Position numbers and translations under genes: made by a program. The notes under the pieces are model-generated. The model saw only the letters and a program-made list of their open reading frames with translations, was not told the DNA's origin and did no database searches. Shown here in pieces: positions 1-64,000 of a stretch of 64,000 nucleotides of DNA (position 1 is its first letter; each line of letters begins with the position of its first letter). Source of the DNA: an uncultured delta proteobacterium (GTDB lineage: Bacteria; Desulfobacterota; Syntrophia; Syntrophales; Smithellaceae); the NCBI GenBank assembly GCA_963753975.1, contig CAVWEH010000005.1, positions 128,001 to 192,000 of the forward strand. The letters run 5' to 3'.

Positions 1-240
1 CCCCTATAATTATCATAGTTGCACGGGTTCTCTTTTTAATTATGCGGAAGCGCGTAATATTAATTTGGAAACAGCAAAAATCGGGTAACACACTCACCGC
101 GGGAGATAATTACAAATCAACTTTGCCTAGTCAAGCTATTTTTTATTTGCCGATTAATAAAAATTTAAGATGACGTTTAAACCAAGATAGCAACACGCAT
201 GCCTTATACTTCTTGCCATGCGCCTTTTAGGAAACCTACC

Positions 241-645
241 TTATTTCTTTTCGCAAAGTTCGACTAACACACCAAAAGTAGATCGGGGATGGAGAAAAGC
301 AATTTTTGCCCCACCTGCCCCGCACCGCGGTTTTTCATCAATCAACTGAATCCCTTTAGCCTTTAGTTCAGCCAAAGCACCTTCGAGGTTTTCCACACGA
401 AAGGCAATATGCTGAACGCCTTCTCCCTTTTTTTCTATATATTTTGCTATGGGACCATCCTCAGATGTGGATTTCAAAAGTTCGACTTCCGTATCGCCGA
501 CCGGGAAAAAAGCCGTGGTTACTTTTTGCTCCGCCACAGTTTCGTTTCCGGTGTGAGTAAGACCGAGAAGACCGCTGTAAAGATTTTTCGCCTCGCTGAT
601 ACTTTTTACGGCAATGCCGATATGGTCTATTTTCAGAACTTTCAT
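241..645 (-). CDS. mce: Methylmalonyl-CoA epimerase
   Basis: VOC motifs IDHIGIAV, GEGVQHIAFRV and GVLVELCE; ATG at 645 with AAGGAG RBS; lies downstream of the mutase genes. Confidence 0.92.
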   Translation of the reverse strand: MKVLKIDHIGIAVKSISEAKNLYSGLLGLTHTGNETVAEQKVTTAFFPVGDTEVELLKSTSEDGPIAKYIEKKGEGVQHIAFRVENLEGALAELKAKGIQLIDEKPRCGAGGAKIAFLHPRSTFGVLVELCEKK

Positions 646-667
646 GTTTTCTCCTTGAAGATTCTTT

Positions 668-1075
668 CTAATCGCGCTGACGCGCGTGCAGCTGGATGAA
701 ATTAACGATTTTCTCCGTGGATGTTCCAGGTCCAAAAATTTCCGCAATGCCCGATTTCTTTAATTCGACGACATCTTCAGCCGGAATGATACCTCCTCCT
801 ACCACCAGAACATCACTCAATCCTTTTTCACGAAGCAGTTCCATCACCCGGGGGAAAAAATAATTGTGTACACCGGATAAGCTGCTCAGCCCCACCACAT
901 CGGCATCTTCCTGCAGAGCGGTCGCAACAATCATTTCGGGAGTCTGCCTTAAGCCCGTATAAATCACTTCCATGCCTGCTTCCATAAATATTCTTGCCAG
1001 GAGCTTTGCTCCGCGGTCATGCCCATCCAGACCGGGTTTGGCCAGAACTATCCTGATCTTTCTTTTACTCCCCAT
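668..1075 (-). CDS. mcmB: Methylmalonyl-CoA mutase small, cobalamin-binding subunit
   Basis: [10 protein letters not shown] (DxHxxG) B12-binding motif, plus GLSSLSG and [16 protein letters not shown]. Confidence 0.92.
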
Positions 1076-1116
1076 CAAATAATCCTCCGACAATGGTCTT
1101 TTCGCAATCAAATTAT

Positions 1117-1260
1117 AGGCTGTCCAATACCCTGAAGGGCACGTACCGAAAGTCCGAATGCATGGCCTCCGAGAGCCTGAGAAGCAAAGGCGTATTTTTG
1201 GTCATACGCCGTAGCGACGAAAGTTGAGGGAACGCCGTAGACGGGCGTCCGCAGCAGCCT
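1117..1260. repeat. MITE/REP-like intergenic element with short terminal inverted repeats
   Basis: Ends are AGGCTG...CAGCCT; internal palindromes GGCGTAT..ATACGCC and ACGCC..GGCGT; lies between two otherwise operonic mutase genes. Confidence 0.5.
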
Positions 1261-1263
1261 GTT

Positions 1264-2943
1264 TTAAAAGAATTGCTTGGGCTTATATTCGCCGTAAATC
1301 TCGCGCCACACATTGCATATTTCGCCGATGGTCGCATCGGCCTTTACCGCTTCGATGACGGCGGGCATCACGTTTTCATTACTTAGAGAAATTTTTCGCA
1401 GATGTTCCAACGCCTTTTCCCATTTGGTTTTGTCCCGTTTAGCGCGCATTTCCCGAAGTTTTTTTACTTCGATCTCGCCCACTTTCATATCCACTTTCAG
1501 CAGATTCGTGCAAGCCGCCTCTTCCATTGTATATTTGTTGATGCCGACATAAATGCGCTCGTGGCTTTCGATCTCTTTCTGAAAACGATAGGCGCTTTGT
1601 TGAATTTCCTTCTGGATAAAAGCCTGTTCGATGGCTGTTAGCGTTCCGCCCATATCATCTATTTTCTTAATATAATCTTCCGTCTCGGTTTCGATCTTAT
1701 CGGTCATCGCTTCCACCATATAGGAACCGGCCAAAGGGTCTATCGTATCGGCGGCGCCGCTTTCTTCGGCGACTATCTGCTGGGTGCGCAGCGCAACCGT
1801 TACCGCCTGCTCCGTGGGCAGGCACAGTGCCTCGTCATAGGAATTCGTGTGCAACGATTGACAACCGCCCAACGCCGCGGCGTAAGCTTGCAGGGCAACC
1901 CGGACGACGTTATTCAACGGCTGCTGCGCGGTAAGCGTAACACCTCCGGTTTGGACATGAAAACGCAGCATCATGGAACGCGGGTCTTTGGCGCCAAAGC
2001 GCTTCTTCATTATTTTAGCCCAGCAGCGGCGCGCCGCCCGGAACTTGGCCGTTTCCTCGAGTACATTCGTAAAAGCGTTGAAAAAGAAACTGAGGCGGGG
2101 AGCAAAAGTATCAACGTCAAGGCCGCGGTCAATGCAGGCCTGAACATAAGCAATACCATCCGCAATTGTGAATGCTACTTCCTGCGCTGCGGTGGAACCG
2201 GCTTCCCGGATATGATACCCGCTGATACTGATGGAGTTCCAGCGGGGAACATTCCGGAAACAATACTCGATCAAATCCACCGTCAGCTTCATGCTCGGCT
2301 GGGGGGGATAGATATATTGGCCGCGGACCGTAATTTCCTTGAGAATATCGTTTTGCACCGTACCGCCGAGCTTATCGTAGGAAACTCCTTGCTCATCGGC
2401 GCAAGCCAGATACATGGCCAAAAGCACGGTGGCCGGCGCATTGATGGTCATGGACGTCGTAACTTTATCCAGGGGAATCTTATTGAAGAGCAAGCGCATG
2501 TCTCCGATATAATCTATGGCCACACCTACCTTGCCCACTTCGCCCATGGAAAGAGGATGATCGCTATCATAACCCGCCTGAGTAGGAAGATCGAAGGCGA
2601 CGCTGAGACCCGTCTGACCCTGCTGGAGGAGATAGCGGTAGCGCTCGTTGCTCTCTTTGGCGCTGCCGAATCCGGCGTATTGGCGCATTGTCCAGAAACG
2701 CCCGCGGTACATGGTGGGCTGGACGCCGCGGGTAAAGGGATACTGTCCCGGATAACCGATATCTTCGTTATAGTCGAGGCCGGCGACCTCCAGCGGTGCG
2801 TAGAGCCTCTCTATCGGCGTGCCGGAAATACTGGTGAAAACCTTTTTACGCTCCTTCTCACGGGTCAGAGATTTTTGCAGTATTTCTTTTCCCCATTTAT
2901 CCTTGGCAGTTTTTGTCTTCTTCAGTTCATCTTTGTCCAACAT
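1264..2943 (-). CDS. mcmA: Methylmalonyl-CoA mutase large (N-terminal catalytic) subunit
   Basis: WTMRQYAGF, GLSVAFDLPTQ, QNDILKE..R, SISGYHIREAG and QSLHTNSYDEA; the Tyr and Arg specificity residues fit methylmalonyl-CoA rather than isobutyryl-CoA. Confidence 0.92.
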   Translation of the reverse strand: MLDKDELKKTKTAKDKWGKEILQKSLTREKERKKVFTSISGTPIERLYAPLEVAGLDYNEDIGYPGQYPFTRGVQPTMYRGRFWTMRQYAGFGSAKESNERYRYLLQQGQTGLSVAFDLPTQAGYDSDHPLSMGEVGKVGVAIDYIGDMRLLFNKIPLDKVTTSMTINAPATVLLAMYLACADEQGVSYDKLGGTVQNDILKEITVRGQYIYPPQPSMKLTVDLIEYCFRNVPRWNSISISGYHIREAGSTAAQEVAFTIADGIAYVQACIDRGLDVDTFAPRLSFFFNAFTNVLEETAKFRAARRCWAKIMKKRFGAKDPRSMMLRFHVQTGGVTLTAQQPLNNVVRVALQAYAAALGGCQSLHTNSYDEALCLPTEQAVTVALRTQQIVAEESGAADTIDPLAGSYMVEAMTDKIETETEDYIKKIDDMGGTLTAIEQAFIQKEIQQSAYRFQKEIESHERIYVGINKYTMEEAACTNLLKVDMKVGEIEVKKLREMRAKRDKTKWEKALEHLRKISLSNENVMPAVIEAVKADATIGEICNVWREIYGEYKPKQFF

Positions 2944-2984
2944 TTTTGCCGCTCCATTTTTACTTTTACAAAATTGTCGATATT

Positions 2985-5132
2985 TTATTTTTTAATAATC
3001 AAAGCATCCGCAACTTTCGCACCATCCGCAAAAAGCACCAGAGGATTGATGTCGAGTTCTTTTATTGTATCTTTATGGTCGGTAACCAAGAGGGAAACTC
3101 TTAAAATCACATCTACCAGCGCATCCATATTTATAGGCGGCTTGCCCCTTATTCCCGTGAGTACGCTGTATCCTTTAATTTCTCTTACCATCTCTTGCGC
3201 ATCGCTGCGACTAAGCGGTGTTATCCGAAAGGAGACATCCTTGAGCGCCTCCACAAAAATGCCGCCCAGCCCGAACATGATTACGTGACCAAATACCGGA
3301 TCCTTAGTCGTGCCGATAATTACCTCAACTCCATCCTTTAACATTTCTTGAACCAAAACGCCCTGTATTTTAGCGTCCGGCATATATTTTTTAGCGTTGG
3401 ATATAACTTCGTTAAAACCCGCGCGAACCTCCGCGTCACTTAACACATTTAGCTTGATACCTCCGGCCTCCGTCTTATGGGTAATCTGCGCGGACGAAAT
3501 CTTTAAGGCCACCGGGTAACCGATCTTGCGGGCTGACTCTACCGCCATATCAGCGGATGTGGCCAGCACTTCACTGGTTACGGGTATCCCATAGCCGGCT
3601 AAAACTTTTTTGGCCTCGTATTCCGATAAGGCATCCGGATTGTTTATCATCAGCTGGGCCTCTGTACCCGATTTTATTGCCTCACTATCTGTTTTGATAT
3701 CCGCAGTTCTTCTTAGCTTAGCGGCATACCAGGCCAGATCACTCATTGCCTGAATTGAGTGTAAGTGATCCTTCAGCACCGGCATACCGGCATCTTCAAT
3801 CGATTTAATCGCCTTGGCGATCACTTCCGATGCGGAAATATTGTAAGTTGTGAGTACGATAGGCTTGGTTGTTGATTGATAAATTTCGATCAGATCTTTG
3901 GCCAAAATGGGCGCGCTATGCGGCATGAAACCCATAGCCACCGTTATCATATGGATATTATCATCCGCCACCAGGGCTCTCAGGCAACGGCCCAGCATTT
4001 CCGGTTCAGCTACAGCCGCCGAAGTCAGATCTACCGGATTTTTGGCGGAACCAAAAGGAGGCAGAGACATTTCCAGTATGCGGCGCGTTTCGCCCGTAAA
4101 TTCCGGCACATTGAGCCCCAACGATTCGCATTTATCCGCCATCAAAACACCCGCTCCGCCGGAAATGGAAAGAATGCCGATATTATTACCTTCCGGCATG
4201 CGGCCGCCGCGGTGAACGATAACGAAAGATGTCAGTTCGCTCAAAGTTTCTATGCGGATGATTCCCATTTGACGGAAAAACGCATCATAAATTTTATCGT
4301 TTCCGGCCAGAGCGCCGGTATGGGATGATGCCGCTCTAGCGCCGGATTGCGTCCGGCCTACTTTCATTATCAAAAGCGGCTTTTTCAGCTTCAGAGCGTT
4401 TTGGGCTGCCTTGCGGAATTTAGCACCGTTTTTCGCGCCTTCCAGGTATCCGCCGATAACCGTAGTTTCGGGAGTTGTCAAAAGATAAGAAAGGAAATCG
4501 GAAAATTCCGTATCGGCCTCATTTCCGACGCTGACAAAGGAGCTGAAACCGACGCCCGCCTGAACCGCCTGGGCGAAGATCAAAGTCCCGAAAGCACCGC
4601 TTTGCGTCACAAATCCCAAAGACATCGGATAGACCGGTTTTAAATCGACGATATTGGCAAACGATGCCATTACCGAATTGCTTAAATTCACCAGCCCGAC
4701 GCAATTAGGACCCAATATCCGCAAATTATTTTTTTTAGAAAGTTGCGTTATTTGCTCCTGCAGGGCTTTGCCTTCCGGACCAACTTCGGAAAATCCTGAA
4801 GTGAAGAGCACCACAGCCTTGATTTTTTTTGCGACACACTGCTCGAGCGCCGCCAGCACCGCTTGTGCGGGAACACTGATGATAACCATCTCCACATCGC
4901 CGGGTATCTCCAATAATGAAGGATAGCATTTAACTCCGTGGATTTCCGTGTAATTAGGATTGATCGGATATAAGTTGCCCGCGTAACGCCATTTCAATAA
5001 GGCGTTCAAAGATCTGCCGCTGGGTTTGCGAATATCTTTGGATACTCCGATGAGGGCGATAGAACGAGGATTAAAAAAATATTCCATGGCCGCTATGTCG
5101 ACATATCCATCTGGTCGCAGATCCATTTCCAT
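2985..5132 (-). CDS. Acetate/acyl-CoA ligase (ADP-forming), fused alpha-beta
   Basis: CoA-binding N-terminus FFNPRSIALIG, GPNCVG, ASSHTGALAG phospho-His, and C-terminal ATP-grasp HKTEAGG...ELDINP. Confidence 0.88.
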   Translation of the reverse strand: MEMDLRPDGYVDIAAMEYFFNPRSIALIGVSKDIRKPSGRSLNALLKWRYAGNLYPINPNYTEIHGVKCYPSLLEIPGDVEMVIISVPAQAVLAALEQCVAKKIKAVVLFTSGFSEVGPEGKALQEQITQLSKKNNLRILGPNCVGLVNLSNSVMASFANIVDLKPVYPMSLGFVTQSGAFGTLIFAQAVQAGVGFSSFVSVGNEADTEFSDFLSYLLTTPETTVIGGYLEGAKNGAKFRKAAQNALKLKKPLLIMKVGRTQSGARAASSHTGALAGNDKIYDAFFRQMGIIRIETLSELTSFVIVHRGGRMPEGNNIGILSISGGAGVLMADKCESLGLNVPEFTGETRRILEMSLPPFGSAKNPVDLTSAAVAEPEMLGRCLRALVADDNIHMITVAMGFMPHSAPILAKDLIEIYQSTTKPIVLTTYNISASEVIAKAIKSIEDAGMPVLKDHLHSIQAMSDLAWYAAKLRRTADIKTDSEAIKSGTEAQLMINNPDALSEYEAKKVLAGYGIPVTSEVLATSADMAVESARKIGYPVALKISSAQITHKTEAGGIKLNVLSDAEVRAGFNEVISNAKKYMPDAKIQGVLVQEMLKDGVEVIIGTTKDPVFGHVIMFGLGGIFVEALKDVSFRITPLSRSDAQEMVREIKGYSVLTGIRGKPPINMDALVDVILRVSLLVTDHKDTIKELDINPLVLFADGAKVADALIIKK

Positions 5133-5501
5133 TATCCTTTGCTCGTAGTGGCCGAAATTTGACCGAATTTCGATAAAAATACAACTAAAAATTAATCAAC
5201 CATTTATTTGTTGCGATCTTGGCAATATGAGACCTGGCAAGATAAGGTCGTATATACGCCCAGAGAAGGCAAGTCAAGGAGCTCGTCGATCTATTCGCCG
5301 GTATAACTTAATGCATTTTTCGGTGAACCGGATTATTTTAAGAAAGTTTACACAGATATTATACAGATATTATATAGACAACATAAATATTTATATCTTT
5401 ATAACGGCAGCTCGGCCGCTCATGTTTCAAGCAAGGTTATAATACGAATAAGCCATTATGAGCACTGGGGCAACCGTCTTTCAAAACGCGGTAACAATCA
5501 T

Positions 5502-6245
5502 TTATTTCAGTGCCCGATAGATTCCGGCGGCTCCGAAAAAAAGCGGTTGGTAATAAACCTGCCGGAAACCGGAGGCCAGTAGCCGCTTTCTCAATCTTTC
5601 CGGCGTGTAAAAGTTTATAGCTGATTCTGTAAGATACTTATAAGCCTTTCTATCGCCGGAAATTAACATACCCGCCCAATACACATAAGTGCGCAAATAA
5701 AGATGGTGAAGCCGGCGGATGAGCTTGTTTTGCGGCTGGCTGGATTCGGCAATAAGGCAGCTGCCGCCCGGTTTGAGCACCCTTACTATCTCGGCAATAT
5801 GCCTCTCCGCCAACGGATTTTTGTATATGAGGTTGCGAAAAGCGAAAGAAATGCCGATACAGTCGAAATAGGCATCGGGAAAGGGCAGCTGCGCCGCTTC
5901 GCCGTAAATGAAGGATATTTTTTTATCCGCCGCCGCTGCCTGCACCTTTTGGGCAGCTATTTCCAACATCGGGCGGCTGAAATCATAGCCCGTAACATGC
6001 AGATTCCCCCTGGCACGGTGGGCAATATTGATCGCCAGATCGCCGGTGCCGCAACCAATGTCCAATACCTTTTCTGGATTTAGCTTTAGGCATTCTGTAA
6101 CCAGTTTACCCCGCCAGCGCCTATCCATGCCCCAGGTAAAAACATGGTTAATCAGATCATAACTTCCGGTTATCCCGCTGAACATAGGAGATAGCAACTT
6201 GCGCCGAAACTCGTTTTGACTATTGTCGGCCAAAAAATCCTCCAC
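5502..6245 (-). CDS. menG: UbiE/MenG family demethylmenaquinone methyltransferase
   Basis: YDLINH..TWGMDRRWR, SAM motif VLDIGCGTGD, RVLKPGG; adjacent to menA. Confidence 0.85.
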   Translation of the reverse strand: MEDFLADNSQNEFRRKLLSPMFSGITGSYDLINHVFTWGMDRRWRGKLVTECLKLNPEKVLDIGCGTGDLAINIAHRARGNLHVTGYDFSRPMLEIAAQKVQAAAADKKISFIYGEAAQLPFPDAYFDCIGISFAFRNLIYKNPLAERHIAEIVRVLKPGGSCLIAESSQPQNKLIRRLHHLYLRTYVYWAGMLISGDRKAYKYLTESAINFYTPERLRKRLLASGFRQVYYQPLFFGAAGIYRALK

Positions 6246-6246
6246 T

Positions 6247-7137
6247 TTATATAATTACCGCCAGAATGTAACCAACACCCAGCAGTAATTGGGTCGCCAG
6301 CACGACCAGCACATTGTTACTCATGGCCGGAATCAGGCTGGTCATATCATCCGGTTTTAGGGAACCGCGAATCGCTTTGACGGCAAAGGGCAGAGTAGAG
6401 AGGCCGATCAATGTCCAGACCGGTGTTATCCGGGCTATAACGCTTCCGATAATCCAGAGATAGACTAATATGGTAAACGCCGCAAAAACTTTGGCCGCCC
6501 TCGGCTTCCCCATGGTAATGGGCAGGGTCTTCCGTCCGGCTGTTTGATCTGCACCCACATCGGGAAACTCGTTAAGTAAAAGAAGATTGTGCACTAAAAT
6601 AAAGGAAGGTACGGCAGCAAAAAATGCCGGTAAAGAATAAGAGCCGGTTTGCGCGAAATATGTCCCTAATACGGGCAACATTCCTAATCCAAAACCGGCC
6701 GACCACTCCGGCCATCTGTGCTTCAATATTACCGGCGAATAGAAAACCACACACAGTGCAGCAACGATAAGCAGTGGCAATAACAACCAACCCTGAAAGA
6801 ACACAAAATATAACCCGATGGGTGTTGCCAGCAGCAGGGCTATTATTCCCATCCATAAAACCTGCTTTGGTTTTAAAAGCCCGGCCCGCAAAATGCCGCT
6901 TCCGCCGCTGAAAGGAGTTATTTGAGTCCTGAGATCTATGCCACTCTTATAATCAAAATAATCGTTGAGTGTGTTGACGCTGATGTGAGTCAGCACTAAG
7001 CCGAAGCCTGCCAAAAACGCATAACCTAAATGCAAAACATCATTATAAAACCAGGCTATACATACCCCTAAAAAAGCCAGTATCACCGACAGCAGAAGGT
7101 ATTGCGGCCGGGTCTCCAGAAACCAAACTTTCAGCAT
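6247..7137 (-). CDS. menA: 1,4-dihydroxy-2-naphthoate prenyltransferase (UbiA family)
   Basis: NTLNDYFDYKSGID and NEFPDVGADQTAGRKTL motifs; multiple TM helices. Confidence 0.85.
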   Translation of the reverse strand: MLKVWFLETRPQYLLLSVILAFLGVCIAWFYNDVLHLGYAFLAGFGLVLTHISVNTLNDYFDYKSGIDLRTQITPFSGGSGILRAGLLKPKQVLWMGIIALLLATPIGLYFVFFQGWLLLPLLIVAALCVVFYSPVILKHRWPEWSAGFGLGMLPVLGTYFAQTGSYSLPAFFAAVPSFILVHNLLLLNEFPDVGADQTAGRKTLPITMGKPRAAKVFAAFTILVYLWIIGSVIARITPVWTLIGLSTLPFAVKAIRGSLKPDDMTSLIPAMSNNVLVVLATQLLLGVGYILAVII

Positions 7138-7492
7138 ACTATCACATCTTCCTCTGCGGAGTAGATTATTGAGAACTTCATCATTTAATCAGGTCATGCG
7201 ACGGGAGGCGAAACATATGGCAGTTCCATTGGCGTGTCAATTATTATTATCACGGGCATAAAATCTTCCATGGTTTGTTGTTGATTTTATACACGCCTTC
7301 ACGGATTATTTATATTGCCCCGCTAAGCATTACCGACGCCAGGAATTATGTATCATCGAACTTAGCTGATCGCATGTCAATATTCATTGTTTCACTTTTC
7401 CTGTGATAACAATAAATTTAATGATGAATACCGAAGCTATTTTTTAAGCGCAGCCGGAATTTATTTTTTCGTTCCTATTCTTTTGCCGGTGT

Positions 7493-8257
7493 CTATAAAA
7501 GGTGATGCCCGCCGTCCAGCAACAGTGTTTCACCGGTTACGAGAACGGCTTCTTCGATGAAGTAACGGACCGTAGCCGCAATCATCTCCGGGGTTGCCGT
7601 CATCTTCAGAGGAATCGTACTCTCCAGGCGATTTTTTGTTTTTTTATACCTTTCCTGTCCCATTCCCGCCTGCAGCCATTCACCCTGAATGAAGCCGGGG
7701 CATATAGCGTTGATTCGAATCTCCGGACCCAAAACACGCGCCAACGCGATCGTCATATTAATCAACGCCGCCTTGGACGCACAATAAGCGACAGAACTGC
7801 CGATTGCTTTTACACCGGCAAGAGAGGCTATATTGACGATGGCTCCGTTGCCTGCGCTTTCATCTGCGGTAGCCACGGCTCTGATCATCTGGTAAGGGCC
7901 GACCAGATTGACACTGTATATATGCAGAAAATCCTCTTTGGAAAGACCTTCCAGATTACCGTGAGCATTGAATTTTGTCGTCCCGGCATTGTTCACAAGA
8001 ACATCGATGCGTCCCCATTTGTCCATCGTCTCGTGCGCCATGCGCCGGCAATCGCCATCCTCAGCAACGTCAGCCCGGCAAAGCAAAGTCTCGGCGCCCA
8101 AGGAAATACAGGCCGCCTGAACCTCTCGGGCTTCTTTTTCGCTTTGGGAATAATTAACCACTATATTGTAGCCGTTTTTCGCCAAGAGCTTTACTGTCGC
8201 GGCGCCGACACCCCGGGATGAACCGGTAACGATGGCGACGGGTTTGGATTTATTCAT
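7493..8257 (-). CDS. SDR family oxidoreductase
   Basis: TGSSRGVG, NNAG and YCASK motifs; GGAG RBS before MNKSKP. Confidence 0.9.
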   Translation of the reverse strand: MNKSKPVAIVTGSSRGVGAATVKLLAKNGYNIVVNYSQSEKEAREVQAACISLGAETLLCRADVAEDGDCRRMAHETMDKWGRIDVLVNNAGTTKFNAHGNLEGLSKEDFLHIYSVNLVGPYQMIRAVATADESAGNGAIVNIASLAGVKAIGSSVAYCASKAALINMTIALARVLGPEIRINAICPGFIQGEWLQAGMGQERYKKTKNRLESTIPLKMTATPEMIAATVRYFIEEAVLVTGETLLLDGGHHLL

Positions 8258-8523
8258 AGCAGTTCTCCTTTTATGCGAATAAGAATATGTTCGCACTTAT
8301 CACAAAACAAATTCCAGCAAAAGGGGTAACGACAGCAAAGAAAGTTCTTCGTATCCTTTCCTTGATATGCTCCTTTCTTATATCGCTTTCCGCGTCAGTC
8401 TGAATGGAGAAATTATTTAATTTAATTTTCGCTAATTTCAGAGCTATGTTAATAGTTTAATTAAAAGAGCTACCAGCGTGCGGATTTAAATTTTATTACG
8501 GGTATAAATCCTAAAGCAAATTG

Positions 8524-8628
8524 CGGGGTATTATACCCCTGCTTATGCGGGATAATTCGGCTAACAAATTCCGATATACTTTGTTTCGGAATTTGAGTCT
8601 CATTACCCTCCACTGTGCGGGATTAATT
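8524..8628 (-). repeat. Copy of the covarying hairpin repeat family
   Basis: Reverse complement closely matches 43780-43852 (ggagggtaatgagactcaaattccgaa...tcggaatttgttagccgaat). Confidence 0.8.
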
Positions 8629-8751
8629 CCACTTACGCTTTAAACTGCACTCCGTTTGTTTTCAGCGAGTGTCATTAACAAAAAACTTTTTCATTGACTA
8701 CATAATCATATCCTGTTTTATATATACAAAACACTTACCGGGAGTCATAAT

Positions 8752-10472
8752 ATGTACGAAAATAAGCCTTGGTTGAAATTTTACGGAGAAGTCCCACATA
8801 CGCTGGACTATCCGCGTATTTCCATGTACGAGGCAGTCAAGCGCTCCGCGGAGCTGCGGCCTGACGAGCTCGCCTACGACTTTCTCGGTTCCACATCCAC
8901 TTACCGCAGGTTTATGGAAGAAATCGATCACTGCGCCGATGCACTTTACTGCTATCGGCCTTGAGAAAAGGCGACAGAATCACCATCTCTATGCCGACAT
9001 CCCCGCAGGGTGTCATTTGTTTTTATGCCGCCAATAAACTGGGCGCGGTCTCGAGCATGATTCATCCCCTTTCCACGGCTAAAGAAATCGAATTTTACCT
9101 GAATACCGCGAAGAGCCGCTTTGCTCTGACGCTTGACGCCTTCTATGCTAAATTTAAGGAAGTGAAAGACAAAACACCTCTCACAACGCTGATCCTCGCA
9201 CGCATTCCCGACTACCTGAGTCCTCTTAAACGAATCGGATTTAATCTCACCGTGGGGCGCAAAATCCCGAAAGTCCCTCAAGACCCGATGGTTAAATGGT
9301 GGAGCGATTTAATGCGCGGCAAATATCCGCCCGCGCCCAAAGCTAAAGTAGATACCGACGATCTGGCCGTTATCTTATACAGCGGCGGGACGACCGGCGT
9401 ACCGAAAGGGATAATGCTATCCAACATGAATTTTATCTCTGAGGGCACGCAGGTTTCCGAATGGGGAAAGCTCTCCGATGCGGATTCCATTCTGGCCATT
9501 TTACCTATCTTCCATGGCTTCGGACTGGGTGTCTGCGTCAATGCCTGTTTTATGGGCGGCGGCAAAACCATTCTTATCCCGCAATTTACGCCCGAAACCG
9601 TCGCACAAATTATCAGCGCAAAGAAGCCTTCCTTTGTGGTTGGAGTTCCCACGCTGTTTGATGCGTTGAGCCGCAATCCAAAATTCTGCAAGGCCGATCT
9701 CAGTTGCCTGCGCGGCACATTCAGCGGCGCAGATACTTTGCCCCGGACAGTTAAAGAAAGATTTGAGGGAGCAGTGAAAAAGCAGGGCGGAAGCGTCCAG
9801 TTGCTGGAAGGTTACGGACTAACCGAAGCCGTTACGGCCATCATGTCGATGCCGATTAACCAATACAGAGAAGGCAGCATCGGAGTGCCTTTCCCGGATA
9901 TGCTGGCCAAGATTGTAAAGCTCGGCACGACCACGGAAGCTCCCTGCGGCCAGGAAGGTGAAATCTGTGTTTCGGGCCCCGCCGTCATGATGGGTTATCT
10001 CGATCAGCCGGAAGAAACAGCCGATACCCTGCGCAAGCATCCTGACGGAAAAATATGGCTGCATACCGGAGACATCGGCACAATGGATAAAGACGGATTT
10101 TTCTATTTCAAATTGCGGCAGAAACGAATGATCAAATCCTCGGGTATGAATGTTTATCCCGCCCAGGTCGAAGATATTCTTTACCAGCATCCGGATGTGC
10201 AGGATGCTTGTATTATCGGTGTTCCCGACGAGACCCAGGTTCAGGTCGTTAAAGGCATTGTCGTTCTTAAGGATCCTTCCAAAGCTTCTCCGGAGATGGA
10301 AAAGAAATTAATAAATTACTGCCGTGACCAGCTGATTAAATGGAGCTGTCCTCGGGAAATAGAATTCCGGGCTAGCCTGCCGAAAACACTGATTGGGAAA
10401 ATTGCCTTCAATGTCCTGGAGCAGGAAGAAATTGCTAAATTAAAGGCTGCCGGTAAATACGCAGGAAATTAA
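8752..10472 (+). CDS. Long-chain fatty acid--CoA ligase (AMP-binding), frameshifted near 8950-8960
   Basis: ORF 8752-8964 (MYENKPWLKFY) joins ORF 8961-10472 (YSGGTTGVPKG, EGYGLTE, WLHTGD, LPKTLIGK); removing two bases gives DALYAIGLRKGD. Confidence 0.85.
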
Positions 10473-10491
10473 ATAATAAAGGTACTATTAC

Positions 10492-11613
10492 ATGAAAAAA
10501 TTAACTGAACTGAAAAAGGTCATCTCCGATCCTTACGCCTACGTACGCAAATACAAAAAGAAAAGCGGTAAAAAGGTTGTCGGCTATTGTTGTTCCTACG
10601 CACCGGAAGAATTGATCTGGGCCGCGGGAGCTCTGCCCGTAAGAATGTTCGGCACCAATGAAAACATTCATCTTGCCGATACGCACCTGCAATCGTATTG
10701 CTGTTCGCTGGTACGGGGCGTTCTGGAAGAGGCTCTTAGCGACAAATTGGATTTTCTCGATGGAATTGTTTTTCCGCATACCTGCGATTCCTTCCAGCGG
10801 CTCTCCGATATCTGGCGGCTGAACATCACCCAACAGTTTCATCTGGATGTAGTTCTGCCGGTAAAACTCGATACGCCCAGCGCGAAAAGATATTTTGCCG
10901 ATATTTTGGAAAAATTCCGCAAAGACCTGGGCGCGGCTCTGGGGAAAGAAATTACCGACAGGATGCTGGCCAGATCCATTAAAACCTACAACAAAATCCG
11001 CGCGCTGGTCAGAACGCTTTATGAATTAAGAAGCAAGAACCCGCAAATTATCAGCGGCTCTGATTTCCATGCCATTATCAAGGCTGCCATGATTGTCGAT
11101 CGGGATTATTTTCTGAAGGCGCTTTCTGAAATTGTCGGGCAATTGAAAAAAGCAAAACCCACCAAGACTGCCTTCGCTGCGAAGCGCTTGGTGCTTTCCG
11201 GCAGTGTGTGCACTCATCCGGATATTTACGATATCATCGAAGAAGCGGGCGGAGTTGTTGTCGCCGATGATCTGTGCACCGGCTACAGATACTTTGAGGG
11301 AACGATGAACGAGAAAATCTCGCCTCTTAAAGCAATTACCAGGAGATATCTGGAACGGCTCATCTGCCCCGCCAAGCACCAACAGCTTAAGGAACGCGGC
11401 GAAAATCTCGTCCGCCTGGTCAAAGAAAATAAGGCGGACGGCGTAGTATTTTTATTGCTGAAATTCTGCGATCCGCACGCCTTCGATTATCCCTATATGA
11501 AGGAAATGCTGACGACAAAGGGAATTCCCTCCATGCAGTTGGATATGGAAGCGGAACTTCCTGCAATCGGGCAGTTGCAAACACGTTTCGAAACATTTAT
11601 CCAGATACTTTAA
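10492..11613 (+). CDS. 2-hydroxyacyl-CoA dehydratase / BCR-family subunit (HgdB/FldC-like)
   Basis: YAPEELIWAAG, PHTCD, DDLCTG and LKFCDPHAFDYP motifs. Confidence 0.85.
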   Translation: MKKLTELKKVISDPYAYVRKYKKKSGKKVVGYCCSYAPEELIWAAGALPVRMFGTNENIHLADTHLQSYCCSLVRGVLEEALSDKLDFLDGIVFPHTCDSFQRLSDIWRLNITQQFHLDVVLPVKLDTPSAKRYFADILEKFRKDLGAALGKEITDRMLARSIKTYNKIRALVRTLYELRSKNPQIISGSDFHAIIKAAMIVDRDYFLKALSEIVGQLKKAKPTKTAFAAKRLVLSGSVCTHPDIYDIIEEAGGVVVADDLCTGYRYFEGTMNEKISPLKAITRRYLERLICPAKHQQLKERGENLVRLVKENKADGVVFLLLKFCDPHAFDYPYMKEMLTTKGIPSMQLDMEAELPAIGQLQTRFETFIQIL

Positions 11614-11647
11614 GCTGAAAAAAGTAAAATTACGTAAGGAAAAGAAA

Positions 11648-12941
11648 ATGAAAAAAGCTATATCTGAATTCTTTAAAATGGCTCTGATCTTACTGATAGG
11701 CAAAATAAAAAAGTTCGGCATGCGCTATAAGAAAACCAAGACGATGAAAGACTATATGATGGTCTATTACAGCGAGGCCAAATCGGCGCGCCTGACCGGT
11801 AAGAAAGTAGCCTGGATAACGAGCGGCGGACCCGTTGAGCCGCTGGTTGCTATGGATGTAATCCCGATTTATCCGGAGAACCATGGCGCCATGATCGGCG
11901 CCAGCAAAATGGGCGGCGGACTCTGCGAGCTGGCTGAAGGCATGGGATATTCGCAGGATCTGTGTTCTTATGCCCGTTCCGATATCGCCTGTGCCACGGC
12001 GGTCAACGGCGGGCCGATAGGCGGCCTTCCCCGGCCCGATATGCTTGTCTGCTGTAACAACATTTGCGGCACGGTGCTCAAATGGTACGAAGTCCAGGCG
12101 CGGTATTTCAATGTGCCACTTTTCTTTCTCGATACTCCTTTCTGCCATACCGAATATACGAAAGAAGCCGCTAAGTACGTCCGCGCTCAGATTGATGAAT
12201 ACATTGTTTTTCTGGAAGATGTCTGCAAGAAAAAATTCGATTTCGAGCGCCTTAAAGAAGTCGGGCGTCTCTCCCATCAAGGACAACTTTTGTGGCAGGC
12301 TGTCCTCGATACCGCCATGCACAAGCCCTCTCCCATGAGTGCGTTTGACGCCTTCTATCACCTCGCCTTGATCGTGACCCTGCGCGGCACCCAGGATGTA
12401 ATCGATTATTATACCTGGCTTGTCGCCTACATGAAAGACCGCATCGCCCGCGGGATCGGTGCGGTGCCCAATGAAAAATACCGCTCTGCTCTGGGACAAT
12501 ATTCCCATCTGGCATCGTACGAGATGGCTTTCCGAAAAATTTGCTTCCCACAATGCCTGCCTTGTTGCCGACACATACACCACGGCGTGGTGCGGGGCGC
12601 TGAAATATATCGATGAAAACAAGTTCCTTGATTCTATAGCCGAAGCACAGACGCGGATCTATTTGAATATCGGTATCGATGAAATGGCCAAAATGGTTCT
12701 CGAGATGATAGATAAATACGATGTGGACGGTTTTGTCCTGCACTCGAACCGGAGCTGCAAGCCGTATTCATTCGGACAGCTCGATATCCAAAGCATCGTC
12801 GAAAAAGAAAGAGGACTGCCTTGCCTGATGATCGAATCGGATATGACGGATGAGCGAAGCTTTTCCGAAAGCCAGATTTCAACCAGAATCGACGCCTTCA
12901 TGGAAATCATCAAAGAGAGGAAAAGCTCAAGCAAGTTATGA
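11648..12941 (+). CDS. 2-hydroxyacyl-CoA dehydratase / BCR-family subunit (HgdA/FldB-like), frameshifted near 12486
   Basis: YPENH, DLCSYAR and CNNIC; removing one base gives KYRLLWDNIP, which continues to HSNRSCKPYS and RIDAFME. Confidence 0.82.
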
Positions 12942-13954
12942 AAATTGTACATAATAGAATGTTTTTCGTACTATTGCTTACATTAACTTTTTTAACTACT
13001 CCCGCCGAGAGTGAAGGATTGAAGAATGACAAATCGAATATTCCGATAGATAACAGAGGCATCGCGATTGAAGAACAGTTTTTAGGACCTTTCAAATTAG
13101 GCGAACCAAAAGCAGAAACAATAAAAAAGTTGGGAGCAGTTGGGTTAGCAGATTCTGACAGAATGCTTTTTAAAGATAATTGGACAGCTTGGATAGATCA
13201 AAAGAAAATGACTTTAAAAGGCATCGCCTATAGTGAATCCTCCGGAACTAAGAATGAACATGTTTATCCAAAAACGTCCAATTCAATTACCATCGGCAGC
13301 AAATTAGTCGAGGTGGAGAAGGCATATGGTAATCCCGACTCAACTCTTGCTGGAAAATCGCCATTTGTCTTAAGGAATAGTGATTTATCTTTGATATATG
13401 TGTATTCAACAAAGGGATTATGGATAATTTTCTTCAATAGCAAGCCTTACAGTGGCACATATGATTGGAGGGTCACTGATATTGCTATAGGGAATAAAGA
13501 TATAATAGAGAATATGATCTACGGGTCACAGGCTTATGCTACAAAGCCAATAACACCAAGTAAGAAAAGACATATTATTAGCACCTATGAAAAAAAATAT
13601 GGGAAAGAAAAAGAATTAGAAATCTTTGATGATTACATGTACGCACTTCAGGTGGCAATTTTTGATTATATAAAATCAACTGGTGAATATGTTGTTACTC
13701 CATTAATGATATTACCGAAAGATGAAGTAATTTTGAAAGAGTTTAACAGCAAGCTAGCTGATGATGGTCCATTGTCAAAGAAATTAGAAAGTCAATCAAA
13801 AAAAGTTGCTATTTTAAAACATAATATCTCATTGGACCAGCTAGAACAAATAGTTAAAAGAGTCGAAAAGATCAAGGATGAACTCTCCCACGAGGAATTT
13901 GCAGATTACAACGCCATTTTGTTGAGACAGCTGGAACAAAAAAAGAAGCCCTGA
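12938..13954 (+). CDS. Hypothetical exported protein, AT-rich
   Basis: 338-aa ORF with a signal-peptide-like N-terminus; ATGA overlap with the upstream stop. Confidence 0.7.
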   Translation: MKIVHNRMFFVLLLTLTFLTTPAESEGLKNDKSNIPIDNRGIAIEEQFLGPFKLGEPKAETIKKLGAVGLADSDRMLFKDNWTAWIDQKKMTLKGIAYSESSGTKNEHVYPKTSNSITIGSKLVEVEKAYGNPDSTLAGKSPFVLRNSDLSLIYVYSTKGLWIIFFNSKPYSGTYDWRVTDIAIGNKDIIENMIYGSQAYATKPITPSKKRHIISTYEKKYGKEKELEIFDDYMYALQVAIFDYIKSTGEYVVTPLMILPKDEVILKEFNSKLADDGPLSKKLESQSKKVAILKHNISLDQLEQIVKRVEKIKDELSHEEFADYNAILLRQLEQKKKP

Positions 13955-14042
13955 TTATGGAAAACTACGTACCAGTTCTATTTATTTGGGAAAAAAGAAC
14001 GTTCCACATTACGAGGTCAAGATTATAGATAAGAACAAAAAC

Positions 14043-14810
14043 ATGCGCACAGCAGGCATAGATATAGGCTCTATCACCGCGAAGGCCGCGATTGTCGAAG
14101 ACGGCAAACTCATTGGCTCGAAGGTTATATTCACCGGATATAACGCGGAAGCCGCGGGTTTGAAGGTTTTCGAGGAAATTCTCAGTGAATACGGGCTCAA
14201 TAAATCGTCCGTGGAAAAAATTGTTTCCACCGGCTACGGCAGAAACAGCGTAAAATTTGCCGATAAATCTTTCACGGAAATCATGTGCCATGCTGCCGGC
14301 GCCCATTACCTGGATCCGCACGTTCGCTCGATCATCGATATCGGCGGACAGGATAGTAAAGCCATTCTTCTGGACGAGCACGGCAAAGTTAAAAACTTTG
14401 TCATGAACGATAAATGCGCCGCGGGGACAGGGCGTTTTTTGGAAGTCATGGCCAGGGCGTTGGAAGTCGACCTCGATGATTTCGGAGCGATATCGATAAA
14501 ATCACGACAGCCATCCAAAATAAGTTCTCTTTGCACAGTGTTTGCGGAATCGGAAGTGGTATCGCTTATTGCCCGGGGAGAAAAACGGCAGGACATCATT
14601 GCCGGCATTCACGAATCCATTGCGGCCAGAATTTCATCGATGATCGCCCGCATCGGGGTGAAAGAGCCGGTGATGGTAACGGGAGGCGTGGCGCGCAATA
14701 TCGGAGTCGTCAAAGCGCTCGAGAAAAAACTGGGTGTGAAAATCGAAGTCTCGTCTTATGCCCAGGTCAACGGGGCGATAGGCGCGGCATTTTTAGCTGC
14801 TTCATTATAA
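14043..14810 (+). CDS. Acyl-CoA dehydratase activase (HgdC/FldI-like ATPase, [4Fe-4S])
   Basis: GIDIGS, STGYGR, IIDIGGQDSK, MNDKCAAGTGRFLE and CTVFAESE motifs. Confidence 0.92.
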   Translation: MRTAGIDIGSITAKAAIVEDGKLIGSKVIFTGYNAEAAGLKVFEEILSEYGLNKSSVEKIVSTGYGRNSVKFADKSFTEIMCHAAGAHYLDPHVRSIIDIGGQDSKAILLDEHGKVKNFVMNDKCAAGTGRFLEVMARALEVDLDDFGAISIKSRQPSKISSLCTVFAESEVVSLIARGEKRQDIIAGIHESIAARISSMIARIGVKEPVMVTGGVARNIGVVKALEKKLGVKIEVSSYAQVNGAIGAAFLAASL

Positions 14811-14851
14811 TTAAATCTAATATGGGCAAAGAAACTTCTACCAAGGCAAAT

Positions 14852-16273
14852 ATGAACGATATCCGCCGGACGAAAATAGTCTGCACGCTGGGACCGGCTA
14901 GCGACACGCCGGCTATAATTGAAAAGATGATCAGAGCAGGAATGAATGTTGCGCGTCTTAATTTTTCCCATGGGAGCCATGAAGATCACGGCAAGAAAAT
15001 CAAGATTATTCGGAAGCTTGCGGAAAAATTAAATCATCCCGTCGCTATTCTTCAGGACCTGGCCGGCCCGAAAATCCGCATTGGCCGTATTCCTGATCCG
15101 GGCATTGTGTTACAACCCGGCGCCGCTATTATTTTGACAACTGTTCAGCTGGAAGGAAATAAGGAGCGTGTCTCCGTATCTTATGACTCATTGCCTGACG
15201 AAGTGCGCCCTCAAGACCGCCTCCTTCTGGCCGACGGCCTTCTGGAACTGACTGTTGTGAAAACAAGTCCTACGGAAATTATTTGCCGTGTGGTCACCGG
15301 CGGTTTGCTCACTTCGCACAAAGGAATCAATCTGCCCACGGGAACAATTCGTACACCCGCCGTCACCGATAAAGACCGCAAGGATTTGCTCTTCGGCATT
15401 GAAAACGATGTGGACTATGTGGCCGTTTCTTTTGTCAGGAGGGCGCAGGATATCCTCGACGTCAAAAAGCTTATCGGTGCAAGTCGCAAAGACATCCCCG
15501 TTGTGGCCAAAATCGAGAAACACGAGGCTGTGGACAATCTGGACGAAATCATCGCGGCATCCGACGGCGTTATGGTGGCGCGCGGTGACCTGGGCGTAGA
15601 AATTCCCCTGGAGGACGTTCCCCTGATTCAGAAAAGAATTATCAGAGAAGCCAACGCCGTGGGCAAATTTGTGATAACGGCAACACAGATGCTCCGGTCG
15701 ATGGTGGATGCACCGCGGCCCACCAGAGCGGAAGCGGCCGACGTGGCCAATGCAGTTCTCGACGGAACGGACGCCGTAATGCTCTCTGAGGAAACCGCTT
15801 CGGGCAATTATCCCACCGAGGCTATTCGGTTTATGGATAGAATATGCCGCACCGCGGAAACCGGGTTCCCTTATCGCCATTTTTTGGAAATGGTGCCCAA
15901 AAAAGACGTATCCGAATCCGTGGCTCACGCCGCCTGCGTTCTGGCCGAACACCTCGATGCGAAGGTTATTGTTTCCCGCACTTATTCGGGAGCGACGGCG
16001 CGTTTTATTTCGCGTTTTCGCCCTAAACAGCCGATTGTCGCCCTATCGCCGGAAGCAAAAACCGTCCGGCGTTTAGCCATGATTTGGGGCTGTTTTCCCA
16101 GGCTTGCGGAAAATCCCGATGTTCCCGATGAGCTTGTGGAAAATGCCGTCCGCTCCATTTTGCCCCAGGACGCTTTATCCAAGAGCGACCTGATGGTTAT
16201 GACGCTCGGCCATTCCCAGTGGCTTACGGGGTCGACGAATATTGTGCAGGTAAAGCGTTTGATAAATATTTAA
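14852..16273 (+). CDS. pyk: Pyruvate kinase
   Basis: RRTKIVCTLGPAS, RLNFSHG, MVARGDLG and TATQML; alternative start at 14822. Confidence 0.95.
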   Translation: MNDIRRTKIVCTLGPASDTPAIIEKMIRAGMNVARLNFSHGSHEDHGKKIKIIRKLAEKLNHPVAILQDLAGPKIRIGRIPDPGIVLQPGAAIILTTVQLEGNKERVSVSYDSLPDEVRPQDRLLLADGLLELTVVKTSPTEIICRVVTGGLLTSHKGINLPTGTIRTPAVTDKDRKDLLFGIENDVDYVAVSFVRRAQDILDVKKLIGASRKDIPVVAKIEKHEAVDNLDEIIAASDGVMVARGDLGVEIPLEDVPLIQKRIIREANAVGKFVITATQMLRSMVDAPRPTRAEAADVANAVLDGTDAVMLSEETASGNYPTEAIRFMDRICRTAETGFPYRHFLEMVPKKDVSESVAHAACVLAEHLDAKVIVSRTYSGATARFISRFRPKQPIVALSPEAKTVRRLAMIWGCFPRLAENPDVPDELVENAVRSILPQDALSKSDLMVMTLGHSQWLTGSTNIVQVKRLINI

Positions 16274-16336
16274 TTCACAGACCGAAAAATAGATAAAGAA
16301 TATTCCGTAATCGGTTGACATGAATCCATCTTGTGA

Positions 16337-17363
<1,027 letters not shown>

Positions 17364-17381
17364 AAAAGGCAGCTAAAAAGT

Positions 17382-18566
17382 ATGAAGTACATAGATCAGA
17401 TAGATATGAAGGGCAAAAGGGTGTTTTTGCGGGTAGATTTTAATGTTCCCATGGACAAGTCCGGCAACGTCACGGACGACACCCGTGTGCGGGCGCATTT
17501 GCCGACAATAAAATACGCTCTGGAAAAAGGAGCGAAATTAATTCTCGCCTCCCATCTGGGGAGACCCAAAGGAAAAAGGGTTGAGGAAATGTCTTTACAG
17601 CCGGTCGTAAAGATACTTTCCTCTCTCCTGAAAAAAGACGTAGTTTTTGTCGATGATTGTATCGGCGAAAAAGTGGAACAGGCCGTAGGCAAAATGAAAG
17701 AAGGCGATATTATCCTACTGGAGAATCTCCGCTTTCAGCCGGGAGAAGATAAAAACGACCCGGAATTCGCTAAAAAACTCGCCTCTCTTTGCGATATATA
17801 TATTGATGACGCTTTTGCTGTTTCGCACCGGGCGGCGGCGTCCAATTCGGCCATCACCGGATTTATGAAAACATGCGCCGCTGGATTTCTCTTGAAAAAT
17901 GAAATCGAATACTTCCGCAAAGCCATGGTTAATCCGGCCAGGCCTCTGGTTGCCATCATCGGCGGCTCGAAGGTCTCCGATAAAATAGGCGTACTGGAAA
18001 AAATAACGGAAAAGGTGGATAAACTGCTTATCGGCGGCGGCATGGCCTTTACTTTCTTAAATGCGCAGGGTTTCGGCATCGGCAAATCTTTGTGCGAGGA
18101 CGATATGCTGGAGCTCGCGCGCAAAATTATGCAAAAAGCCAAAGAGAAAAATGTGCAGTTCCTATTGCCTGTAGATGCCGTGATTGCCCAGAGCGCCTCC
18201 GCGGATGCCGAGGTAAAAATTTGCGGCATAAAAGAAATTCCGGCAGATTGGATGGGGCTCGATATCGGCCCCGCCACGATTTCTTTATTTTCCGGCGCTT
18301 TGCAAGGCGTGAAAACCATCGTCTGGAACGGCCCCATGGGCATGTTTGAGTTGGCGCCTTTTAGTAAAGGAACTTTTTCATTGGCCTCTGCCGTGGCGAA
18401 TTCGGGGGCGCTCTCCATTATCGGCGGCGGCGATACGGATACCGCTATCCATCAGGCAGGGCAAAGCGCGAAGATGTCTTATATTTCCACCGGTGGCGGC
18501 GCGTTTCTGGAATTGCTGGAAGGCAAAACTCTGCCGGGAATTGCCGCGCTCGAATCACGGGCATAA
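17382..18566 (+). CDS. pgk: Phosphoglycerate kinase
   Basis: RVDFNVP, SHLGRP, LENLRF, WNGPMG and STGGGA motifs. Confidence 0.97.
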
Positions 18567-18578
18567 AGGAGAAAATAA

Positions 18579-19334
18579 ATGAGAGAATGGATTGTAGCCG
18601 GAAACTGGAAGATGAACAACACCATGCAGGAATCAGTGGCGCTCGCGAAGGCCATTGTCGATGGCGTTAAAACCATAAAAAAAGGCGAAGTTGTTTTGGC
18701 TCCGCCTTTTACGGCTTTGTCCCGTGTCTCGGAAATTATCAAAGGCTCACACGTGACGCTTGCGGCACAAAATATGTTTTATGAAGACAAAGGCGCATAC
18801 ACGGGCGAAATAGCACCGGGAATGCTCAAGGACATCGGCTGCACCTACGTAATTATCGGCCATTCGGAACGGCGTAAATATTTTCACGAACAAGACAAAG
18901 ACGTGAATTTAAAAGTCAAGAAGGCATTGGCTGCGGGTTTGAAGCCCATCATGTGCGTCGGAGAAACTGACGAGGAAAGGGTAAAAGGAATTACCCAATC
19001 GGTGGTCGGCAGGCAAGTAAAACAGGGACTCAGCGGCGTGGAAAAAATAGACAATATTGTCATCGCTTACGAGCCTGTATGGGCAATTGGAACGGGAAAA
19101 GTTGCCACATCCGCGCAGGCACAGGAAGTGCACCAATTCATCCGCGGCATCTTAAAAGATTTGTATGGCAACGCAGCTAACGACATCCGCATCCTTTATG
19201 GCGGCAGTGTGACCAAAGACAATATCGGCGAATTAATTGCTATGGAAGATATCGACGGCGCGCTCGTCGGGGGAGCATCGCTAAAGCCGGACGGATTTCT
19301 GGGTATAATTCAAAAAATTTCCGGGAAGAAATAA
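18579..19334 (+). CDS. tpiA: Triosephosphate isomerase
   Basis: AGNWKM, GHSERR, AYEPVWAIGTG and LVGGASL motifs. Confidence 0.97.
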   Translation: MREWIVAGNWKMNNTMQESVALAKAIVDGVKTIKKGEVVLAPPFTALSRVSEIIKGSHVTLAAQNMFYEDKGAYTGEIAPGMLKDIGCTYVIIGHSERRKYFHEQDKDVNLKVKKALAAGLKPIMCVGETDEERVKGITQSVVGRQVKQGLSGVEKIDNIVIAYEPVWAIGTGKVATSAQAQEVHQFIRGILKDLYGNAANDIRILYGGSVTKDNIGELIAMEDIDGALVGGASLKPDGFLGIIQKISGKK

Positions 19335-19675
19335 TTTGTACCACTTCGCTTTTAAAGGATAACGCGACAAAATTGGAGTTTAGCGGATGCCATGTCGGAA
19401 AAAAGTTTGTCGTGATCGGAATGGTTATAGGCTCCATCGCAGGAGGGTATGCGCCGACACTATTCGGTACTGACTACCATTGCCGCTTCATTAATAGGAA
19501 GTGTCATTGGTGGATTACTTGGCATATGGGGAGCCTACGAACTCTATGGATAAATAGACGTTTCTTCAAGGCGATACGCCTAATGATATTCGCCGCTACG
19601 CGCTCGCTTACCCGAAAGCTCGCTACAGGGAATGCTCGCTGCCGAATTCAAAAAATTGCCGGGAAGAAATAATTT
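19307..19675 (+). repeat. 31-bp direct repeat (1 mismatch) duplicating the tpiA 3' end
   Basis: aattcaaaaaatt[t/g]ccgggaagaaataattt at 19307-19337 and 19645-19675. Confidence 0.85.
19392..19553 (+). pseudogene. Small two-TM Gly-zipper membrane protein, frame-disrupted
   Basis: Pieces in different frames read KKFVVIGMVIGSIAGGYAPTLFG and SLIGSVIGGLLGIWGAYELYG*. Confidence 0.45.
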
Positions 19676-19771
19676 CAGCAATTCTTTTTTGTCGCAGGAC
19701 TAATTTATCTTGATAGCAGGTATAAAGATAAGCTGCGATCTTAGTCCCCGAAGTTGCGAAGGAAGCTCTGT

Positions 19772-20206
19772 ATGGCAGAAAAATCCAGTTGTGTTTTTTG
19801 CGACATTATCGCGGGCAAGGCTAAAGCCTACAAAATTTATGAAGATGAACTATCCGTGTGCATTCTGGATATTCATCCCTATACAAAAGGACATTGCCTG
19901 GTCCTCGCCAAAAGACACGTACCCTGGTGGCATGAATTGACCGATGAAGAAAATACGAGCCTCTTCAAGGTTGCCAAAATCGTTGCTAAGAAAATGATGG
20001 AGGCCTTTAAACCGGACTTTGTCTTTCTTTACGCCCGCGGCCGAAGAATTCCCCATACTCATCTTTTCCTCATACCCACTTACCACGGTGATGTTTTGGA
20101 CCGGTTTTTTAATGCTTTGGAAAATTTTCAGGAAGCGCCGCAAATGCTGACAAAATTAAAAGATCCGGTAGAAATGGAAGAAGCAGCGCTGCTTCTAAAA
20201 TTTTAA
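19772..20206 (+). CDS. HIT family protein
   Basis: CVFCDII, LDIHPYTKGHCLV and a variant HIT motif PHTHLFLIP. Confidence 0.85.
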   Translation: MAEKSSCVFCDIIAGKAKAYKIYEDELSVCILDIHPYTKGHCLVLAKRHVPWWHELTDEENTSLFKVAKIVAKKMMEAFKPDFVFLYARGRRIPHTHLFLIPTYHGDVLDRFFNALENFQEAPQMLTKLKDPVEMEEAALLLKF

Positions 20207-20217
20207 GGAATGGTACA

Positions 20218-20913
20218 ATGGATAAGAAAGTGCGCGATACAGCGGAGAAGCTCTTTCGCTCGGAATATGAAAAGCTTACTAAACAAGAAAAGCATGTTGC
20301 TCATCATATTACTAAAAGAACCCCTATTTCGACAAATATTGTTCAAGACCTTTCCGAGCAAATGACTTTGGGCCAAAAGATGGCTGATAGAGTTGCTTCT
20401 TTTGGTGGATCCTGGATATTTATCTTAATATTTGCGCTTGTGCTATTTGTATGGGTTGGCATGAATTCGTTTATTCTGATCAAGCTTGGCAGTTCTTCTT
20501 TTGATCCATATCCGTATATCTTTCTAAATCTTCTTTTATCTATGCTTGCTGCCATCCAGGCCCCGATCATTATGATGTCTCAAAATCGACAGGCTTATAA
20601 GGATAGATTAAGTGCGGAGCACGATTACGAAGTAAACTTGAAGGCGGAACTTGAAATAATGACGCTTCATGAAAAAATTGATTTACTGAGGGAGAATCAA
20701 TGGAGCGAACTTATTTCAATTCAACAGAAGCAGCTCGAGCTTCTGAGCCAATTAGTTGAAGACGTGAAGAAAATAAACGAAAGACCAGTTAGCAGAAACC
20801 GGATGACGGACCCTGCAGAATGTTTCTGGAGCGATGCCGAGAATACAAAGTCAGTCCGCCGCCTGCGAGCTGGACGGGCGAATATGCACATGAAAAGAAA
20901 TGAGAAGAAATAA
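20218..20913 (+). CDS. DUF1003 family membrane protein
   Basis: ADRVASFGGSW and FDPYPYIFLNLLLS..AAIQAPIIMMSQNRQ motifs. Confidence 0.85.
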   Translation: MDKKVRDTAEKLFRSEYEKLTKQEKHVAHHITKRTPISTNIVQDLSEQMTLGQKMADRVASFGGSWIFILIFALVLFVWVGMNSFILIKLGSSSFDPYPYIFLNLLLSMLAAIQAPIIMMSQNRQAYKDRLSAEHDYEVNLKAELEIMTLHEKIDLLRENQWSELISIQQKQLELLSQLVEDVKKINERPVSRNRMTDPAECFWSDAENTKSVRRLRAGRANMHMKRNEKK

Positions 20914-20998
20914 TTGCAGCAGTTCTTATTTGATGTGCGGCTTCAATCCTATAGTAAACATAATCCATGCGGATAAACATCGCCGACAGTACTAAAGA

Positions 20999-21027
20999 TT
21001 GACAGCATTACCATTTGAGGTTATAAA
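20999..21027 (+). promoter_or_regulatory. Putative sigma70 promoter for the AT-rich island
   Basis: TTGACA-17 bp-TATAAA, about 65 bp upstream of ATG 21093. Confidence 0.6.
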
Positions 21028-21092
21028 AAAGCGTGAATTTTAAACTTATTTTAAAAGACATATGATGAATTTTAGAAATCAATATCATTAAA

Positions 21093-21806
21093 ATGCCTAT
21101 TAATAAAATAGTCCTCAATTTAATAAAATATATAACATGTTATGCCACTGATCATGGCATTAAGCTGACAACGATTCAGCTTGTCAAATATGTATATCTA
21201 GCTGATCTTTATTACGCACGGTATCATGACGGTGATACAATCACACACTTCCCTTGGGCGTTTGTTTACTATGGGCCATATTGTTCCGAAGTTATGCAGA
21301 GTATTGATGAAGCTGCATCGGCTGGTATAATTGCACGGATGACATACGAAAGTAAATTCAATGACAAGGATTACAATTTGTTTAGCTGTGAAGATGAACG
21401 ATACGATGAACTAAGAAAATTGTTTCCCCTAGAAGTAACCAGTGAATTAAAAGATAAAATAAAAAAATATGCACATGAAACTGCACAATTGCTGGATTAT
21501 GTATATTTTGAAACGGAACCAATGAAAAATGTTAATAAGGGGGATATGCTTGATTTTTCTAAAGCTCAAAAGCCGCGTTTGGATCTAACGATAACGACAC
21601 CAACTTTATCCATAGAGGACATAAAAAAAATAAAACATCATGTTAGCAACTTAGGTGCAAAATTTAATGCAGCAAAAAAAGAAAGTATAATAAATGAAAG
21701 GCAATTTCATAAATTTAAAGATGATAAATATTTTCAGGCCCTGGAATATTTTGAAGAAGACCCTTTGCCAATAGATATTAAAGGTATAATTAAAATAGAG
21801 ACCTGA
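21093..21806 (+). CDS. Panacea/SocA (DUF4065)-like antitoxin
   Basis: QLVKYVYLADLYY...ITHFPW.FVYYGPY matches the Panacea KL.Y..D / (Y/H)GP pattern. Confidence 0.7.
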   Translation: MPINKIVLNLIKYITCYATDHGIKLTTIQLVKYVYLADLYYARYHDGDTITHFPWAFVYYGPYCSEVMQSIDEAASAGIIARMTYESKFNDKDYNLFSCEDERYDELRKLFPLEVTSELKDKIKKYAHETAQLLDYVYFETEPMKNVNKGDMLDFSKAQKPRLDLTITTPTLSIEDIKKIKHHVSNLGAKFNAAKKESIINERQFHKFKDDKYFQALEYFEEDPLPIDIKGIIKIET

Positions 21807-22519
21807 TGGGTATCCTAAAAGTATATCCGATAGAAGAATTCTATAAAACAATCAATCCGAAGGCCTATGCCCCCGGACAAATATGTCATGTAATAGTGCC
21901 CCATCTGACAAAAATTCCTCAAATTTTGGATGTTGAAAGAAATCGACCAGAAGAACATGACAATATAAAATTTACACTCAGAAACGCCAAACCGACAGGC
22001 GATTTTGTAACCGCCGACAGAACGCTTCCTTTGTCTAAAATTAATTTAAGAACAAACGAAGAATTGCTTGTTCAAAGAGCAAAAAAGAGGCGTGGCATAA
22101 TATTGCCGTCTTTCGTTAATGTTTATCCAGAGATTACTGCGCTTTTGTCTGGTGGCAAAGAACATCTACAGGATGATGCTTTATTTGTCATACCTTGCTA
22201 TGGCATAGAAACAAAGGATGACGCAAAAGGTTTCCCCCCTGAGATGGTGGAGCGGGTGCGATGTTTAATCTATAATCAATTCTTCTTTCTCCCAGCACAT
22301 AAAGTCCTAACAAAGGATTCCATTGCAAGATTTGATAGGATACAAGTCATTCCAGATAAAAAAGAAAGAGCGGCTTTAGAACCGACAGATTTATGTTTGT
22401 CCGATGATATTTTAAATATCTTTATTGCTCTTTTCCTATATTGTTTGACCGGTGTAACCGACGATGATCTAACTGCGATTAGACAATTGACATCTGAAAA
22501 ATATCTTGGAATTCAATAG
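21806..22519 (+). CDS. Putative toxin, divergent PemK/MazF-like
   Basis: TGATG coupling to the antitoxin; order PGQI...KKRRGIIL...FVIPCY...DSIARFDRIQVI resembles PemK strand motifs with insertions. Confidence 0.45.
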   Translation: MGILKVYPIEEFYKTINPKAYAPGQICHVIVPHLTKIPQILDVERNRPEEHDNIKFTLRNAKPTGDFVTADRTLPLSKINLRTNEELLVQRAKKRRGIILPSFVNVYPEITALLSGGKEHLQDDALFVIPCYGIETKDDAKGFPPEMVERVRCLIYNQFFFLPAHKVLTKDSIARFDRIQVIPDKKERAALEPTDLCLSDDILNIFIALFLYCLTGVTDDDLTAIRQLTSEKYLGIQ

Positions 22520-22811
22520 GGCTGATCAATCAAAAATCATTATCCCCCCTGACACGAAGAGCATAATTGTAAAACATGAATTATTTAAGGATAAAGATTA
22601 CACCCCATATCTACACCTTGTCGCCCTCGACGAAAAGACAGGACTTCAATCAGCAATAAACAATTCACGTCCGCTGATAGACAGCAACATCCCACCTACA
22701 TTTGCGTCCAAGATTTCCTTGACATACAAGACCGAAGTTCTTATACTAAAAAACATAGAAGCAATGTCTTATCAAGTGCAATTTTTAAAAGACCACACGC
22801 TTGAATATTGA
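22506..22811 (+). CDS. Hypothetical protein
   Basis: 101-aa ORF with a TTG start in the island; no recognisable motif. Confidence 0.35.
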   Translation: MEFNRADQSKIIIPPDTKSIIVKHELFKDKDYTPYLHLVALDEKTGLQSAINNSRPLIDSNIPPTFASKISLTYKTEVLILKNIEAMSYQVQFLKDHTLEY

Positions 22812-22871
22812 GTACAAATATTCCTATGGCTAATACGGAAATCAACGTAAAAAGGATTTAATAATAAGAAA

Positions 22872-23210
22872 ATGGCAATCATAATTAAGACAGCTGATCC
22901 AGCGGGACTTTTAACAGCAATAAAAAAAGCTATTGACGCTAAATCTATAGAAACTTGGCTGTACAACAGTGACGGATTTTTCACACATTCACCTGAACAA
23001 TGGAAGTATAAAGCTTGGTTTAAACCGGAAACGACTGCAAGAGAACTCAAATTTGGAATTTATCCCCCCAAGGATGATACTATAAAGAGTTTGATCTATG
23101 GCTTATATCATGGAAGATTTATTGAAATGATGCTTAATCATTTTGATAAAGATTTCTCAGAAATCACGGCGACAGCATTAATTGTTCATCCAGATTATCA
23201 AAAAAAATAA
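22872..23210 (+). CDS. Hypothetical protein
   Basis: 112-aa ORF with globular composition (DGFFTH..EQW...YHGRFIEMML). Confidence 0.7.
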   Translation: MAIIIKTADPAGLLTAIKKAIDAKSIETWLYNSDGFFTHSPEQWKYKAWFKPETTARELKFGIYPPKDDTIKSLIYGLYHGRFIEMMLNHFDKDFSEITATALIVHPDYQKK

Positions 23211-23222
23211 GGTAAATAAACT

Positions 23223-23915
23223 ATGACAGATAATTTGATAGCAATAATACAAGCCATTCAAGCACAATCAACCAATGTCATAGACCTAATTCAAAAGATT
23301 GATGCTTTTTATAATAACGCATGGAATAAATTAATAATTATCGGTTCGGTTGCACTTGGAATTGTTGGCCTTATTGTCCCATTATTCATACAGTTGTATC
23401 AGAGAAGAACCTTAAAATTAAGTGAGAAACTACTGATGCAGGAATTAGGCTCACAAAACATTAAAACTAAAAATGAAACCATCGTCGAATTGTCAAAAAA
23501 AATAGAAGAAAAATTTGGAGAATATGAAAATAAAATTAAAATTATGAGTGCTTCGGCTAATGCAAAAATTTATCTGACTCAAGGAAAACTCGAACTTGAA
23601 AAAAATTATTACTCTCCTGCACTTAGTTACTTTGTTGCATGCGCTTATAGCTGTATAGAATGTAATGACCACCAAAATTTACAGGTGGCATTGAAGTCAA
23701 TTTTGAATGAGTGTCTACCACATTTATCTGTTGAAGAAATAAACGACATAAAAGTTTCTAAAGAAAGTGACATTGATTATTTTTTAAGTCATTTGAAAGA
23801 AAAGGATGATATTGGATATTATTCATCAATTATTCAAGACATTAAACTTAAAATTACTAAACTTCCTAAGACAGTCAAAGAAAAGCCACAAGAACAACCG
23901 AAGGGTCAAACATAG
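23223..23915 (+). CDS. Hypothetical single-TM, helical protein
   Basis: 230-aa ORF with one N-terminal TM followed by coiled/TPR-like helices. Confidence 0.7.
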   Translation: MTDNLIAIIQAIQAQSTNVIDLIQKIDAFYNNAWNKLIIIGSVALGIVGLIVPLFIQLYQRRTLKLSEKLLMQELGSQNIKTKNETIVELSKKIEEKFGEYENKIKIMSASANAKIYLTQGKLELEKNYYSPALSYFVACAYSCIECNDHQNLQVALKSILNECLPHLSVEEINDIKVSKESDIDYFLSHLKEKDDIGYYSSIIQDIKLKITKLPKTVKEKPQEQPKGQT

Positions 23916-24090
23916 GCCTCCTCTTATCCCTTATACATTTTTTCGATTATATCTTCGTATTGCTTACCTATTCGGGTGATACCATACCGATTAATTTATT
24001 AATGGCGCAGCGGCGCTACCTTACGGCGATCTTATCGCCCTGCCGAATCTCATCCGGCCCTCGACAACACCGAAAGAGAAGAGAATCGAA

Positions 24091-24913
24091 TTACTTCGCG
24101 GTCGGGGTTTCGGGAGCGAGGTAGCGCACGGAGATAGCGAGTGCTTTAGTCGCGTAATTCTCCGGCGCGCTTACGTACTTGACTTCCACTTTCTTACCCA
24201 CCGTCGACCCGGGCATTGCCGCCAGCGAGGTTACCCCTGGCCTTCCCATCAGCATCATAGAAAATGGTAGCACTTGTCCCGCTGCCCACTATGAGAATAT
24301 TGATTTTTTCACCATTATCGGCGAGAACCACAATCAGACCAGCCGGCCACAAGGGCGGTCCTGACTTGAACTGGAACCCATGGGGAAAGGATTCAATTGT
24401 GCCTTTGACGGTTTTTGTTTCGCCTGCCTGTGCCGATGGCTCCCGAACCTGTTCCGCTTTTGCGGTACTTGTAGTGCGGGTCTCGTCACAGGCGATAGGC
24501 GTTCCGGAAACCAATTCAATATCAGGAAACCATTTGCTGGAAAAAGTCGGCCACGAGGCCTTGAATTGGTAGGTCCTTCCAGCCCCAACACATACCCGCA
24601 ACGGCTGTGCCCGCTCAAAACTGGGAGGACTCAACGTATTAAAACCAACCAGTTCCATGGGTCCGGCAATCCTGTCCCATGAAATTTGATCATTTAGTCC
24701 GACTGCTCCAATCTGCTTGCCGCTATCTATAATGCCGATGGGAGCAGCAGATCCGACGAAACCACCGCCCCGTGAAACTATGATTCGTGCCGAGTCGGCG
24801 GGAATTGGTCCGGTTGCCGCAGGCACCAACTGACTAGTGGTGGCACAGCCGGCCAGAAGAGCGGCTGCCAGACAAACTGCTATACGGGCGAGCACAAAAA
24901 TTCTGCGATTCAT
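24091..24913 (-). CDS. Putative lipoprotein, with a probable frameshift near 24230
   Basis: Lipobox LLAGC after MNRRIF; the C-terminus appears to continue in ORF 24091-24273 (VGKKVEVKY...). Confidence 0.55.
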
Positions 24914-25053
24914 ATAGTCGTCTCTCCTAATCAAATATTTCTTTGTATGAATTATAACACAAAATTTTAGATGATTGCTGCAATAATCTAGACAGGCCTT
25001 AATTTTAGACACTGTCTGTCAAGCCAACTAATTTTCAGTGCAATAGAAGAATG

Positions 25054-25320
25054 TCATTCTTCATATCCTTCCAATAATTCCCGGATAGCCGGCTTTATAT
25101 AAATGTCACTGAGGTCAAACTGCCGTAATGCTTTAATCATAGCTTGATTTTTTTCTTTCACTGTAACCCTGGAGTTCAGAATCAGAACGTATTTCCCTTC
25201 AATACGGCAGAGCCCTCCGGTGCTTGATGATTCCTCAATATTTATATTTTCATCACGAACTTCTATTCCAAGCTTTTCGGCCAGTTCTTCGAGTTGATTT
25301 AACAGGACTTCTTCATTCAT
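25054..25320 (-). CDS. Small hypothetical protein
   Basis: LEELAEKLGIEVR...GGLCRIEG; resembles an ImmA/IrrE N-terminus but has no HExxH. Confidence 0.65.
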   Translation of the reverse strand: MNEEVLLNQLEELAEKLGIEVRDENINIEESSSTGGLCRIEGKYVLILNSRVTVKEKNQAMIKALRQFDLSDIYIKPAIRELLEGYEE

Positions 25321-25519
25321 AAGCTTATTATCCGGAAACAAGCAGGCGTTTGTTTTCTCCAGGCATACATGAGTTATTGGTTAATTCAACTTTTGCGACA
25401 AGTCAATGACGAATAAAAAATGCCGTTCTCCCGATAGGATACCGGCAAAATATGTTGCATTTATTACAAAAGCCTTTAGCGAAATGGCACCGCCCCACAT
25501 TTTGCGAATCAATATTTAA

Positions 25520-25548
25520 TTGACATGCAAGAGCGCGTTTCTTATAAT
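25520..25548 (+). promoter_or_regulatory. Perfect-consensus sigma70 promoter
   Basis: TTGACA(25520)-17 bp-TATAAT(25543). Confidence 0.75.
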
Positions 25549-25690
25549 TCAACCGTGAACAAGTAATCTCTTATCAATAGGCGTTCCGGAACTGATGCGG
25601 GAAGGTGTCGCGTTCTTCAATGTGATCTAGTACGCATGGCATGCGCGACCGGGAAAGTAACGTAGCGTAAATTATTGGAAAGGATTAGCC

Positions 25691-26488
25691 ATGAAAAAGA
25701 GCAGCTTAATAACTACTGTCATCATCATTCTGCTCGGCATCGGTGTTGCCACATACTTCTACTGGCTCTACAACCAACCGAAACCTGAACCAATATCCAT
25801 GCCCGCTCCGCCGCCGCCGGCACCCGCCCCTCCGCCGCAGCAGGTCCTCGAGGCTCCTCCGACACAGACGCCGCTGCCTGGGCTATCCGAGAGCGACAAG
25901 TTCATGCTGGACATTCTGGCCGGCCTGGTGGGCAATAAATCGTTGATGAATCTGTTCTACACCGAGCAGATCATCCACAACATCGTCGCCACCATCGACA
26001 ACCTGCCGCGCAAACACTTGCCGCTCAGCGTGATGCCGGTCAAGCGGGTGGATGGTCTGTTTATTACTGAAGGCCCCCAAGACGACAAAACCATCAGCCC
26101 GAAAAATGCTGCGCGTTATTCGCCGTATGTAAGAATCGCCGAGCTGATCGATGCGCAGAAGCTGGTGGAGGTTTACGTGCGTCTCTATCCGCTGTTTCAA
26201 CAGGCATACGAAGAACTCGGTTATCCGAAAAAATATTTTAACGACCGCCTGCTGGTAGTGCTCGACCATCTGCTGGCTGCGCCCGACCTCAATGAGCCCG
26301 TCAAGCTCGTCCAGCCCAATGTTTTCTATTTGTATGCCGATCCCGATCTGGAAGCGCGCTCAGGCGGGCAGAAAATCCTCATGCGGATGGGCAGCAAGAA
26401 CGAAGCGAAAATAAAAGCCAAGCTGCGCGAGATAAAGCGGCAAGTTATGCTCCACATGCACGAGAAGAAGATGGATGACACCAAATGA
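25691..26488 (+). CDS. DUF3014 family protein
   Basis: N-terminal TM, Pro-rich linker, YPLFQQAYEELGYP..YFNDRL and ADPDLE..S.GQK.L.RMG..N. Confidence 0.8.
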   Translation: MKKSSLITTVIIILLGIGVATYFYWLYNQPKPEPISMPAPPPPAPAPPPQQVLEAPPTQTPLPGLSESDKFMLDILAGLVGNKSLMNLFYTEQIIHNIVATIDNLPRKHLPLSVMPVKRVDGLFITEGPQDDKTISPKNAARYSPYVRIAELIDAQKLVEVYVRLYPLFQQAYEELGYPKKYFNDRLLVVLDHLLAAPDLNEPVKLVQPNVFYLYADPDLEARSGGQKILMRMGSKNEAKIKAKLREIKRQVMLHMHEKKMDDTK

Positions 26489-26530
26489 TTTAAATGCTTA
26501 AGTCTAATATAGATCAGTTACATCTCATTA

Positions 26531-27406
26531 TCATTTTTGCAATTTAATTACTTTGTAACCGCGCTGGCGCAACAAATTGACTAAACCGTTATCGCCGACA
26601 AGGTGCGCCGCACCTACGACTACCATAGTGTTTCCCGAACCATGGAGATAGCCTTCGATATCCTTCACCCATTTATTGTTTCTGTCCACAATCAGGGTTT
26701 GATATAATTTTGGATAGCGTTGTAATTCTTTGATATAAAGCTCTTCCATTTTGGCCTCATCGCCCTTTCTCCAGGCGGCCAGATGTTCATCCAGCACCCT
26801 TTCAATTTGTCCGAGTTCATCGATAGCTTCAAGGACTTGGTCGCTTCCCCCACTCGCATCCACCGAAGCTAGAAGGCGAATTTGCTGATCCACTGTTTCC
26901 AAACTTCCCGTAGCTTTTCCATCCTGCATAGCTTTATCCTGGAAGAAATAATCAATCCCTTTTTTAGGGTCGGCGCCGATTTTGTTCATTTCCAAAACCG
27001 TAAGCGTCATCACAAAAAAAGTCGGCTTAAATAACTCGTATTGCTCCAGCGGATAATTACGCTCCCGGCAGAAGCTTTCGGCCTTGGCATAAGCCGCGGA
27101 TGTAATATGCTCTTTAAGAGTCGTGCCGTCATTGTAAATTGCCGCATTGAGAAACTCTTCCATATGTTCCGGACTTTCCATTTCACCGGGCGGAACTTCA
27201 AATATGATTTTGCGGGAGTCCCGATATGCTGTAAGAAATTCGGCAGGCAGAGGATAATCGGACGCCCTCAGCATATGGAAAGAACCGGCAAAATAAACAT
27301 TAGCCGTAGAAGAGCTTGCCATCCATACGGAACTTTCCGCCTGTACAGTTGCGGCTGTAAAAACAAGAAATAATATCAGCACCGCTCGCCACAAATTTAT
27401 TCTCAT
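26531..27406 (-). CDS. TraB/GumN family protein
   Basis: Signal peptide; YFAGSFH, LETVDQQ, RNNKW and VVVGAAHL.G motifs. Confidence 0.88.
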   Translation of the reverse strand: MRINLWRAVLILFLVFTAATVQAESSVWMASSSTANVYFAGSFHMLRASDYPLPAEFLTAYRDSRKIIFEVPPGEMESPEHMEEFLNAAIYNDGTTLKEHITSAAYAKAESFCRERNYPLEQYELFKPTFFVMTLTVLEMNKIGADPKKGIDYFFQDKAMQDGKATGSLETVDQQIRLLASVDASGGSDQVLEAIDELGQIERVLDEHLAAWRKGDEAKMEELYIKELQRYPKLYQTLIVDRNNKWVKDIEGYLHGSGNTMVVVGAAHLVGDNGLVNLLRQRGYKVIKLQK

Positions 27407-27437
27407 CGAATTTTCCTTCTCTGGAACTAATCAAACA

Positions 27438-28202
27438 TTATTTCATCCGGCTGAACAAAACGCTCCCCAAGAGGAACATAATAACGGCGAAGAAAGTGAC
27501 GACTATAAAATCAACATAGAATGGAAAAATATTGACATTGAGCAATGCCCCCCGAACGCCGTCCACCGCATAGGTAAGGGGATTAAGTTTTACCAAATCT
27601 TGCAACCAGAGGGGAAGCTTTTCGTCAACCGGAAAGAGAGCGCCCGATAAAAAAAAGAGCGGAAATATAACAAAGGACGAGATGACCTGGAAACCCTCCA
27701 GAGAATTAAAAAGAGAGCCCAGTGCAAGCCCCATCGAAACCAGCGCGATCGATGTAACAAACAATAAAAGTAAAGCCAGCGGAATTCCCCGGGGATTTAT
27801 CGACGGAAACAAAAACGAGAAGAGAAAGAGAACTATAATCTGTAGTGTAACATCCGTGCATCCCCCCAGAACCTTTCCCATAAAGATGCTGATACGCGAT
27901 ACCGGCGCCACCAGGATGGCTTTGAGCACGTCGAGCTTGCGGTCCCAGACTATGTAAAGACCGAAGTACACTGAGCCGAAAAGCACGAGCATTGCGAGTA
28001 TACCCGGATATATATAATCCTGATAATTGATGCCGCTGACGCTAACGCTCGCTCCCACACCGCTGCCGAACAGGAAAAGCCACATGAGCGGCTGGACGAT
28101 GCTGGAGACGATTCTGCTTTTCTCGCGCTGGAAAACCTTGAATTCCCGCCACCAGACAGCATAAACACCCATCAATTCTCTGCGGACGAACCTCTCGTTC
28201 AT
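27438..28202 (-). CDS. ABC-2 type transporter permease
   Basis: Six TMs; YPGILAM, FLSGALFP and NPLTYAVDGVR. Confidence 0.9.
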   Translation of the reverse strand: MNERFVRRELMGVYAVWWREFKVFQREKSRIVSSIVQPLMWLFLFGSGVGASVSVSGINYQDYIYPGILAMLVLFGSVYFGLYIVWDRKLDVLKAILVAPVSRISIFMGKVLGGCTDVTLQIIVLFLFSFLFPSINPRGIPLALLLLFVTSIALVSMGLALGSLFNSLEGFQVISSFVIFPLFFLSGALFPVDEKLPLWLQDLVKLNPLTYAVDGVRGALLNVNIFPFYVDFIVVTFFAVIMFLLGSVLFSRMK

Positions 28203-28208
28203 ATAGAA

Positions 28209-29186
28209 TCAAGACCCTCTCTGACGGTAACGGGCTACGGATTCCACCCAGCCGCCGGAATCCTCTATAGAATCTTCCCTGATGTCCCTTCCGGTAAGCT
28301 TGATAAACACGTCGTTGAGCGTGGGCACCCTCATCTCCACACACTCCACATTCCGAATATGAGCGAGAAGTTCAGGCAGGTGCGCATAAGCTTTTTTCAT
28401 AGTTATCTCTACCAGACCATCGTTTTCCTTCACTGCCGAGACATAAGGAAGGGCGCGTATTTTTTCCAGGGGAGGTTCTTGCACCTTTATTATCACCATA
28501 TCTCCGCCCATTGACTCTTTCAGGTTTTCCGGAGAATCGAGCGCGATTATCCGGCCATGATCGATGACGCCCACACGGTCGCATACCTGCTCCGCTTCCT
28601 CCATGTAATGGGTGGTGAGCACAACGGTGGTTTGCTCCATTTGAGCCATCTTTTTGATGTATTCCCAGATGCGCGCCCGCGTTTGCGGATCAAGCCCGAG
28701 TGTCGGCTCGTCCAGAAAAAGCACTGCCGGCCGGTGCAAAAGACCGCGGGCTAATTCCAGACGCCTGCGCATCCCTCCCGAGTAAGTGCGGGTTACATCA
28801 TTACTGCGCTGCTTCAAGTCGACCAGTTCCAACATTTCCGTTATCCTTTTCTCCCGGATAGCGGAAGGGACGCCGTAGAGACGCGCGTGAAGTTCGAGAT
28901 TTTCCCGTCCGGTAAGAACGGTATCCAAGGTGGGATCCTGAAATACTATACCGACTTTGCGTCGTACCTGTGCGGGCTCGCCTACTACATCATAACCCGC
29001 TATGGAAGCGCTGCCGGAAGTCGGGCGGATAATGGTACAAAGCATGCCGATAGTTGTGGTTTTGCCGGCACCATTAGGCCCGAGCAGTCCGAATATTTCG
29101 CCTTTTTCTATGTTCAGATCAATGCCGCGGACTGCATGTATTCCACCGTAACTTTTTGTGAGGGCATTCGTCTTAATGATCACCAT
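28209..29186 (-). CDS. ABC transporter ATP-binding protein (DrrA-like)
   Basis: Walker A GPNGAGKT, YSGGM and LFLDEPT. Confidence 0.93.
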   Translation of the reverse strand: MVIIKTNALTKSYGGIHAVRGIDLNIEKGEIFGLLGPNGAGKTTTIGMLCTIIRPTSGSASIAGYDVVGEPAQVRRKVGIVFQDPTLDTVLTGRENLELHARLYGVPSAIREKRITEMLELVDLKQRSNDVTRTYSGGMRRRLELARGLLHRPAVLFLDEPTLGLDPQTRARIWEYIKKMAQMEQTTVVLTTHYMEEAEQVCDRVGVIDHGRIIALDSPENLKESMGGDMVIIKVQEPPLEKIRALPYVSAVKENDGLVEITMKKAYAHLPELLAHIRNVECVEMRVPTLNDVFIKLTGRDIREDSIEDSGGWVESVARYRQRGS

Positions 29187-29234
29187 ACTGGAAAAGGTAT
29201 TGGCTCCTGAAAATTTATTGCCGTCTACTGTCTA

Positions 29235-30218
29235 TCAGTCGCCCGAAATGGCTCCGGGCCACAGATAATAAAAACCAGCCTTAGCGCCGAGAATTTCCGG
29301 AAGTTCAATATTGATCACCGAAACATTCAAATTCTCAGATGCGGCGCCTGCGATATTATAATAATTATCCTCCGGAAATTCGATCCGGCGGTAGACGATC
29401 AATTTCGCGTCTTCGGAAATCTTTGCTATTGTTTTTGCTTCTTGAACCGCGTCGCTTATATAGCCGATTTTGTCTATCAGTCCCATTTGCAGGGCCTCGT
29501 CTGCCAAAAACACGCGTGCCGTGGAAATTTCCGTGATTGCCTGCGGTGTAAGTTTGCGATGTTTTTTCACCAAACCTATAAATCGTTCTCCAAAATCATT
29601 CATCGCTTTTTGCAGAAGTTTTCTTTCTTCTTCGCTGCTCTCCCGGAAAGGTGATCCCATATCCTTATATTTGCCGACCTTCTGCACGTCAACACCAAGG
29701 CCGATTTTATCCATCAAGCCTTTAACTTTCGGCTGCAGAGAAATAACTCCTACCGAACCCGTTACAGTCGTCGGGTGCGCCATAATTATATCCGCCGGAA
29801 GAGACATGTAATACGCGCCGGACGTGGCTATGTCCATCATGGAAATCACAATTTTACTGCCCGTTTTTTCTTTGTAAGCGGAAATCTCGTGATAGAGAAG
29901 ATCACTGGCGGTGATGGTGCCGCCGGGAGAATTTACTTTGAACAAAACAGCTTTGATTTGTTTATCTTTTTGAGCTTTGTTAATTTGCAAAACTACCTGT
30001 TCAACCAGACTCGGAGTGGTGGTGATAAAACCTTTTTTAGGATTGTCCGAGATTAATCCATTTACAGGAATCAGCAATATTTTATCCGCGCCTGTTCCTT
30101 CCAGGGTATATTCTTTGAGCGGGTCGGGTGTTTCGCTAAAAATATTGAATTTCGGTGCCGCGCACCCCATGATTAAAACTAAAATCGACGTCAATATAAT
30201 GAAATAAGGTCTTTTCAT
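29235..30218 (-). CDS. sppA: Signal peptide peptidase SppA (S49), lipoprotein
   Basis: VNSPGG, ATSGAYY, TGSVGV and GKYKD motifs; lipobox IMGC. Confidence 0.9.
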   Translation of the reverse strand: MKRPYFIILTSILVLIMGCAAPKFNIFSETPDPLKEYTLEGTGADKILLIPVNGLISDNPKKGFITTTPSLVEQVVLQINKAQKDKQIKAVLFKVNSPGGTITASDLLYHEISAYKEKTGSKIVISMMDIATSGAYYMSLPADIIMAHPTTVTGSVGVISLQPKVKGLMDKIGLGVDVQKVGKYKDMGSPFRESSEEERKLLQKAMNDFGERFIGLVKKHRKLTPQAITEISTARVFLADEALQMGLIDKIGYISDAVQEAKTIAKISEDAKLIVYRRIEFPEDNYYNIAGAASENLNVSVINIELPEILGAKAGFYYLWPGAISGD

Positions 30219-30487
30219 ACTTTACCTCCTTTGATTGGGCAACAAGCCCTCGCTAAGTTTCTATCACATTTTAACTAACAGTTCTCTGATTTTTTTTAAA
30301 TCATAAAAAACCGGAATTATTTAAGCTATCTTCTCCAATATCACGGCACGTTGGGAATGCTTTATGCGCCTTATTGTCGTTTCTCTTATTGACTTTGGCC
30401 TGCCTTTTTTGTAAAGAAGTTCCGGCCTTCTCAGGAAGGCCGCGCCTGAATGATTCTCCGGCGCAGATATTAAGGAGGCTCTTCATT

Positions 30488-31765
30488 ATGGCAAAGGTTC
30501 AAGTATTTGAAAAAAGACCGCCGGTGCTCGGCATCAACAGTTTAGGCCGCATCGGTAAGCTGACATTGTGGCACCATGTGGGAAGAAAGTATTTTAAAGA
30601 AATTGTTGTCAACCTCGGACGGGAAGTAGGAACGGGGTTTGAAGCTATAGCACAGATGATCGAGAAGGACGCGACCTATGGATTACTCCATAGATTTCTC
30701 TACGGCATAAAAGCAGAGCGCGTTATTCAGATCGTGGATGAAAAAAAAGGCAAAATGCTCATCGACGGGGTCCCGGTGACAGTGCTGCGGGAAGCCCGAA
30801 ATCCGGCTGATATTCCCTGGCGCGAATACGGCGCCGATATTGTCGTCGATTGCACGGGAAAATTCAAAGATCCGACAATATCCCCGGATGATAAAAAGGG
30901 CTCTATTCGGGGACATTTTCACGGCGGGGCAAAGGTCGTTATCAATTCCTCCCCTTTTAAAATAAAAAATAAAGCTTTATCCATGCCCGACGACGCAGTA
31001 ACTTTGATTTACGGAATCAACCATGCCGCTTTCGATCAGAAGAAACACCAGCTTATTTCCGCGGCTTCCTGCACAACCACTGGGCTCGCCCACATGATTA
31101 AACCTCTACTCGAACACGAGGAAACAAATACAATACTCACGGCCTCCATGTCGACCATCCATGCCGTTACCAATTCGCAGAGCGCGCTGGACAGTGTTCC
31201 CAAGGCCGGAGAGAAAGACCTGAGAAAAAACAGAAGCATCCTCAATAACATAATCCTGACTTCCACGAATGCGGCGGAAGCTCTGGGACAGGTAATTCCG
31301 GAGGTAAAAAACATCGGTTTTATGGCCGACTCCATCAGAGTGCCGACCAACACCCTTTCTTTAATTGTTCTGAACGCTACTTTTCAAACGCGCGTAAATA
31401 AGGATGGTGTTGCCGCGGCTATCGATACAAAAACAATAAATGGTATTTACCGAAAAGCCGCCCAGAGCAATCCCGAACACTTAATCATATTTACCATGGA
31501 GCAGAATGTTTCCACCGACCTTATCGGAGTGGACGCGGCGGTAATTATCGAGGGGCAATTCAACCACATCAGAACAGCCTTTATTAATGTAGACCTCTCT
31601 CATATTCCGAATTTACCCCACGGCCTGCTCCAGACTTTTGCCGAAAAAACGATGAAAATACCGGTTGTTCACGCGAAGATTTTTGGCTGGTACGACAACG
31701 AATTCGGCAGCTACACAAACAGGGTGGGAGACCTGACGGTCTTTATTCATAAGAACATGTTGTAG
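30488..31765 (+). CDS. Atypical GAPDH-family dehydrogenase
   Basis: GINSLGRIG, VVDCTG, SAASCTTT, STIH and WYDNE motifs with insertions; AGGAGG RBS. Confidence 0.85.
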   Translation: MAKVQVFEKRPPVLGINSLGRIGKLTLWHHVGRKYFKEIVVNLGREVGTGFEAIAQMIEKDATYGLLHRFLYGIKAERVIQIVDEKKGKMLIDGVPVTVLREARNPADIPWREYGADIVVDCTGKFKDPTISPDDKKGSIRGHFHGGAKVVINSSPFKIKNKALSMPDDAVTLIYGINHAAFDQKKHQLISAASCTTTGLAHMIKPLLEHEETNTILTASMSTIHAVTNSQSALDSVPKAGEKDLRKNRSILNNIILTSTNAAEALGQVIPEVKNIGFMADSIRVPTNTLSLIVLNATFQTRVNKDGVAAAIDTKTINGIYRKAAQSNPEHLIIFTMEQNVSTDLIGVDAAVIIEGQFNHIRTAFINVDLSHIPNLPHGLLQTFAEKTMKIPVVHAKIFGWYDNEFGSYTNRVGDLTVFIHKNML

Positions 31766-31803
31766 AAAAAGTCAATTCATCAACAGCCTGATGATTTTAG
31801 CCT

Positions 31804-34800
31804 TTAGAGGATTATATTACGCGATTCTTCCGATGCGCATTCGTGCTTTCCGGAATAGACTGTCCCGCTCCAACCATCTATGCACACGAAATCTCCGGCG
31901 GTGATTTTGCAGCTATCCACTGACGCAAAACCGGCGGTTTCGTAAACTTTGAGTTTACTGAATCCGACAACGCCGACTTTGTTGAGTTGAGGAATTGTAA
32001 CGGCGGCGTGCGAAGTACCTCCCCCTCTTGCCGTCAAGAGCCCATCGACCTGCAAAAGCACGCCGACATCATCAGGAACGGTATCGCGACGAATCAAAAT
32101 GAGCGGTGTTTTCGGCTCGGCTGAGCGAAAATGCTTAATGTCCGCTTCAGAGTAAACCGCCCTGCCGCAAAGAGCGCCACCGCTTACCCCTATACCTGTT
32201 CCCAACACGGAAGACTGTAAAACCTCGGTATCTATAAAGCGCTTCAATCTTTTTGCCGTTATTTGATCCATATCCCGTGTTTGCAGGATATATAACCTGT
32301 CCCTGCTTGTACCTTCAAAGGTAAATTCTATTTCCTGATGGTTAAGGCCTTTCTCATAAATCAAAATTTCAGAAATTTTTATCAGTTCATCGTAAATCTC
32401 CGGAAATTTAGCTTCCAGAGATATTTCCATGTCTTTGCGTTCTGCTAAACGCTGTTTTTCCGAAATAGGATAAGTTTCCACCAGGCCGGAAACAATATCG
32501 TCCCCCTGAACACCAAATATAAAATCTCCATAAATGGTCACCGCGGATGACGAGCTTTTAGGTTCGCGGGTAAAAATAACGCCCGATCCCGAGTGCTCAT
32601 TGAGATTTCCAAAAACCATCGTCTGGACAATTACCGCTGTTCCCCATTTATCCGAAAGATGCATCTGGTGACGATAAATTTTCGCCTGCTCGGAATACCA
32701 GGAGTCAAAAACTTTGAGAATAGCGTGCCGTAACTGTTCCAGGGGATCGTCTTTAAGCACGATACCACTATTTAATATGCCTTTCTTATACGTAAGAGCT
32801 ATCTGTTTCATTTGACCGGGAGAAAACCGCAGCTTTCTTTCCACGCCGTATTTTTGCTTGAATCCGTCTATTATCGCATCGAAAAAATCCCGGTTTAATC
32901 CCTGATACATACCCCATGTCTGCAAAAACCGCCGATATGAATCCCATGCCGCCCATTGAAAATCTTCTTTAGCGCTGAGATTTTCGGCAATCGTTTCGTT
33001 AATCCCAACATTTAAAAAAGAATTCATCATACCCGGCAGAGAAACAGTGGCACCGCTTCTTACCGATAACAGCAGAGGGTTGTGCGGATCACCGAATTTG
33101 CGCCCGGTCATTTTCTCTAATGTGGATATTTCTCTATTTATCCTGGCGGCAAGATCGTTAAATATATACTTATAGCCGATAACGGCATCATAACCTCTGA
33201 ATACTTCCGTGGTGATGATAAATCCGGGGGGCACATGAAAACCAAAAGATACCAGCTCTTTGAGGAAATATCCCTTGTTCCCGAGAAGGATCTGATTATC
33301 AACCCGTTTATTCTTCTTATAGAAGGAGGAAACAGCAAGTTCCGGATTATAGGACATGACCAGTTTAAGAATCTGTTTATTGTCTTTAAATCTTTCCAGC
33401 TCCTCATTAAGGGTATTGATGACCGCGTTAACGAAATTGTCCAACACTTGAAGACCGAAGGCGGAGGATATTATCCCTCTGATGAAATTTTCCGATTGTT
33501 GGTACACGGTTTCTTCATGATTTTGAATTTCGTCTTTTGTATCGGCCTCAGTTTTTTGCCGGGTAATTTGCCCGATAATAACAGGCAGGTTGGAGCTGTG
33601 AGCGTCTATGTAATAATCACGGATAATATCCTGTATGCCCTTGGCGATAAAGCGGAAGATATCGACATATTGTTCGATAGAAAACTGCTTGATGGCCAAG
33701 GCGCTGGTTACGTATTTGACTTTGGCCACCAAACCTTCCGTAGAAATTCCTTCCAACTCCAGAGCGCTGATATAGAGCCACAAATAGGCGTGAATCTTGA
33801 CGATGGTGCGTTTAGTAATGAATTTGAGGTTTAGCGACCGGGCCAGCTCCTCTAGAAGCATCGTGGCCAGGCTCTCCAAGCGGAGCGAAAGGCCGAGAGC
33901 GTCAAATTTCTCTTCATTGTAGGTCCCATACATCGACGGTATTCCTGCCGCAATGTGCCTTTTGTAATATATGTTTTCAAAAGGTTGGGTTTTTTGGCCA
34001 GAGAGAATCTTTTCCTTCAATACGGATAAAAATTTCATTATGATTGTAAGACTTTTGTAGTTATTTCTTGCGCCCAGAGCGCGTTTCAGCGCCATGATCT
34101 CGGATTTCTGGAAAGGATGAACCGATTCCAGGTCTTTCAATAAATCGACATACAGGGGAAAATATTTTTTATAAAGAAGCTGATAAATGCGGATCATGAG
34201 CCGGGTGCGCTCTTTATCTCTTTTATTAATGCCTTTGACATTATTGATCTCTTTTTGAACCTTTGCTTGATCCCATTCGATCAATTTCCGTGGATTATCC
34301 TGAGCCGGCGAAAGCAAATATTTAAAGGCTTTGTGCATTCCGTCAAAATATTCCCCGGAGTTTACTACTTGTTCAAACACCTCGTCAGGAAGATGTTTGC
34401 GGACAAATTCCTTTTCGCCGGAAAACCAGTATTGGAAAATGTTTTCCATAAATTCCACAAGGAGGCTGTTACTCTCTACGTGGGATTGTTTGCGCAGAAA
34501 GTTGATCAGTTTATCGTTACGGTAAGAAAGTTCGTCCACTTCGGTGGAAATGTCCCGCAATTCGCCTTCGGCGCCGATTTCGCTGAAATAAACAGGGAAT
34601 ATTCTGAGGAGCTGTTTTATCAGATTGTATGCCGAAGCTATATCGGAATTGAGCAGGGCGGAAATATCCTTTTGCAGGAGGTCTGTATCCCGCACAAAAA
34701 TTCCCCCGATATTTAGATTGATAATCAGGGCGGAAACGAGCTTCTTTGTCCAGCGGGGTTTCATCGCGATAATCTCGAGCCATGATCTTATGTTGACAAT

Positions 34801-36042
34801 ATGCGTCGGATTGACCTGCACCTGCCATTCGGTCGTCGTCCCTTTAACTTCCGGATATTGAAAACCGTAAGAAATAAGTTCGTCAATAAATGTATCCGCA
34901 AGGGAGTGAGAGTTTTGATCGAATACTTCCTTAGCCGTCGTCGTGATGCAATCGATAATGGAGCCCCGGTATTCATATTGCGATCTGCTCTTTTTCAGAA
35001 AGCCGAATACCTTGCGCACAAAATCGTTGAGGTTTTCCTTTTTTTCCTGCTGAAAGACTAATTTCAGACAACGGTTTATTTCTCGCAGAGCGCTGCCGTG
35101 GATATCGGAAAGACCGGGTACGCCCATGATACTGAACAGAAAGTCCAGTTTCACCAGATACTGGCGTCCCTGATAAGCCGGGAATTTCTCCAATTGATCG
35201 GCAACTAAAAAATATCCGTTTACTATTTGAAAGTAATCCGGCAAATCAAGGTAATCCTTCGTTTGCAGAGCGCCTTTCTTTTGTCTGTCCGGATGAAGAG
35301 TTTCCATCTTCGTAAGCAGCATCTGAATATGCCGGTGGCTCAGGGGCTCAATAATTTGCCTGTAAGCATCAGCCGCTTCCCCGGTTTCTCCCCCGCCTTT
35401 CGTATACCATCCGGAAGGATCAGGCTGGGTAAGCCAGAATTGGTATGTAATTTTGAACATCTTATAGAGTAAAAGATCGAATATTTCAGCGTGAAGAGGC
35501 GTGTCATTTTCTAGCAGGAACTTGACGGTTCTTTTGAGGTAAGCCGAGCATTTCTTGAATATGGCTGCATCCTCATCCGATATTCTGATCAGCGATTCTA
35601 TGATCTCGGAAAACAGGGCTAGGTTTCTGGAAATAAATTCGTTGCTTTGAGAAATTATCGTGTCAATATAATCGAAAAGATAGTGTATCGCGCTGTCTCT
35701 GATCTCATCGCTTGAAGAAAATTTAATAACATCGAAGTATATCTTAAGTAATATGGAAAGGGCGGATAGTCCGTCTTTATGCCTGTTGTACTCGTAGAAA
35801 TCGCCGATGGAAAGGGATTTCAGCTCCTGGAGAACATATTCCCAGTTAACGAAAGGATGGTTTAACTCTGTCAGCAGTTCCCGTGTTTTTTTCTGCAGGC
35901 CGTAATGCTCTTCTACAACTTTAAGCAGAGGGGCATACTGTTTGGGTATTTCTATGGCTACTGCCGTCCTCTCCAAATTCACCTTAAGAGCGGACGAAAC
36001 CCAGCCTTCATTTTTTTCAATGGTGCTATTTTTCGCCTTCAT
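31804..36042 (-). CDS. PPDK-like dikinase: large N-terminal domain, ATP-grasp and phospho-His domain, no pyruvate barrel
   Basis: LGNKG, VPPGFIITT, LLSVRSGA, QTMVFGN, GVQGDDIVSG, ILQTR and GGGTSHAAV; ends right after the His domain. Confidence 0.82.
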   Translation of the reverse strand: MKAKNSTIEKNEGWVSSALKVNLERTAVAIEIPKQYAPLLKVVEEHYGLQKKTRELLTELNHPFVNWEYVLQELKSLSIGDFYEYNRHKDGLSALSILLKIYFDVIKFSSSDEIRDSAIHYLFDYIDTIISQSNEFISRNLALFSEIIESLIRISDEDAAIFKKCSAYLKRTVKFLLENDTPLHAEIFDLLLYKMFKITYQFWLTQPDPSGWYTKGGGETGEAADAYRQIIEPLSHRHIQMLLTKMETLHPDRQKKGALQTKDYLDLPDYFQIVNGYFLVADQLEKFPAYQGRQYLVKLDFLFSIMGVPGLSDIHGSALREINRCLKLVFQQEKKENLNDFVRKVFGFLKKSRSQYEYRGSIIDCITTTAKEVFDQNSHSLADTFIDELISYGFQYPEVKGTTTEWQVQVNPTHIVNIRSWLEIIAMKPRWTKKLVSALIINLNIGGIFVRDTDLLQKDISALLNSDIASAYNLIKQLLRIFPVYFSEIGAEGELRDISTEVDELSYRNDKLINFLRKQSHVESNSLLVEFMENIFQYWFSGEKEFVRKHLPDEVFEQVVNSGEYFDGMHKAFKYLLSPAQDNPRKLIEWDQAKVQKEINNVKGINKRDKERTRLMIRIYQLLYKKYFPLYVDLLKDLESVHPFQKSEIMALKRALGARNNYKSLTIIMKFLSVLKEKILSGQKTQPFENIYYKRHIAAGIPSMYGTYNEEKFDALGLSLRLESLATMLLEELARSLNLKFITKRTIVKIHAYLWLYISALELEGISTEGLVAKVKYVTSALAIKQFSIEQYVDIFRFIAKGIQDIIRDYYIDAHSSNLPVIIGQITRQKTEADTKDEIQNHEETVYQQSENFIRGIISSAFGLQVLDNFVNAVINTLNEELERFKDNKQILKLVMSYNPELAVSSFYKKNKRVDNQILLGNKGYFLKELVSFGFHVPPGFIITTEVFRGYDAVIGYKYIFNDLAARINREISTLEKMTGRKFGDPHNPLLLSVRSGATVSLPGMMNSFLNVGINETIAENLSAKEDFQWAAWDSYRRFLQTWGMYQGLNRDFFDAIIDGFKQKYGVERKLRFSPGQMKQIALTYKKGILNSGIVLKDDPLEQLRHAILKVFDSWYSEQAKIYRHQMHLSDKWGTAVIVQTMVFGNLNEHSGSGVIFTREPKSSSSAVTIYGDFIFGVQGDDIVSGLVETYPISEKQRLAERKDMEISLEAKFPEIYDELIKISEILIYEKGLNHQEIEFTFEGTSRDRLYILQTRDMDQITAKRLKRFIDTEVLQSSVLGTGIGVSGGALCGRAVYSEADIKHFRSAEPKTPLILIRRDTVPDDVGVLLQVDGLLTARGGGTSHAAVTIPQLNKVGVVGFSKLKVYETAGFASVDSCKITAGDFVCIDGWSGTVYSGKHECASEESRNIIL

Positions 36043-36232
36043 GCGGAAATCAATCCTCTAAATGATATTAATCAGAATTCTTACAACATTTCAAGCCCAG
36101 AACTCATCTAGCGACATAGCATTAGAAACATCGTCCGTTTATTCCCTGAACAAATCCGGTAACGGCATTGAGTATCTAGATAAGATTCCTGCTAATTATT
36201 TTATCCAAAATTTAATTTCTGCAAATTTTTTA

Positions 36233-36268
36233 TTGACAAATGCAAATATAGTTGTATCATACAACTAT
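36233..36268 (+). promoter_or_regulatory. Promoter and palindromic MarR operator of the hgc operon
   Basis: TTGACA(36233)-16 bp-TATCAT(36255); perfect inverted repeat ATAGTTGTAT-C-ATACAACTAT (36248-36268) covers the -10 and the start codon. Confidence 0.75.
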
Positions 36269-36746
36269 GACCAAAGAGATAAATGTAAATTATACTCAAT
36301 TAATGGAATTATTCACCGGCCTTTCCCAGGTGACCCGCTGCTGCCGTCAGGATGAGGCTTTTTGCGAAGACGTGACGTTTCACCAGTTTATGATATTGGA
36401 CGCAGTGGCAAAGCACAAAGAACTGAATATGTCCGACTTGCACAAGCATCTTTCCGTCGAAAAAAGTACGACCACCAGACTAGTCACCCCCTTGATTAAA
36501 AAAGGTCTTTTACAACGTGATCAGGCCCCACACGATTCCCGAGCAGTGACGCTTACTTTGACAAAGGAAGGCAGAGATGTCCACAAAAAAGTCTCGTTGT
36601 GTCTGAGTGATTTTTTCCGCAAGGTTATGGGCAATATTCCGGAGAAAAAAGCGGATGTTGTTTTGGAATCCGTTAAGACTTTTATTACGGCTATAAAAAA
36701 TTATGCACGAGAATGCAGTTGCTGCAAATCACGCGGGTTAGGTTAG
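36267..36746 (+). CDS. Cys-rich MarR family transcriptional regulator
   Basis: wHTH KSTTTRLV..L.KKG and DSRAVTLTLT.EG; Cys motifs RCCRQDEAFC and ECSCC. Confidence 0.88.
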   Translation: MTKEINVNYTQLMELFTGLSQVTRCCRQDEAFCEDVTFHQFMILDAVAKHKELNMSDLHKHLSVEKSTTTRLVTPLIKKGLLQRDQAPHDSRAVTLTLTKEGRDVHKKVSLCLSDFFRKVMGNIPEKKADVVLESVKTFITAIKNYARECSCCKSRGLG

Positions 36747-36750
36747 CGCT

Positions 36751-37905
36751 ATGGACAAAATTGAAAATAGTTCCCGAGATATGATTACACTGCCGGTAAT
36801 TATGCCGGAGTCAACATGTTGTGTCACCGCACAAACGGCTCAGTATCCTCTTCCTCGCTTGAATCAAGCTTTTATCACCGGTTCTATCTCCACAGCTGCA
36901 GGCAACCTGCCCAGAGTATCTTCAACCTTGAGTTGGCAGGATCATTGGAGAAGCATTAAAGCCCGCTGGGGAGTCGACAGAATGGATTATGCTGTTGACC
37001 CCGGTCTTTATGCTCTTGGTAATCCCGATAGCAATTCCCCTGTTTTAGTTACCGCCAATTACAAAATGAGTTTTGACCGCTTGCGGGAAGCTCTGCCGGG
37101 CAGAAATACATGGATTCTGGTGCTGGACACAAAAGGAATAAACGTCTGGTGCGCCGCGGGAAAAGGTACATTCGGTACGGACGAATTAATCAAAAAAATA
37201 GAATCAAGCAGACTGAAAGATATTGTCAGCCACAGAAAATTAATTATTCCTCAGTTGGGAGCGCCCGGAGTAGCCGCTCACAAAATAAAACAGGTCTCCG
37301 GATTTAAAGTCTATTACGGTCCGATACGGGCAGCCGACGTGCCAGCTTATCTTGATGCCGGACTTATTGCCAGCTCTGAAATGCGGATAATGACATTCCC
37401 CTTAAGAGAAAGAGTCGTCCTGATTCCCATCGAGCTTATAGAAACGATAAAACCTTTTTTAATCATCGCGCCCATTTTGTTTTTACTTGGCGGTATAGGA
37501 GGCCACTCGGGCTTCTGGGTAAACACATTGAATTATGGTTTGTTTGCCGTTTTAGCATTTTTAAGCGCTATTTTGGGAGGAGTTGTTATAAATCCACTTC
37601 TTCTGCCTTATCTTCCCGGGCGCGCGTTTTCCATAAAAGGTTTTTCCATTGGTGTAGTTATCGCCCTTATTCTTCTTTACTTACGCGATATTAATTTACA
37701 GGCATGGCCTGGCAGAATCGAGGCTTTGGCCTGGCTAATGATAATTCCAGCCATATCTGCATACCTGGCAATGAATTTTACCGGAGCCTCAACTTACACT
37801 TCTCTCTCCGGTGTCAAGAAAGAAATGCGCTGGGCATTGCCGCTGGAAATAGCCGCGAGTGCTTGCGGCCTCTTAATATGGATAACATCACGCATAATTG
37901 CCTAG
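36751..37905 (+). CDS. hgcA: Mercury methylation corrinoid protein HgcA
   Basis: Diagnostic cap helix NVWCAAGKG, TANYKMSFD and PQLGAPGV; C-terminal TMs with MNFTGASTYTS.SGVKKE. Confidence 0.97.
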   Translation: MDKIENSSRDMITLPVIMPESTCCVTAQTAQYPLPRLNQAFITGSISTAAGNLPRVSSTLSWQDHWRSIKARWGVDRMDYAVDPGLYALGNPDSNSPVLVTANYKMSFDRLREALPGRNTWILVLDTKGINVWCAAGKGTFGTDELIKKIESSRLKDIVSHRKLIIPQLGAPGVAAHKIKQVSGFKVYYGPIRAADVPAYLDAGLIASSEMRIMTFPLRERVVLIPIELIETIKPFLIIAPILFLLGGIGGHSGFWVNTLNYGLFAVLAFLSAILGGVVINPLLLPYLPGRAFSIKGFSIGVVIALILLYLRDINLQAWPGRIEALAWLMIIPAISAYLAMNFTGASTYTSLSGVKKEMRWALPLEIAASACGLLIWITSRIIA

Positions 37906-37915
37906 GAATTTAAAA

Positions 37916-38246
37916 ATGAAAAATTCGCTTTACCTGAAAAATGTCGTTACCCTGAAGCTTAATGAAGATAAATGTACCGGCTGTGGCATGTGTCTGGACT
38001 GTTTGTCCTCATAAAGTTTTTAAAATGAATGAAAAGCACGTGATCATTCAAAACCGAGACGCCTGTATGGAATGCGGCGCGTGCAGTAAAAATTGTCCGG
38101 CTGATGCTATTTTCGTCCAATCCGGTGTCGGCTGTGCTGCCGCCGTTATCAATTCCCTGCTGGGGCGTAGCAGCGGTGAGTGTTGCTGCGGCACTGAACC
38201 CGTGGGCGCGACAACCGATAAACGCAGCGGATGTTGTTGCGGATAA
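37916..38246 (+). CDS. hgcB: Mercury methylation ferredoxin HgcB, +1 frameshift at about 37995-38000
   Basis: ATG 37916 gives YLKNVVTLKLNEDKCTGCGMC, then a frame change to VCPH...CMECGACSKNCP...SGVGCAAA...CCC. Confidence 0.92.
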
Positions 38247-38279
38247 AATATTTCATGAAATCCTGAATTAAGTTCTCTT

Positions 38280-38999
38280 ATGCAAAAATATTGGGGATAC
38301 GTAATAATTTGGCTTTCGTATATTTTAAGCGGCTCATCGTTGATCGCCTTTGCTGTTTTTCTTTATGCCGGGCGTTTAGATTTGTCCAATCTAGGATTAA
38401 ATGAACATCAGGCGCTTTTGTTTAATGCCGGACTTTCGCTCGCCTTTTTCATTCAGCACAGTGGAATGGTTCGTCGATCATTCCGACAATTTCTATTCCG
38501 GTTTTCGCCGGAAGCATATAACGGCGCCATCTATTCAATCACTTCCGGAATTTTTCTGTTCTTAGTGGTCATTTTCTGGCAGGGAACATCTGTTTTGTTC
38601 GAAGCCGAAGGTATAACCCGCTTCCTCTTGCGTGTAGTTTTTATTTTTTCTATTGCCGGATTTGTCTGGGGAATCAAGGCGCTGGGCTTTTTTGATCCTT
38701 TTGGTATAGAAGCGGTATTAAATCACTGGCCGGACAGAAACCCTCAGCCGGCAGCTTTCACGGTGCGAGGCCCTTACCGCTGGGCACGGCATCCCTTATA
38801 TTTATTTGTATTGGTGATGATTTGGTCATGTCCGCAACTGACTGCGGACAGATTGCTTTTTAATATTTTCTGGTCGGCATGGATTTTTTTCGGCACCCTG
38901 CTGGAAGAACGCGATTTGGTCGAACAATTCGGTGATGCCTATCGAGACTATCAGCAGAAGGTGCCAATGCTTTTTCCGTTTAAATTCATCAAGAAATAA
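38280..38999 (+). CDS. Membrane SAM-dependent methyltransferase (ICMT/NnrU/MddA-like)
   Basis: FFIQHSGMVR, GPYRWARHPLY, EERDL and YRDYQQKVPM motifs; several TMs. Confidence 0.78.
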   Translation: MQKYWGYVIIWLSYILSGSSLIAFAVFLYAGRLDLSNLGLNEHQALLFNAGLSLAFFIQHSGMVRRSFRQFLFRFSPEAYNGAIYSITSGIFLFLVVIFWQGTSVLFEAEGITRFLLRVVFIFSIAGFVWGIKALGFFDPFGIEAVLNHWPDRNPQPAAFTVRGPYRWARHPLYLFVLVMIWSCPQLTADRLLFNIFWSAWIFFGTLLEERDLVEQFGDAYRDYQQKVPMLFPFKFIKK

Positions 39000-39008
39000 T
39001 CGCCGAAC

Positions 39009-39284
39009 TCAAATGAATGAAACATTATGAGTCACGGATGTAACCAGAAAACAGCGTTCGATGTTCGACTTTGTATCTACCGGCACAACGAAGAATCCCG
39101 GGTGGTTCGGATGGTGGCCATGAGCCGTGCCGACCATTAATTCCCCGTCTTTGAAGACTACCTTGAGCTCGGTCGTACGTAATTCCAACGCTTTGCTGCC
39201 GGGCGCGACATTTGCAGGAAGCAGATGAAAGAGATCCTTGTCGGGGAAGAAGTCGTTAGCGATACACTTCATCATTGACACCAT
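39009..39284 (-). pseudogene. Truncated DUF6982-like hypothetical protein
   Basis: Condensed remnant VVFKDGE.MVG...PGFFVVPVD.KSNIERCF; looks internally deleted. Confidence 0.4.
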
Positions 39285-39343
39285 CGTTTCATTGCCACCT
39301 GCCGCCTAATTCTTTTTCCTGTATCAATATCACAAAAGCTTTT

Positions 39344-40150
39344 TTATTCTTTCGGGGTCATGCAGTTATTGCGTCCCCAACGCTTCGCCGGGTCCTGACG
39401 GTAATATTCTTTAAGCACCCGATAAAGGTCGGGGGCGTGTTTGATCATTAAATGGGGCTGGTCGAAGAACTGCTCGGTGGCCACGGCAAAAAATTCGGCT
39501 TCGCTTGCCGCGCCGTAGGCATTGAGGAAGGATTTTTTACCTCTTTCGGCGTCATGTTTCAGGCGAAGATATTCCCGGGAACATGTTTGTACCCAGTCCC
39601 GGTATTCAGCCCGGTCTCGCAGTGGCGGTGTGCCGTCAGCGGCACCATCCAGCATATCCAGTTTATGGGCAAATTCGTGATAGACAACGTTATGGCCTAA
39701 TTCCGGATGACGGCCGCCATGCAGCGCCGCATCCCAGATGATAATGACAGGCCCTTGTTGAAAAGCTTGCCCGATAATAGGATGGACACCCTCTACGGGT
39801 GCAAGCGGCGTTTCAAAAAAACCAGGTTTACGCCGGGGCGGTACCACTGTAGAAGGATAGACAATGATAGTGAGAACATTTTGATAGTAGTTGTGGGGCA
39901 AGTTCAAAAGCAACAGACATGCCTGCGCGGAAATGGTGACAAGGATTTCATCAGTAAGTGTAAGCCCGCCCGCGCCTTCCCAGAACTTTTCGGCAATAAA
40001 AACCTGGATAAGAGCTTGAAGATGGGCACGTTCGTCATCATTCAACATACAGTAATGGGTAACATTACGCCGAACGATTTCTTCCCAGGCGGGAGGAAAT
40101 GGGACTTGCGTAAGCTTCTTGCGGTGGTGGTCGGTGAGCCAGCGGAACAT
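39344..40150 (-). CDS. mtfA: Zinc-dependent peptidase M90 (MtfA family)
   Basis: NVVYHEFAHKLD, ADGTP and YGAASEAEFFAVATE motifs. Confidence 0.9.
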   Translation of the reverse strand: MFRWLTDHHRKKLTQVPFPPAWEEIVRRNVTHYCMLNDDERAHLQALIQVFIAEKFWEGAGGLTLTDEILVTISAQACLLLLNLPHNYYQNVLTIIVYPSTVVPPRRKPGFFETPLAPVEGVHPIIGQAFQQGPVIIIWDAALHGGRHPELGHNVVYHEFAHKLDMLDGAADGTPPLRDRAEYRDWVQTCSREYLRLKHDAERGKKSFLNAYGAASEAEFFAVATEQFFDQPHLMIKHAPDLYRVLKEYYRQDPAKRWGRNNCMTPKE

Positions 40151-40168
40151 CGAGATTCCTTCTATCGT

Positions 40169-40561
40169 TTATTTTCGTTCCACGAATTCTACAATATTGC
40201 CATCCGGATCCTTGACCATTGCAATGCGCACACCGGGCCGGATCTCTTTTTCCGGCACTGTAAATTCTATGCCTCTTTTTTGGAGATCATCGCATAGCTC
40301 AGAGAGATTCTCTATTACAAAGGTCACATAACGAAACCCGATTTGCTTTTCTAAACCAATGGCTCCGCGGGGAGGAAGCGCCTTTGGTTCAACCAATTTG
40401 AAGTCGCTTGTACCGAATCTAAGCCGGTGCATTGTGCCAAACCATAGAGGAGTTGTACCAACAAACGTAAGCCCCAAAATATTTCGATAGAAATTGAGAC
40501 TGGCCTTGATATCACTGACAATCACGCCGACATCCAGAGAATTCTTTGCTGATTTCATCAT
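40169..40561 (-). CDS. VOC/glyoxalase family protein (copy 1)
   Basis: VSDIKASLNFY and KDPDGNIVEF motifs. Confidence 0.85.
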   Translation of the reverse strand: MMKSAKNSLDVGVIVSDIKASLNFYRNILGLTFVGTTPLWFGTMHRLRFGTSDFKLVEPKALPPRGAIGLEKQIGFRYVTFVIENLSELCDDLQKRGIEFTVPEKEIRPGVRIAMVKDPDGNIVEFVERK

Positions 40562-40574
40562 TTTGTTTTATTGT

Positions 40575-41090
40575 GAACCCCCAATTCTAATGAATCTCAG
40601 ATATTATCCCGTTACGGGCTGTCGCGTTTTGGAAAATAGCCTTCGGCTCCTTCCGGAGGTGCTCCATAAACGTAGTGAGTCCCAGATTTTAGAAGCGAAG
40701 CGTACTGAAATCTGTTGGACGAACTATCCCGTAAAGCGGTGGCAGTGCAGTAATATCTGCAAGTTGTAATGAGACCCAAGTTTCAGAAATGTAATGCACT
40801 GAAACTTGTTGGTCGAATTATACCGCATAACTGCGGCAAATTATCCCACGTGCGAAGCTAAGTGGGACTATATTAATGAGACCCGAGCTTCAGAAACAGA
40901 GTGCATAACCTAGAGGTCACGTCACCGCTGAAATTTACCGGCCGAATACAGTGCCCGTGCATGCCATGACGTAACATGACATGCAGACAAATAAAAACAA
41001 TCAAGTACCTTTAGTATCGAAGCTCTCTGGTGCTCTTAGCCAGAGGCTTCAATTATCCTGCATTAGCAAGGGTAACATACCCGTGGGTCC
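40575..41090 (+). repeat. Cluster of nested hairpin repeats
   Basis: Complete units at 40674-40725 and 40768-40819; split units start at about 40589 and about 40876. Confidence 0.75.
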
Positions 41091-41267
41091 TTTCTGATTA
41101 TCACTGTTGCGAATGTAGCATAAAAAGGTGAAATAGAAAAATGAGGATTTTAAAAAATTCTGGCCGACTTCCTCTTGACAAAAAGTTTAAACCATTTTTA
41201 AATGCAATTGGTATGGTTATTCATTACTTTGCCTTATGGAAGAACTTCCACTCACCGGAGATATAAC

Positions 41268-41897
41268 ATGAACTCAAAAAGATATAATGCGCTGACTTCT
41301 CTGTTGCTGGCTATCATTATTGGCGTTGGCCTGGCGGCCTGTTCGTCCCCAGCCAAGTTGCCGCACCTTGCCAACGATGCTGTCATTGTGGCGTTCGGTG
41401 ATAGCTTGACATTCGGAACCGGAGCTGAACAGGGGGAGAGTTATCCCGCAGTTTTGGAAAAAATGATTGGCCGGCACGTGGTTAATGCGGGAGTACCGGG
41501 GGAAGTGACTGCTGATGGATTAGCCCGCCTACCTGCGATTCTGGAGCGGGAAAAACCTGCTCTTTTGCTTCTGTGCCACGGCGGCAACGACCAGCTTAGG
41601 CGCTTGAACCATGAGCAAATTGCCAACAACATCCGGGAAATGATTCTGTTAGCACAGAAAAAAGAAATAGCTGTTGTTCTCATTGCGGTACCAGCTCCGG
41701 GGCTATCTCTTTCACCTCCGTCAATGTACCGCGAAATTGCCAAGGAGCTATCCATTCCCATCGAAGAGGAAACATTATCCACGGTGTTGGCCGATAGCTC
41801 TCTCAAGTCGGATTATATCCATCCCAATGCCGCGGGATACCGCCGTCTGGCTGAATCTATTGTAAATCTTCTTAAGAAAAGCGGTGCAATAGATTAG
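41268..41897 (+). CDS. SGNH/GDSL arylesterase (TesA-like) lipoprotein
   Basis: Lipobox LAAC; AFGDSLT, NAGVPG, GGND and DYIHPN motifs. Confidence 0.9.
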   Translation: MNSKRYNALTSLLLAIIIGVGLAACSSPAKLPHLANDAVIVAFGDSLTFGTGAEQGESYPAVLEKMIGRHVVNAGVPGEVTADGLARLPAILEREKPALLLLCHGGNDQLRRLNHEQIANNIREMILLAQKKEIAVVLIAVPAPGLSLSPPSMYREIAKELSIPIEEETLSTVLADSSLKSDYIHPNAAGYRRLAESIVNLLKKSGAID

Positions 41898-41990
41898 CCC
41901 GCCATCTCCTCGACCCTGATATCGTAAATGTTGTGATAATTAAAGTGGATGATGAATGTTTCCGGCTTTAATTCTATATGAGTTCCCAAA

Positions 41991-42428
41991 TTACGGTTTC
42001 TCTATCTTCTCCAATTCCATAATTTTTCTCCTCAGTGCTTCGGGGATGGGGACTTTTTTATTGTTGTGGTAATCGTAAGTCACGATCACGCCTTCGCCGT
42101 CGGCGGCAATTCTTTTGTGCTTGGTGCTGAAGACTTCATAGCCCATTACAAACCGGTCTTCTTCCATGCTTAATATTTTGGTTCCGACAATCACCGTATC
42201 GGGATAATGCAGGGGCATCTTGAAGCGGCACTCGGTAGATGCAAGAATCGGCCCGATGCCCGTTTCCTGTTGATAGCCCAGCATGTTCAGGCGGTTGAAG
42301 TACTCGATTCTCACACTTTCAAAATAACGAAAATAGATAATGTTATTAACATGCCCCATAGCGTCCATCTCGCCCCAGGCCACGGGAATATTCATGACCA
42401 CCGTGCAAGCCGATAATACTTCTTCCAT
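41991..42428 (-). CDS. Acyl-CoA thioesterase (hot-dog, YbgC/FadM-like)
   Basis: EMDAMGHVNNIIYFRYFE motif. Confidence 0.9.
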   Translation of the reverse strand: MEEVLSACTVVMNIPVAWGEMDAMGHVNNIIYFRYFESVRIEYFNRLNMLGYQQETGIGPILASTECRFKMPLHYPDTVIVGTKILSMEEDRFVMGYEVFSTKHKRIAADGEGVIVTYDYHNNKKVPIPEALRRKIMELEKIEKP

Positions 42429-42550
42429 AACCTACACCTCGATTCTATTGATAAAATTAATTTCTTTTACGACTCTGCTGTTACAGGTAAAATTAAATCA
42501 AGCCGGTGTTTAAAGCAACAAAAATATTCTTCGGCTATTTCAAAAACCAA

Positions 42551-42579
42551 TTGAACTCAAGACATATTACGGGTATATT
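42551..42579 (+). promoter_or_regulatory. Putative promoter, similar to 51182-51210
   Basis: TTGAAC-17 bp-TATATT. Confidence 0.55.
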
Positions 42580-42636
42580 TAACAACATAGTTTTTAAAAT
42601 GTATTATTTCTTATAATATTAAAGATAGGGCGCTGT

Positions 42637-43416
42637 ATGTCAAGACTGATGCCGGCGATTTTTTTTGGGCATGGCAACCCCATGAATGCCATATCGCAAA
42701 ATGCCTACACCGAGGGCTGGGCAGCAATTGGCAAAGCAATACCCCGTCCTCAGGCCATCCTTTCTGTTTCCGCTCACTGGTATTTGCCTGCCACAGCAGT
42801 TACCGCCAATCTGGAACCGGAAACGATTCACGATTTTGGTGGTTTCCCTCGCGAACTCTATGAGGTCGAATATAATGCTCCGGGCTCTCTTGAGCTTGCC
42901 AAGCACGTAAAGAATTTACTTGCGCCTGTTGCGGTTAAACTGGACAAAAGCTGGGGGTTGGATCACGGGACCTGGTCAGTGCTCAAACATATTTTCCCCA
43001 ACGCGGATATTCCCGTTGTGCAACTGAGTATTAATGAGATAAAACCCGCGCAATTCCACTATGATCTCGGTGAAAAACTGGCGCCGCTCAGGGAAGAAGG
43101 TGTTCTCATTATCGGCAGCGGTAATCTTGTGCATAACCTGCACGCTTATGCCTGGGGTCAGGGTGGAACTGCGCCTTTCGATTGGGCAACTCGATTCGAA
43201 ACGCAGGCGCGGGAGTTTTTACTCTCCGGTGAGGATGGCCGACTTATAGAGTATGAAAAATTAGGGCGGGATGCGATGTTGTCTATTCCGACACCTGACC
43301 ATTATCTACCGCTGCTATACGTAATTGCGACGCGCAGAGCCGATGAAAAGATCGGTTTCCCCGTGGAAGGGATTGACGGCGGCTCTGTTTCCATGCTGGC
43401 TTGCCAAATCGGCTGA
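42637..43416 (+). CDS. ygiD: 4,5-DOPA extradiol dioxygenase (LigB family)
   Basis: GHGNPMNA, SAHW, TIHDFGGFP, GLDHG, SGNLVHNL and PTPDHYLP motifs. Confidence 0.92.
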   Translation: MSRLMPAIFFGHGNPMNAISQNAYTEGWAAIGKAIPRPQAILSVSAHWYLPATAVTANLEPETIHDFGGFPRELYEVEYNAPGSLELAKHVKNLLAPVAVKLDKSWGLDHGTWSVLKHIFPNADIPVVQLSINEIKPAQFHYDLGEKLAPLREEGVLIIGSGNLVHNLHAYAWGQGGTAPFDWATRFETQAREFLLSGEDGRLIEYEKLGRDAMLSIPTPDHYLPLLYVIATRRADEKIGFPVEGIDGGSVSMLACQIG

Positions 43417-43749
43417 TATAAATCTATGCTTTAATCGTGTTCGTGTGTTAGCTTCCTTCTTCTGTCAATTAATTAGCGCCCTACCCTAATTTTTTCACAT
43501 GCTTTAGGGACGTCTGTTAACTTCAAGAAACTTAAGAATTTTCTCTTTTACTTCCGGAAGGCTCTGAACGTGATGGAAATTAACGTTGACAACGACGGAC
43601 TCCGCATTCCGCCTGGAAGACATCCAGCTGCCACAATCGCCAGAGGTCCAAGGATTCGACGATACTTAAAGTGTATATTTCATTTATTACTTTTTCCGCT
43701 CACATCGCCACCTGACGGCGTCTGATTGCGCGGAAAATAGTACTTAAAA

Positions 43750-43945
43750 ACGAAGCGCATTGAAATTTGTAACTCGAACAATCCCGCCATAAGCGGAGGG
43801 TAATGAGACTCAAATTCCGAAAGCAAAACGTATCGGAATTTGTTAGCCGAATCAATGAAACTCAGATATTACAAGCACGGCGCAGTAATATCTGTTAGTT
43901 GAATTGATCCCGTATAAGCAGGGATATAATACCCCACCCCTTGGG
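43750..43945 (+). repeat. Tandem hairpin repeat units
   Basis: Units at 43802-43852 and 43854-43905, flanked by ATCCCG..GCGGAGGG modules. Confidence 0.8.
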
Positions 43946-44659
43946 GCGGAATTAGGGTCCAGGGCTTGCCCTGGGGTTCATACCCGTGATTGATATATTT
44001 TGTTTGGCTATTATCCCCATCCTCGGACGAAATGTAAATAAATTTCCTTTTACGGCTATCTATTAAGCAAGTATCTGAATTTACTAATTTCAAATACTTA
44101 GAGTTGAACGAATCCATCTGTACGCAAACGCTATGGGCTTTCCAACCTCGTCTTTTTTATTAAAAAATTAAAAATTCAGCAATAAAATTTTTTTGTTATA
44201 CCGCACAGAATAGAAATAACTCGTTAAAAGTGACGAGACTTAATTTGACAATATTCGGAAAGTCAAACATTGGTCAGGACATCTAATGCCAATCCTGGAA
44301 TTTGTCGACACGATTAAACAACCGGGGTTCTACTGGCCTATCGTTAACCAACCACTGTCAGGGGGTGCAAAGTTATAATGAAGGCCCTACTCCGATTATT
44401 ACAGGCGGCGCGGATGGCTCTATTGATAAAGTTTACCGACATAGACTTAATCAAACATACCCTGTCCAGGGAAACATGGGTCTTTGCCCAACAACTTGTG
44501 GTATCCCGCCGTAATGAGGGGCTTCAACCAGTAATCATTAGATTTCTGAAATAGAATGGCAAGCTGAAATTTGCACTTGCTGCAATTTCTCAAATGTGTA
44601 GAATCTATAATTCAATATATTTACCATAGGCTGAAGAATAATTTCGAGGAAATTAGATT

Positions 44660-47600
44660 ATGGCTGAATCCCTTCGCATCCTCATTTTGGAAGATAACCC
44701 GGCTGATGTAGAGTTGGTGCAGTTTGAGCTGCAAGAAGCAGGGCTCGTCTTCGTCCCCAAAATAGTGACAACTGAAGAAGATTTCATCCGCGAAATTGAG
44801 GAATTCTGCCCCGATCTTATCCTTTCCGATTACGATCTTCCCCGCTACGATGGCTCCTTAGCGCTGGCTGAGGCCAGAAAAAGGTGCCCCGATACCCCTT
44901 TTATTCTGGTAACCGGCGCTGTCACTGAAGACCGTGCTATCGAAATCCTCACGCAGGGCGCCAAGGATTATGTTCTGAAGAACCGGCTCGAGCAGCGGCT
45001 TGGACCGTCCGTCAAGAGAGCTCTGGCAGAGGCGCGCGAACATAGTGCGCGCAAGCGCGCAGAAGAGGAGCTCCACGAGGCTCACAGAACTCTGGAGGAA
45101 AAAGTCAAGATCAGGACTGCGGAGTTGGAAGCGGAGATGGCGGCGCGGAAGAAGTCGGAGGAGGCGCTCCGGGAGAGCGAGTCCCGAGAAAGGGTGCGCG
45201 CTGCCGAACTGCAGACGGTGATGGACATGGCACCCGTCGCGGTTTGGATTGCCCACGACCCGCAGTGCCTGCGGATTACCGGTAACAGATATGCCGACGA
45301 GATCATGCACGTGCCACCGGACGCCAATATATCAGCGAGTGTGGTTCCCGGCGAGGCGGCAGTTACCTATAGAGTTTTCCGTAATGGCCTAGAGATGAAG
45401 CCCGAAGAACTTCCTGCCCAGGTCGCCGCCTCCACCGGCAGGCCGGTAGCCGCGGAATTGCTGGATTTGGTTTTCTCCGATGGACGAGTGGTGACGACTA
45501 TTCTGGGCGCCATGCCGCTCTTCGATGCCGAGGGCCGCGTCCGCGGCTCCGTAGCCGCCGGCGTTGACGTGACGCGGCTCAGAAAGGCAGAGGAGGCACT
45601 GCGGCAGACAACCGAGCGCTTTGACATGGCGCAACATGCGGCTGAAGTGGGGACATGGGACTGGAATATCACAACGGGCGAGATCGAATGGTCAAATCAA
45701 ATGTTCAATCTTTTTCGGCTCGATCCACGAAGAAACATTGCTTCTTTTGAGTTGTGGGAAAGTATTATACATCCTGAAGACGTTAAAACAGCAAGTCTCC
45801 GAATTGAGGAAGCATTAAGCCAGAAGACAGCCCTGAACAGCGATTACCGGATTGTGTTGCCTGACGGGCAGACACGCTGGATAAACGCCGTGGGAGAAAG
45901 CAAGTATGACGACCAGGGTCAGCCAATCCGGATGATCGGCATCTGCACTGACATTACCGAGCGAAAGAAAGCGGAAGATACGTTACAGATAATGCTTCAA
46001 CGCCTCCATATTTTGGTTTCGAACATGCAAAGTAGTATTTTATTTGTAGGAGAAGGCGGGATTGAGTTGGCCAATCAGGCATTTTGCGACTATTTTGAAT
46101 TGCCGGAAATACCTGCAGACCTGATCGGACTTACTCCAAATCAATTAATGGGAAAAATAAAGAATGCTTATCTTCATCCTGAGGAAGCAATAAAGCGCAT
46201 CCAGGAAATCATTGATCGGAGACAACCGGTAATAGGCGAAGAAACCACCCTGCACGGCGGGCGGACATGCCTCCGGGATTTCATCCCCATAAACATAGAT
46301 GGAAAATCACTTGGCCGTTTATGGCATCACACTGACATCACCGAACGCAAGAATAGAGAGAAAGAACAGGAAAAGTTTAGCCGAACGCTCCGCGCGCTCG
46401 CCAAAAGCAATCAGGCTATAATGCAAGCTGCGGATGAATATAGGTACATGCAAGAGGTATGCAAAATTATTGTCGAGGACTGCGGCTATAGGATGGTATG
46501 GGTGGGCTTTGCCCAGAATAATAAGGATAAAACGGTCCGCCCTGTCGCCTATAGTGGTTTTGAAGAAGGCTACATCGAAGCATTGAAAGTAACCTGGGCG
46601 GATACTGAACGAGGCCGCGGGCCGACGGGTACGGCTATCCGTACGGGAAAACCAACTGCATGCAAGAATATGCTTGCTGACCCTCATTTCCAACCATGGC
46701 GAGAAGAAGCAATGAAACGAGGATATGCATCTTCCATTGCCTTACCGTTGATTGCCTACGGCAAGGCATTCGGTGCATTGACCATCTACTCAGAAGAACC
46801 TGATCACTTTGCGGAAGACGAGGTAAAGCTGCTTGCCGAATTAGCTGATGATTTCTCTTACGGCATCATGGCGATCCGATGGCGTCAAGCTCGTGAGGAA
46901 GCCGAGGAAGCGTTGAGGGAAAGCGAGGAAAAATATAGGAATCTTGTGAAATATGCTCCGGCGGCTATCTATGAAATGGATATTAAGGGAACAAAATTCT
47001 TCAGCGTAAACGATGTCATGTGCGAGATCCTCGGGTATTCAAGGGAGGAACTGCTTTCAATTAAACCTACCGACCTCCTCGACCAGAAAAGCAAATCGCT
47101 TTTCAAAGAAATGGTAAAAAAGAATCTTTCAGGAGAAAAAACAGAAGAAACCGCTGAATATCGCATCAGAAGAAAGGACAGCGAGTGGATATATACAGTC
47201 GTTAACGTGGGGGCATTCTCTTACACAAATAAAAAATCCCCCAGGGTCGCAGTCATCGCACACGACATCACCGGACGTAAACGGGCTGAAGAGGCTATCC
47301 TCCGGGTTAAGGAGGAATGGGAACGGACATTCGACACAATCCCGGATCTGATCGCTATCTTGGACAAAGAGCATAGGATTCTCCGGATAAATAAGGCGAT
47401 GGCAGACCGCCTGGGGCTGGCGCTCAGCCAATGCATCGGCATCAGATGCTACGAGGTTGTCCATGGCCTCTCCCAGCCGCCAGAGTTTTGTCCGCATGCC
47501 CTGACTTGTCGGGACGGCTATGAGCACGTTGCCGAGGTGCACGAAGCGGTTCTCGGTGGCGACTTTCTGGTGAGCACGACACCGCTCTGTGATGAGAATG

Positions 47601-48382
47601 GTCAAGTCATCGGATCTATCCACGTTGCGCGCAATATCACCCAAAGAAAGCAGATGGAGGAAGAACTGCGACAGAAATCTTATCATTTGGAGGCAGCCAA
47701 CAAAGAGTTGGAAAGTTTCAGCTACTCCGTCTCCCATGACCTCCGGGCGCCGCTCAGGGCCATTGATGGTTTTTCCCGAATCATCCTCAGGCAGTGGGGA
47801 CATAAATTTGATAAAGACACCAGGAATCAATTCGACTTGATTAGAGACAATATCAAGATCATGGGAGTTCTGATTGATGATCTTCTTTCTTTTTCCAAGC
47901 TACAAAAAACAGCTATGAGCGTCACGACAATTGATATGGACAAACTTGCTGCCGAAGTATGGAAAGAGCTAAGCGCAGCAAATAAGGAACGAGCGCTGAA
48001 GCTCAAGATCGCGAAGATACTGCCCGGATACGGAGACCGGACTCTCGTCAAACAAGTACTGTTCAATCTTTTCGACAATGCCGTTAAATTCACCAAGAAT
48101 CGAAAACAGGGCATTATCGAAATGCGCAGTTACAAGGATGCCGGCAGCGTTGTTTACTGTTTGAAGGATAACGGCGCGGGCTTTGATATGGCTTATTATG
48201 ACAAGCTCTTTGGTGTCTTCCAGCGGCTTCACAGCAATGAGGAATATGAGGGAACGGGCGTGGGGCTGGCAATTGTTCAGCGGATCATCGACAGGCATGG
48301 TGGAAGGGTCTGGGCGGAGGGGGAAGTGGGAAAGGGAGCAACCTTTTATTTTACGCTGCCTGCATATACATCCTCAAGATGA
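44660..48382 (+). CDS. Hybrid sensor histidine kinase (REC, multiple PAS, GAF, HisKA, HATPase)
   Basis: N-terminal ILEDN...LSDY; repeated DITERK linkers; GAF GRGPTG; SHDLRAPL, NAVKF, DNGAG and GTGVGL. Confidence 0.93.
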   Translation: MAESLRILILEDNPADVELVQFELQEAGLVFVPKIVTTEEDFIREIEEFCPDLILSDYDLPRYDGSLALAEARKRCPDTPFILVTGAVTEDRAIEILTQGAKDYVLKNRLEQRLGPSVKRALAEAREHSARKRAEEELHEAHRTLEEKVKIRTAELEAEMAARKKSEEALRESESRERVRAAELQTVMDMAPVAVWIAHDPQCLRITGNRYADEIMHVPPDANISASVVPGEAAVTYRVFRNGLEMKPEELPAQVAASTGRPVAAELLDLVFSDGRVVTTILGAMPLFDAEGRVRGSVAAGVDVTRLRKAEEALRQTTERFDMAQHAAEVGTWDWNITTGEIEWSNQMFNLFRLDPRRNIASFELWESIIHPEDVKTASLRIEEALSQKTALNSDYRIVLPDGQTRWINAVGESKYDDQGQPIRMIGICTDITERKKAEDTLQIMLQRLHILVSNMQSSILFVGEGGIELANQAFCDYFELPEIPADLIGLTPNQLMGKIKNAYLHPEEAIKRIQEIIDRRQPVIGEETTLHGGRTCLRDFIPINIDGKSLGRLWHHTDITERKNREKEQEKFSRTLRALAKSNQAIMQAADEYRYMQEVCKIIVEDCGYRMVWVGFAQNNKDKTVRPVAYSGFEEGYIEALKVTWADTERGRGPTGTAIRTGKPTACKNMLADPHFQPWREEAMKRGYASSIALPLIAYGKAFGALTIYSEEPDHFAEDEVKLLAELADDFSYGIMAIRWRQAREEAEEALRESEEKYRNLVKYAPAAIYEMDIKGTKFFSVNDVMCEILGYSREELLSIKPTDLLDQKSKSLFKEMVKKNLSGEKTEETAEYRIRRKDSEWIYTVVNVGAFSYTNKKSPRVAVIAHDITGRKRAEEAILRVKEEWERTFDTIPDLIAILDKEHRILRINKAMADRLGLALSQCIGIRCYEVVHGLSQPPEFCPHALTCRDGYEHVAEVHEAVLGGDFLVSTTPLCDENGQVIGSIHVARNITQRKQMEEELRQKSYHLEAANKELESFSYSVSHDLRAPLRAIDGFSRIILRQWGHKFDKDTRNQFDLIRDNIKIMGVLIDDLLSFSKLQKTAMSVTTIDMDKLAAEVWKELSAANKERALKLKIAKILPGYGDRTLVKQVLFNLFDNAVKFTKNRKQGIIEMRSYKDAGSVVYCLKDNGAGFDMAYYDKLFGVFQRLHSNEEYEGTGVGLAIVQRIIDRHGGRVWAEGEVGKGATFYFTLPAYTSSR

Positions 48383-48642
48383 GGCTGTTTTTTGAGAAGA
48401 ATTAGGCTGCGTTCGACTTGATCGTTTCTTATGGCAATCCTCGCTTTCCTTCACTTGATAACTGTCTATGCCAATTCTAAATCAAAACGCTATCCTTGTT
48501 GGCAGCACCGCCAACTGCATGCCGGATGAATCCAAAATCTTTTTGTCATGTAGAATTGCTAAGAAAATGAATTGGTTTTTTAAGTGCTTTACCTTGCCGG
48601 TAATTCCCACTTGTAAGTTACCACCTTACAAGTGAATTGATA

Positions 48643-48875
48643 TCAGACATACTCCTGATAGGTAGGGTCGTACATCTTCGATTTGATCAGGCCGGGCAGA
48701 TCGGGAGGTTTTGGCAGCACGGTGAGTCCGCTCGCAAAGGCAACCTTGGCGACGGCCAGCGCAATATTGACCGACACTTCGCGAATGCGCGACAAGGAAG
48801 GATAAATCCGTCCCAGCATAAAATCTTTCTCCGAAACCTGTTCATCCAAAGCTTTGGCGGCGGCAAGTAGGAGAA
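48643..48875 (-). pseudogene. C-terminal fragment of a malic enzyme (MaeA/SfcA type)
   Basis: AAAKAL.EQVS......GRIYPSLSRIREVSVNIALAVAK...MYDPTY; no N-terminal part present. Confidence 0.7.
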
Positions 48876-48952
48876 TCCGCAGGCGTATTACTAATACGTT
48901 GAGGAAGCCGACGACACAGCCAACAAAGTTAGCCAAAGAAAGCGAAATGGTA

Positions 48953-49345
48953 TTAGTTTCGTTCCACAAATTCTACAACGTTGCCATCCGGATCTTTGAC
49001 CATTGCAATGCGCACGCCGGGCCGGATTTCTTTTTCCGGCAAGGTAAATTCTATGCCGCTTTTTTGGAGATCCTTGCAAAGTTCAGAGAGATTCTCTATT
49101 ACAAAAGTCACATAACGAAACCCGATTTGCTTTTCTAAACCAACGGCTCCGCGGGGAGGAACCGTCTTCGGCTCAACCAATTTGAAGTCACTTGTACCGA
49201 ATCTGAGCCGGTGCATTGTGCCAAACCATAAAGGAACTGTGCCCACAAACGTGAGCCCCAAAATATTTTGATAAAAGTTGAGGCTGGCCTTGATATCGCT
49301 GACAATCACCCCGATATCCAGAGAATCCTTTGCCGGTTTCATCAT
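48953..49345 (-). CDS. VOC/glyoxalase family protein (copy 2)
   Basis: Close paralogue of 40169-40561. Confidence 0.85.
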   Translation of the reverse strand: MMKPAKDSLDIGVIVSDIKASLNFYQNILGLTFVGTVPLWFGTMHRLRFGTSDFKLVEPKTVPPRGAVGLEKQIGFRYVTFVIENLSELCKDLQKSGIEFTLPEKEIRPGVRIAMVKDPDGNVVEFVERN

Positions 49346-49355
49346 TTTGTTTATT

Positions 49356-49450
49356 GTGAACCTCCAATTCCGAAAGCGAAGCACGGCGAAGCGTAGCGAA
49401 ATTGGTAAGTTGAACAATCCCGCGAAGCGGAGGGTATCATACCCGTGGTT
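49356..49450 (+). repeat. Hairpin repeat unit rich in GCGAAGC
   Basis: ccaattccgaaagcgaagcacggcgaagcgtagcgaaattgg...atcccgcgaagcggagggtatc. Confidence 0.7.
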
Positions 49451-49603
49451 CCTTTCTGATTATTGCTGCTGAGAATGTAGCATAAAAGGGTAAAATATAA
49501 AAACTAGCTTTTCAAGAAGAGGCGCCCTTTTCTTGGCAAAAAACAAGAACCGTTATTTGATTAATTAATAACAATTAAGTAATTTCGATACCGGAGAAAA
49601 ATC

Positions 49604-50034
49604 ATGATCTCAAGAATATTTAATACGCTGACTTACCTGTTGCTGACAATTATTGTCGGCTTCGCTCTAGCGGCCTGTTCGTCCCCAGCCAAGTTGCCAC
49701 ACCTTGCTCATGCCACGGCGGCAACGACCAGCTTAGGCGCTTGAACCATGAGCAAATTGCCAACAACATCCGGGAAATGATTCGGCTAGCGCAGAAAAGA
49801 GGAGTAGCTGTTGTTCTCATTGCGGTGCCGGCCCCGGGGCTATCTCTTTCACCTCCGTCAATGTACCGCGAAATTGCCAAGGAGCTATCCATTCCCATCG
49901 AAGAGGAAACATTATCCACGGTGTTGGCCGATAGCTCTCTCAAGTCGGATTATATCCATCCCAATGCCGCGGGATACCGCCGTCTGGCTGAATCTATTGT
50001 AAATCTTCTTAAGAAAAGCGGTGCAATAGATTAG
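49604..50034 (+). pseudogene. Arylesterase copy with an internal deletion of about 200 bp
   Basis: MISR...LAACSSPAKLPHLA joins directly, out of frame, to the CHGGND region; the GDSL block is missing; the last ~200 nt are identical to copy 1. Confidence 0.85.
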
Positions 50035-50077
50035 TCTGCTTTTTTGAAAGAAAATACATTTTTATCCGGTAAGCTTT

Positions 50078-51007
50078 CTATGATGGAAAAGGTTCAACCA
50101 GAATTTTAATATCCTCTTTGTTGTTTCCGGCTAACACTTCGAAGCCTTCTTCTTTGATTTTGTCCAGGGGGATAATTTTGGTGATCACACTCTCCGGACG
50201 GATGCTTCCGCTTTTAATCCAGGACAGAGCCAATTCAGGATGGATAGAGTTGGTGCCGATCATGGTTGTTTCACGAGTCACGAAACCGAGCATATGCACG
50301 GATGCCCGCTGGGTGAAAATGCCCTGAACAATTACCTTCCCCATATATTTTACCGAAGAGAGACAATCTTTTAGTGTTGCTTCAATGCCGACGGCTTCGA
50401 TGGCCACGTCAACGCCTTTGCCGGAAGTCAACTCTTTGACCTTTGACGCGGTTTTTATTTCCAGCGGATTCCATACCAGGGCCGCACCCAGCTCTTGCGC
50501 TTTTTTGCGCCTGTATTCCAGAAGGTCGGTCATATATACGGTTTTCACACCCATGGCCTTTAACCCTAAAAGGAGCATGAGACCCACAGTGCCGCAACCG
50601 ACGATAAGAACTTTTTCATCTCCTTTGATTCCGGCGCGATTCAGTGCATAAGCCGCTCCCGAGAGAGGTTCGACGACCGCCGCGCGCTTCCAATCCATAT
50701 TCGCGGGAATTTTCAGCAAACGCTCCTGCGGGCAGTTAATGTATTCGGCATAGGAGCCGGAAATGACGGAGCAGACGCGCTCACCCACAGTATAGCCTTT
50801 AACGCCTTCTCCTATAGCAACTATCTCGCCGCAGGCTTCATGGCCGAAAGGGCTTTCGGGAAAGGGCCCGTGGAGATATTCGTGCAAATCCGAACCGCAA
50901 ATACCACAGTATTTGATTTTAATCTTAACCTCGCCTTTCCCCGGTTGGATTTCGGGAACCTCCTCGACCGTGATATCGTGAATGCCATGATAGATAACCT
51001 TCTTCAT
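50078..51007 (-). CDS. Zinc-binding MDR alcohol dehydrogenase
   Basis: CGICGSDLH, GHE and GCGTVG; lacks the structural-Zn Cys loop. Confidence 0.88.
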   Translation of the reverse strand: MKKVIYHGIHDITVEEVPEIQPGKGEVKIKIKYCGICGSDLHEYLHGPFPESPFGHEACGEIVAIGEGVKGYTVGERVCSVISGSYAEYINCPQERLLKIPANMDWKRAAVVEPLSGAAYALNRAGIKGDEKVLIVGCGTVGLMLLLGLKAMGVKTVYMTDLLEYRRKKAQELGAALVWNPLEIKTASKVKELTSGKGVDVAIEAVGIEATLKDCLSSVKYMGKVIVQGIFTQRASVHMLGFVTRETTMIGTNSIHPELALSWIKSGSIRPESVITKIIPLDKIKEEGFEVLAGNNKEDIKILVEPFPS

Positions 51008-51181
51008 TGAACATGCCCCTTTCCAATTATTAAGCCAAGCTGCTTATAGTCTATGATAACTAAAAAGGCAAAAAGTTCTTGCGTACCGAGGCGCAATTCT
51101 TTTCAATCCATCGGATATTGGCTGGTCTAATGCTTTCAGCCTCTTGTGCCCCGTTAGGGGTATCAGCATTTTTAAAAGCAC

Positions 51182-51210
51182 TTGAACTCACCACATATTG
51201 CGAGTATGTT
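51182..51210 (+). promoter_or_regulatory. Putative promoter, similar to 42551-42579
   Basis: TTGAAC-17 bp-TATGTT with an ACATA-N7-TATGT palindrome. Confidence 0.55.
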
Positions 51211-51277
51211 TAATCAGTAGCTTTGCTTAAAAAAAATAGATGCGTTTTCATTGTCCCTTAATAAGAGTCAATAGAGA

Positions 51278-51922
51278 ATGAAGACAAGGATTATCAAGGT
51301 TAAATTAGCTAAATGGTTTCCATCTAACGACGACTTATCAAAAAAGATAGCACGGTTATGCATTTTAAGGGAAGATTTAATGTTTCAACTTCAATGTGCA
51401 ATAGAATCTCGTAATGTACCAATTAAAGATGATTATGGCTCGGCATGGAGGGAAACATATTATTTCAGACATATGTTTGGTACTTTACAAGAAATTCGTC
51501 GTTCCATTGAAAGCCTCGCAAAAGATGTTAATTTTAAGTCTTTTTTAGATGCTCAATCACCAAAGTTACAAGAAGAATTTACACAATTGAAAAAACAGTT
51601 CAATTCCGAGCGTGAAAAAATAAAAACTATTAGACGTGAGATTGGAGTGCATATAGAAGAAAATATTGTTGGAGAAGCACTTCTAAACATGAGTCATAAA
51701 CGTTGGGGGTTTTTACATATTTCACAGCGTGGACCAGCAAAAACGCATTATAAATTTGTTGGTGAACTTATAATGTCTATTATGTTGCGAAATACACCCG
51801 ACAAAGAGCAGCTTCATAAAGCACAAGAAATTGTCGATGTACTAATCAATACCATGCAAAATTTATTTCCTATTATTGACTGGACTTTTTTAAATTATGC
51901 AATAGACCGAAAACTCTTATAG
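51278..51922 (+). CDS. Hypothetical AT-rich helical protein, possibly HEPN
   Basis: 214-aa ORF with an Rx4H-like motif REIGVH. Confidence 0.65.
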   Translation: MKTRIIKVKLAKWFPSNDDLSKKIARLCILREDLMFQLQCAIESRNVPIKDDYGSAWRETYYFRHMFGTLQEIRRSIESLAKDVNFKSFLDAQSPKLQEEFTQLKKQFNSEREKIKTIRREIGVHIEENIVGEALLNMSHKRWGFLHISQRGPAKTHYKFVGELIMSIMLRNTPDKEQLHKAQEIVDVLINTMQNLFPIIDWTFLNYAIDRKLL

Positions 51923-52092
51923 GATTAATTAAAATACAGTTATTTTTTTCACTAGCCCTTGACAAAAATCTTTTTATATAGATAGGAACAGTGCCCTATT
52001 TGTCGCCAAAAATTGAGCATGACATTCGCCATCAATAGCGGTATAAATAGTATTATGGTGTAGTTAACTTGGTAAGCGCGTGGAGATGATCT

Positions 52093-52323
52093 ATGGATAT
52101 AGTGAATGTTATAACCAAAGGAACGATTAAAGGAAAATTCATGGGGTTTAAAAGCTACACTACCTTTGAGTTCACTGACGGTCAGAAATGGCGACAAAAT
52201 GATGCTAAATTTTTGCATCATTATGCGTTTAATCCGGAAGCGCAAATTACTCAAAAAGAAGGGAAATACTATTTAGAAGTTCAAGATGTATCGGAAACAG
52301 TGGAAGTCAGAAGAATAAAATAA
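52093..52323 (+). CDS. Small hypothetical protein
   Basis: GGAG RBS; 76-aa beta-rich ORF (FEFTDGQKWRQ). Confidence 0.65.
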   Translation: MDIVNVITKGTIKGKFMGFKSYTTFEFTDGQKWRQNDAKFLHHYAFNPEAQITQKEGKYYLEVQDVSETVEVRRIK

Positions 52324-52347
52324 AAATTTTCAAGAGGGTATCAAATT

Positions 52348-52719
52348 ATGCAATTCTCTTTCGCCCACAATAACTTCAATGTATTGAATTTGGAAAAGAG
52401 CCTGGCCTTTTACAAGCAAGCATTGCAACTGTCCGAAGTACGCAGGCATGAAGCGCCGGATAAGAGTTTCATCCTTGTTTTTCTTTCCGACGGCCAGATG
52501 CCCCACCAGTTGGAGCTGACCTGGCTCAAAGACAGAGAAGAGCCTTACAATCTCGGCGACAATGAATTTCATCTGGCCTTCAAGGTGGACGATTTCACGG
52601 CCGCCCATGCCCTGCATGAAAAAATGGGCTGTATTTGTTTTGAAAACAAGGCCATGGGTATTTACTTCATCAACGACCCGGATGATTATTGGCTGGAGAT
52701 AATTCCCCAAAAGAGATAA
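52348..52719 (+). CDS. gloA: Lactoylglutathione lyase (glyoxalase I)
   Basis: HNNFNV.NLEKSL.FY, LELTW, HLAF and DPDDYWLEI motifs. Confidence 0.8.
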   Translation: MQFSFAHNNFNVLNLEKSLAFYKQALQLSEVRRHEAPDKSFILVFLSDGQMPHQLELTWLKDREEPYNLGDNEFHLAFKVDDFTAAHALHEKMGCICFENKAMGIYFINDPDDYWLEIIPQKR

Positions 52720-52782
52720 AATCATTCATTGTGTTGCGCGATAAAGTATTTTCTCTAACCTGCCTAAAATAAGGAGGCCGTT

Positions 52783-53511
52783 ATGTTAATAATCAGAACA
52801 AAATCATTATATGTGTTTATTCTCTGTTTGTTAATTGCCGGGTGTGCTACCGCGCCTATTGATCCGGCAAAAGAATGGGAAAAAGCTAGCAATGCCAATA
52901 CATTTGAAAGTTATGCCAACTTCCTTCAAGATACTGCGCCTAATAACTTCACACCGGAGGCAAAACTTAAGCTCAAAGCCATTATCCGGGAAATTGCATT
53001 AAAGAGCGTAGGCAACAATCGCGTTGCCTTAAAAAAAGGGACAGAGTTTAGCTTCAATTTGTTTTCCCCCGATGATGTCTTAAAATCATTTGTTCAGAAA
53101 AATCTGCCTGTAAGCTATAGTATTGTTTATAAATCCGGCCAGGACCCGGCCGTTAAACATTCTGAAGGCTTTCAGGAATTAAAAAATTACGATGAATTAA
53201 AACCTTTTCAGTCCCGCTTGATTCAAAGTCAAAAAGACACTTCACAATCAAGAGTTATCATCACTGCCTGGATGATTCCGCTGGCCGTTTCCGGCATAAG
53301 CACCACCGGTCCCAATACCATGTTTACTTTTTACCGCGATCCCGGTGAAATCAATAATCGCGCTTTCGGGCTCTCCATAAAAAGCGAATTAGTCCATGGT
53401 ATCGTAGAAAGAGAGCAACCAAATATCGTAGGTACGGGAATTGTAATTATAAAATCATACGACTTTGTCTGGGTATATGATTTTAGCCAGGATGGGAAAT
53501 CACTTTTTTAA
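52783..53511 (+). CDS. Hypothetical lipoprotein
   Basis: AGGAGG RBS; lipobox IAGC. Confidence 0.75.
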   Translation: MLIIRTKSLYVFILCLLIAGCATAPIDPAKEWEKASNANTFESYANFLQDTAPNNFTPEAKLKLKAIIREIALKSVGNNRVALKKGTEFSFNLFSPDDVLKSFVQKNLPVSYSIVYKSGQDPAVKHSEGFQELKNYDELKPFQSRLIQSQKDTSQSRVIITAWMIPLAVSGISTTGPNTMFTFYRDPGEINNRAFGLSIKSELVHGIVEREQPNIVGTGIVIIKSYDFVWVYDFSQDGKSLF

Positions 53512-53656
53512 TTAACGCGTTTTATGTAAATTAATTTAACTTAAACTTTTTTCTGGCTCTTAAAATAAAGATTAGATTAACTTTTTTAAAATTTTTCCTT
53601 GACAAACATTTTTAGTTTGTTTATATGAATCCTAAGTGAAGGACAGGTTTATTTTG

Positions 53657-53752
53657 ATGGACAGAAAACTAAATGCAAACAGCAATATTTATGGTTACTG
53701 GTTTTATACCTATTTTGCATTGGTCTGCCCGTCGCTGAGGAGGACTTGTTAA
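53657..53752 (+). CDS. Aromatic-amino-acid leader peptide MDRKLNANSNIYGYWFYTYFALVCPSLRRTC
   Basis: 31-codon ORF with 7 aromatic codons in a 9-codon stretch, directly upstream of the aro operon. Confidence 0.8.
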   Translation: MDRKLNANSNIYGYWFYTYFALVCPSLRRTC

Positions 53753-53771
53753 GGTAATATAAACCGAAAAC

Positions 53772-53854
53772 AGCCATGGGTGGATCAAAAAAGAGCCGCC
53801 CATGGCTTTTCTGTTTTTAAAGGCTATGGCGGCAAAAACGCCATGGCCTTTTTT
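53772..53854 (+). terminator. Attenuator hairpins ending in an intrinsic terminator
   Basis: AGCCATGGGTGG/CCGCCCATGGCT (53772-53807) and AAGGCTATGGCG/CGCCATGGCCTT plus T-tract (53820-53854); the inner arms can also pair with each other. Confidence 0.75.
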
Positions 53855-53859
53855 AGTTT

Positions 53860-53952
53860 AATGATACTCCGATTTCAAAAATGCAGTGAATTGAAATCGG
53901 CAAGTAGAATTATCCCGCCGCAAGCGGAGGGTATCGTAAGATACCCGTGGTT
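53860..53952 (+). repeat. Hairpin repeat unit in the aroF 5' region
   Basis: aatgatactccgatttcaa..ttgaaatcggcaagtagaattatcccgccgcaagcggagggtatc. Confidence 0.75.
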
Positions 53953-53970
53953 AAAAGGAGGAAAGAAATC

Positions 53971-54981
53971 ATGATTGTGGTAATGAAAAGTCAGGCTACA
54001 GAAAAGCAAATAGATGATGTAATTCGCTGGATTGAATCGGTCGGATATAAAGCCCATCCATCGCACGGGGTCGAACGGACAATCATCGGAGCTGTAGGCG
54101 ATAACCGCGACAAGGCAATCCTAAAATACGCGGAATCTTTACCGGGGGTGGAAAAAACTATGCCTATTTTAAAACCATACAAGCTGGCCAGCCGTGAATC
54201 GCACGAAGGCAATACCGTGGTTTCCGTAGGCAAAATTCAAATCGGCGGACCGGATTTCGTAGTGATGGCCGGACCTTGCTCGATTGAAAGCGAAGAGCAA
54301 TTACTGGAGTCCGCCTATATCGCCAAAAAGGGAGGCGCGCAAATTCTTAGGGGCGGTGCCTACAAACCGCGCACTTCGCCTTACAGCTTTCAGGGAATGG
54401 AAGAAGAGGGCTTGAAAATTTTAGATCAGGTTCGCCTGCGGGCAAGCATACCGACAGTTACGGAAGTGGTTAATCCTGCCGATGTCGATCTTGTCGAATC
54501 TTATGCCGATATGCTCCAGATAGGAGCACGCAATATCCAGAATTTTGCTTTGCTTAAGGAAGTTGGCCGTTCGAAAAAACCGGTGCTTCTAAAAAGAGGC
54601 ATGATGACCACTATTGAAGAGCTGCTCATGTCGGCAGAATATATTCTTTCCGCAGGCAACTCTCAGGTTATTCTATGCGAACGCGGAATCAGGACATTTG
54701 AAACGGCTACAAGAAACACTTTGGATATAAGCGCCGTCCCGGTACTGAAAGGGTTAACGCATCTGCCGGTTATCGTTGATCCCAGCCATGCCGCCGGTCA
54801 TTGGAAATATGTAATTCCCCTTTCCCGCGCCGCGGTTGCCGTCGGCGCCGATGGCCTTATTGTGGAAGTTCATCCGGAACCGGAAAAGGCGGTATCCGAC
54901 GGAGCGCAGTCTCTGAAACCGGAAAAGTTCTACCAATTGATGGATGAATTAAGGGCAATTAACGCGGCAATGAGACACTAA
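53971..54981 (+). CDS. aroF: DAHP synthase (type I-beta with N-terminal regulatory domain)
   Basis: AGPCSIES, GGAYKPRTSPYSFQG, CERGIR and DPSH motifs; AGGAGG RBS. Confidence 0.95.
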   Translation: MIVVMKSQATEKQIDDVIRWIESVGYKAHPSHGVERTIIGAVGDNRDKAILKYAESLPGVEKTMPILKPYKLASRESHEGNTVVSVGKIQIGGPDFVVMAGPCSIESEEQLLESAYIAKKGGAQILRGGAYKPRTSPYSFQGMEEEGLKILDQVRLRASIPTVTEVVNPADVDLVESYADMLQIGARNIQNFALLKEVGRSKKPVLLKRGMMTTIEELLMSAEYILSAGNSQVILCERGIRTFETATRNTLDISAVPVLKGLTHLPVIVDPSHAAGHWKYVIPLSRAAVAVGADGLIVEVHPEPEKAVSDGAQSLKPEKFYQLMDELRAINAAMRH

Positions 54982-54996
54982 AAACGGAGCAAGTAT

Positions 54997-56091
54997 ATGC
55001 GATCAATGAAAGTCAATCTCGATAAAAAGTCTTTGTCCTCCTATGAAATACGCATAGGTAACGGCATTGCCGATAGGATGGCTCTGCTTATTGCTAAGAA
55101 CCACAAAGCGGGACTTTATGTGCTGATAACGGATGATTGTGTCGGTAAAATCCACGGACGAAAGCTTTTCGCCAGCTTAAAAGACGTAGGACTGAATGCG
55201 GATTCGATCGACTTTCCCGCGGGCGAGGCTTCCAAAAACATTAATACTATTTTGGATATTGTGGAGGCGTTGTTGAAACGGGGAGCCGACAGGGAAACTC
55301 TTTTAATTGCTCTAGGCGGCGGAGTTGTGGGCGACATGGTCGGTTTCGTCGCTTCCATTTTTATGCGTTCCATTCCTTATATTCAGATTCCGACAACTCT
55401 CGTAGCGCAGGTGGACAGCAGTATCGGCGGAAAAACCGCTATCGATCTGCCTTATGGTAAAAATCTACTGGGGACGTTTTACCAGCCCTGCGCTGTATTT
55501 ACGGATTTAAATTTTTTGGATACACTGCCGGAAAAAGAATTCAACAACGGGCTTGCGGAAATTATCAAATACGGTGCCATCGAAGATGAAAAAATGTTTC
55601 ATGCCCTGGAGGACAATATGGAAGCGGTAAAACAAAAAGACGCGACGCTTTTGTTAAAGCTTGTGGAAAATTGTTGCCGCATCAAAAAATCAATTGTCGA
55701 GATAGACGAAAAAGAGCAAGGCCTGCGGCGCATTCTTAATTTCGGCCATACACTGGGGCATGCGTTGGAAGCCCTTTCCAAATATAAAGTAACGCATGGC
55801 GAGGGAATTGCTCTGGGGATGATCGCGGCAGCGCGCATTTCCGAAAAAATGGGCTATCTGGAAAACGGGGAAACCAAGCGCATCGAAGGACTTATAAACG
55901 GTGTGGGCCTGCCCGTAAACATTTCTAAATCCGTTTCTCCAGAAAATATAATTTCTCAGTTGCGTATGGATAAGAAAAAAAAGGGAGATATCGTTCATTT
56001 TGTTTTGTTAAAGAAAATAGGAATGCCGTTTGTCAACGGAGCTATAGAGGCAAGTTTGATCAGCGAAGTAATTGAGGAGATGAAAAAATGA
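54997..56091 (+). CDS. aroB: 3-dehydroquinate synthase
   Basis: GGGVVGD, PTTLVAQVDSSIGGK and LNFGHT motifs. Confidence 0.96.
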   Translation: MRSMKVNLDKKSLSSYEIRIGNGIADRMALLIAKNHKAGLYVLITDDCVGKIHGRKLFASLKDVGLNADSIDFPAGEASKNINTILDIVEALLKRGADRETLLIALGGGVVGDMVGFVASIFMRSIPYIQIPTTLVAQVDSSIGGKTAIDLPYGKNLLGTFYQPCAVFTDLNFLDTLPEKEFNNGLAEIIKYGAIEDEKMFHALEDNMEAVKQKDATLLLKLVENCCRIKKSIVEIDEKEQGLRRILNFGHTLGHALEALSKYKVTHGEGIALGMIAAARISEKMGYLENGETKRIEGLINGVGLPVNISKSVSPENIISQLRMDKKKKGDIVHFVLLKKIGMPFVNGAIEASLISEVIEEMKK

Positions 56092-57170
56092 AGCTGGGGC
56101 GCTTGGAAAATTTACGAAAAAACATAAAAGAAAAAGACCGGGAGATTATTCGTTTGTTAAATGAACGGGCGCAAATATCCGTCCAGATAGGTAGCGTTAA
56201 AGACGAAGGCGGCCTCGATGTATATGATCCTGCTCAGGAAGCAAGAGTTCACGACTATCTGCAGGAGCTTAATTCCGGCCCTCTGCCGCGGGATGCCGTA
56301 ACGGCCATTTTCCGCGAAATTATTTCCGCTTCGCGCAGTTTGCAAAAACCGACGGCCATTGCTTTTTTTGGTGCGGAAGCATCTTTTACGCATTTAGCGG
56401 CACGTTTGCACTTTGGTAATTCCAGCCGTTATTTTCCTCAGCCGAGGATTGATCGTGTATTTGATGAAGTGGAAAAAGGTTCCATAGATTGGGGAGTTGT
56501 TCCCGTAGAAAATTCCCTGGAAGGATCGGTAAACATTACTCTTGACCGGTTGATTACGACTGCGCTCAATATCAGGGCCGAGATTTTTTTGCGAATCAGC
56601 CAGTGCCTTATTTCTTCGGCTAAAAGTATAACGGATATTAAGAAAATTTACTCGCATCCGCACGCCTTACCCCAGTGCCAGGTCTGGCTCAGAACAAATC
56701 TGCCTAACTGCATATTGGGCGAAGCGGAAAGCACAGCCGCGGCGGCACAGATGGTGCGGGGGAAAAAGAACGAAGCGGCGATTGGCAGTTCCCTTGCCGC
56801 TCAGATCTACGGCTTGAATTTGCTGGCCGAAGGCATCGAAGATAACTCCTCCAATATGACGCGCTTTTTGGTTATAGGCAGAGGAGAAAGCGACACAACG
56901 GGTGATGACAAAACTTCATTGATTTTCGCGACACCTCATTCGCCCGGTTCGCTTCACCGCGCTTTGTCTTCCTTCGCCCACCGCCGGATTAATTTGACCA
57001 AAATAGAATCGCATCCGGTAAAAGAGAAATTGTGGGAATACCTTTTTTTTGTAGATATGCTTGGCCACGTAAAAGACAAGCAGATAAAGAGCTGTTTACA
57101 GGAGCTGAAAGAAAAAACAACTTTTCTGAAGATACTGGGTTCCTACCCGAAAGCGGAAGGCAGAATATGA
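56088..57170 (+). CDS. pheA: Chorismate mutase/prephenate dehydratase (P-protein)
   Basis: AroQ N-terminus; PVENS.EG, TRF and ACT-domain NLTKIES. Confidence 0.95.
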   Translation: MKLGRLENLRKNIKEKDREIIRLLNERAQISVQIGSVKDEGGLDVYDPAQEARVHDYLQELNSGPLPRDAVTAIFREIISASRSLQKPTAIAFFGAEASFTHLAARLHFGNSSRYFPQPRIDRVFDEVEKGSIDWGVVPVENSLEGSVNITLDRLITTALNIRAEIFLRISQCLISSAKSITDIKKIYSHPHALPQCQVWLRTNLPNCILGEAESTAAAAQMVRGKKNEAAIGSSLAAQIYGLNLLAEGIEDNSSNMTRFLVIGRGESDTTGDDKTSLIFATPHSPGSLHRALSSFAHRRINLTKIESHPVKEKLWEYLFFVDMLGHVKDKQIKSCLQELKEKTTFLKILGSYPKAEGRI

Positions 57171-58723
57171 TTTGTATCCCCATTACGGCCGGCACGAACA
57201 AAGAAGCGCTCAAGGACATCGAAAAGAGTTGTCTTGTCGCTGATTTCATCGAGCTGAGAATGGATTTAATCGAAGGCGGAGTTTTACCGGAATTGATTTC
57301 CGCCGCCCGCAGCAGTTCGGCTTCGGTTAAAATAATCGTTACCTGCAGAAAAAAGGAGGAGGCCGCCCTTGCCGAAAAAGCAGTGGTTATCAAAAATACA
57401 AAAAACCAAAAGATAGCTTTGCTTAAAGAAGCAATCAAGCTGGGCGCGGATTTTATCGATATCGAGTTCGCGGAAGGAAACGCAGCGATCAGAGAGCTTA
57501 CAACTTTTTGCACAAAACAAGGAGGCCGCAGCAAAATCATTGTTTCCTATCACAATGTTAAGGAGACCCCCCAGCTTACAAAGCTAAAAGAAGTATTTAA
57601 TAAGTGCGCAAAGACTAAACCGGCAATCGTAAAAATCGTTACCTTGGCCAAAACACCTGAAGATAATTTGAGGGTTCTCGGTTTGATCCCTTATGCGCGG
57701 AAACGTTCTCAGGAAATCATTGCCCTGTGCATGGGAGCTCATGGCCGCCTCAGCCGTGCCGTAGCGCCTATCATGGGCAATTATTTGAGCTTTGCCGCGC
57801 TGGATCAGAAAAGTCAATCCGCGCCGGGGCAGTTCACAGTTGGGGACATGAAACAAATACTTAAATTGCTCAAAGACGCAAATGATTGGCAACCGGCAAA
57901 GGTTCTTTCCGTGGATAAGCCGCAAAATTATATTCTATTGGGCAATCCGGTTGCACAGAGCCTTTCTCCCCTGATGCACAACGCGGCTTTGCGCGAAATG
58001 AAGGCAGAGGGAAACTACAGCGCGTTTTGTGTGCGAAATTTGGATCGTGCGTTGCAAGGCATGAGGGACATGAATATCCGGGGCGCCAGTATAACCATAC
58101 CCTTTAAGGTCGAAGTTATGGAATATCTGGATGATTTTGATGAACACTCGCTGAAAATAGGCGCCGTAAATACGATCATCAACGAAAACGGCCGCCTGAA
58201 AGGATGCAATACCGATTGGCTTGGCCTGATTCTCACACTCCAAGAAGCAATGACGATAAGGGATAAAACTTTCGTCATCATCGGCGCGGGCGGAACGGCG
58301 CGGGCAGCGGTCTATGGAATTCTCACGGAAGGCGGATTCCCGATTATCACAAACAGAACGCCGGAAAAAGGAAAGATTCTTTCCGGGAAATTCGACTGCC
58401 CGTTTCATCCGCTTTCCGCAATAGGCAAGATCACCGCCGACTGCCTCATTAACACAACGCCCGTGGGCATGTATCCGCAAGAGAATAAATCGCCTGTCGA
58501 GTCTTCCGTGCTCGCCGGATATAAATATGTTATGGATGTTATCTACAACCCGCTCACGACAAAATTACTGGCAGATGCCGAAAAACAGGGTTGCCATATT
58601 TTTTCCGGATTGGATATGTTTGTGCATCAAGGAGCTGAGCAGCTCCGGCTCTGGACGGGAAAAGAACCGCCCCTGGTGCTGATGAAGAAAGTGGTATGGG
58701 AAAGGTTGACCGAAATTGAATAA
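57167..58723 (+). CDS. aroE: Fused type I 3-dehydroquinate dehydratase / shikimate dehydrogenase (AroD-AroE)
   Basis: IELRMD, IVSYH and APGQ, followed by SLSP.MHN, TIPFK, GAVNT, NTD and GAGGTA. Confidence 0.92.
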   Translation: MICIPITAGTNKEALKDIEKSCLVADFIELRMDLIEGGVLPELISAARSSSASVKIIVTCRKKEEAALAEKAVVIKNTKNQKIALLKEAIKLGADFIDIEFAEGNAAIRELTTFCTKQGGRSKIIVSYHNVKETPQLTKLKEVFNKCAKTKPAIVKIVTLAKTPEDNLRVLGLIPYARKRSQEIIALCMGAHGRLSRAVAPIMGNYLSFAALDQKSQSAPGQFTVGDMKQILKLLKDANDWQPAKVLSVDKPQNYILLGNPVAQSLSPLMHNAALREMKAEGNYSAFCVRNLDRALQGMRDMNIRGASITIPFKVEVMEYLDDFDEHSLKIGAVNTIINENGRLKGCNTDWLGLILTLQEAMTIRDKTFVIIGAGGTARAAVYGILTEGGFPIITNRTPEKGKILSGKFDCPFHPLSAIGKITADCLINTTPVGMYPQENKSPVESSVLAGYKYVMDVIYNPLTTKLLADAEKQGCHIFSGLDMFVHQGAEQLRLWTGKEPPLVLMKKVVWERLTEIE

Positions 58724-59975
58724 TGATGACCCGCATTTTAAGGAATTATCCGCAGTTGTCCGTGTTCCCGGTTCCAAGAGCCTGACCCAGAGGGCACTCG
58801 TGGCTGCCGCTCTGGCGAGGGGTAATTCTTTTATCGGTAATGCGCTTGTTTCCGAAGACACGTTGCATTTGATAGACGGTTTACGGGTTCTTGGCGCGAA
58901 TATTTTATCCGCTTTCGGCGGCTTTTTCGTTTCCGGAACAGCGGGTAAAATTGTCAACAGCGGCAAAGAAATCTTTTTGGGAAATAACGGCACAGCTCTG
59001 CGTTTTCTCACGGCGCTAGCCTGCCTGGGCCAGGGCAAATATGTTTTAACCGGCGAGAAGCGACTCTGCGAAAGACCGGTGGGGGCGCTCGCCTGCGCAT
59101 TGCAAAAAATGGGCGTTGATATTTCCTGCCAAAATAACTGCCCGCCTGTTGAGATCAACGCCAACGGCCTTCCTGGAGGAAAAATCATATTGCAAAATAT
59201 AGAAAGCTCCCAGTATGTTTCAGCCTTGCTTCTTTGCGCGCCTTATACGAAAAAAGGCCTGGATTTGAATTTGCAAGGGGATATTGTTTCCGCGCCTTAT
59301 ATTGATTTGACAATTTCCGTGATGAATGATTTTGGTGCTAAAATCAACAAAACGTCGAAACATGAATACTACGTTGATGCCGGCAAGATTTATCGGGGCT
59401 GTGAATATTATGTGGAAGGAGATGCTTCCAGTGCTTCCTATTTTTTTCTGGCAGCAGCGCTTTTAAAAAAACCGATTAGAGTCAGCGGAATCAGCAGGAA
59501 AAGTAAACAGGGAGATATAAGATTGCTCAATATTCTGGAAGAACTGGGCTGTAAAGTGAGATCAAGTGATGACTGGGTAGAAGTCGCAGGCGCTGATCTG
59601 GCTTGCGGTAATTTCACCTTCGACTTGAACGATATGCCGGATATGGTACCTACTTTGGCTCTGCTTTCGGCTTTTCGCCGAGGACAAACGGTTATCAGTA
59701 ATGTACCTCATTTAAGGATAAAAGAGAGTAACCGGCTGGCAGCGCTGGTTTCTGAACTAAACCGCATCGGTATTGAAGCCCGGGAAACACCGGACGGCCT
59801 TGTCATTCAAGGTGGAGTTCCTCTGCCGGCTAAAATTGAAACTTACAATGATCATCGCATGGCCATGAGCTTTGCCGTTGCCGGCCTAGTTGTTAACGGT
59901 ATAGAAATCGGCGACAAAAAATGTGTAGACAAATCATTCCCTCAATTTTGGCAGGAATTAAAGAAGATAATATGA
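58716..59975 (+). CDS. aroA: EPSP synthase
   Basis: PGSKS, GNNGTALR, SSQY, LRIKESNR and DHRMAM motifs. Confidence 0.95.
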   Translation: MNNDDPHFKELSAVVRVPGSKSLTQRALVAAALARGNSFIGNALVSEDTLHLIDGLRVLGANILSAFGGFFVSGTAGKIVNSGKEIFLGNNGTALRFLTALACLGQGKYVLTGEKRLCERPVGALACALQKMGVDISCQNNCPPVEINANGLPGGKIILQNIESSQYVSALLLCAPYTKKGLDLNLQGDIVSAPYIDLTISVMNDFGAKINKTSKHEYYVDAGKIYRGCEYYVEGDASSASYFFLAAALLKKPIRVSGISRKSKQGDIRLLNILEELGCKVRSSDDWVEVAGADLACGNFTFDLNDMPDMVPTLALLSAFRRGQTVISNVPHLRIKESNRLAALVSELNRIGIEARETPDGLVIQGGVPLPAKIETYNDHRMAMSFAVAGLVVNGIEIGDKKCVDKSFPQFWQELKKII

Positions 59976-60523
59976 AGGTTATTCTTATTGGCTACCGCGC
60001 GACAGGCAAATCAACGGTAGGAATACTGCTCTCCGCTAAACTGAAAATTCCTTTCGCGGATACCGATATGCTGGTGGAAAAAAACATGGAAATGCCCATC
60101 AAAGAAATTGTGGCGCTTCACGGCTGGGATTTTTTCCGTGCTAAAGAAAAGGAGGCGATCCTGTCACTAACACAGGAAGGAGCAGGCGTGATCGCCACAG
60201 GCGGCGGTGTAGTCTTGGATAAAGAAAATGTTGATTTGCTCTCGCAGGCAGGTGTAATCATTTGGCTTAACACACCCTTACATGATATAATCAGCCGACT
60301 TAACAATAATACACCGGACGCGGCATTGAGGCCGCAGTTTACAGATTGGAATATAGTTCAGGAAACGACATATTTGATGAAGCAGAGGTTCCCTTTATAT
60401 AAGAATGCCGCTGATCATACTGTGGAAACGATAAATAAAAGTCCCCGTGAGGTCACAGAAGAAATCTATCAATATTTAGTGGAATCTGCTAATTTAATTA
60501 AAATTATTAACAGTAAAAAATAA
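59972..60523 (+). CDS. aroK: Shikimate kinase
   Basis: GYRATGKST, FR.KE and ATGGG motifs. Confidence 0.93.
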   Translation: MKVILIGYRATGKSTVGILLSAKLKIPFADTDMLVEKNMEMPIKEIVALHGWDFFRAKEKEAILSLTQEGAGVIATGGGVVLDKENVDLLSQAGVIIWLNTPLHDIISRLNNNTPDAALRPQFTDWNIVQETTYLMKQRFPLYKNAADHTVETINKSPREVTEEIYQYLVESANLIKIINSKK

Positions 60524-60573
60524 ATCTTTTGTATTCATCAACGTAATTCAGAGAAGATATAACAGGAGTAATT

Positions 60574-61650
60574 ATGGCCGGTAATGCAATAGGTGGCATT
60601 TTTCGCGTTACAACATGGGGGGAATCGCACGGGAAAGCCTTAGGAGCGGTTGTGGACGGCTGTCCCGCCGGTCTTACCCTGGACAAAGCCGACATTCAGC
60701 AAGCCCTGGATAGGAGAAGACCGTCGATATCGGTTTCATCAACAGCCAGGAGGGAAAGCGACAAGGTCGAAATTCTCTCCGGTGTTTTTGAAGGTAAAAC
60801 CACAGGTACGCCTATATCGCTAATGATACTAAATTCTGATGCTGAAGCTTCTTCTTACGACGAATTAAAAGATATATTTCGCCCCGGACAAGGAGATTTT
60901 CCTTATCTGCAAAAATACGGCATTCGGGATTGGCGAGGCGGAGGGCGAGCCTCCGGCAGAGAAACCACTGCGCGCGTTGCCGCAGGCGCAATTGCCGAAA
61001 AAGTTATTGCTGGGGCGGGCATGGAAGTAATAGCTTACACACAGGCGATCGGTACAATCGAAATTGGCCGCGCTACAATGTCGTCCGGCAAAGCTTTGCT
61101 CCGCAGAGTGCGTGATAATGATCTTTTTTGCCCCGATTCGCTGGCTGCGGAAGCTATGAAAAAAAAGATAGCGGCAGCACGCAAAGAAGGTGATTCGCTG
61201 GGCGGCGTTGTGGAAATTATTGTGCGGGGCACGCCTCCCGGTCTGGGGGAACCCGTGTTTGATAAAATGGACGCGGATTTAGCCAAAGCTTTAATGAGCA
61301 TCGGCTCGGTGAAAGCGGTAGAAGTCGGCGACGGCATTGCTCTGGCCTCTCTCCCAGGATCCCAGGCTAATGATCAAATGGATAAGAAAGGATTCAAAAC
61401 AAATCACGCCGGAGGAATACTGGCAGGTATTACTACCGGCGCGGAAATTGTTCTGCGCGCTTATTGCAAGCCTGTTCCTTCTATCGCCAAACCACAGCAA
61501 ACTATAGACTCCAAGGGAAAAGAGCAAATAATTAAAATTCAGGGAAGGCACGATGCTTGCGTATTGCCGCGGATAGTGCCGGTTTGCGAAGCGATGGTGT
61601 GCATTGTTCTGGCGGATCATTTACTCCGGCAAAAGGCAATCAGCAAATGA
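60574..61650 (+). CDS. aroC: Chorismate synthase
   Basis: GESHG, RGGGRASGRET and GRHD motifs. Confidence 0.96.
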   Translation: MAGNAIGGIFRVTTWGESHGKALGAVVDGCPAGLTLDKADIQQALDRRRPSISVSSTARRESDKVEILSGVFEGKTTGTPISLMILNSDAEASSYDELKDIFRPGQGDFPYLQKYGIRDWRGGGRASGRETTARVAAGAIAEKVIAGAGMEVIAYTQAIGTIEIGRATMSSGKALLRRVRDNDLFCPDSLAAEAMKKKIAAARKEGDSLGGVVEIIVRGTPPGLGEPVFDKMDADLAKALMSIGSVKAVEVGDGIALASLPGSQANDQMDKKGFKTNHAGGILAGITTGAEIVLRAYCKPVPSIAKPQQTIDSKGKEQIIKIQGRHDACVLPRIVPVCEAMVCIVLADHLLRQKAISK

Positions 61651-62420
61651 ACAATATTACTGTGGGTATTATAGGCGGCACGCGGGGCATGGGGCATTGG
61701 TTTGCGGATCTCCTTGCCCAGGAAGGATGCACAGTCCATGTGAGCGGAAGAAAAACTGCGCTTGATGCGAGAGAGATCGCCAAAATGTGCGATGTTGTTG
61801 TGGTTGCAGTGCCGATTTCCGCCACTGCCGAAGTCATTAAACTTGTCGGTCCGCTTCTTACTAAAAATAAATTACTCATGGATCTAACTTCGCTGAAAAA
61901 AGAACCTGTGGAATTGATGCTCGCCAGCTCACCGGCGGAAGTAGTCGGCTGCCACCCGCTTTTCGGACCTGCACTCGAAGAAATCTCCGGGCAAAATGTT
62001 ATTCTCTGTCCGGCCCGTGGCGCTAAGTGGCTTTCCTGGCTCAAAGGCATCTTTAAAAAAAATAGATTGGTTATTTTGGAATCGACCCCCGAAAAGCACG
62101 ATCAAATGATGGCGATTATCCAGGCGCTTAATCATCTCCATACGATATCTTTAGGAATGGCTCTGGACGCGACAGGAATTCCCTTAACGGAAATGAATAA
62201 ATTTTCCACGCCTATTTTTCAAGCAAAGCTGGACATTATAAAAAAAGTTTTCATGGAAAGTCCCGGGCTATATGCCGATATGATCATGAGAAATCCCGAC
62301 ACGGGCAGGATGCTGGATATTTACAAAAAAGCGCTTGCGGATATTAGCCAAATAATTAAATCCGGCAGTGAAACAGAATTTAAAGAAGTTCTCGCTGAAA
62401 CGGCAAAAAAACTATTTTAA
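61647..62420 (+). CDS. tyrA: Prephenate dehydrogenase
   Basis: IIGGTRGMG, DLTSLK, HPLFGP and HDQMMA motifs. Confidence 0.92.
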   Translation: MNNITVGIIGGTRGMGHWFADLLAQEGCTVHVSGRKTALDAREIAKMCDVVVVAVPISATAEVIKLVGPLLTKNKLLMDLTSLKKEPVELMLASSPAEVVGCHPLFGPALEEISGQNVILCPARGAKWLSWLKGIFKKNRLVILESTPEKHDQMMAIIQALNHLHTISLGMALDATGIPLTEMNKFSTPIFQAKLDIIKKVFMESPGLYADMIMRNPDTGRMLDIYKKALADISQIIKSGSETEFKEVLAETAKKLF

Positions 62421-62669
62421 TGCAAGATGCAGTTGCATTATCATAAGATTTCTCTCGGCTCCTTCTGCCTTTTTTGTTCCCCGAATGATTTGCTGGACAT
62501 GAATAGGTTTTAGCCAAATTGCTTTTGCTTTTCATTAATTACAGCAACGTTACGGGTTTTGCTGTGCTCTCTTCTTTTTTCCTTTTGACTTTAAGCAAAC
62601 TTGATGTATTTTTAAATCAATATAAAAAGACGAACTTACCTTAATAGCAAAAAGGGGCAGGGCTAAGCT

Positions 62670-63449
62670 ATGGAAGCAAATATTAATAAAGTGACTCAAA
62701 TGCTGGCGGCGTCAAGCAGAGTAGTAGTTTTCACCGGAGCGGGAATCAGCACGGAATCGGGCATACCGGATTTCCGCGGTCCGGGAGGCCTCTGGACTAA
62801 AGTTGATCCCAACGATTTCACTATCGATAAATTTTTAAGCTCCGGCGAAACGCGCAAAAAAATGTGGCAGCGCATGAGAGAAGGCGGCTTGATGGCTGAT
62901 GCCCAGCCCAATCTTGCCCATTACGCAATAGTCGAGCTGGAAAAAATGGGTAAGTTAAGATCGGTCATCACGCAAAACGTGGACCATTTGCATCAAAAAG
63001 CCGGCAATAGGGAGGAGATTGTTTACGAACTACACGGCAATATGCAGTGGCTGGTTTGCCTTGAGTGCCGTAAACGTTATCCCATCGAAATCGTCAAACA
63101 GAATTTCCCCTCACCCGACGATGTTCCAACATGCGCTGCCTGCGGCGGTATTTTAAAACCCGATGTCGTTTTATTCGGAGAAGCGCTTCCACAGCATACT
63201 CTCATGCGGGCTAGTCAGGAAGCTCAGGCCTGTGACCTGTTGATTGTCATCGGCTCTTCATTGGTTGTCTATCCCGCCGCTTATATGCCGCTTTACGCCA
63301 AAAGGTCAGGCGCCGGTATCGTTATTATCAATAATGAACCGACGGAGCAGGATGATATGGCCGATGTGCTCATTAATGCTCCGGCCGGAGAAACAATGAC
63401 AAAGATAATTATCAAATTGAAAAAAATTATGAAAGATATGCTTTCTTAA
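62670..63449 (+). CDS. cobB: NAD-dependent deacylase (sirtuin)
   Basis: TGAGISTESGIPDFR, TQNVD.LH, HG, two CxxC and GSSLVVYP. Confidence 0.93.
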   Translation: MEANINKVTQMLAASSRVVVFTGAGISTESGIPDFRGPGGLWTKVDPNDFTIDKFLSSGETRKKMWQRMREGGLMADAQPNLAHYAIVELEKMGKLRSVITQNVDHLHQKAGNREEIVYELHGNMQWLVCLECRKRYPIEIVKQNFPSPDDVPTCAACGGILKPDVVLFGEALPQHTLMRASQEAQACDLLIVIGSSLVVYPAAYMPLYAKRSGAGIVIINNEPTEQDDMADVLINAPAGETMTKIIIKLKKIMKDMLS

Positions 63450-63477
63450 AATATCCGGGCTTATTAGAGGGAATTTG

Positions 63478-64000
63478 ATGTGTTTGATAGTTTTCGCTTA
63501 CAATGCTCATCCTTCATATCATTTGATTCTGGCAGCTAATCGCGATGAATTCTACGAACGGGCGTCATCTCCCGCCGATTTTTGGGAAGACGCACCGCAG
63601 ATTCTGGCCGGCAAGGATTTAAAAGAAGGAGGCACGTGGCTTGGCATTACCAGGCAAGGAAGATTCGCCGCTATCACCAATTTCCGCGACCCGGCTGCCT
63701 TCAAAACTAATGCTCAGTCGCGCGGGAAGCTTGTGCGTGATTTTCTTTGCGGCAATCAAAGCGCAGATAAATACCTGGAAAAAATTTCTGAAGAGCCCGA
63801 TAAATATAATGGTTATAATTTAATTTTACGGGACAATGACGGCCTCTATGTCTCCTCCAACCGCGGGGGAAAACAAAAACTCAGCGCTGGAATTTACGGA
63901 TTGAGCAATCACCTGCTGGATACTCCATGGCCAAAAGTGGTAAAGGCTAAAAAAGCGTTTCAAGCAGCTTTAGATAAAAAAGGCGCAGCCTTGCAGGAAT
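63478..64000 (+). CDS. NRDE (TANGO2) family protein, truncated by the window end
   Basis: ATG 63478 gives MCLIVFAY...AANRDEFYER...GGTWLG...SRG.LV. Confidence 0.9.
   Translation, partial: MCLIVFAYNAHPSYHLILAANRDEFYERASSPADFWEDAPQILAGKDLKEGGTWLGITRQGRFAAITNFRDPAAFKTNAQSRGKLVRDFLCGNQSADKYLEKISEEPDKYNGYNLILRDNDGLYVSSNRGGKQKLSAGIYGLSNHLLDTPWPKVVKAKKAFQAALDKKGAALQE

Follow-up and report, generated by a model that had tools for sequence, protein, structure and literature searches.

A predicted leaderless hgcAB operon headed by a cysteine-rich MarR regulator and joined by an MddA-like methyltransferase gene in a Smithellaceae bacterium

The purpose of the mercury-methylation genes hgcA and hgcB and the signal that induces them are open questions of mercury biogeochemistry, and gene presence, or even transcript levels, have been described as poor predictors of methylmercury production in reports including PMC10349881 and 10.1101/2022.10.17.512643. 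In the genome of an uncultured Smithellaceae bacterium, hgcAB lies between the gene for a small MarR-family regulator and that for a second membrane methyltransferase, which raises the question of what signal such a regulator would sense and whether the additional enzyme belongs to the same module. Our overall reading, to which we assign a probability of about 0.6, is that the four genes form one leaderless operon, which is autorepressed by the Cys-rich MarR protein and is induced when an arsenite-like metalloid releases the regulator from a 15-bp palindrome. The locus thereby supplies a defined regulator, a defined DNA site of 15 bp and a predicted start of transcription. Since these recur in roughly 150 genomes at species level and in numerous contigs from metagenomes, the inducing signal should be findable by simple binding or reporter assays.

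Layout of the locus and its predicted promoter

The window, i.e., the whole stretch of 64,000 nt that was analysed, contains four co-oriented open reading frames in the order marR, hgcA, hgcB and the gene for an MddA/ICMT-like protein, separated by intergenic gaps of 4, 10 and 33 bp (Table 1). A first-pass annotation, made from the letters alone, had described these four same-strand genes with these gaps, which ORF calls and family matches bear out; hgcB, however, runs in two frames, and this frameshift had escaped it. Its core proposal, a Cys-rich MarR regulator heading hgcAB with a second membrane methyltransferase joined to them, is upheld by comparative genomics, apart from the overlooked damage to hgcB. 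The survey of hgcA neighbourhoods that it had recommended shows MarR and MddA-like genes recurring beside hgcAB in other genomes, and, because of this recurrence, the arrangement is far from chance.

Table 1. Coordinates of the genes and of the predicted regulatory elements in the window
Feature	Position	Strand	Basis
TTGACA, -35 box of the promoter predicted for the operon	36233..36238	+	promoter scan
15-bp palindrome GTTGTATCATACAAC (GTTGTAT-N-ATACAAC), predicted MarR operator	36251..36265	.	motif search
marR, 159-aa Cys-rich MarR-family regulator	36267 (ATG)..36746; alternative start 36252 (TTG)	+	Pfam MarR
hgcA, corrinoid membrane protein of mercury methylation, intact	36751..37905	+	NF040863
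hgcB, 2x[4Fe-4S] ferredoxin of mercury methylation, split by a 1-nt insertion	37916..38246	+	frame check, NF040864
MddA-like membrane SAM-dependent methyltransferase with predicted ICMT fold, 239 aa ("MddL")	38280..38999	+	NF045656, model

The best + strand promoter site in the region 35900-39500, TTGACA-16 nt-TATCAT, scores 11/12, and the first base of its -35 box is also the coordinate at which the first-pass annotation had let the cluster begin. The -10 box TATCAT (36255-36260) lies inside the palindrome, the end of which is 1 nt before the marR ATG. This architecture is shared by related loci: an exact TTGACA with a 16- or 18-nt spacer is present in 77 of the 78 usable species loci, and in 67 of 78 the marR ATG follows 1 nt after the palindrome. 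The promoter scan found no promoter-like sites on the + strand in the intergenic regions between the four genes, and only two terminator-like matches, fewer than in shuffled controls, occur in the cluster, one inside hgcA and one inside the fourth gene. The marR-hgcA-hgcB-mddA-like cluster is predicted to be a single operon, with a leaderless mRNA that starts at marR. RNA sequencing runs containing the window sequence were not found in the run search.

State of hgcA and hgcB

The hgcA gene, which is present as a single copy in the genome, encodes a protein scoring 470.6 bits on NF040863 (cut-off 275) over profile positions 2-324 of 325. Its residues 131-138, NVWCAAGK within GINVWCAAGKG, are invariant in 13 genus-level sequences and conform to N(V/I)WCA(A/G)GK, which we take to be the HgcA cap-helix motif with the corrinoid-ligating Cys. 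In hgcB, one base is inserted at 37999/38000, where the window reads CTGGACTGTTTG, one base more than in each of the 12 aligned relatives. Frame 1, beginning at 37916, stops after 32 residues at TAA 38012-38014, and the remainder (VCPH..., ending at 38246) continues in the next frame, with the break falling inside the first CX2CX2CX3CP motif (CTGCGMCLD / VCPH). Downstream of the break, the second such motif and the CCCG at the C-terminus have been kept; taken by itself, this C-terminal part reaches 86.3 bits on NF040864, for which the cut-off is 99. The corresponding open reading frames of the relatives are intact and 104-127 aa long.

The split implies either an error in the record or a very recent loss of a working HgcB in this strain, and because of the frameshift the operon of the source strain may yield no methylmercury. 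We put it at slightly less than even odds that the cluster has only recently begun to decay, in which case the insertion is real, HgcB is not made and mercury methylation has been lost in the strain. In line with this, the inserted base is outside a homopolymer (GA[C]TGTT in the window versus GATGTT in relatives), the genome is 95.1% complete, and when 23 proteins (6,637 aa) of the good-quality relative G011 were placed on the window, hgcB was the one that was split, which indicates that indels are not widespread in this part of the assembly. Decay is countered by the condition of the genes, given that both halves of hgcB are otherwise undamaged with every Cys motif kept and that the other three genes of the cluster are intact, and also by similar single splits of hgcA, hgcB or the Mdd gene in other records made up of few long contigs (L051, L061, L074, L075, L130); another relative, G013, shows 11 splits in 7,721 aa. 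One environmental contig lacks the extra base; it derives from related strains in the four best DNA runs, the short contigs of which are about 85-95% identical. Reads of the source sample were not found, the best DNA run containing a fraction of 0.09 of the window words.

Programmed frameshifting was considered for hgcB and rejected, as no slippery site is visible and the relatives are in frame. A second and a third frameshift in the window, suggested by G013 proteins, proved to be G013 errors or antisense ORFs, and a pheA-like gene at 56076-57170 is intact. A genome-wide search for frameshifts via overlapping frames returned 1,329 candidates and was too unspecific to be used.

The MarR regulator, its DNA site and its probable signal

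The product of marR belongs to the MarR winged-helix domain family (PF01047, 47.8 bits versus a gathering cut-off of 24.6), and its score on the ArsR/SmtB profile, 15.8 bits, is below the cut-off. It contains cysteines at positions 25, 26, 33, 112, 150, 152 and 153. Among 84 distinct members of the subfamily, C33 is kept in all 84, C112 in 82, C26 in 77 and C25 in 73, and 80 have a Cys within the last 25 residues; in two members (L018, L020), both residues of the N-terminal Cys pair are replaced. The cluster names of distant MarR representatives were uninformative.

This subfamily is closely associated with hgcA. In a phylum sample of 401 genomes, 125 of which have hgcA, there are 14 MarR matches at E<=1e-15, and 12 of these, spanning six families and including every match at E<=3.6e-24, are located directly upstream of hgcA in the same orientation. 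At species level, the best 80 of 149 loci found (L051-L130) were analysed; hgcA is the next gene after marR in 78 of these 80, and the palindrome, allowing at most one mismatch, is upstream of marR in all 78 usable loci, 57 times exactly, with no match elsewhere in 785,667 nt. Likewise, among 80 metagenome loci, hgcA follows marR in 66 of the 72 that have at least 400 nt downstream, at a GC content of 0.43-0.71, and the palindrome precedes marR in 78, the remaining two beginning at a contig edge. In the 2,429,453-base source genome, GTTGTANNNTACAAC matches once, at the palindrome itself, with no control matches. The Cys-rich MarR subfamily and its palindrome occur almost exclusively in front of hgcAB, and the palindrome is the site to which MarR would bind.

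For two isolates, a MarR encoded upstream of hgcA has been noted in the literature before. In addition, McDaniel et al. 2020 (PMC7438021) report that in 112 genomes hgcAB is preceded by a "conserved putative regulator", the protein family of which the text does not name; that study also describes transcripts of the regulator in Deltaproteobacteria and, for bog samples, dominant expression of hgcA by a Smithella, and its regulator can be likened to the window MarR by position only. PMC7862947, retrieved as a MarR paper, was discarded, the matching text being the word Marrakech. The name "hgcR" is already taken by another regulator.

Two better described systems invite comparison. In Pseudodesulfovibrio mercurii ND132, arsR2 is co-transcribed with hgcAB (Gionfriddo et al., 10.1101/2022.10.17.512643), and, as in the window, a small Cys-rich winged-helix repressor is encoded directly upstream of hgcAB. 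An arsenic link is common to both, with arsenic genes nearby in other genomes. By contrast, the window locus has a MarR instead of an ArsR/SmtB protein, a 15-bp palindrome over the -10 box, a predicted leaderless start and a fourth, methyltransferase gene. According to the same report on ND132, hgcA expression is not induced by Hg, and expression is not always predictive of methylation. The second system is HgcC (NF040962, "HgcAB-associated protein", AbrB family), an AbrB/PrlF-like gene product encoded upstream of hgcA mainly in archaea (Zhang et al. 2023, PMC10349881). Like the window MarR, it is a small DNA-binding protein encoded directly upstream of hgcAB, and it also occurs beside MddA-like genes, but its fold family is different; in the source genome, at 95.1% completeness, NF040962 has no match.

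Concerning the signal, As(III)/Sb(III)-like metalloids are the likely inducers, because a sister clade of the regulator uses the palindrome before arsM and because the Cys pattern fits that of the As(III)/Sb(III)-sensing MarR_ars. In three loci (L156, L159, L162), a MarR of this family and a second copy of the palindrome are followed by arsM (NF008823, 339-352 bits versus a cut-off of 263), and these arsM-heading MarRs form a sister clade apart from the hgcA-linked ones in the tree. Furthermore, ACR3 arsenite pumps (TIGR00832, 453-454 bits) are encoded after hgcB in two loci (L071, L095). In the source genome, no arsM above the cut-off was found, and the ACR3/ArsC cluster is located away from the hgcAB locus. 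The published counterpart, AdMarR_ars of Achromobacter deleyi As-55, with which the MarR_ars subfamily was founded (Yu et al. 2021), is described as an autoregulated repressor that is released by As(III)/Sb(III) and depends on an N-terminal Cys pair together with a C-terminal Cys, the triad being Cys36/37/157 (bioRxiv 10.1101/2021.08.12.456183). Both are MarR-family proteins, autoregulation being predicted here, with relatives controlling arsenic genes, and the window MarR has the same three-Cys arrangement (C25/C26 plus C150/C152/C153), a likeness drawn from the published Cys pattern. The two differ in their targets, which are arsV, arsN and arsP for MarR_ars, and, as predicted, hgcAB for the window MarR and arsM for its sister clade; moreover, Cys33 and Cys112 do not belong to the MarR_ars triad, and some proteins of the window subfamily have lost the Cys pair. 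The metal(loid) option, which the first-pass annotation had placed next to thiol sensing, is favoured by both the sister clade and MarR_ars.

A PDB sequence search with the window MarR returned 43 solved MarR structures as weak matches at E<=1e-3, the redox sensors OhrR and SarZ among them. An N-terminal Cys combined with a C-terminal Cys is also the layout of two-Cys OhrR, and Cys-bearing MarR proteins can sense oxidants as well. On this basis, the regulator could be an OhrR/MosR-type two-cysteine sensor of thiol oxidation or electrophiles, in which oxidant or disulfide stress cross-links Cys33, Cys112 or the C-terminal Cys and thereby frees the operator. The best-kept cysteines being C33 and C112, and not those of the MarR_ars triad, fits such a sensor, yet the sister clade heads arsM via the same DNA site, ACR3 genes follow hgcB in the two loci named above, and As(III) sites typically have a CC pair at either end (10.1101/2021.08.12.456183; ArsR sites are discussed in 10.1101/2022.10.17.512643). 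Judging by the names of their relatives (Smithellaceae), the hosts are also strict anaerobes, although oxidant sensing is still compatible with this. We consider redox sensing improbable.

For the preferred metalloid-responsive operon, the following sequence of events can be envisaged. A MarR dimer on the palindrome would block RNA polymerase; by analogy with MarR_ars, a soft metalloid of the As(III)/Sb(III) type would be coordinated by Cys25/26, Cys33 and Cys112 together with the C-terminal Cys cluster, all as thiolates, upon which the repressor would be released and all four genes would be transcribed jointly. HgcAB would then carry out corrinoid-dependent methyl transfer, while the MddA-like membrane enzyme would use SAM to methylate small thiol or sulfide or metalloid-thiol species that arise or are met in the same stress.

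The fourth gene and its linkage to hgcAB

The product of the fourth gene, referred to as MddL, aligns over residues 11-233 with the profile of MddA (NF045656), the H2S/methanethiol S-methyltransferase (PMC11445057, PMC12904073), at E 3.4e-39. Since its score is 134.5 bits versus a cut-off of 270, it is not an MddA equivalog; other hgc-linked MddA-like types reach 56.0 and 115.3 bits. All of its Pfam scores are below gathering (ICMT 20.6 versus 24, PEMT 20.4 versus 25, NnrU 21.0 versus 24.7). The cofactor motif block of the superfamily, RHPxY ... EE..L...FG..Y..Y, is present, and R170, H171, P172, Y174, E209, G218, Y221 and Y224 show no variation across 91 sequences. RHPxY and EE..L...FG..Y also align with Ma-ICMT (PDB 4a2n, E 1.3e-4). 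An AF2 model built from the 91-sequence alignment has a pLDDT of 89.3 and replaced an earlier 13-sequence model (pLDDT 55.3), which was discarded. In VIA-align, it superimposes on ICMT 5vg9_A (Z 11.1, rmsd 2.8, 121 aligned) and Ma-ICMT 4a2n_B (Z 10.2, rmsd 2.5, 120 aligned) and on the related reductases 4quv_B (Z 11.8) and 7c83_A (Z 8.8), with the best row outside the superfamily at Z 7.0; Foldseek against the PDB gave no match at E<=0.001, its weak matches being at E 0.017-0.11. According to the model, the C-terminal half of MddL has an ICMT-type fold. MddA and MddL thus share a full-length alignment, a size of about 240 aa as membrane proteins and the RHPxY / EE..FG..Y..Y block; they differ in context, the MddL family being linked to hgcAB, arsM, ArsR and HgcC-type regulators and not to genes of sulfur-gas metabolism. 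None of the papers listed by a literature search links MddA to selenide, tellurite, arsenite or methylmercury.

Within the genus, an MddL orthologue follows hgcB in all 12 other hgcA-bearing genomes, and in other genera a short type with 33% identity takes this place. A third MddA-like type is encoded between hgcA and hgcB in one genome (G167), and in all bootstrap trees of the careful phylogeny the hgc-linked MddA-like proteins fall into three separate groups. Unlinked MddL orthologues lie behind ArsR in three loci (L035, L038, L138) and, in two others (L132, L135), behind an HgcC-type regulator (NF040962, 115 bits versus a cut-off of 70) and before arsM. Against this background, the fourth gene could still be a passenger, namely a housekeeping membrane methyltransferase with, e.g., a lipid, prenylated or other membrane substrate and no functional tie to HgcAB. 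Such a role is suggested by the low scores of MddL on the MddA, ICMT and PEMT profiles, by a close MddL orthologue on another contig in one genus (g2), and by the counts: an MddA-like gene stands directly after hgcB in 20 of the 78 MarR-hgcAB loci and is absent from 58, and of the 49 among 401 genomes with MddA-like matches, 45 have none adjoining hgcA, with only 4 of the matches adjoining it. Working against a passenger are the three phylogenetically separate hgc-linked groups, one with its gene between hgcA and hgcB, the retention of MddL behind hgcB throughout the genus, with identities of 52-86%, the repeated placement of unlinked orthologues beside ArsR, HgcC-type regulators and arsM, and a rice-paddy contig in a published supplement with an MddA-type gene under a different regulator, which carries, in order, an AbrB/PrlF-like gene, hgcA, hgcB and a K21310 methanethiol S-methyltransferase gene. 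We regard the passenger explanation as unlikely, if a little less so than redox sensing by MarR.

A literature search confined to main texts found neither hgcAB together with mddA nor hgcA together with isoprenylcysteine; supplements were outside its scope, and one of them contains the above contig. To our knowledge, a tie of MarR, palindrome and MddA-like genes that connects the methylation of mercury with the chemistry of arsenic and volatile sulfur is not in print. The arsM genes of the sister clade and the recurrence of MddA-like genes with hgcAB, arsM and three metalloid-type regulators make this tie testable.

A more far-reaching proposal, which is speculative and to which we give low odds, is that HgcAB belongs, as one branch, to a methylation regulon that arsenite induces. 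In these anaerobes, HgcAB would natively serve to methylate a thiol-bound metalloid such as As or Sb and would act on mercury only as a side reaction, and capping of the thiol or sulfide ligand (e.g., in methanethiolate complexes) would fall to the MddA-like enzyme, allowing the methylated product to leave the membrane. The switch of such a regulon would be the same MarR/operator pair in front of either arsM or hgcAB. MddA-like methyltransferases are found with both arsM and hgcAB, and under all three types of regulators that head hgcAB, i.e., MarR, ArsR and HgcC.

Gene cluster and its MarR regulator

The predicted regulator-headed hgcAB operon (36233–38999) consists of four ORFs, separated in the ORF reading of the window by gaps of 4, 10, and 33 bp. 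The first-pass annotation had described these as a four-gene mercury-methylation operon under a Cys-rich MarR; the spacing and common orientation hold, but hgcB is split by a frameshift. hgcA is present as a single copy in the genome (2.43 Mb, 6 contigs, 95.1% complete), whose homologues bear names pointing to Smithellaceae/Syntrophales. A plus-strand promoter scan revealed no promoter-like site between the four genes, and the only two terminator-like matches, fewer than in shuffled controls, fall within hgcA and the fourth gene. The convergent DUF6982 gene follows the fourth gene after 9 bp, with no terminator-like hairpin in between. The divergent neighbour of the cluster encodes a protein of which the last ~500 residues alone match pyruvate phosphate dikinase nucleotide-binding and mobile domains; the first ~900 residues are without a family match.

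Features of the cluster and of related loci
Feature	Location	Strand	Remark
TTGACA	36233–36238		predicted -35 box
GTTGTAT-N-ATACAAC palindrome	36251–36265		predicted MarR operator
MarR-family protein, first ORF	36267–36746	+	PF01047, 47.8 bits (cut-off 24.6)
HgcA, second ORF	36751–37905	+	NF040863, 470.6 bits (cut-off 275)
HgcA N-terminal extension, residues 1–50	36751–36900	+	precedes NF040863 match
HgcB, third ORF	37916 (ATG)–38246	+	frame broken
MddA-like protein, 239 aa, fourth ORF	38280–38999	+	MddA model, E 3.4e-39
DUF6982 protein, 91 aa	39009–39284	-	convergent neighbour
1,412-aa protein	31804–36042	-	divergent neighbour
HgcC-type AbrB regulator, fourth-gene orthologue, arsM, head to tail	L132:1985–4159	-	
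Same trio	L135:2487–4638	+	
Small cluster with unlinked fourth-gene orthologue	L035:83–1744; L037:556–2211; L038:17–2196		
GAPDH-like gene	L100:8318–9586; L105; L110; L129; L049:6607–7884; L046:2507–3778		after hgcB
Second marR with palindrome, 82-aa ORF	L086:5986–6231		same 2.78-Mb contig as L071
Arsenic genes of the window's genome (L247)	G000:C4:252030–256022		

The association of MarR with hgcAB extends far beyond this genome. Its genus, family, and order supplied 41 genomes, the present one included, of which 30 carry hgcA; in the survey of hgcA neighbourhoods that had been proposed, 19 hgcA loci of relatives were read, and 17 have MarR immediately upstream. An even sample of the phylum (401 genomes, 125 with hgcA) yielded 14 MarR matches at E ≤ 1e-15, of which 12, from six families, lie directly upstream of and co-oriented with hgcA; these are all the matches at E ≤ 3.6e-24, and the two weakest (28–32% identity) are not so placed. 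When one genome per species was scanned, 149 relatives were found, and among the best 80, which were examined, hgcA directly follows marR in 78, bearing out the claim that hgcAB is headed by a Cys-rich MarR. One exception (L124) is a 3.1-kb contig with only an hgcB fragment after marR; the other (L086) is a truncated second marR copy followed by a 1,406-aa gene instead of hgcA, and may be what is left of an hgcAB cluster since lost. Metagenomes, scanned with distant members as seeds, returned 80 loci; 72 of these extend at least 400 nt downstream, and 66 of the 72 have hgcA, over a GC range of 0.43–0.71. Searching 1.84 billion representatives with a profile yielded 51 clusters at E ≤ 1e-30, and many weaker matches have C-terminal CC tails. 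Judged by its conserved neighbourhood, this is a MarR subfamily dedicated to hgcAB.

It is established that ArsR-like regulators can be co-transcribed with hgcAB, and those of ND132 are reported to respond to arsenic and SAH (10.1101/2022.10.17.512643); the AbrB-type HgcC is named in NCBIfam. McDaniel et al. 2020 (PMC7438021) describe a "putative regulator", left unnamed, that precedes hgcAB in 112 genomes and has transcripts in Deltaproteobacteria. For Dethiobacter alkaliphilus and Geobacter daltonii, Zhang et al. 2023 (PMC10349881) mention a MarR ahead of hgcA, and both supplement sequences likewise carry N-terminal and C-terminal CC motifs.

Within the HgcA extension, residues are conserved across the genus, with T13–I17 (TLPVI) and C24 invariant and C23 nearly so; it may constitute a further thiol site.

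Predicted operator and inducer

When upstream regions are aligned at the MarR start, two elements stand out as conserved amid otherwise diverged DNA, namely TTGACA and, 12–14 nt downstream, the palindrome. In the 78 usable loci among the best 80 species loci, the palindrome precedes marR throughout with at most one mismatch (57 exact), TTGACA is exact in 77 at fixed spacing, and in 67 exactly 1 nt separates the palindrome from the start codon; no further occurrence with at most one mismatch was found in 785,667 nt. In the genome under study, GTTGTANNNTACAAC occurs once, with 0 control matches. A -10 box lies inside the palindrome (TATCAT in the window, TATAAT in 24 of 78 loci), and the promoter scan gave a score of 11 of 12. 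Since the A of the marR ATG is situated 7 nt past the -10 box, i.e., at the usual position of a transcription start, the marR mRNA is predicted to be leaderless. Autorepressing MarR proteins classically have a palindrome in this place, across the -10 box and the start, and we infer that MarR binds to it here.

The seven Cys residues of MarR occupy positions 25, 26, 33, 112, 150, 152, and 153. Among 84 distinct members, C33 is retained in 84, C112 in 82, C26 in 77, and C25 in 73, and 80 have at least one Cys within the last 25 residues. A redox sensor is a possible reading of such a protein; a trivalent metalloid is the best-supported candidate inducer. Six of the 72 metagenome loci lack hgcA, and in three of these (L156, L159, L162) marR is followed by a second palindrome copy and an arsenite methyltransferase gene (NF008823, 339–352 bits, cut-off 263); a fourth has a different class-I methyltransferase. 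In a midpoint-rooted FastTree, the arsM-linked MarRs group in a clade of their own, separate from those linked to hgcA. Furthermore, in two species loci (L071, L095), an ACR3 arsenite pump (TIGR00832, 453–454 bits) and an AhpD-like protein are encoded after hgcB. Finally, the pattern of an N-terminal Cys pair and a C-terminal Cys matches that of MarR_ars, described by Yu et al. 2021 (10.1101/2021.08.12.456183) as an autoregulated arsV repressor that As(III) and Sb(III) dislodge from DNA and that depends on Cys36, Cys37, and Cys157.

The arsenic genes of the window's genome encode thioredoxin-like, CcdA-like membrane, LMW-PTP-type ArsC-like, and ACR3 (441.8 bits) proteins; no copy of the palindrome is present at this cluster, and no arsM above cut-off was found in the genome. 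Elsewhere, a class-I methyltransferase gene follows hgcB (L059, L116), and several Smithellaceae loci have a GAPDH-like gene (~423 aa) ~300 nt after hgcB, scoring 291.5 bits on TIGR01534 and 157 bits on the ArsJ-associated GAPDH model, both below cut-off.

The fourth gene and its neighbourhoods

The fourth protein had been termed ICMT/MddA-like. It matches the MddA model over its full length, though with 134.5 bits where the cut-off is 270, and does not reach the ICMT, PEMT, and NnrU cut-offs of Pfam. In a structure model from a 91-sequence alignment (pLDDT 89.3), the C-terminal half resembles ICMT 5vg9_A (Z 11.1), Ma-ICMT 4a2n_B (Z 10.2), 8xkv_G (Z 10.1), and related sterol and steroid reductases (Z 11.8 and 8.8), with unrelated rows from Z 7.0 down. 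The RHPxY and EE..L...FG..Y..Y block, which can be aligned to 4a2n, is invariant in all 91 sequences. Fold match and motif block together indicate an intact ICMT-fold membrane methyltransferase, presumably SAM-dependent, which is nearest to MddA, yet is no MddA equivalog.

All 12 other genus genomes with hgcA have the gene after hgcB (52–86% identity; two copies look split). In other genera, a short type (~205 aa, 33% identity, 56 bits on the MddA model) takes this place; among the 78 MarR–hgcA species loci, 12 have the long type and 8 the short type after hgcB, and 2 further methyltransferase copies lie within 2.6 kb, some contigs ending too early to show it. G167, from a different family, has a third type with hgcA on one side and hgcB on the other. 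The family is mostly unlinked, with matches in 49 of 401 genomes and hgcA adjacency in only 4 of these. A 49-protein tree supports the genus clade (99/100) and the short-type clade (97/99), places the G167 protein within a 98/98 clade of unlinked proteins, and requires three linked/unlinked label changes in all bootstrap trees.

Unlinked orthologues follow ArsR, a Cys-rich small protein, and a LiaF-like membrane protein in L035 and L038; L037 has the same cluster with no ArsR in view, and ArsR lies near the orthologue in L138. The small protein of this conserved cluster is Cys- or Met-rich and without Pfam family. In L132 and L135, from genomes (family f30) with no hgcA in the 401-genome survey, an HgcC-type regulator (NF040962, 115 bits, cut-off 70), the orthologue, and arsM (332–340 bits) form what looks like an hgcC–mddA-like–arsM operon. 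The methyltransferase hence accompanies hgcAB, arsM, and all three kinds of regulator heading hgcAB. In a supplement contig of Zhang et al. 2023 (PMC10349881), an AbrB/PrlF-like gene is followed by hgcA, hgcB, and a gene for a K21310 methanethiol S-methyltransferase, each in forward orientation; literature main texts, to which the search was confined, returned none pairing hgcAB with mddA, or hgcA with isoprenylcysteine. That MddA-like genes are linked to hgcAB and arsM repeatedly, and in phylogenetically separate groups, is new here.

The earlier interpretation is well supported by comparison. While anatomy and conservation of the cluster are observed, each functional step is a proposal: MarR dimers on the palindrome would shut the leaderless promoter until Cys thiolates bind a trivalent metalloid and MarR leaves; the four genes would then be transcribed as a single unit, HgcAB transferring a corrinoid-bound methyl group and the membrane enzyme methylating a small thiol, sulfide, or metalloid thiolate. 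The cluster makes the question of hgcAB function and control testable.

The interrupted hgcB frame

From its ATG, the hgcB frame reads MKNSLYLKNVVTLKLNEDKCTGCGMCLD and stops at 38012–38014; the remainder (VCPHKVF...) lies in the next frame. At CTGGACTGTTTG, the window has one base more than 12 of 12 aligned relatives, in which hgcB is intact (ORFs of 104–127 aa).

Whether this insertion is a true mutation or a sequence error is near even. The site is not a homopolymer, and when the window was compared with 23 proteins (6,637 aa) from G011, a relative of good quality, hgcB was the sole split, the reverse comparison giving zero, which favours a mutation. For an error speak the undamaged state of both halves apart from the break, single splits in hgcA, hgcB, or the methyltransferase gene in several other records of few long contigs (L051, L061, L074, L075, L130), and the 11 frame breaks in 7,721 aa seen against the window proteins in the close relative G013 (L236–L238, G013:C2:430000–490000), which fit its low completeness score (73%) despite only 6 contigs. 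No public sequencing run was found to contain this stretch (best share of words 0.09); among related-strain contigs from four runs, one is without the extra base. The broken hgcB is a new observation of the present analysis.
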